In this document: positions 1 to 64,000 of the stretch, piece by piece
Layout of the letters: every line of letters begins with the position of its first letter
Numbering within the stretch: position 1 is the stretch's first letter
Assembly: GCF_032062105.1 (NCBI RefSeq)
Contig: NW_026927384.1
Location: 124,001-188,000, forward strand
DNA length: 64,000 nucleotides
Source: Saccostrea cucullata
Taxonomy: Eukaryota
Direction: 5' to 3'
The notes under the pieces: model-generated
Told to the model about the DNA's origin: nothing
The model's database searches: none
The model's input: the letters and a program-made list of their open reading frames with translations, nothing else
Made by a program: the position numbers and the translations under genes

Positions 1-24244: not shown

Positions 24245-27200
24245 CTAAGAGTTATTGGGGCTGGGTATATCTGATATTTCTTGTACATGGTCTATAAGTC
24301 CAAATTCTTTGGCCTCCTGTGGGGTTAAGTACTTGTCTCTTTCCATTATTTGTTCTGAAATATACAATCAATCCATGTCCTTTTTAAAAATTCCTACAAA
24401 TTTAATGGCATTGAATTTATTCACAAGTCCATATTTAGCAATAAAAACATTCTTACCATTGCAATTTTTAGATACTGGTAAATTAAGATACAGATTCTTG
24501 TTCCTTCTTTTTATCAGGATCAGATAAACACTTTACAGCAGTAAATATTCAATAACCTCATCAAAATAACCTTGACTGTCCTTGAGTACCATTCTTTAGT
24601 ATTATTTTCCTTTTTGTAGGATTTATATCGTTGATATTGTCAATACACTGTTTATCCACAAAAATCATTAAAAGGTAATTCATGTGATGCCAGAAATAGA
24701 TTTAATATCAGGTTAACTTGTAAAATTACTGATTATACTAATTCTCAATTTCACCAAAACATTAAACCCATAATGTTTGGGTGATCCTGATTCAAGGTCA
24801 TAGCTACGAGGTTGTGAGGCATATGGAACACAAAACAGTACAACTCAGCTCTGTAAGAAACTGGGACTTCAATTTTTAATTCCTTAGAACTAAGACTCTG
24901 TCTGCCTAAGGAACATAATGAAAAGCTGCCATGTGGAATCATACAAAATACTTTATAACTACATTTCCTTTTAACTGAGTTCATTATAATCAAGTCTTAC
25001 TGTTTCTGGATTCATTCTTATTAAAGGTTGAAATGTTAAGCTTTTTATATATGATACATGAAAAACTGACAAATATTATATAACCAATTCAATGTATCTC
25101 TTTCCACCATCCACATTACACAGAAAATCAGCTAATAAGGAAAGTAGTGGAGCCCTACCTATGGTTTCATATGGCATCTTGGTATGTTGGACATAAATCT
25201 CATTCAGTCGTCGTTTGACTTTCTGTAAATGTTCTGCCTGTATCTGTATATCTGTCACCTGGCCCTGAATAAACAAAAAACAGCCGTCAATGAATTGTTT
25301 AGTAAAACTCACTTATAACGGAGAGGTATGGATGGACGATTATAATACTGTATGTGTACATAATTTGACAAATTCAAAATTTAGCGCAATCAATGGATAT
25401 AGAGTTATTGGCGTAATCATGAATTAGCGCTATACACATATTCTATTTATAAATGAATTAGTAGCGATATTCATGAATTAGTGCATCATTGTCTGCGCCA
25501 AGGCCAATAAAATATGAAGCCTGCTATTTTAAGTATAGTAACAGTATGCTTACAATGTTACATCCAATGAGTTTACAAATATACTCTGATATCTCCTACA
25601 AGGATATCTTGAATACATGGATATGTCGAATGATTCCTGATCAAGTATTTCATTAGTATCTCTACCCTTAATATCTTGAATCCTCTGATATCACGAAGTT
25701 TTTTCTTGGTCCTATCAAATTCGAGATATAGAGGTTGGACTGTATTTAAAGCCATGGGGATTGAAAATCACATTGCTATAAGCACCAATAAGTTATAAGT
25801 AAATTCACTTTATTAAAGCATGTTTCACTATATCAGTTCTTTTGCAGAAATACAGTTGTACATGTACATCATAAAATATTCAAAAAACAGACAAATAATT
25901 TTTAATCTACATTCTCTGCCCTTTGAAAAATCAAAGTACCAAATTCAAATTTACTTACATCATTTTTTCAATGCACAGAAGAGAGATATAAAGAGTTAGA
26001 CAACTCCAGCTCCTCCTGATGCTTGTAACTTACCAAGCACACGCTAAAAACTGTCTCCTTTCCAAATACATATGATGTATGTAACCTTATATCCAAGCAT
26101 TTTCTGATGATCATGACCCCTGTTGCCTGTAACCTACCCCAGCACTTCCTCCTGCTGTCACCTACCCTGGCACCTCAAGATCCTACACTGTAATCTATCA
26201 AACATTAGCTAATCCGCAACCCTACCCTAGCACCTTCTGATGAGAGTAATCTACCCTGGCACCTGCTGATGCCTGTAAACTTCCCTACTGAAGCAAGCTG
26301 TATTAAGCTACCCTGGTTCCCCTCTGACCTGTAGCCTTCTGATGTCTGTATAGTACCCCAACACTTCTAAAGCCTGTAACTTATCCCGGCACCCCCTGAA
26401 GCCTGTAACTTACCCCACACCCCCTGAATCCTGTACATATGTAACTTACCCCGGCACCCCCTGAAGGCTGATGCACCATTATTGTGGAGTTAGGTAGAGC
26501 TTTCCTCATTCCTGGGGCACCAGCTGCCAAAAGAAAGGCTCCCATACTGCAGGCCTGGCCCAGACACCAGGTAGCCACTGGAGGGGTGATATACTGCATT
26601 GTGTCATAAATCCCTAGCCCCTGTGTCACAATCCCTCCAGGGGAGTTAATGTACATGTGGATTGGCTCTTTGGAGTTTTGGAACTGCAGGAAAAGAAGTT
26701 GGGCCACAACTGCTGATGCCATTTCCTCTGTCACCTGAACAAAACATAAATGAAAAAAAAAATATTGTGATAACTGACACTGTTCCAAAATTCTTTCATT
26801 AACATGTTGACCAAGAGATATTCATAGAAAAACAAGCTAGTTTTTTTTTTAATACAGCTGCATGCACAAGCAATTTCAAAGAATTTTTGCCTTTCACTTT
26901 TGGTGTCTACGTGATTTAAATGCAATTAATTACAGTATATTGCAACTGTCTTGTTTGTTTGTCTTGTTGGTCGGTCCTTCATTCAAAAAAAAGATTAAAG
27001 TGTTTGCATTAAATAAAGTTATGATCAAGATTAAATTGTCCTACATCAATTCTTAAGATTAAAATCATATAATGATGCATCCCAAAGGTCTCGTCACAAG
27101 TAATTAATAAAATTTGAAAGCAATTCTGAATTGCTGAAGTGCCTTAGTGGAGAAAGATTATGAGAACTCTAATACAGAAAAGAATCTTTAGATAATCTTT

Positions 27201-27859
27201 CCAGATTTGATTCAATGACATGTATTCACTGAAATCAAGTTCTGTCAAATAGATCTGAACAGAAATGAATCCTTTACTGCTGAGAGGACTTACTGGACCA
27301 AACACACACACGATCCTACTGATGAGGAGTCTGGAGTAAATGTCGTAAGCCCGCTCTCCTCCGTCTCCCTTCTCTATCACGATAGGAACTCGGTAAAATC
27401 GACATCCTACTGGCCGAAGTAACTGATCACAGAGAAACTGAAATATTAAACCCACCATCAGACATGCCAAAGGAAGGATGATTTTATTGAAATGAGTATT
27501 CAAAATTGAAATTGCAAAAATATATTGTTATTTGTCATGTTTGTTGCAGATAACAGGGGTAAAAAATACAGGATTTACCTGGATTTTACTTAATTATGAA
27601 TCCTTAAATACTCAGCTCTATTGTAATCAAAATAAAACAAAAAAATGTAAGCTGCATGCTGGCAAGTTCTGAAGATCATGAACCATGAGACTTGCATAAG
27701 CTGATAAGACAGTATAAATGCATTTAAAAAATAAAATTTAAGCTTAATTACACTTTCTAAGCATTATTAAAGAGTTAAACCATATAAACAAATACTAGAT
27801 CGATGTAATCCTAGCGGGAGATTTCTTACTTTTGATGAATGTCGTATCAAAGACAGCAT
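24245..27859 (-). CDS. CLPP: ATP-dependent Clp protease proteolytic subunit, mitochondrial (exons 27859-27830, 27422-27294, 26734-26450, 25264-25159, 24354-24245)
   Basis: [38 protein letters not shown], catalytic QACSMG / MVHQP / [19 protein letters not shown]. Basic transit-peptide-like N-terminus [18 protein letters not shown]. All introns GT-AG with consistent phases. Confidence 0.95.
26005..26470 (-). repeat. ~29-bp tandem repeat anchored on the ClpP exon 3 donor, decaying into the intron
   Basis: Minus-strand unit caggcttcagggggtgccggg|gtaagtta, repeated with increasing divergence. Confidence 0.75.
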
Positions 27860-27930
27860 GTTTCGTCTGTCAATGTTGTGCTTACTTTTACCAAACGCGC
27901 GTGTTACGATTTTACTCTTCACTTCCGGTA
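27860..27930. promoter_or_regulatory. Probable bidirectional promoter (ClpP / CARD-TPR gene)
   Basis: ClpP ATG at 27859 (-). ETS-like ACTTCCGG (27921-27928) overlaps a + strand donor G|GTAAGA. Acceptor ttttag|G lies immediately before the ATG at 28401. Confidence 0.5.
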
Positions 27931-28400
27931 AGAAACTCGCGTGTAGCAGAACATTAGTTGAGCTCGGCAACCCTGCAAAATGTTTTGACGATTTAGAAAA
28001 AAAAATATTGGATAACACTTAGCAGACAAAATGTAAGCATGAAGTACTTATACATCTAGATTTTTTTTAATCAATTGAACTAGATTGTATTTTCTATATT
28101 ATTTGAAAAAACACCGAAAATGTGTGGTTGCTAGGGCCACTTGCAGGTGCTCGAAACCATTTTACATGTTGTATACCGAGTAGCTATACTTTCAATAATG
28201 TGGAGAAGAAATGGAAATAATAAATCAAAACTTTTTAATAAGACTTTTATAAAAAAGATTTTTTGGGGTAATACTAGTATTTGTTTACAGATTCTATAAA
28301 ACAGGGTATGTCACTATGTGTAGACCACTAAAAACAAATGTTTATGTTATTCTAAAAAATGTATGAGCTTACAATTTTGTTTTAAAAAAATTGTTTTAGG

Positions 28401-31400
28401 ATGACAGAGTCATTACACAGTGAGTCGGGTGTTGACAGACAAAATATAATGCGTCTGAGAATCAACAGAATTGCTCTGGTGCAGGAACTGCGAACTGAAC
28501 ATATCATTAACCATTTACTGCAGACGGGAGTATTATCCGAGTTTGACCGTGAACGCATAGACCGAGGAACAACACCAGCAGATAAAGCCAGGAGACTTGT
28601 AGACATTGTAACAACTAAAACACATGTACCAGACTGGTATAATATATTTAGACAATCCATCTTATCCCCAGAGGGAGCTAACGCTGAGACAAAGAAGCGG
28701 TATCGCTCGCTCGTAGAGTTCCTTGATAACACTGTCATACACCGCCCAGTGTCTCAATCCTCAAAATTCAGCGGTAGCTCCACTGCCTCCATGAAACTGC
28801 CACATTATGAACCACTGCCAGAAATCTCAGACCAACAGAAGGGAAGGACTAGGGCCGAGGGCCATAATTACACCAAGAAACGAATGGAGGAGGAACTGAT
28901 GATGGAGAAGGGGGCCAGAGATAATGCCCCGGAGAGAGACGATAAGGGAGTGGTCAGCCGTGACAAACCACCCACCACCATGACACTGGTCAAAGGGTTC
29001 TTCCAGCAGTGGGTCGCCACTCCTGACAACTTCAGATCCCTTCTGCAGGTCTGAGAAATAAAGATTCATTTCCACTACTTAGTGTAGTGGATGTATTTAA
29101 ATTTTCAACAATGTACATATCATTATCTTGCTTCCAAAAACTAGATAATTACAAAGTACAAAAAATTAGATCCATTATTACTCAAAAGTCATTTCTTTAT
29201 TTTCTATTGTGATTTTGAATTATTTTGATTTTTTGTGGGTAACAGATCCCTGAAGATCAGTTCAGAGCGCTTGAAACTTCACAAGACAAATTTGACAAAG
29301 CTCAGCTAGAACAAGAGAGACTTGTGTTTGAAAAGATCAGAAAACTGGAGATGGTAGCGGTACTAGCCAGGAGAAAGCAGCTGCCTGAGGGGTTTGAGCT
29401 CTGCATGTGTGAAGCGGTTCACGATGTTTTATTTGACACAAAAAACCACCACATGTATTTTAAGTATTTGAGGATGTTGGAGAGATCAGACGTAGATCTT
29501 CTCCTTGACATTGTGCAATCCTTCGGCTCCGTGTTGGAGGGGATGGACGTGACCCGTGTGGGATCGGACACCACGCAGTCAGCCATTAAGCTGGGCTTTG
29601 CGTTGATGGATTTCCTTGGTAAGTATGGCTATTTCCAGCAGGCGGAGGGAATAATGACCATCCTCCTGGCTGTCCTCAACCTCTCACACAATGTTGATTC
29701 CTGGATCACCAAGTACAAGGGGTTCGTCAAGCTGATGCATTTCAGGAACATGAACTACGACTTCAGGAAGGTTCAGAACGCGTACGGATTGGTGACGGAG
29801 ATGGAATGGCAGATTTCTATGATGTCGTTTGGACAGGACATTCTGGACAAGACGCCATTTTACGTGGAGATGTCCACCCTGATGCTGGAGTATGGATCTG
29901 CCACGTCAGCCTTTGGTTGGGCACAAAAAGCCATTAAGGTGAGCTGCAATATGGTTCGATTGATCTGTTAATTTTTATTTTAAAAATATTTTATATGAAT
30001 GTTAATAAGAAAATGATATGTAGTTATACACTCTGGTGGGCAATACACAGCCTGTACAAATCAAAATTAAGATTGCCTCTTTTCTAGATGTCTTAATGGT
30101 GAAGCAATTCCTATTATTTAAACTGTACTTAAAGAAGGATAAGCAGAGGAAAAGATTAATTCTTATATAGTAGTTTGATTTTAAAATGCAGAGCTTTAAA
30201 TTGACCAGCCATTCACCCATAGAATTTACCTTTTAAATATTGATTTTATTTATAGTTTTTCATAATCCTACTTTAGCTCAGAGTGAGGGGCTTAACTTTT
30301 AAATATTTGTCAATTAAACTAAAATAAAAGTTTTTTTTTTGTTTTGCTTGTTTGTTTTTAACATATATAGCATAAGTGGACTTCAATTATATATCATCAT
30401 AAGCCAATTCAATTTATTCTTTAAATATTCATTATATCCCTTATAGAGAACATGATGAAAAAATACTGTAAAAACTTTTTCCTGTATTTTTTATTCAGAG
30501 CATGAATCAGGAATCGCCCGCTGATGTGGTTAATGCTCTGTGTGCAGGAGTGATGGCATACTGCGCGAGATGGAATATAAAGAGAGCAGAAACTTTAGCC
30601 ATTCAAGCTGTCCAGCAGGCTAGGTACCTGACTTTATTCTCTCCAAAACAATGAATAATAACTTATTAAGTATATATGTAAAATGAAGATAAGAATCTGA
30701 TAAAACATGTTGCTAGAGGTGTCCCAGTGAAATTAATATTTCATTTCTCTTTACAATTTTCTGTAGGCATCACTTTGGGACCAGCCATCCCTTGTATGTC
30801 AAAGCCCTGCTTCACTTCTCTCATTTCTCCAGCAAGTTCAAACAAGACAGGCAGGCACTCGAGATTGCCAAGGTAACATGTCTACACAGATAATCTGAAG
30901 TTCTATTGCTTCCTTGTGATACACATGTATATGTCATTTCTTTTATGGACCCATACAGCTCTGTTAATGTCCATTTCAAGCATGTCTCTTGGATTTACAG
31001 TCAACTTGTACACAAACCGACTCGTACACAAAGCGACTCGTACACAAAAAGTCAACTCGTACACAAATCAGAAGTCAACTCGTACACAAACTAATGTCAT
31101 TCATAAGTAGGTTTTCCTATGTGATTAAGGTATAGTTTTCCTCAGTGTACAAATATTGAGGAGTCAACTCGTACACAAAGGTTTTTCTTGTACATTTCAA
31201 TCTATTTTATGCCTCTGAATTTACCTTATATACCATATGTGCAGATAGATTTTTTTCCCACAAGATTTTGAATTTCTTAGAAATTAGATCGTCGGTGTCA
31301 ATTTGTATATATTTTTGTTATATAAATATATATTTGATACATAAATGAGATGTCCATTTTTTTGATTCTGTGGATTTAATTTTATATCTTACAATTTTAT

Positions 31401-34400
31401 ATCTTAAACGACATAATAAATTTGATTAAATTGGATTCCTAATTGTTAAATATCACCACAACAAATTTTAATACGTTAACTTTACATTTTAAAAATAGTC
31501 TTCTTTCTTGCAAGTAATATGGATATAAATATATATATTACATTTAGAAAGTAAGAAATTTAATGGCACCATAATGTTTAGTTATTCAAATTAGTAATAT
31601 ATTGTGTAGATAGTAAATTTGATCAAAATACATCGAAACATTGTAATGGTATATCGTATCATTACATACAATTTCCATAAACATTTATCAAATTTATCAA
31701 ATTTAAAAAAGGAATACTTAACTTAAACAGGGTATGATAGAGTAAAATAACTTCTAAAATGTAAAGAACACATACACATTTTATTTAAAATATATGTTAA
31801 ATTTATTATGTTTCAAACCAATGTAGAAAAACCTACACAGAGCAGTTAAATTATAAAAATTAGTGTACTCTAAAGTACTCTGTATAGTAGGACTGTTAAA
31901 AAATTTTAAAAACTTAGTTTTTACAGCAGGACGTTTCTAGCACCATCAGGTGAAGTTTAAAGAAGGGAGAAATTTGGACCAAATTAGGAGCACATTGTAA
32001 TTAGTGTTTGTCGCCGATCCATTTTAGAAACCGCTGCGCTTGTGTTAGTTTAACAATTAATATAATTGGTTGAATTCCTTAGACCTAACAAGAGACATTA
32101 TTAAAATGATAAACCATTATTTAAAGTATAAATTTAAATTTCTTTTCGTCCTTATTTTATTTTTTCTAGATTATACATTATCCATATAAAAATACTTCTT
32201 AACAATTGTAAATAAAACGTTGTGTACGAGTTGACTTCTGATTTGTGTATGAGTTGACTTTTTGTGTACGAGTCGCTTTGTGTACGACTCTGTCTGTGTA
32301 CGAGTTGACTGGACACCATCTCTTGTAACATGTTAGTAAACATATGTACACAGATTTTAAGGTTATATTGCTTCGTTGTAATATGTTTCTTTCTGTAACT
32401 CTGGTTTGGTTATTGTAAACCATCTATTATTTGCGTCATCTTATGCAAATTGTCACGTTTCCATCTATCATTGATGCCCTGGCATACTCTTCTAACTAGA
32501 CAATGATTCCCTTAAATAGCACGAATGAAAAATACCCATTTGATGTGAGTGAATAGGCCATTTAAAATACCTTTATATCAAGATGTCTCTCCTGCAAGTT
32601 ATCTTTCTTTTTTACAGTATACCCTTAGGACTGCCCAGAAAACGTATGGCTGTGAGATGATAGATGTTGCCCTGGCCCATCGGGCAGTGTGTGCGGCCCT
32701 GATGGTCATTCAGGACTTTGAGGACCTGGCGTATTATCACCACGCTACGGAGGCCCTGCGTATTGCCCGGGCTCAGCTCCCAGATCAGTACCACGGAATG
32801 ATGGCCATGTTCCTACATACCTCAGGTCAGTGTTATCTAAGTCTTCTATTGATGGAGGTGGACCGAGTATTTTATCTAAATAAGGTAATAAAATGTGGTT
32901 CATTAGAATAAAAAAAAGATTACCATTTTGCCTTTAGTTTTATGTTTATCAAAACATAACTACTGTCAAATCTTGTTATCCTCAACTGGAAGGGCCTTCA
33001 AAATATCCAGGTTAAAAAAAAAAATGGAAATTATGGGGTGAAGACTTCAAATTCAATTTGACATGCCTATGGTGTTTGAGAAATCAATGTTCAAGATGCT
33101 GAAATTCAACTGTATTTCTAGTTTATGTTAAGTTTATTTTTGTACCTTTTTAGCCTCAGCTCTGCAGTGGAAGGCACGTCACTCATCTAAGGAAGCCCAG
33201 GAGCTGACCCTCAAACAAGCTGAAATCGAGGCCAAACAGGCACTGCTGATCGCCTCTTCCACATACGGAGAAATCAGTCTCCGAACAGCCCAGATGTGTC
33301 AACTACTGGGCGAGATCTACCCCAAAATGGACCAGTAAGTTCTCAGATATCAGTGAATAAGATGTGTCAACTACTGGGCGAGATCTAGCCCATAATGGAC
33401 CAGCAAGTTCTCAGGTATCAGTAAATAAGATGTGTCAACTACTGGGCGAGATCTAGCCCATAATGGACCAGCAAGTTCTCAGCTATCAGTAAATAAGATG
33501 TGTCAACTACTGGGCGAGATCTAGCCCATAATGGACCAGTAAGTTCTCAGCTATCAGTAAATAAGATGTGTCAACTACTGGGCGAGATCTAGCCCATAAT
33601 GGACCAGTAAGTTCTCAAATATCAGTAAATAAAATGGAACATAGGATCTCAGATATCAGTGAATGAGATGGAGCCTAAGGTGTCAGATACCAGTTAACTT
33701 ATTTTATTATACTCTACTGATTTTATTTTCTTTCTTGTGGAGGAAAGTACCGGTAGAATCTACAAATTTACACAAAGATTGCTTATGACCTAAGGTTTTG
33801 TTATGACCTTGACCTAAGGTCATTTGGCAAGTTCAAAGTCACTAAAAGAAAAAAATTCATAATTTGGGTCCAGTTCAGTATGAAAATCAGTTATTATTAA
33901 TCTGTTAATTAAGTTTTCTTTGTTTTATAGATTCCAGCAGGCTGAAGAGATGTTAAAGAGAAGTGTTCTATACATGAAGCTGTGTCAACCAGAGAACAGC
34001 TTCTTCTTAATGTTAGCTAATGCCACACTGGGGACCTTCTATAAGGTTATGGATAAACCAAGGGAGGCCGTCCATTTCCTGCAGCAAGTAGTGAACGCAC
34101 CAGGTAAGTCTCTCCTAAAACATACCCCTACTAAACAGTCACTGTATTATTTCTTACTTTAAAAAGTCCAATAGTTCAACAGACTTTTTACAGTTTTCCC
34201 CGGCTGTCGGTCTAGGAACTGTTAAAAAAGACTTTTAAAGAAGACTGTTGCCCGCTGACTTCATATGGCGCTAAACCGAATTAACTTCACATTCAGTAAA
34301 GGAGTATAACAAAACAGTTATTGTTAGGAGTCTCGAGAAACAATTGACCAGAATGCAAACTGTTGACAGCCGCGGGCATTCCAGTCTAACAAATCAACTG

Positions 34401-34740
34401 TTTCCCTCTACCCCAGTCAACAACTGTTTGCTGATTAAACTTTATAATAAATACAGTTTTTGTAAATGTTTCAGATTGTGGGGTCTATCTGAAGTGGGTC
34501 CACGTCTGCTTTGACACGCTGATCGCCACCTTACAATCACTGAATCGTAACAAAGAAAGTGACCAGTGTCAGATTCATTTGTCTAAGTGGCTCCGTGACA
34601 ATCCCAAATACGACACCACCGTCACGCTCCAACAGCTACAGGAGGAGCCACCTACCATAGAGAAGTTCAAGGACGAGTTTAATGTTTGGGAGAAGAAGGG
34701 GAAAGCCATTATGAGCATGCTGAAGAAAGCCAAAGATTAA
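28401..34740 (+). CDS. CARD + APPBP2(PAT1)-like TPR protein, 799 aa (exons 28401-29048, 29246-29938, 30499-30623, 30767-30872, 32618-32825, 33154-33334, 33931-34103, 34475-34740)
   Basis: 2400 nt, phase-consistent GT-AG introns. N-terminal RLRINRIALVQELRTEHIINHLLQTGVLSEFDRERI..ADKARRLVDIV is CARD-like. AIKLGFALMDFLGKYGYFQQAE, ARHHFGTSHPLY, YGCEMIDVALAH and YGEISLRTAQ..LGEIY..FQQAEEML align in order with recalled APPBP2 motifs. Confidence 0.85.
30998..32311. mobile_element. Intronic foldback-type DNA transposon with modular ~90-bp TIRs
   Basis: CAGTCAACTTGTACACAAA..(ACTCGTACACAAA)n mirrored at 32220-32311. TCTCTTG occurs just outside both ends. AT-rich non-coding interior. Confidence 0.8.
33292..33695 (+). 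repeat. 68-bp tandem repeat x5 (plus degenerate tail) starting inside exon 6 and containing its splice donor
   Basis: Units start at 33292, 33360, 33428, 33496 and 33564: agatgtgtcaactactgggcgagatcta(c/g)ccca(a/t)aatggacca|g(t/c)aagttctcag.. Confidence 0.95.
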
Positions 34741-36483
34741 AGTGTTAAAACTGACAAGGGGAGATAATTCAGCTGTAAATAAACAAATATTACTGTACAG
34801 AAGTATAAATGAACTTAATGAAGTCTTTTTTTTTGAGGGGGGGGGGTCTTTTGTGAATAATTTGTTCATATTTCAAATATGAAATCAATTTATGATCTTA
34901 ATTAGTTAATGATTATTAGGTACACAAAGCGATTACTGGAATGTTAAGAATCTAGTTTCCTTCCCTTTGATAAGATTATGTCCAGTTATTGTACATGTAC
35001 CGGTTAATCGGATTTATGAGAACATTGGCCATAGCAATGTTATACATTTATTGACTGGGTTCAAGGGCTAGGCCGAAGGCAAACAAACTGGTTCAAGGGC
35101 AAAACACAATTTGCTCAAGAACACAATAATTTTTTGTGATAGTTTTTTAAAATATTAATTTTATTTTGACATGCATGTATCCTGTGCTGGCTTCCCTTGT
35201 GTATATTTTATTTACCAGCTCTGAGGTTAAGCTCGGTCTATTCCATCACGGTCGAATACCAAGGAATGCAAATGAGATTTACCTTATCTCATCCATTGTA
35301 TCCAGCAGTTTAATATCTCATTGATAGGTCCAACATCTTGCTCAAGGGTCAAACATCAATTTTTTCATGACGCTCAGTAAAACTCTTAAAAATATTGAAC
35401 TTTTTTAGTGCAGATTTTTATAGGATCAAATTCTTAAAGGTATTACAAAATATCTTTGTATATGCACAGAAAGATGTTGATTACATGGGGCCAATAAATT
35501 TTTGTTGTCCTTGGTTTTTTACTTTTCATTATGATTTTTTTACCTATGAAATTTAATTTCAATATTTTAAAGACCTAGTTATTAATGAAAAATAAATATT
35601 ATTCTGAAGAGCTATATGTGATACCATTTCACCAATTCATTATTTGTTATGTACAGTGTATACAAATTTGTATCATATTGTAACACACTTTGTACTATGC
35701 TCAACTTTTTTTAATGGAATAAACTTTAAAAACATTATATAAATTGTGTAGATAGGTGGAGCGCGTAGTAAAGATAAGAAAGTGTTTTGAAGAATTGAAA
35801 AATTTAAACTTGCAGAAAAGAAAAGATTTCCAGGTTTGCATATTACTAGTATCTCCAAGTTTATAATTAAGGAAGGACACCCCCCTCCCCATGAAGCTGT
35901 AGAGATCAATGCTAAAATGTATTCTAACAAGCAGGGGAAAAAGGCATCAGTTGTTTTTTAAGGGGGGCACTTGTAACATTGATCTATCAGTAGCCGCCAA
36001 ATCTCAGATAAAGGCAAGTCAGTACAATGTAGGAAGCAATTTCAATAATGTCCTAAATTATTGCATTAATAATTGATATTCTCGACCGCTATAATGCTAA
36101 ATCGCTACTTAATGAAAGAAATATATCATTAAGCGGTTGAGAATGTAGTAATGCAAACATTTATTGCATTGAGTGTTGCATTACAACGCAGTTTTATTTC
36201 TGACAATATGCGACATTTTATCTCGAGTGGTTGTTACAAAACGGATCAGAGATTCCTCGACAAGCAACATGTGCAAAATTATCAGAGCATGACAACATTA
36301 TAAAAGGGGCATAACTGTATATTATAGCACCGATTTTCTATCATATATTGTAAATTAGCATGTGTTTTCTACTAGTATTTTAGGTCTGTACATGTATTTG
36401 CAAAATTAAATGAAAAAATAAAAGAATTTGTAAATTGATAGCTAGCTTCAAAATTTGAATAAGGCCTTCGCTTTCCTATTACA

Positions 36484-38820
36484 TTTGTTGTCCCCCGCTT
36501 TCGCGAAAGCGAGGGGACATTAAATCTCATTCGTCTGTCCGTCCGTCCGTCTAGCTGTCTAGCTGTCCGTCAGTCTGTCCGTCCGTCACAAAAACTTTAA
36601 CCTTGCCCATAACTTTTGATTTTGTGGAGCTATGATTTTCATATTTCATATGTGTATTCTTTGTGATAAGACCTTTCTTTGGGTACTACCAAATTTGACC
36701 TTTTGACCTTGACCTTGGAGTTTGATTAACTTTTACTCGAAAATTCCAAACTTTTACTTTGGCCATAAATTACTTTTGAATGGTAGGTACTAGGACTTTA
36801 ATATTTCACATATTTATTCTTTGGGACAAGACCTTTTATTGGATACCAACAATTTTAACTTTTTGACCTTGACCTTGGAAATTATCGTACTTATGAAAAA
36901 ACTATAACCTTGACCATAATTTTTGAACGGTAAGGGCTATGGCTTTCATACTTCACATATTTTATTCCTGTAAGAAGACCTTTCATTGGATACCAAGAAC
37001 TTTGACCTTTTGACCTTGACCTTGGAGTTTTAACTACTTTTTAAAAATTATAACCTTGGTCACAACTTTTGAACGGTAGACACAAGGACTTTTATATTTC
37101 ACATATGAATTCTTTGTGGCAAGACCTTTCAATGGATACCAACAACTTTGACTTTGACTTTGGAGATTTATGAACTTCTGAAAAAACTTTAAACTTGACC
37201 ATAACTTTTAAACGCTAAGGCCAAAGTTATTTTATCTTTAGGTTTACGGATTTTTTCAACCAAAATATCCATTGGGTGGCGACAAAATAAAAATAAAAAT
37301 AATTTGAAACTTTTTTCAAACGGAACATCACTGATTTAAAAAAAAAATCAAAAAACACCACCACCCTTCTTTTGAATTGGTAAAAAAAAAAGAAACATTT
37401 CCTAAAATTTGGAAAAATTATTTGTAGTAAATGAGAATCAAATAAAAGGAACTACAAACGATTTTACTGAAGGTTTACTTCAGATCTTATATGAAATCAA
37501 TAAAAAATCTTTAGAAAAAATCTCTTTTGAAATATTAAAGATATATTGGAATATTAGGAGCATGACTTATATTCATTTATTTTCTTTCTTACTTTGATTA
37601 AGATTCATAATCTTGTATATTATATTAGTTATGAAGAAGAAGTCACAGATTATCTTTACTTCCAAGTTCTTTTAGTGAAACCCTACAATGTTGCCTATTT
37701 CCTTTTATTAGCATGACCTTATATCTATCTTCTGCTTCTGCTTCTGCTTCTGCCATGTACTGCCCACAATCAACTAGTTGATTATTATGGCATATGGCAT
37801 CAATGGCGGTCAAAGTAAAATGTCAACAACAAGGCATGTATCTGGGACCTATAGCCATGATAACGATCTATTTTTCTGGTTATATCGATATTTTTATTGT
37901 TTCATACACTTATCACAAAACATTTAGCATGTGTCTGGGTTTGGGGAATAAAATTCAAGTTTGAAAAAACTTACAGTCTTTGTTTGCAATTTCGATAATT
38001 TTTGTCCATTTTCAACATATTAATTCCTAACTTTTGAATTGGAAGAAAAATATTACCAATGAGAAAAAATAGCGAAGTTATGTCATTGAAACAGCTGATA
38101 TATTTGGTGGTTATTTTTATTTCCAAAAAATCACAGAAGATTACGTTTTAACAGGACTCTTAGGGGAAAAGAAATATTGCATCTCCCATAGTTTGCTCTT
38201 CTTTCGTTTTCTGTCAACAGTTTCTGGACATCGTGCTATTTCCAAGATATTTTAACTGCACTTCAAAATAAAGACATGCGTGCCGCCATATTTACACGCT
38301 TCTGTTTATAGTCACTGAAACGTTTTGAAAGAATGAGACGTTTTATTACATGTTTGGGACTCAGACGCATTATAAATTTTAAAACCTTGATGATCAGACA
38401 TGAATTTTCCGGAAAATTACCAAAAGAGGTCATAAAATCCATTATTTTTATTTTCTAGAACCTGAAAAAATCGGGTCGGCGGATCCGTAAACCGAAAGAT
38501 ATAAAAACTGTGGCCTAAGGCTAGGGCTTTCGTACTTCACTTATGTAATTATTTTGAGAAGACCTTTCATTGCATACCAAGAACTTTGATCCTTTGACCT
38601 TGACCTTGGAGTTTTAACTACTTTTTAAAAACTTTAACCTTGGTCACAACTTTTGAACGGTAGATACTAGGACTTTCATATTTCAAATATGTTTTCTTTG
38701 TGGCAAGACCTTTCATGGGATACCAATAACTTTGACCTTTTGACCTTGACCCTTAAAAATAATATTTCACCCACAAAGACACCGAAAGCGGGGGACCACA
38801 ATTCTTTGAATTTGCTTGTT
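36484..38820 (+). mobile_element. HINE-type element (third family) with ~150-bp GACCTTGACCTT repeats, interrupted by a nested transposon
   Basis: 5' GTCCCCCGCTTTCGCGAAAGCGAGGGGAC, GTCC microsatellite, 3' CGAAAGCGGGGGAC..CTTGTT. The repeat register resumes after 38518. Confidence 0.8.
37219..38515. mobile_element. PIF/Harbinger-like non-autonomous element nested in HINE
   Basis: TAA|GGCCAAAGTTATTTTATCTTTAGGTTTACGGA ... TCCGTAAACCGAAAGATATAAAAACTGTGGCC|TAA (3-bp TAA TSD). Confidence 0.75.
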
Positions 38821-39896
38821 GATTCATTTGTCCAAATGTTTAGATTTCAACAACTTCCACTAAAGCTACATGTATATATCGTCACATACCACACTGCCAC
38901 GGCCCTCCTGTTTCAGTGCCATTCTAAGGAGACAGATGCCTGCAGACTCCGGACAGTGGCTTAAGATGTTTAAGATAAAAAAAAACATAGCTTATTCTTA
39001 AATATTAGGAAAATGAAATAAATAAATTCATTTCAAGATAGAAGTCAAATGAATCTATTTTTAAGGTGGTGATGGTTAAGGGGGGGGGTATGAAAAAATG
39101 TAAAAGAAACAAACCCTCCCCATCCCCGTTTTGAATCTATTTTTTTTTTTAAATATATATTTATTTGATGCTTCTATCAGATTGAGGAAAACTCATAACA
39201 ATAATTAAATATCTTAACAAAGAGCTCGAATAGGAAGATATGGCTTTTCGTATAATAATATACGAAATAATATACGACTGCATAATAAAGTCGCTTAGTC
39301 TGCAATCAGTTGTACTTCTAGATTTCATAATATCGTGATAAATTTATCAGTCTTTGTTTTCATTTATTAAGTTCATGTTTGTCAATAAATACACATTAAA
39401 TTAAAAAGAGAAATAATAAGAAGAATTTTAATAATAATATTGAAGAGAATGTTAAATAATATATTTGTCACTTTTCCAAGGCTCTGAAAATTTGGAAAGA
39501 TGAGAAGAGAAAATGTTTACATATGTAGTGTATTTTATGTAAATAAACTAAACAAGAAATGAAACAACTTTGATAAAACTAATTCAATAAATGAAAACTT
39601 TAAAAATGATGGAGCTAAGAAGACGTCACCTCGATTTAGTACTTTCAGCACTTTGATTTTTTTACGCCCCAAAACTTGTAAAACCGAAAGTTAAATTTCC
39701 GGGAACTGCTTGGACGAGAAGTACAAAAAGCTGCAGGTAATTATCATCAATAAAATGTTGATAGTGTATGCATTTAGACTACGGGGTATGTGCCACATTT
39801 GGCAAAGCTTTCTTGGGGTGAAGATTTTCAATGTTACAAGTAGGCCTACAGGAATATTTTTAATTAAGTCTTCAGATTATATCTTTCAGGGGGAAA

Positions 39897-41555
39897 ATGG
39901 CGTCTTCTTCTACTTGGGCACAGGACGTGATCACGTGTGATCTTTGTGACAACCCCACCCAGCAATTCTGTAACAGCTGCCAGGTCAGTTTGTGTGGAGG
40001 CTGTATAAATAAACATGTAGAAAGTCTGAAGTCTGAAACACATGACATTGTTCCTTTTAAAGACAGAAGAGAACGGCTCGTATTCTCCTCATGTGCTTCT
40101 CATCCAAACCAGAAATATGAAGGACATTGCCAACAGTGTGGTGTCCCCGTCTGCTTCAGATGTCTAACAGGTCCCCACAGGGGTCATGCTGTCATAGATA
40201 TGTCAGAGGTGGTACAACAGATGAAAGAAGAAATCAAAAAAGAAACAGAAGAAATAGAGAATTTTATTTCAAGATTCACTCTAAGTGGAGCAGACATTGA
40301 TCAGAAGATATCTAATATGATTGAAAAATTTAAAACAATGGAGAGAGAGGGAGAAAATCTGAGAAAAACCTGGCATAAAGAAGTAGACAACATATTTGAC
40401 ACACTACAATCAACCATTAGTAAAATGAAGGAGAGAAGACTCACAGCTCTCAGATCCCATCAGTCCAGGCTTCAGGATTCAGGGTCAAAATTAGAATTCA
40501 TAATAAACGAAAACAATAAAATCCTGAAGTCCAATAAAGTGTCTGATGTTACAAGCCACAAATCAGAATTAAAGGATTTCAGAGACATTCCAACAGATGT
40601 TGATGTGAAGATTCCTTCCCTAAATAGCAACACAGTCCAGGGGAGAGAACTCAGCATAGAATTAGGAGAATACAAGGCTACTATTACACAGACATCACTA
40701 TCCAGTCTGACAGATGAAGTCTCCATTTTATCTGTGAGAAAATTATTGGAGAATGCTAAAGTTATTGCTACCATTCGTACTGGATTAAAGCCTTTAGGTC
40801 CCATTATCTGTATTGAAGGCGATGAAGCTTGGGCTTGTGGTCAAGACAAGTTCATAAGACGTATTGACATACGTGGATCTATGAAGGAGAAGATCATCAC
40901 CAAATGTGAACCTTATCCAGGTGATATTTCAGTGACCAGTCAGGGAGAACTGATAAACAGTTTTATGAAAAGTAAAACAGTGAACATCATCAGACAGGGG
41001 AGGATAGAGACACTGATTACTCTACCTCTGGGATGGCATCCAATGGGACTGTGTTGTACTAGATCAGGAGACGTACTAGTTTCTTTGCGTACTGCTGATG
41101 GAAGTCGTTATAAAATAGTCCGCTATCAGGGACAAACAGCAACACAAGAAATAGATAAAGATGACCGTGGACAAAATATATTTAAAGGTGGGAATGGTGG
41201 AGTTCTTATGAAGGAGAGTAATAATGGGGACATTTGTGCTGCTGATTTGAATGCCAATATAGTGATAGTGATGGACAAGACAGGAAGAGTCCGATTCCGT
41301 TATGATGGTACACCAGCCAGGAGGAATAATCCATTCCGACCTGTGTACATTAGTACAGACTCACTTAATCAGATCATAATAACTGATCTTAATAATGACT
41401 GTCTTCATATCTTAGATCAGAATGGACAGTTTCTAAAATGTATAGACAATTGTGGACTTCAGAGTCCTGCTGGACTGAGTGTGGACAGTAAGGGGAGGTT
41501 GTGGGTAGGGTGTTTTCATTCAGGTGATGTAAAAGTGATCCAGTACATGGAGTAA
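39897..41555 (+). CDS. RING-less B-box/coiled-coil/NHL beta-propeller TRIM-like protein, single coding exon
   Basis: CDLC..FCNSCQVSLCGGC..H..H, CASH..HCQQCGVPVCFRC..HRGH, heptad region, then NHL-like repeats (PMGLCCTRSGDVLV, PVYISTDSLNQIIITD, PAGLSVDSKGRLWVG). Confidence 0.9.
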   Translation: MASSSTWAQDVITCDLCDNPTQQFCNSCQVSLCGGCINKHVESLKSETHDIVPFKDRRERLVFSSCASHPNQKYEGHCQQCGVPVCFRCLTGPHRGHAVIDMSEVVQQMKEEIKKETEEIENFISRFTLSGADIDQKISNMIEKFKTMEREGENLRKTWHKEVDNIFDTLQSTISKMKERRLTALRSHQSRLQDSGSKLEFIINENNKILKSNKVSDVTSHKSELKDFRDIPTDVDVKIPSLNSNTVQGRELSIELGEYKATITQTSLSSLTDEVSILSVRKLLENAKVIATIRTGLKPLGPIICIEGDEAWACGQDKFIRRIDIRGSMKEKIITKCEPYPGDISVTSQGELINSFMKSKTVNIIRQGRIETLITLPLGWHPMGLCCTRSGDVLVSLRTADGSRYKIVRYQGQTATQEIDKDDRGQNIFKGGNGGVLMKESNNGDICAADLNANIVIVMDKTGRVRFRYDGTPARRNNPFRPVYISTDSLNQIIITDLNNDCLHILDQNGQFLKCIDNCGLQSPAGLSVDSKGRLWVGCFHSGDVKVIQYME

Positions 41556-42119
41556 AATAAATATCTAATATATACATAAAAGTCAACTATGAATTTTTTT
41601 CATTAAAATGAGAAATGGGTATTTTAGTAGAATATGATACGAAGTGTGTGACAATATATATACAATTTTGAATGTACAAACTGTTTATAACAAAATATGA
41701 ATGTGTAAAATGGTTTTATTTAAAAACTTTTGAAAATAGGGACCTTAAATTTATTATATGTTTTATCTTTTATTAATAATCAGATCATTTACTGATCATT
41801 AAATTTAATAAAGCAATCGTTTTCTTTCAGTGTAGAAAATGTAGCAGCTTTATGTAATCAACAATTACCTCATCATCGCAAACCATGGCAAAAATGTACG
41901 CTCCTCTCCCATCTGGAGAGAGCTATATATGCAGACTCCTGGCTTGAGACGATGCAATTACCTGTGTGGATACAATTTTATTAGTCTTATGAATGCTGAA
42001 TCAATCTAATACTGACCATTCTTATCAAAGGGTAAAAAATAGACTCTAAATATTCTAGTAATCTCTATATGCCTGAATAATCAACAACTAATTTTAATAT
42101 CTCTAATCCTATATGGGGT

Positions 42120-42997
42120 AACATCCTCAAGTAGTTTAGATTAAAGTCTGTTCAAATCATGACCCCCGGGGGTAGGGCAGGGCCAAAATGACCGACCAAA
42201 GTTTTACATAGAAATATATAGGAAAATTCTTTAAAAATCTTCTACTCAAGAATAGCAAAGGCATAATTCATCATATTTATATGGAAGCATCCTCAAGTAG
42301 TGAATTTAAAGATTCAAATTTGTTCAAATCATGACCCCTGGGGGTAGGGCAGGGCCAAAATGGCCGACCAAGGTTTTACATAGAAATATATAGGAAAATT
42401 CTTCAAAAATCTTCTCCTCAAGAATGACAAAGCCGTAATTCATCATATTTATATGGAAGCATCCTCAGGTAGTGTAGATTCAAGATTGTTCAAATTATGA
42501 CCCCTGGGGAGTAGGGCGGGGCCAAAAGTCTGACCAAGGTTTTACATAGAAATATATGGGAAAATTCTTTAAAAATCTTCTTCTCAAGAATGACAAAGCC
42601 TTAATTCATCATATTTAAATGAAAGCATCCTCAGGGAGTGTAGATTCAAATTTGTTCAAATCATGACCCCTGGGGGTATAAGGTGAAGCCAAAATGGCAG
42701 TCCAAAGTTTTACATAGAAATATATGGGAAAATTCTTTTAAAATTTTCTTCTCAAGAATAGCAAAGCCATAATTCATCATATTTAAATGGAAGCATCTTC
42801 AGGTAGTGTAGATTCAAATTTGTTTAAATCATTACCCCCGGCGGTAGGGCGGGACCACAATGGCCGACCAAGGTTTTGCATAGAAATATATAGGAAAATT
42901 CTTTAAAGAATAGCAAATCCATGATTGGTCATGGGATTACTTTTGGATTTAAACTTTTCAATAATAAACCAATTTCTACTTTTTCCTTGCTACAGTA

Positions 42998-43029
<32 letters not shown>

Positions 43030-43030
43030 T
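42120..43030 (+). mobile_element. 5'-truncated HINE (Cg170-like), copy 2
   Basis: About five ~167-bp units; 3' CTCAGGTGAGCGATGTGGCCCATGGGCCTCTT. Confidence 0.85.
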
Positions 43031-43756
43031 TTTATGGAATGTGAACCCTCTCTTCCCGGCCATGAAAAAAAAAATTAAATTGGTGCATGTTACAATGTAA
43101 TGCAATGCTTTGACATAGAACACGCTTCAATAATGTAAAATAACCTAAGAACTAAGTTAATTCATTATTGAAAAATAGTGCTAATATTATATACATGTAA
43201 AAGATTTTCAAACCTTAAATGAAACAAGTAATAGCTTTTCAAAAAAGCTTGCCTGACTAATGTAATCAATATCTATAGAACCTATAATCATGATTAGTTA
43301 TTTATATAAACGTTTATATTGGGGTTAGGGGTAATTATTTCATTAGAGTAAATTATGAAGACGTCGAACAAAACATCATGCATTAATTTTAAGTTGTTTG
43401 CTACTTATGAAAGCAATAGACAGCCTCGTTTTTGAAAATGGGGGGGGGGGGGGGGCCGCTAGAGAATTCTTTTCAATCACCTGCAAAAAAGGATATGCCC
43501 AAAGTTGAAAATCCTATTTCGGGGAGGGGGGGGGGGTGTTAGTGACCAACTTTTTTTCAGTTTCAAGTTCTTTCTGTACCAATTTTTAGCATTAAATACT
43601 GCATTTCCCTTTAATAAATTTCCTGTTATATACAGAGGGGGGATCCAACCTTAGTAGTATAAGCGGTCTAGATAGGTACGGATTCTGATTGGCTGAGAGA
43701 AATCACGTGATCAGTTTTGATTGGTTAAGGGGATAGGTGGGTCAACTGAGTGCAGT

Positions 43757-45320
43757 CCTAACCCTAACCCCTCTAACCCTAACCCCCTAGCCCTAACTAA
43801 CCCTAACTAACCCTAGCCCTAACTAACCCTATCCCCCTTAGCCCTAACTAACCCTAACCCTAACCCCTTATCCCCTAACCCTCAGGGATCACTTTGGGCT
43901 GCGCCTTTGCGCCATTGGCGCTCAATATTTGTAAATGGCGCACTAAAAAATTAGAAAGGGGTCAGTCTGGCGCATATCTTACAGATATGGCGCTATAAGA
44001 TGCAAAATTGTGGGTCGAAACTCTTATATTGGTGCATTTTAGGACCGTTTTCAAGACGTATCTGAGCATACTGTTACTCGTTCAATCAGACTCTTTGTAG
44101 CCGCGTATGTTCTTTACACCAGCAGAGCGTCTGATTGATCAAGACTAAAATCGGAATTGTACATGGAATATTTCCTTCGTTTAGATTACGCTACTAGATT
44201 TTTTTTTTACCGAATACTGAGTCAATTATATTTATTAAAATTATATGTAATGATTTAATTAATAAACACTTGAAAGTAATACTCCACTATGTAATATGTT
44301 CTAATATTTCTTAAAACTTTGATTATTTATTTCGAAACAAAACAAGTACAAGTTACTCATTGTGTATCCAGACACTTGCCCGAAATGCCTCCAAGGCGAA
44401 GATTGGTATTGGGCCAACTGACCCAAAACAACGAAAGCTTTCGTTTGTTTTACAAATAAAACGACGGAAACTTTTTCATTCCCAGACTCGGCAGAGGTCT
44501 CTGATTAAGAAGAACAGTCCAAGACGTTGACTCCTGATGTCAACGGCAACGAAGTTCGTCATTTCCAGTCCAAGTGGCTAACTTTGCACCCGTGGTTGGA
44601 ATTTGATCAGATGGGACTAAAATGTTTTCCAAACGAATAAAAAGTTTCTCATTTAAGTTTTTTGCTCCGAGTTCTTTGCATACAAAACGAGTCCCTACCA
44701 TTTGAACCAAATTTAATCTGCAACTGCTCCAGGTCTATTCAGTAGAGAAATGTGCATGTAAGTTTGCATCCTTTATAGTTTAGCTCTTCAACAACTTTCG
44801 AGAACTAAATCAATAAAATCAAAGGGGCGAGGAATTAACTTAGGTATTCTGTTTATCAATTTTTTTAATACTCTATTGTATGAACTCAAGTCTAAAACAA
44901 TTCTCCAATATGACATTTTTCAGTACTGAGATGAAATTTAAAGAAAAAAACTTTCTTTTATATTTATAATATTATTCATTTTATTTAAAAAAACTGAAAT
45001 TGGTTGTGTCAGAAATGGCATTTAAAAACCCTCAAAGACCCATCAAATTTACTTGAAATTCATCACAAAATAGCATGAAATATCAATTTTTCCCGGGGCT
45101 TCGCCCCCCTGCCAGGGCATTGCCCCTGGACCCCAAATGGGCCTAACGCGGCCCCCATACCCCTGGCGGATGGCCCATGGATTTTAATGTTGATGGGCCA
45201 TTGGCCCATCAACATGAAAATCCAGAGTGATCCCTGAACCCTAACTAACCCTAACCCCCTAGCCCTAACTAACCCTAACTAACTCTTACCCTAACTAACC
45301 CTAGCCCTAACTAACCCTAT
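43757..45320. repeat. Interstitial telomere-like (CCCTAA/CCCTAACTAA) array split by a transposon (43757-43882 and 45237-45320)
   Basis: Direct reading. Confidence 0.85.
43883..45236 (+). mobile_element. hAT-like deletion derivative with TTF-type zinc-finger transposase remnant
   Basis: TIRs CAGGGATCACTTTGG / CCAGAGTGATCCCTG, AACCCT on both flanks. Internal frameshifted MPP..KIGIGPTDPKQRKLSF and RHFQSKWLTLHPWLEFD (~44385-44630). Confidence 0.75.
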
Positions 45321-45508
45321 CCCACATTAGGATCACCCTTTTCTGGACATAATTGGTTATATTCTTCTTGAGAAATGATCTCAATAGTACCATCTTTTTT
45401 TATTTTAACTGGTATACCTCTGTCTACATCTTTCTCTGAAAGAATTCTCTCTCCAAACTGAATTTTACTCATTCCCTTACTCTTTTCTTTACTGGAGGTG
45501 TTACCCAT
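45317..45508 (-). CDS. Small 63-aa ORF with N-myristoylation motif (MGNTSSK)
   Basis: ACCATGG Kozak context, TATAAATA at 45547-45554 (minus), charged globular-looking sequence, stop inside the telomere-like array. Confidence 0.45.
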   Translation of the reverse strand: MGNTSSKEKSKGMSKIQFGERILSEKDVDRGIPVKIKKDGTIEIISQEEYNQLCPEKGDPNVG

Positions 45509-48500
45509 GGTTAATATGAAAAGTCAAAATCTGATGTAACACCTTGTATTTATACCCTTTTTGTCTATATTTAGAATTCCATCAAGCTTATATTACATTG
45601 AAAAAAAAAATTAACTAAGACATTTTTTTTATTTTCCAGGATTCTCTAGTGAGGGCTTATGGAAATGATCTATGTATACTCTTAGAATGGTGAAAGAATA
45701 TCAGATTATGCAAAGACTAACAGAATATCCTCTCTTGGAACACTGAAACAAGAAAATCAAACAGGAGATGGATGGAGGATTTAAGAAGCACATAGATAAA
45801 TATGATTTCCAACGAATTTAACCAGTATTATCATAGACTGTGGTTTACAGGATGACAAAGAAAGGAACCAGGATTGTATCTTTTTACTGTCAGACACTGA
45901 CTATGGATGAGATGTACCCATTTATTAAACTGAGATCTAGTCAAATCAAGTATTGAAAATATGATTTTCTGATAGCAGGAACTCTTTAAAATTAATTCTC
46001 ACAGACCTCAAAGTATCTGAATGTGACTTTTATTTTGACCAATTTCTATTGAAGACTTGTTATGTATGAGAAGTATACTTTTAAACCTTTTATTTTTCAT
46101 CTTATTTCTATAACCCCCTAGAAATTACACAGATATTCAGATGCTGGATTTAATGTTATTATATAACTTTCCTGGAATGGTAAATATAATTTGTTTGTGT
46201 GTGTATCATGTTTAATTTTGAATTTAAAATTGGTCTCAATAAGACCCCCAATAAAGATGCAAGTGTCCCATAATCTGTGGTTTAATAATATCTTGAATAT
46301 CTTTATCATACCATATTCATCATACTAATTACATATAGAATGTTTGTAGGAATACACTTTGTTGTTTAGGACACTTTGTCAAGGTCAAAGCATAAGATTA
46401 TTGAGATAACTACCTTTGACAATAATTTGTAACCTACAAACTTCACATCATAAGTACACAGATGAAGAATCAATAAGATATTTCTATAGATTTTTTGGAT
46501 CATTTACTCCTGGGTAAAAGTTAGTTACTAACTGAGATTACTGATTTGAATCCTGTAATGCAATAACTTAAACATTGTGTGATAACTTATAGACTTTATA
46601 AAAATTAGGTGCAAATTCTTAGGAAAGGATTGAAATGTAAATCATATGCACTATGTTCAAGGATGTTTAAAGACTATTACTATGTAATACCTTAGAATTC
46701 TGTAAAAAAAAAAAAAATTTTATCACTGCGTAGATAAAGACTGGTTGGAATAATTTATGTTTTGAAATAAGGTTTAGGGAAAAAAGTCAAGAATGTGGAT
46801 ATGACTTTTATTCAAATGGTGCATTACAGCAACTCTGGTGATTTACATACCTTCAATCATAAATACATGTAGATAGGTATTTTGAAGACTCCTTTAGATT
46901 TTGAAATTTTTAATTCAAAAGTATAGAATTTAAGTTTGAAAGATTTAAAATGGCAGCATATCATTTGCTTGTGAATTAAAAAATAAATCCAAACATATAC
47001 ATCTTTGGATGATAATTGTAGCATTTTATCAATTCCTGGACTTCGGTCTTGATATCATCCTTTAATGTCCTTAAAATTTCAATGACTGTCTTTTAGTTTT
47101 AGTTGAATTAGTTTCTTTTCTACATGTGAAAATGACATCATCCAAAGAAGCTCTTTATCTGCATGTTATATGAAGAAGACAATTTTCATCACAGTGAAAG
47201 AGATTGTTTTGTTAAACATATTGCATTGATGCACAAATATACTTTTAGATTTTTAATAGCTAGGGTTCATATTTCTTAATATGGAATGCTAAGTACTGTT
47301 GATTTCATTTTTTTTTTTGTGAACAAAGACATACCACTAGAAAAAAAAAAATGTACATGATGTGTTAGAAAAGCATGTGTAAACCTGATGACTTTATATT
47401 TGCTGATTAATTCAATTATGAGTTTCATCTTTGTTTCAATGTAAACATTTCTAAGTAGGGCACACATCAGAAACTCTTAAAATTCTGACTATCAGGGTTT
47501 AACACAACAATTCCAAATGATTTTTGGACGCTTTTTATGTATCAAAAAAAAAAAGACAAAACAGAATGTTTCTTAACAGATGTTCCAATGGAAAACAACC
47601 ACAAAGAAATGATTTGATATGTTCTTTATGTGATTCATATAAAATGTATTTTAAAATTGTACCCTAACATTTATCTTTTGCATAAATACATTTTTTTGTG
47701 GAGAATTTCTCATAACTTTGAAAAAGTAGTCTCATTGTTTAATAGGGTTAACTTTAAATTTTGTAGACTTAAAAGTTGTACATGATGTGTTATACATCTT
47801 ACATATGTAACCATTTCATTTAAGGGCATTCAGCATATATTGCGGTTTTGTCTTAAATTTGTTTTTTCATGTAATCAATAATTTGAGAATACTCAACTCA
47901 AATTAGGTAATGCATGAGAGAATAGGCAAGAAAATCAGGTTTAAGAAATGATTTTTACTATTTATAAGGGGTTAATCTATATATTGAATCTATAAGTACA
48001 TTTAGTCTATACACTTAAGGTATTTGTTTATGAAATAAACTTGCATTTGAGCATTTTAAGACAATTGTAAACATTACTTTAACCAGTTTAAAAAATGATT
48101 AGATTCACTGTTACCATGTAATTCCTTGTAAAATAAATGAGAAAACAAACAATTTTATTTGAGTCAGTTTTTTTTTAATGTAAATAAGAAGCATTGGAAG
48201 TTGGGAATATTTCACAAAGTTGATTGAGCATAATTCTCACTAGGACAGTAGGAGTATAATGATTTAAGCATTAAAGAAACCATTTCATATTTCAATATAC
48301 AAACCATGTTTAGTCATGCAGTATATAGTTTACACTTGCCAAAAAATAAATGGTATCTCTATTCAGGGTCAATGAAGAGAAATATTTATTTCATTTCTTT
48401 TTTACCTTTTATATTTAGATTCAACTGCATAGACTACCAGGAAGACAGCTGAGAATATGATAACTACAAGAAATAAATGAATCGTTATGATTAACATGCA

Positions 48501-62605: not shown

Positions 62606-63476
62606 GGAAAGATGAAACTCATGTGGAATCATCCTCTGATAGTGTAGATTCAAGTTTGTTCAAATCATGACCCCTGGGAGAAGGGTGGGGCCAAAATGGC
62701 CGACCCAAGTTTTACATTGGAATATATAGGAAAAATCTTTAAAAATCTTCTTCTCAAGAACCACTGGGCCAGGAAAGATGAAACTCATGTGGAATCATCC
62801 CCAGGTAGAGTAGATTCAAGTTTGTTCAAATCATGACCCCTGGGGCAAGGGTGGGGCCAAAATGGCCGACCCGAGTTTTACGTAGGAATATATAGGAAAT
62901 ATTTTTAAAAATCCTTCTCCAGAACCACTGAGCCAGGAAAGATGAAACTCATGTGGAATCATCCTCAGATAGTGTAGATTCAAGTTTGTTCAAATCATGA
63001 CCCCTGGGAGAAGGGTGGGGCCAAAATGGCCGACCCAAGTTTTACATGGGGATATATAGAGAAACCTTTTAAAATCTTCTTTTCAAGTACTTCAAAGCTA
63101 TGATTAGTGATATTTATATGGAATCATCCTCAGGTAATGTAGATTCTAGTTTGTTCAAATGATGAACGCCTGGAGGGGGGGGGGGGTAAATTCAAGCCCG
63201 ATGTGCTCAGGTGAGCGCTGTGGCCCCTGGGCCTCTTGTTTCAATAAGTTTTGTTATTTAAAATTCAAATCTTTAAAAAAAATCCTTAGTTATCCAAAGT
63301 ATGTTATGTAATAATTGTTTCCCTAACATATTTGGAAGTAAAACTTCAATGAAAATGTGCATATTGCAAATTTGCTATATATAGTTATACGATTTGTTAT
63401 ACAGATATAACCAATTTCGGATATAGCGAATTAAATTCACAGGTCCCAAGGACTTCGCAATAACCGAGTTTTACTG
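61711..63476. mobile_element. Tc1/mariner-pogo-type MITE split by HINE copy 5
   Basis: TA|CAGTAAAACTCG ... CGAGTTTTACTG|TA. Confidence 0.8.
61954..63240 (+). mobile_element. Full-length HINE (Cg170-like), copy 5, with (GTT/GTC)n microsatellite
   Basis: TTTTAGCTCACCTGAGCTGAAGGCTCAAGTGAGC ... CTCAGGTGAGCGCTGTGGCCCCTGGGCCTCTTGTT; about six units. Confidence 0.92.
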
Positions 63477-64000
63477 TACTGTATCTAGCCTCACAGGCAT
63501 ACAAAAAAGACACCATATACAAATTATGTAAATATTAAAAAAATTAAATTTTGAATTATCCAAGTTATAGCCAAGATGGAAGTTTATATAAAAACTACTT
63601 CAAGGTCAAGGTCATATGAGATCAAATATCAAGGAAAGGCCTTATTTTTATTTCTCATTCTAAAGAAATGTTTAACTACTTTCAGAGCAAGAATCTGATT
63701 CAAGGATTTATTACTCCTTTCATTACCATCATTGTTATATGTAGTTTTATTCCGCGTTATTGTAAATGTTTTTTTTTACACTTCTCAAATGTTTTGTCTG
63801 AATGGTTGTATGCATGTACAAAGATGCACAAAATCTGTAACAGATGTTCTACTGATGATATAAAATATGTTTGCCGATTCTTTTACATCCAGTATAAAAT
63901 GGCTACCTTTTCATCTGATCTTTATTATTTAACCAATACTGCTTGCTCATTTCACAAACTGTCACTGTTATTTGTTTTCAAATGCCAAAGAAATTCAATA

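What the first reader, a model, noticed from the sequence alone, without database searches (positions are those of the whole stretch)
28401..34740. CARD fused to an APPBP2-like (CRL2 C-degron receptor) TPR protein
Seen: an intact 8-exon, 799-aa ORF. Its first ~100 aa have CARD-type spacing (L..NR..LVQEL....I.HL...GVL...DRE.I....T..DKARRL.D). After a low-complexity linker, the rest tracks APPBP2/PAT1 motif by motif (KQLPEGF~RSLPENI, AIKLGF..GYFQQAE, HFGTSHP, DVALAH, YGEISLRTA). Known: APPBP2 is a Cullin-2 substrate receptor for C-terminal degrons and, as I recall it, has no death-fold domain. Inference: a divergent paralogue acquired a CARD, possibly coupling recognition of protein C-termini (e.g. 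protease-generated or pathogen ends) to caspase/CARD signalling, or targeting CARD proteins for degradation. I see no convincing Elongin BC-box, which hints at a sensor rather than a ligase role.
Basis: partly seen in the sequence, partly recalled or inferred. Interest (0 to 1): 0.78.

Follow-up and report, generated by a model that had tools for sequence, protein, structure and literature searches.

The report
Conserved CARD–APPBP2-like TPR gene, oyster
This is a real, expressed bivalve gene that joins a caspase-recruitment domain (CARD) to a full-length but functionally altered copy of the APPBP2 repeat scaffold; the same fusion occurs in molluscs, annelids, a brachiopod, a nemertean and a flatworm, sits unnamed in databases, and I found no paper on it.

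Summary
Eight coding exons (28401-34740, + strand) give a 799-aa ORF, and one untranslated exon lies upstream. RNA contigs and raw reads from three studies confirm the UTR junction and six coding junctions, including 29048/29246. One contig runs from the UTR through the CARD exon to exon 5.

- **CARD:** residues 19-89 pass Pfam CARD (E 3e-13). The fold model is closest to the APAF-1 CARD.
- **APPBP2-like part:** a family profile hits human APPBP2 at E 1e-55 over residues 40-575 of 585. A model of the 91%-identical Magallana gigas orthologue matches CRL2-APPBP2 at Z 42.7; the next hit scores 26.
- **Age:** the fusion is not special to this genome. Orthologues with both parts exist in bivalves, gastropods, annelids, a brachiopod, a nemertean and a flatworm. 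They are annotated only as "CARD domain-containing", "uncharacterized" or "APPBP2(-like)".
- **Selection:** strongly purifying (dN/dS about 0.05).
- **Differences from APPBP2:** human residues 1-23 have no counterpart and 24-39 match only structurally. Both zinc-dimer ligands and 16 of 18 RxxG-degron contacts are replaced, mostly by residues conserved within the family.

Most likely it is a CARD adaptor or sensor with its own ligand, not a canonical C-degron ligase receptor. Whether it is a paralogue or the orthologue of APPBP2 is untested. The scan noted a different CARD+TPR family elsewhere in this genome, not this one.

The parts
27913..28032 (+). Non-coding 5' exon. The 3' end at 28032 is firm; the 5' end is approximate.
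   Evidence: RNA contigs carry 120 (X1) and 29 (X4) letters before 28400. Their last 30 letters match window 28003-28032 with one difference. GTAAG follows at 28033.
28400..29048 (+). Coding exon 1 (ATG at 28401). It encodes the CARD (aa 10-111), a disordered linker with the conserved LPxYxPLPxI motif, and the conserved TLVKGFFQQW beta-hairpin.
   Evidence: Pfam CARD, E 3.4e-13. AF2 model of this exon: pLDDT 92-97 over aa 10-110, six helices with a kinked helix 1. Foldseek top hits are APAF-1 CARDs, TM 0.83-0.87. RNA contigs cover 28400-29045.
29246..29938 (+). Coding exon 2: the N-terminal part of the APPBP2-like helical repeat region, including the invariant QLPxGF motif.
   Evidence: Its only PDB hit is human APPBP2: E 2e-6, query 49-231 against chain 57-234. 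Junction 29048/29246 is GT..AG in two contig sets and two raw-read runs.
30499..30623 (+). Coding exon 3 (TPR region).
   Evidence: Junctions 29938/30499 and 30623/30767. It tiles orthologue residues 446-486.
30767..30872 (+). Coding exon 4 (HFGTSHP motif).
   Evidence: Junctions. It tiles orthologue residues 488-522.
32618..32825 (+). Coding exon 5 (DVALAHR motif). It holds the positions equivalent to human Y338, Y341, V342, Y345 and R380.
   Evidence: Junctions 30872/32618 and 32825/33154. Residue mapping.
33154..33334 (+). Coding exon 6 (ALQWK and YGEISLRTAQ motifs). It holds the positions equivalent to human L384, E387, E388, K430, N434, R437 and S441.
   Evidence: Junction 33334/33931. 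APPBP2 395-442 is its top PDB hit but is not significant alone (E 1.1). Mapping.
33931..34103 (+). Coding exon 7 (TPR region). It holds the positions equivalent to human Y468, L472, H476, S479 and Y483.
   Evidence: Junction 33334/33931 and the loose end at 34103 that reads the start of exon 8. Mapping.
34475..34740 (+). Coding exon 8 with the TAA stop: last TPR and C-terminal helices.
   Evidence: Loose-end consensus behind 34103 in X4 and X21 matches 34475 onward, with two differing letters in the 30 shown. It tiles orthologue residues 711-797.
33292..33636 (+). 68-bp tandem array (5.1 copies) that copies the end of exon 6 together with its splice donor into intron 6. It is not part of the mRNA.
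   Evidence: TRF. RNA uses only the first donor, 33334 to 33931.
30998..32311 (.). About 1.3 kb element with 92-nt terminal inverted repeats inside intron 4, probably a non-autonomous DNA transposon. It is not part of the mRNA.
   Evidence: arms 30998-31089 and 32220-32311 are 95% complementary.

Best explanation
This is an intact, transcribed, single-copy bivalve gene for a 799-aa protein with three parts.

1. An APAF-1-like CARD (aa 10-111).
2. A disordered linker of about 80 aa that carries conserved short motifs.
3. A full-length homologue of the APPBP2 TPR solenoid (aa about 190-799).

It belongs to an old orthologous family present across Spiralia.

Shown here: the architecture, the expression, the conservation, the purifying selection and the homology to APPBP2. 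Also shown: the loss of APPBP2's zinc-dimer ligands and of nearly all RxxG-degron contacts, which are replaced by residues conserved within the family.

Inferred: the protein no longer works as the RxxG C-degron receptor of a Cullin-2 ligase. Instead it works as an adaptor or sensor without an ATPase. Its deep TPR pocket binds a different, conserved ligand. Its CARD recruits a CARD-bearing partner, most plausibly an initiator caspase or another CARD adaptor, by homotypic CARD-CARD contact.
For: - **Gene model and expression:**. The UTR junction and six coding junctions are confirmed, and an 1834-nt RNA contig bridges the UTR, the CARD exon and exons 2-5.
- **CARD:** Pfam E 3.4e-13. AF2 pLDDT above 92. 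APAF-1 CARD is the top structural match, TM 0.83-0.87 and rmsd 2.0 A.
- **APPBP2 homology:** profile against PDB gives E 2.7e-47 and 1.3e-55 over human residues 40-575, with the next TPR hit at only 8e-5. Foldseek gives E 2e-19 and TM 0.81. VIA-align gives Z 42.7, rmsd 3.4 A over 529 residues, against Z 26 for the next fold. The ESM-Atlas structural top hit is the arthropod APPBP2 cluster.
- **Conservation of the fusion:**
  - CARD ORFs lie upstream of the exon-2 homologue in two other assemblies.
  - CARD and the first TPR part sit in one uninterrupted ORF in several species.
  - Full-length CARD+TPR proteins occur in Magallana, Mercenaria, Solemya, Aplysia, Haliotis, Gigantopelta, Lottia, Babylonia, Physella, Owenia, Capitella, Ridgeia, Lingula, Tubulanus and Macrostomum.
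- **Single copy:**
- **Purifying selection against the M. gigas orthologue:** omega 0.055 overall; CARD 0.02, linker 0.22, TPR 0.05.
- **Loss of APPBP2-specific sites:** the residue list comes from PMC10614623. The mapping gives C54 to invariant P, H89 to S/A, E387/E388 to Q/W, R437 to Q, K430 to Q, N434 to L, R380 to H, and Y338/Y341/Y345 to K/L-M/variable. The replacements Q, W, Q, L, Q, K, T, T are conserved in 10-13 of 14 full-length members.
- **N-terminus:** human residues 1-39 are outside the sequence alignment, and residues 1-23 are outside the structural alignment.
- **No ATPase:** no NB-ARC or NACHT domain in any member.
Against: - No partner, ligand or phenotype is known, so the mechanism is inference from anatomy.
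- The structural alignment starts at human residue 24-27. Part of the VHL box (alpha2-alpha3) may therefore be retained, and Elongin/Cullin binding is not excluded.
- The pocket mapping rests on profile alignments at about 21% identity. It is stable between two profiles, but it is not a residue-level structural superposition.
- dS is saturated (about 1.4), so the omega values are approximate.
- The window's own joined protein was not searched. The whole-protein model is of the orthologue P0089, which is 71-91% identical per exon.
Confidence: 0.55

Rival explanations
1. It is still a Cullin-RING substrate receptor. The APPBP2-like part keeps enough of the VHL box to bind Elongin B/C and CUL2. 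The CARD then either brings CARD proteins (caspases, adaptors) to the ligase for ubiquitination or docks the ligase on CARD assemblies.
For: - Full-length homology to a proven CRL2 receptor.
- The structural alignment reaches back to human residue 24-27, inside the region the paper calls the VHL box, alpha1-alpha3.
- The invariant LPxGFxxxM resembles the hydrophobic-Pro-x-x-hydrophobic pattern of a Cul2 box. This is my reading from general knowledge and was not tested.
Against: - Human residues 1-23 have no counterpart, and a disordered linker precedes residue 190.
- No [STP]Lxxx[CSA]xxx-hydrophobic BC-box motif is conserved in the family alignment (my inspection).
- The zinc-dimer ligands that organise the CRL2-APPBP2 dimer are lost.
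- The degron pocket is rebuilt.
Confidence: 0.25
2. On origin rather than mechanism: this is not a paralogue but the spiralian orthologue of APPBP2. It gained a CARD at the base of Spiralia, or it kept an ancestral CARD that other lineages lost.
For: - A profile that finds human APPBP2 at 165-192 bits finds all eight exons of this gene but no second APPBP2-like locus in the 1.17-Gb genome.
- The single-exon search also finds only itself.
- NCBI names the Lingula, Plakobranchus, Mercenaria and Gigantopelta members APPBP2 or APPBP2-like.
Against: - A canonical APPBP2 split into small exons, at about 20-25% identity to this family, would fall below the reach. Absence is therefore weak evidence.
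- About 21% identity to human even in slowly evolving Lingula and Owenia, together with loss of every APPBP2-specific site, fits an old diverged paralogue better.
- No canonical APPBP2 sequence was available by reference, so no reciprocal search or tree could be made.
Confidence: 0.35
3. Some other role: a CARD-bearing regulator or decoy that merely blocks CARD signalling, or a transport or scaffold role like that first proposed for APPBP2/PAT1.
For: - Weak profile similarity of the TPRs to kinesin light chains (E 3e-4 to 5e-3).
- CARD-only inhibitors such as ICEBERG are among the CARD hits.
Against: The conserved residues lining the pocket-equivalent positions and strong constraint on both halves argue for a specific ligand-coupled function rather than a passive decoy. 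There is no direct evidence either way.
Confidence: 0.15
4. It is a gene-model artefact: the CARD exon belongs to a separate gene and is not joined to the TPR exons.
For: None found.
Against: - Single RNA contigs in two studies span the UTR, the CARD exon and exons 2-5, and raw reads cross 29048/29246.
- A 797-aa ORF on M. gigas transcript contigs is collinear with all eight exons.
- In other species the CARD and first TPR part lie in one ORF without an intron.
Confidence: 0.01

Closest known systems
APPBP2 (amyloid protein-binding protein 2, PAT1), the RxxG C-degron receptor of CRL2; structures 8JAL, 8JAQ, 8JAR
   Same: The helical-repeat solenoid is collinear over nearly the whole length: human 40-575 by sequence and 24/27-579 by structure. 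APPBP2 is by far the best match in the PDB (E 1e-55, Z 42.7, TM 0.81). The APPBP2-like part is about the same length (about 590 aa against 585 aa).
   Different: - It has an N-terminal CARD and an 80-aa linker that human and arthropod APPBP2 lack.
- Human residues 1-23 (the start of the VHL box) have no counterpart.
- The zinc-dimer ligands C54 and H89 are replaced.
- 16 of 18 degron-contact residues are replaced, including the mutationally essential E387/E388, Y345/R437 and R380/K430.
- Identity is only about 21%.
APAF-1 / CED-4 / NLR-type CARD sensors (STAND ATPases with repeat sensor domains)
   Same: It has a CARD closest to the APAF-1 CARD, at the N-terminus of a protein whose C-terminal repeats could act as a sensor. 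The overall logic, effector death-fold plus repeat domain, is similar.
   Different: There is no NB-ARC or NACHT ATPase between the CARD and the repeats. The repeats are TPR of the APPBP2 type, not WD40 or LRR. How it would oligomerise is unknown.
The other CARD+TPR family noted in this genome (scan note s1-730935: intron-free tandem gene pair)
   Same: CARD joined to TPR-type repeats without an ATPase, in the same bivalve genome.
   Different: Those genes have no introns and lie in tandem. In the profile search of this genome, only CARD-level similarity to other loci was seen and no APPBP2-like repeat hit. They are therefore a different TPR lineage.

Membership tests
CARD (death-fold superfamily, Pfam PF00619) | Sequence match to the CARD profile above the curated threshold | tested here: met
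   E 3.4e-13, 49.8 bits against a cut-off of 23.9, residues 19-89. The same hit is present in 13 of the 15 full-length or near-full-length relatives scanned.
CARD (death-fold superfamily, Pfam PF00619) | Six-helix bundle with a kinked first helix, structurally closest to solved CARDs | tested here: met
   helices 10-21/23-29, 32-42, 47-54, 59-70, 79-88 and 95-109, pLDDT 92-97; all top hits are CARDs, with APAF-1 CARD at TM 0.83-0.87 and rmsd 2.0 A.
CARD (death-fold superfamily, Pfam PF00619) | Homotypic binding to another CARD, or filament formation | not testable with these tools
   Needs co-IP, yeast two-hybrid or a filament assay.
APPBP2 family | Collinear homology over the whole TPR solenoid, with APPBP2 as the closest relative | tested here: met
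   (E 2e-6 for a single exon; 2.7e-47 and 1.3e-55 for profiles; human 40-575). (Foldseek E 2e-19; Z 42.7 against 26 for the next fold).
APPBP2 family | N-terminal VHL box (alpha1-alpha3) that binds Elongin B/C and CUL2 (PMC10614623) | tested here: inconclusive
   Human residues 1-39 lie outside both profile alignments. The structural alignment begins at human 24-27, so residues 1-23 have no counterpart. No conserved BC-box motif is seen. Binding itself was not tested.
APPBP2 family | Zinc-mediated dimer through C54 and H89 (PMC10614623) | tested here: not met
   C54 aligns with an invariant Pro. H89 aligns with S, V or A in 9 of 14 members and with Tyr, His or a gap in the other five.
APPBP2 family | RxxG C-degron pocket (Y338, Y341, Y345, R380, E387, E388, K430, N434, R437, S441, Y468, H476, S479, Y483, Y515, among others) | tested here: not met
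   only V342 and L472 are kept. E387/E388 become Q/W, R437 becomes Q, K430 becomes Q, N434 becomes L and R380 becomes H. The mapping is by profile alignment and is stable between two profiles.
APPBP2 family | Orthology (reciprocal best hit, position in a tree with canonical APPBP2) | not tested
   No canonical APPBP2 sequence was available by reference. One search found no second locus but lacks the power to exclude one.
STAND / apoptosome-type sensors (APAF-1, NLR) | NB-ARC or NACHT ATPase domain | tested here: not met
   No such Pfam hit in the window's exons or in 15 relatives. A disordered linker lies between the CARD and the TPRs.

The most novel reading that the evidence does not exclude
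The family is a spiralian-wide cell-death or innate-immune sensor that works without an ATPase. Its rebuilt APPBP2-type pocket would capture a specific peptide, for instance a protein end made by a protease or a pathogen. Its APAF-1-like CARD would then nucleate caspase activation. That would be a degron-receptor scaffold turned into a death-fold signalling receptor. A related variant is that ancestral APPBP2 carried the CARD and other animals lost it.
Probability: 0.15. Interest if true: 0.8.

Novelty: new variant of a known kind. Interest (0 to 1): 0.5.

Why it matters
APPBP2 is known only as a Cullin-2 receptor for C-terminal degrons. CARDs are known as recruiters in caspase and NF-kB signalling. 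A fusion of the two that is constrained and conserved across several phyla suggests an unstudied link between a peptide-reading TPR scaffold and death-fold signalling in molluscs, annelids and their relatives. These animals, oysters especially, have greatly expanded cell-death and immune gene sets.

The family gives a concrete, single-copy target for knock-down, partner screens and ligand screens. It is also a natural case of a degron receptor whose pocket has been rebuilt. Predicted proteins are already in public databases, so the novelty lies in recognising and characterising the family, not in a new sequence.

Tried and rejected
- **Word search with exon 2:** it found only single-exon ORFs without names, because of the tool's length window.
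- **Word search with Lingula residues 225-814:** it returned only itself. Generic TPR words filled the candidate list.
- **ESM-Atlas search by features:** it gave only generic TPR clusters. Only its structure search pointed to APPBP2.
- **PDB searches with single small exons:** exon 5 gave nothing, and exon 6 gave APPBP2 first but not significantly.
- **P0062 and P0036, the most divergent hits:** I tested them as possible canonical APPBP2 fragments. They are not.
- **Reciprocal search and tree:** no canonical APPBP2 had a reference, so both were left out rather than typing a sequence.
- **Exact BC-box and Cul2-box residues of human APPBP2:** the structure paper's supplement is not held, and the other papers do not give them.
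- **Literature searches:** APPBP2 with CARD, with oyster, and for CARD-TPR in molluscs found no description of this architecture.
- **Joined protein:** Exons were searched one by one by reference. Whole-protein analyses used database orthologues, chiefly P0089, which is 91% identical in exon 2.
- **Gene-model artefact:** considered and rejected.
Full report
**What is there**

Eight coding exons lie on the + strand: 28401-29048, 29246-29938, 30499-30623, 30767-30872, 32618-32825, 33154-33334, 33931-34103 and 34475-34740. All introns are GT..AG. The total is 2400 nt, or 799 codons plus TAA.

Each was searched by reference as an in-frame piece. Whole-protein work used database orthologues.

**Transcription and splicing**

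Public runs labelled with the window's organism were laid on 28300-34299. Logan RNA contigs of two studies show six coding junctions with GT..AG ends, and raw oligo-dT reads of a third study show five of them. The six are 29048/29246, 29938/30499, 30623/30767, 30872/32618, 32825/33154 and 33334/33931.

One 1834-nt contig runs without a break from 120 nt upstream of 28400 through the CARD exon to exon 5. The letters lying loose before 28400 match window 28003-28032, which is followed by GTAAG. So there is one more non-coding exon upstream. The letters lying loose behind 34103 read the start of exon 8.

**The CARD**

- Exon 1 passes Pfam CARD at E 3.4e-13, 49.8 bits against a cut-off of 23.9, residues 19-89.
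- An AlphaFold2 model of the window's own exon 1, made with 25 homologues, has pLDDT 92-97 over residues 10-110. It shows six helices with the kinked first helix typical of CARDs.
- Its Foldseek hits are all CARDs. APAF-1 CARD is best, with TM 0.83-0.87 and rmsd 2.0 A.
- Residues about 113-190 are predicted disordered. A short conserved beta-hairpin (TLVKGFFQQW) follows.

**The APPBP2-like part**

- Exon 2 alone has human APPBP2 as its only PDB sequence hit: E 2e-6, residues 57-234.
- Profiles of the family hit APPBP2 at E 2.7e-47 (16 rows) and 1.3e-55 (27 rows). The match is collinear over human residues 40-575 of 585. The next TPR protein scores only about 8e-5.
- A model of P0089, the 797-aa M. 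gigas-cluster orthologue, has mean pLDDT 82.5.
- Against CRL2-APPBP2 chains, this model gives Foldseek E 2e-19 and TM 0.81.
- VIA-align gives Z 42.7, rmsd 3.4 A over 529 residues, model 191-783 against chain 27-579. The next fold scores Z 26.
- The ESM-Atlas structure search on the Lingula member also puts an arthropod APPBP2 cluster first.

Only the pairing of LPEGF with 'RSLPENI' is mis-registered, because HMMER aligns LPEGF with human 53-60.

**A family, not a one-off**

- The exhaustive search with exon 2 found 61 relatives.
- Of the 15 full-length or near-full-length relatives scanned, 13 carry a Pfam CARD at the N-terminus and the exon-2 homology about 215-260 residues in. P0029 shows no CARD hit at E 0.01 or below. 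The Ridgeia protein was not scanned here and is called 'CARD domain-containing' by UniRef.
- Named members are:
  - bivalves: Magallana gigas, Mercenaria mercenaria, Solemya velum;
  - gastropods: Aplysia, Haliotis, Gigantopelta, Lottia, Babylonia, Physella, Bulinus, Plakobranchus;
  - annelids: Owenia, Capitella, Ridgeia;
  - a brachiopod (Lingula), a nemertean (Tubulanus) and a flatworm (Macrostomum).
- Their database names are 'CARD domain-containing protein', 'uncharacterized protein' or 'amyloid protein-binding protein 2(-like)'.
- Two unnamed assemblies have a CARD ORF just upstream of the exon-2 homologue on the same strand.
- In several species the CARD and the first repeat part lie in one uninterrupted ORF of 417-500 aa. 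This proves the fusion without relying on any splice.
- In the window's own 1.17-Gb genome the gene is single-copy.
- Compared exon by exon with the M. gigas transcript (L016), the eight pieces tile the orthologue's ORF. Omega is about 0.055 overall: CARD 0.02, linker 0.22, repeats 0.05. dS is saturated, so these values are approximate.

**How it differs from APPBP2**

The structure paper (PMC10614623) defines three features of human APPBP2.

1. An N-terminal VHL box (alpha1-alpha3) that binds CUL2 and Elongin B/C.
2. A zinc-mediated dimer through C54 and H89.
3. A deep pocket in TPR6-11 that reads the RxxG C-degron, formed by Y338, Y341, V342, Y345, R380, L384, E387, E388, K430, N434, R437, S441, Y468, L472, H476, S479, Y483 and Y515. 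The mutants E387R/E388R and Y345A/R437A abolish binding. R437M and R380E/K430E each cut affinity more than 20-fold.

I mapped these onto the family through two independent profile alignments that agree in register, then read the columns in 14 full-length members.

- C54 aligns with an invariant Pro. H89 aligns with S, V or A in 9 of 14 members and with Tyr, His or a gap in the rest.
- E387/E388 become Q/W, R437 becomes Q, K430 becomes Q, N434 becomes L, R380 becomes mostly H and S441 becomes K.
- H476 and S479 both become T. The three tyrosines 338, 341 and 345 become K, L/M and a variable residue.
- Only V342 and L472 are kept.
- Most replacements are themselves conserved in 10-13 of the 14 members. 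The pocket therefore looks rebuilt for another ligand rather than decayed.
- Human residues 1-39 lie outside the sequence alignments, and residues 1-23 lie outside the structural alignment.
- I see no conserved BC-box pattern in the family alignment.

**Mechanism**

Shown:
- a constrained CARD of the APAF-1 type;
- a constrained APPBP2-type solenoid with a rebuilt pocket;
- no ATPase domain;
- loss of APPBP2's dimer and degron sites.

Inferred, as the best reading (0.55): the protein is an adaptor or sensor that couples binding of an unknown ligand in the TPR pocket to CARD-CARD recruitment of a caspase or another CARD protein.

The main rival (0.25) is that it still assembles a Cullin ligase and uses the CARD to reach CARD proteins. 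The structural alignment reaches into the VHL-box region, so I cannot exclude this.

Whether the family is a paralogue or the spiralian orthologue of APPBP2 is open. No second APPBP2-like locus appeared in this genome, but a canonical copy in small exons would escape that search. No canonical sequence was available by reference for a reciprocal test.

**Novelty and verdict**

I found no paper that describes a CARD-APPBP2 architecture. The predicted proteins are already public, and some are even named APPBP2-like.

The scan had noted a different, intron-free CARD+TPR gene pair elsewhere in this genome. In one search only CARD-level similarity to other loci was seen, so that pair is another family.

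I rate this a new variant of a known kind. It is of moderate interest (0.5): real, conserved and unstudied, but with no function shown.

Noticed in passing
window 33292-33636: A 68-bp unit is repeated 5.1 times (96% matches). It copies the last part of exon 6 together with its GTAAGT donor into intron 6. The copies read ATCTAGCCCATAATGG where the exon reads ATCTACCCCAAAATGG. RNA uses only the first donor (33334 to 33931).
   Followed up: partly
window 30998-32311 (intron 4): An element of about 1.3 kb is bounded by 92-nt terminal inverted repeats that are 95% complementary, and it has internal 16-23-bp tandem repeats. It is probably a non-autonomous DNA transposon. RNA contigs of other transcripts pile up on its arms.
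   Followed up: partly
window 26381-26785 (-) and 27144-27503 (-): A ClpP protease gene (Pfam CLP_protease, E 2e-43) lies head-to-head with the CARD gene. If the ORF at 27144-27503 (-), which has no Pfam hit, is ClpP's first exon, only about 400 bp separate it from the CARD gene's 5' exon, which would suggest a shared bidirectional promoter.
   Followed up: partly
window 39897-41555 (+): An intron-free 552-aa ORF with two B-box zinc fingers and an NHL repeat (TRIM-like) lies 5 kb downstream on the same strand.
   Followed up: partly
window 15846-16457 (+); protein P0061: A Ras-family small GTPase ORF (Pfam Ras, E 2e-48) lies 12 kb upstream. The Macrostomum member of the CARD-APPBP2-like family (P0061, 1063 aa) has a Ras domain fused at its C-terminus. 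This may be coincidence or a merged gene model.
   Followed up: no
window 3342-4352 (-): A 336-aa ORF encodes a complete protein kinase domain (Pfam Pkinase, E 7e-48).
   Followed up: no
proteins P0103-P0113 (the 90% cluster of P0089): Besides the 797-aa ORF, transcript contigs of the M. gigas orthologue give recurrent 648-aa and 351-aa ORFs. These may be alternative isoforms or broken contigs.
   Followed up: no
G000 C7082:190714-190923 (-), C2738:14044-14247 (-), C7832:3760-3963 (+), C21132:263761-263913 (-): These are the nearest other CARD-coding stretches in this genome by the family profile (E 4e-6 to 0.09). The similarity is limited to the CARD. C2738 and C7832 score identically and may be allelic or duplicate contigs.
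   Followed up: no
family alignment A2, P0089 residues 101-113 and 131-141: The most conserved stretch of the whole protein is the end of CARD helix 6 (Y..LVEFLDNTxI, with several invariant residues). A conserved LPxYxPLPxI motif follows in the otherwise disordered linker. These may be docking or autoinhibition motifs.
   Followed up: no
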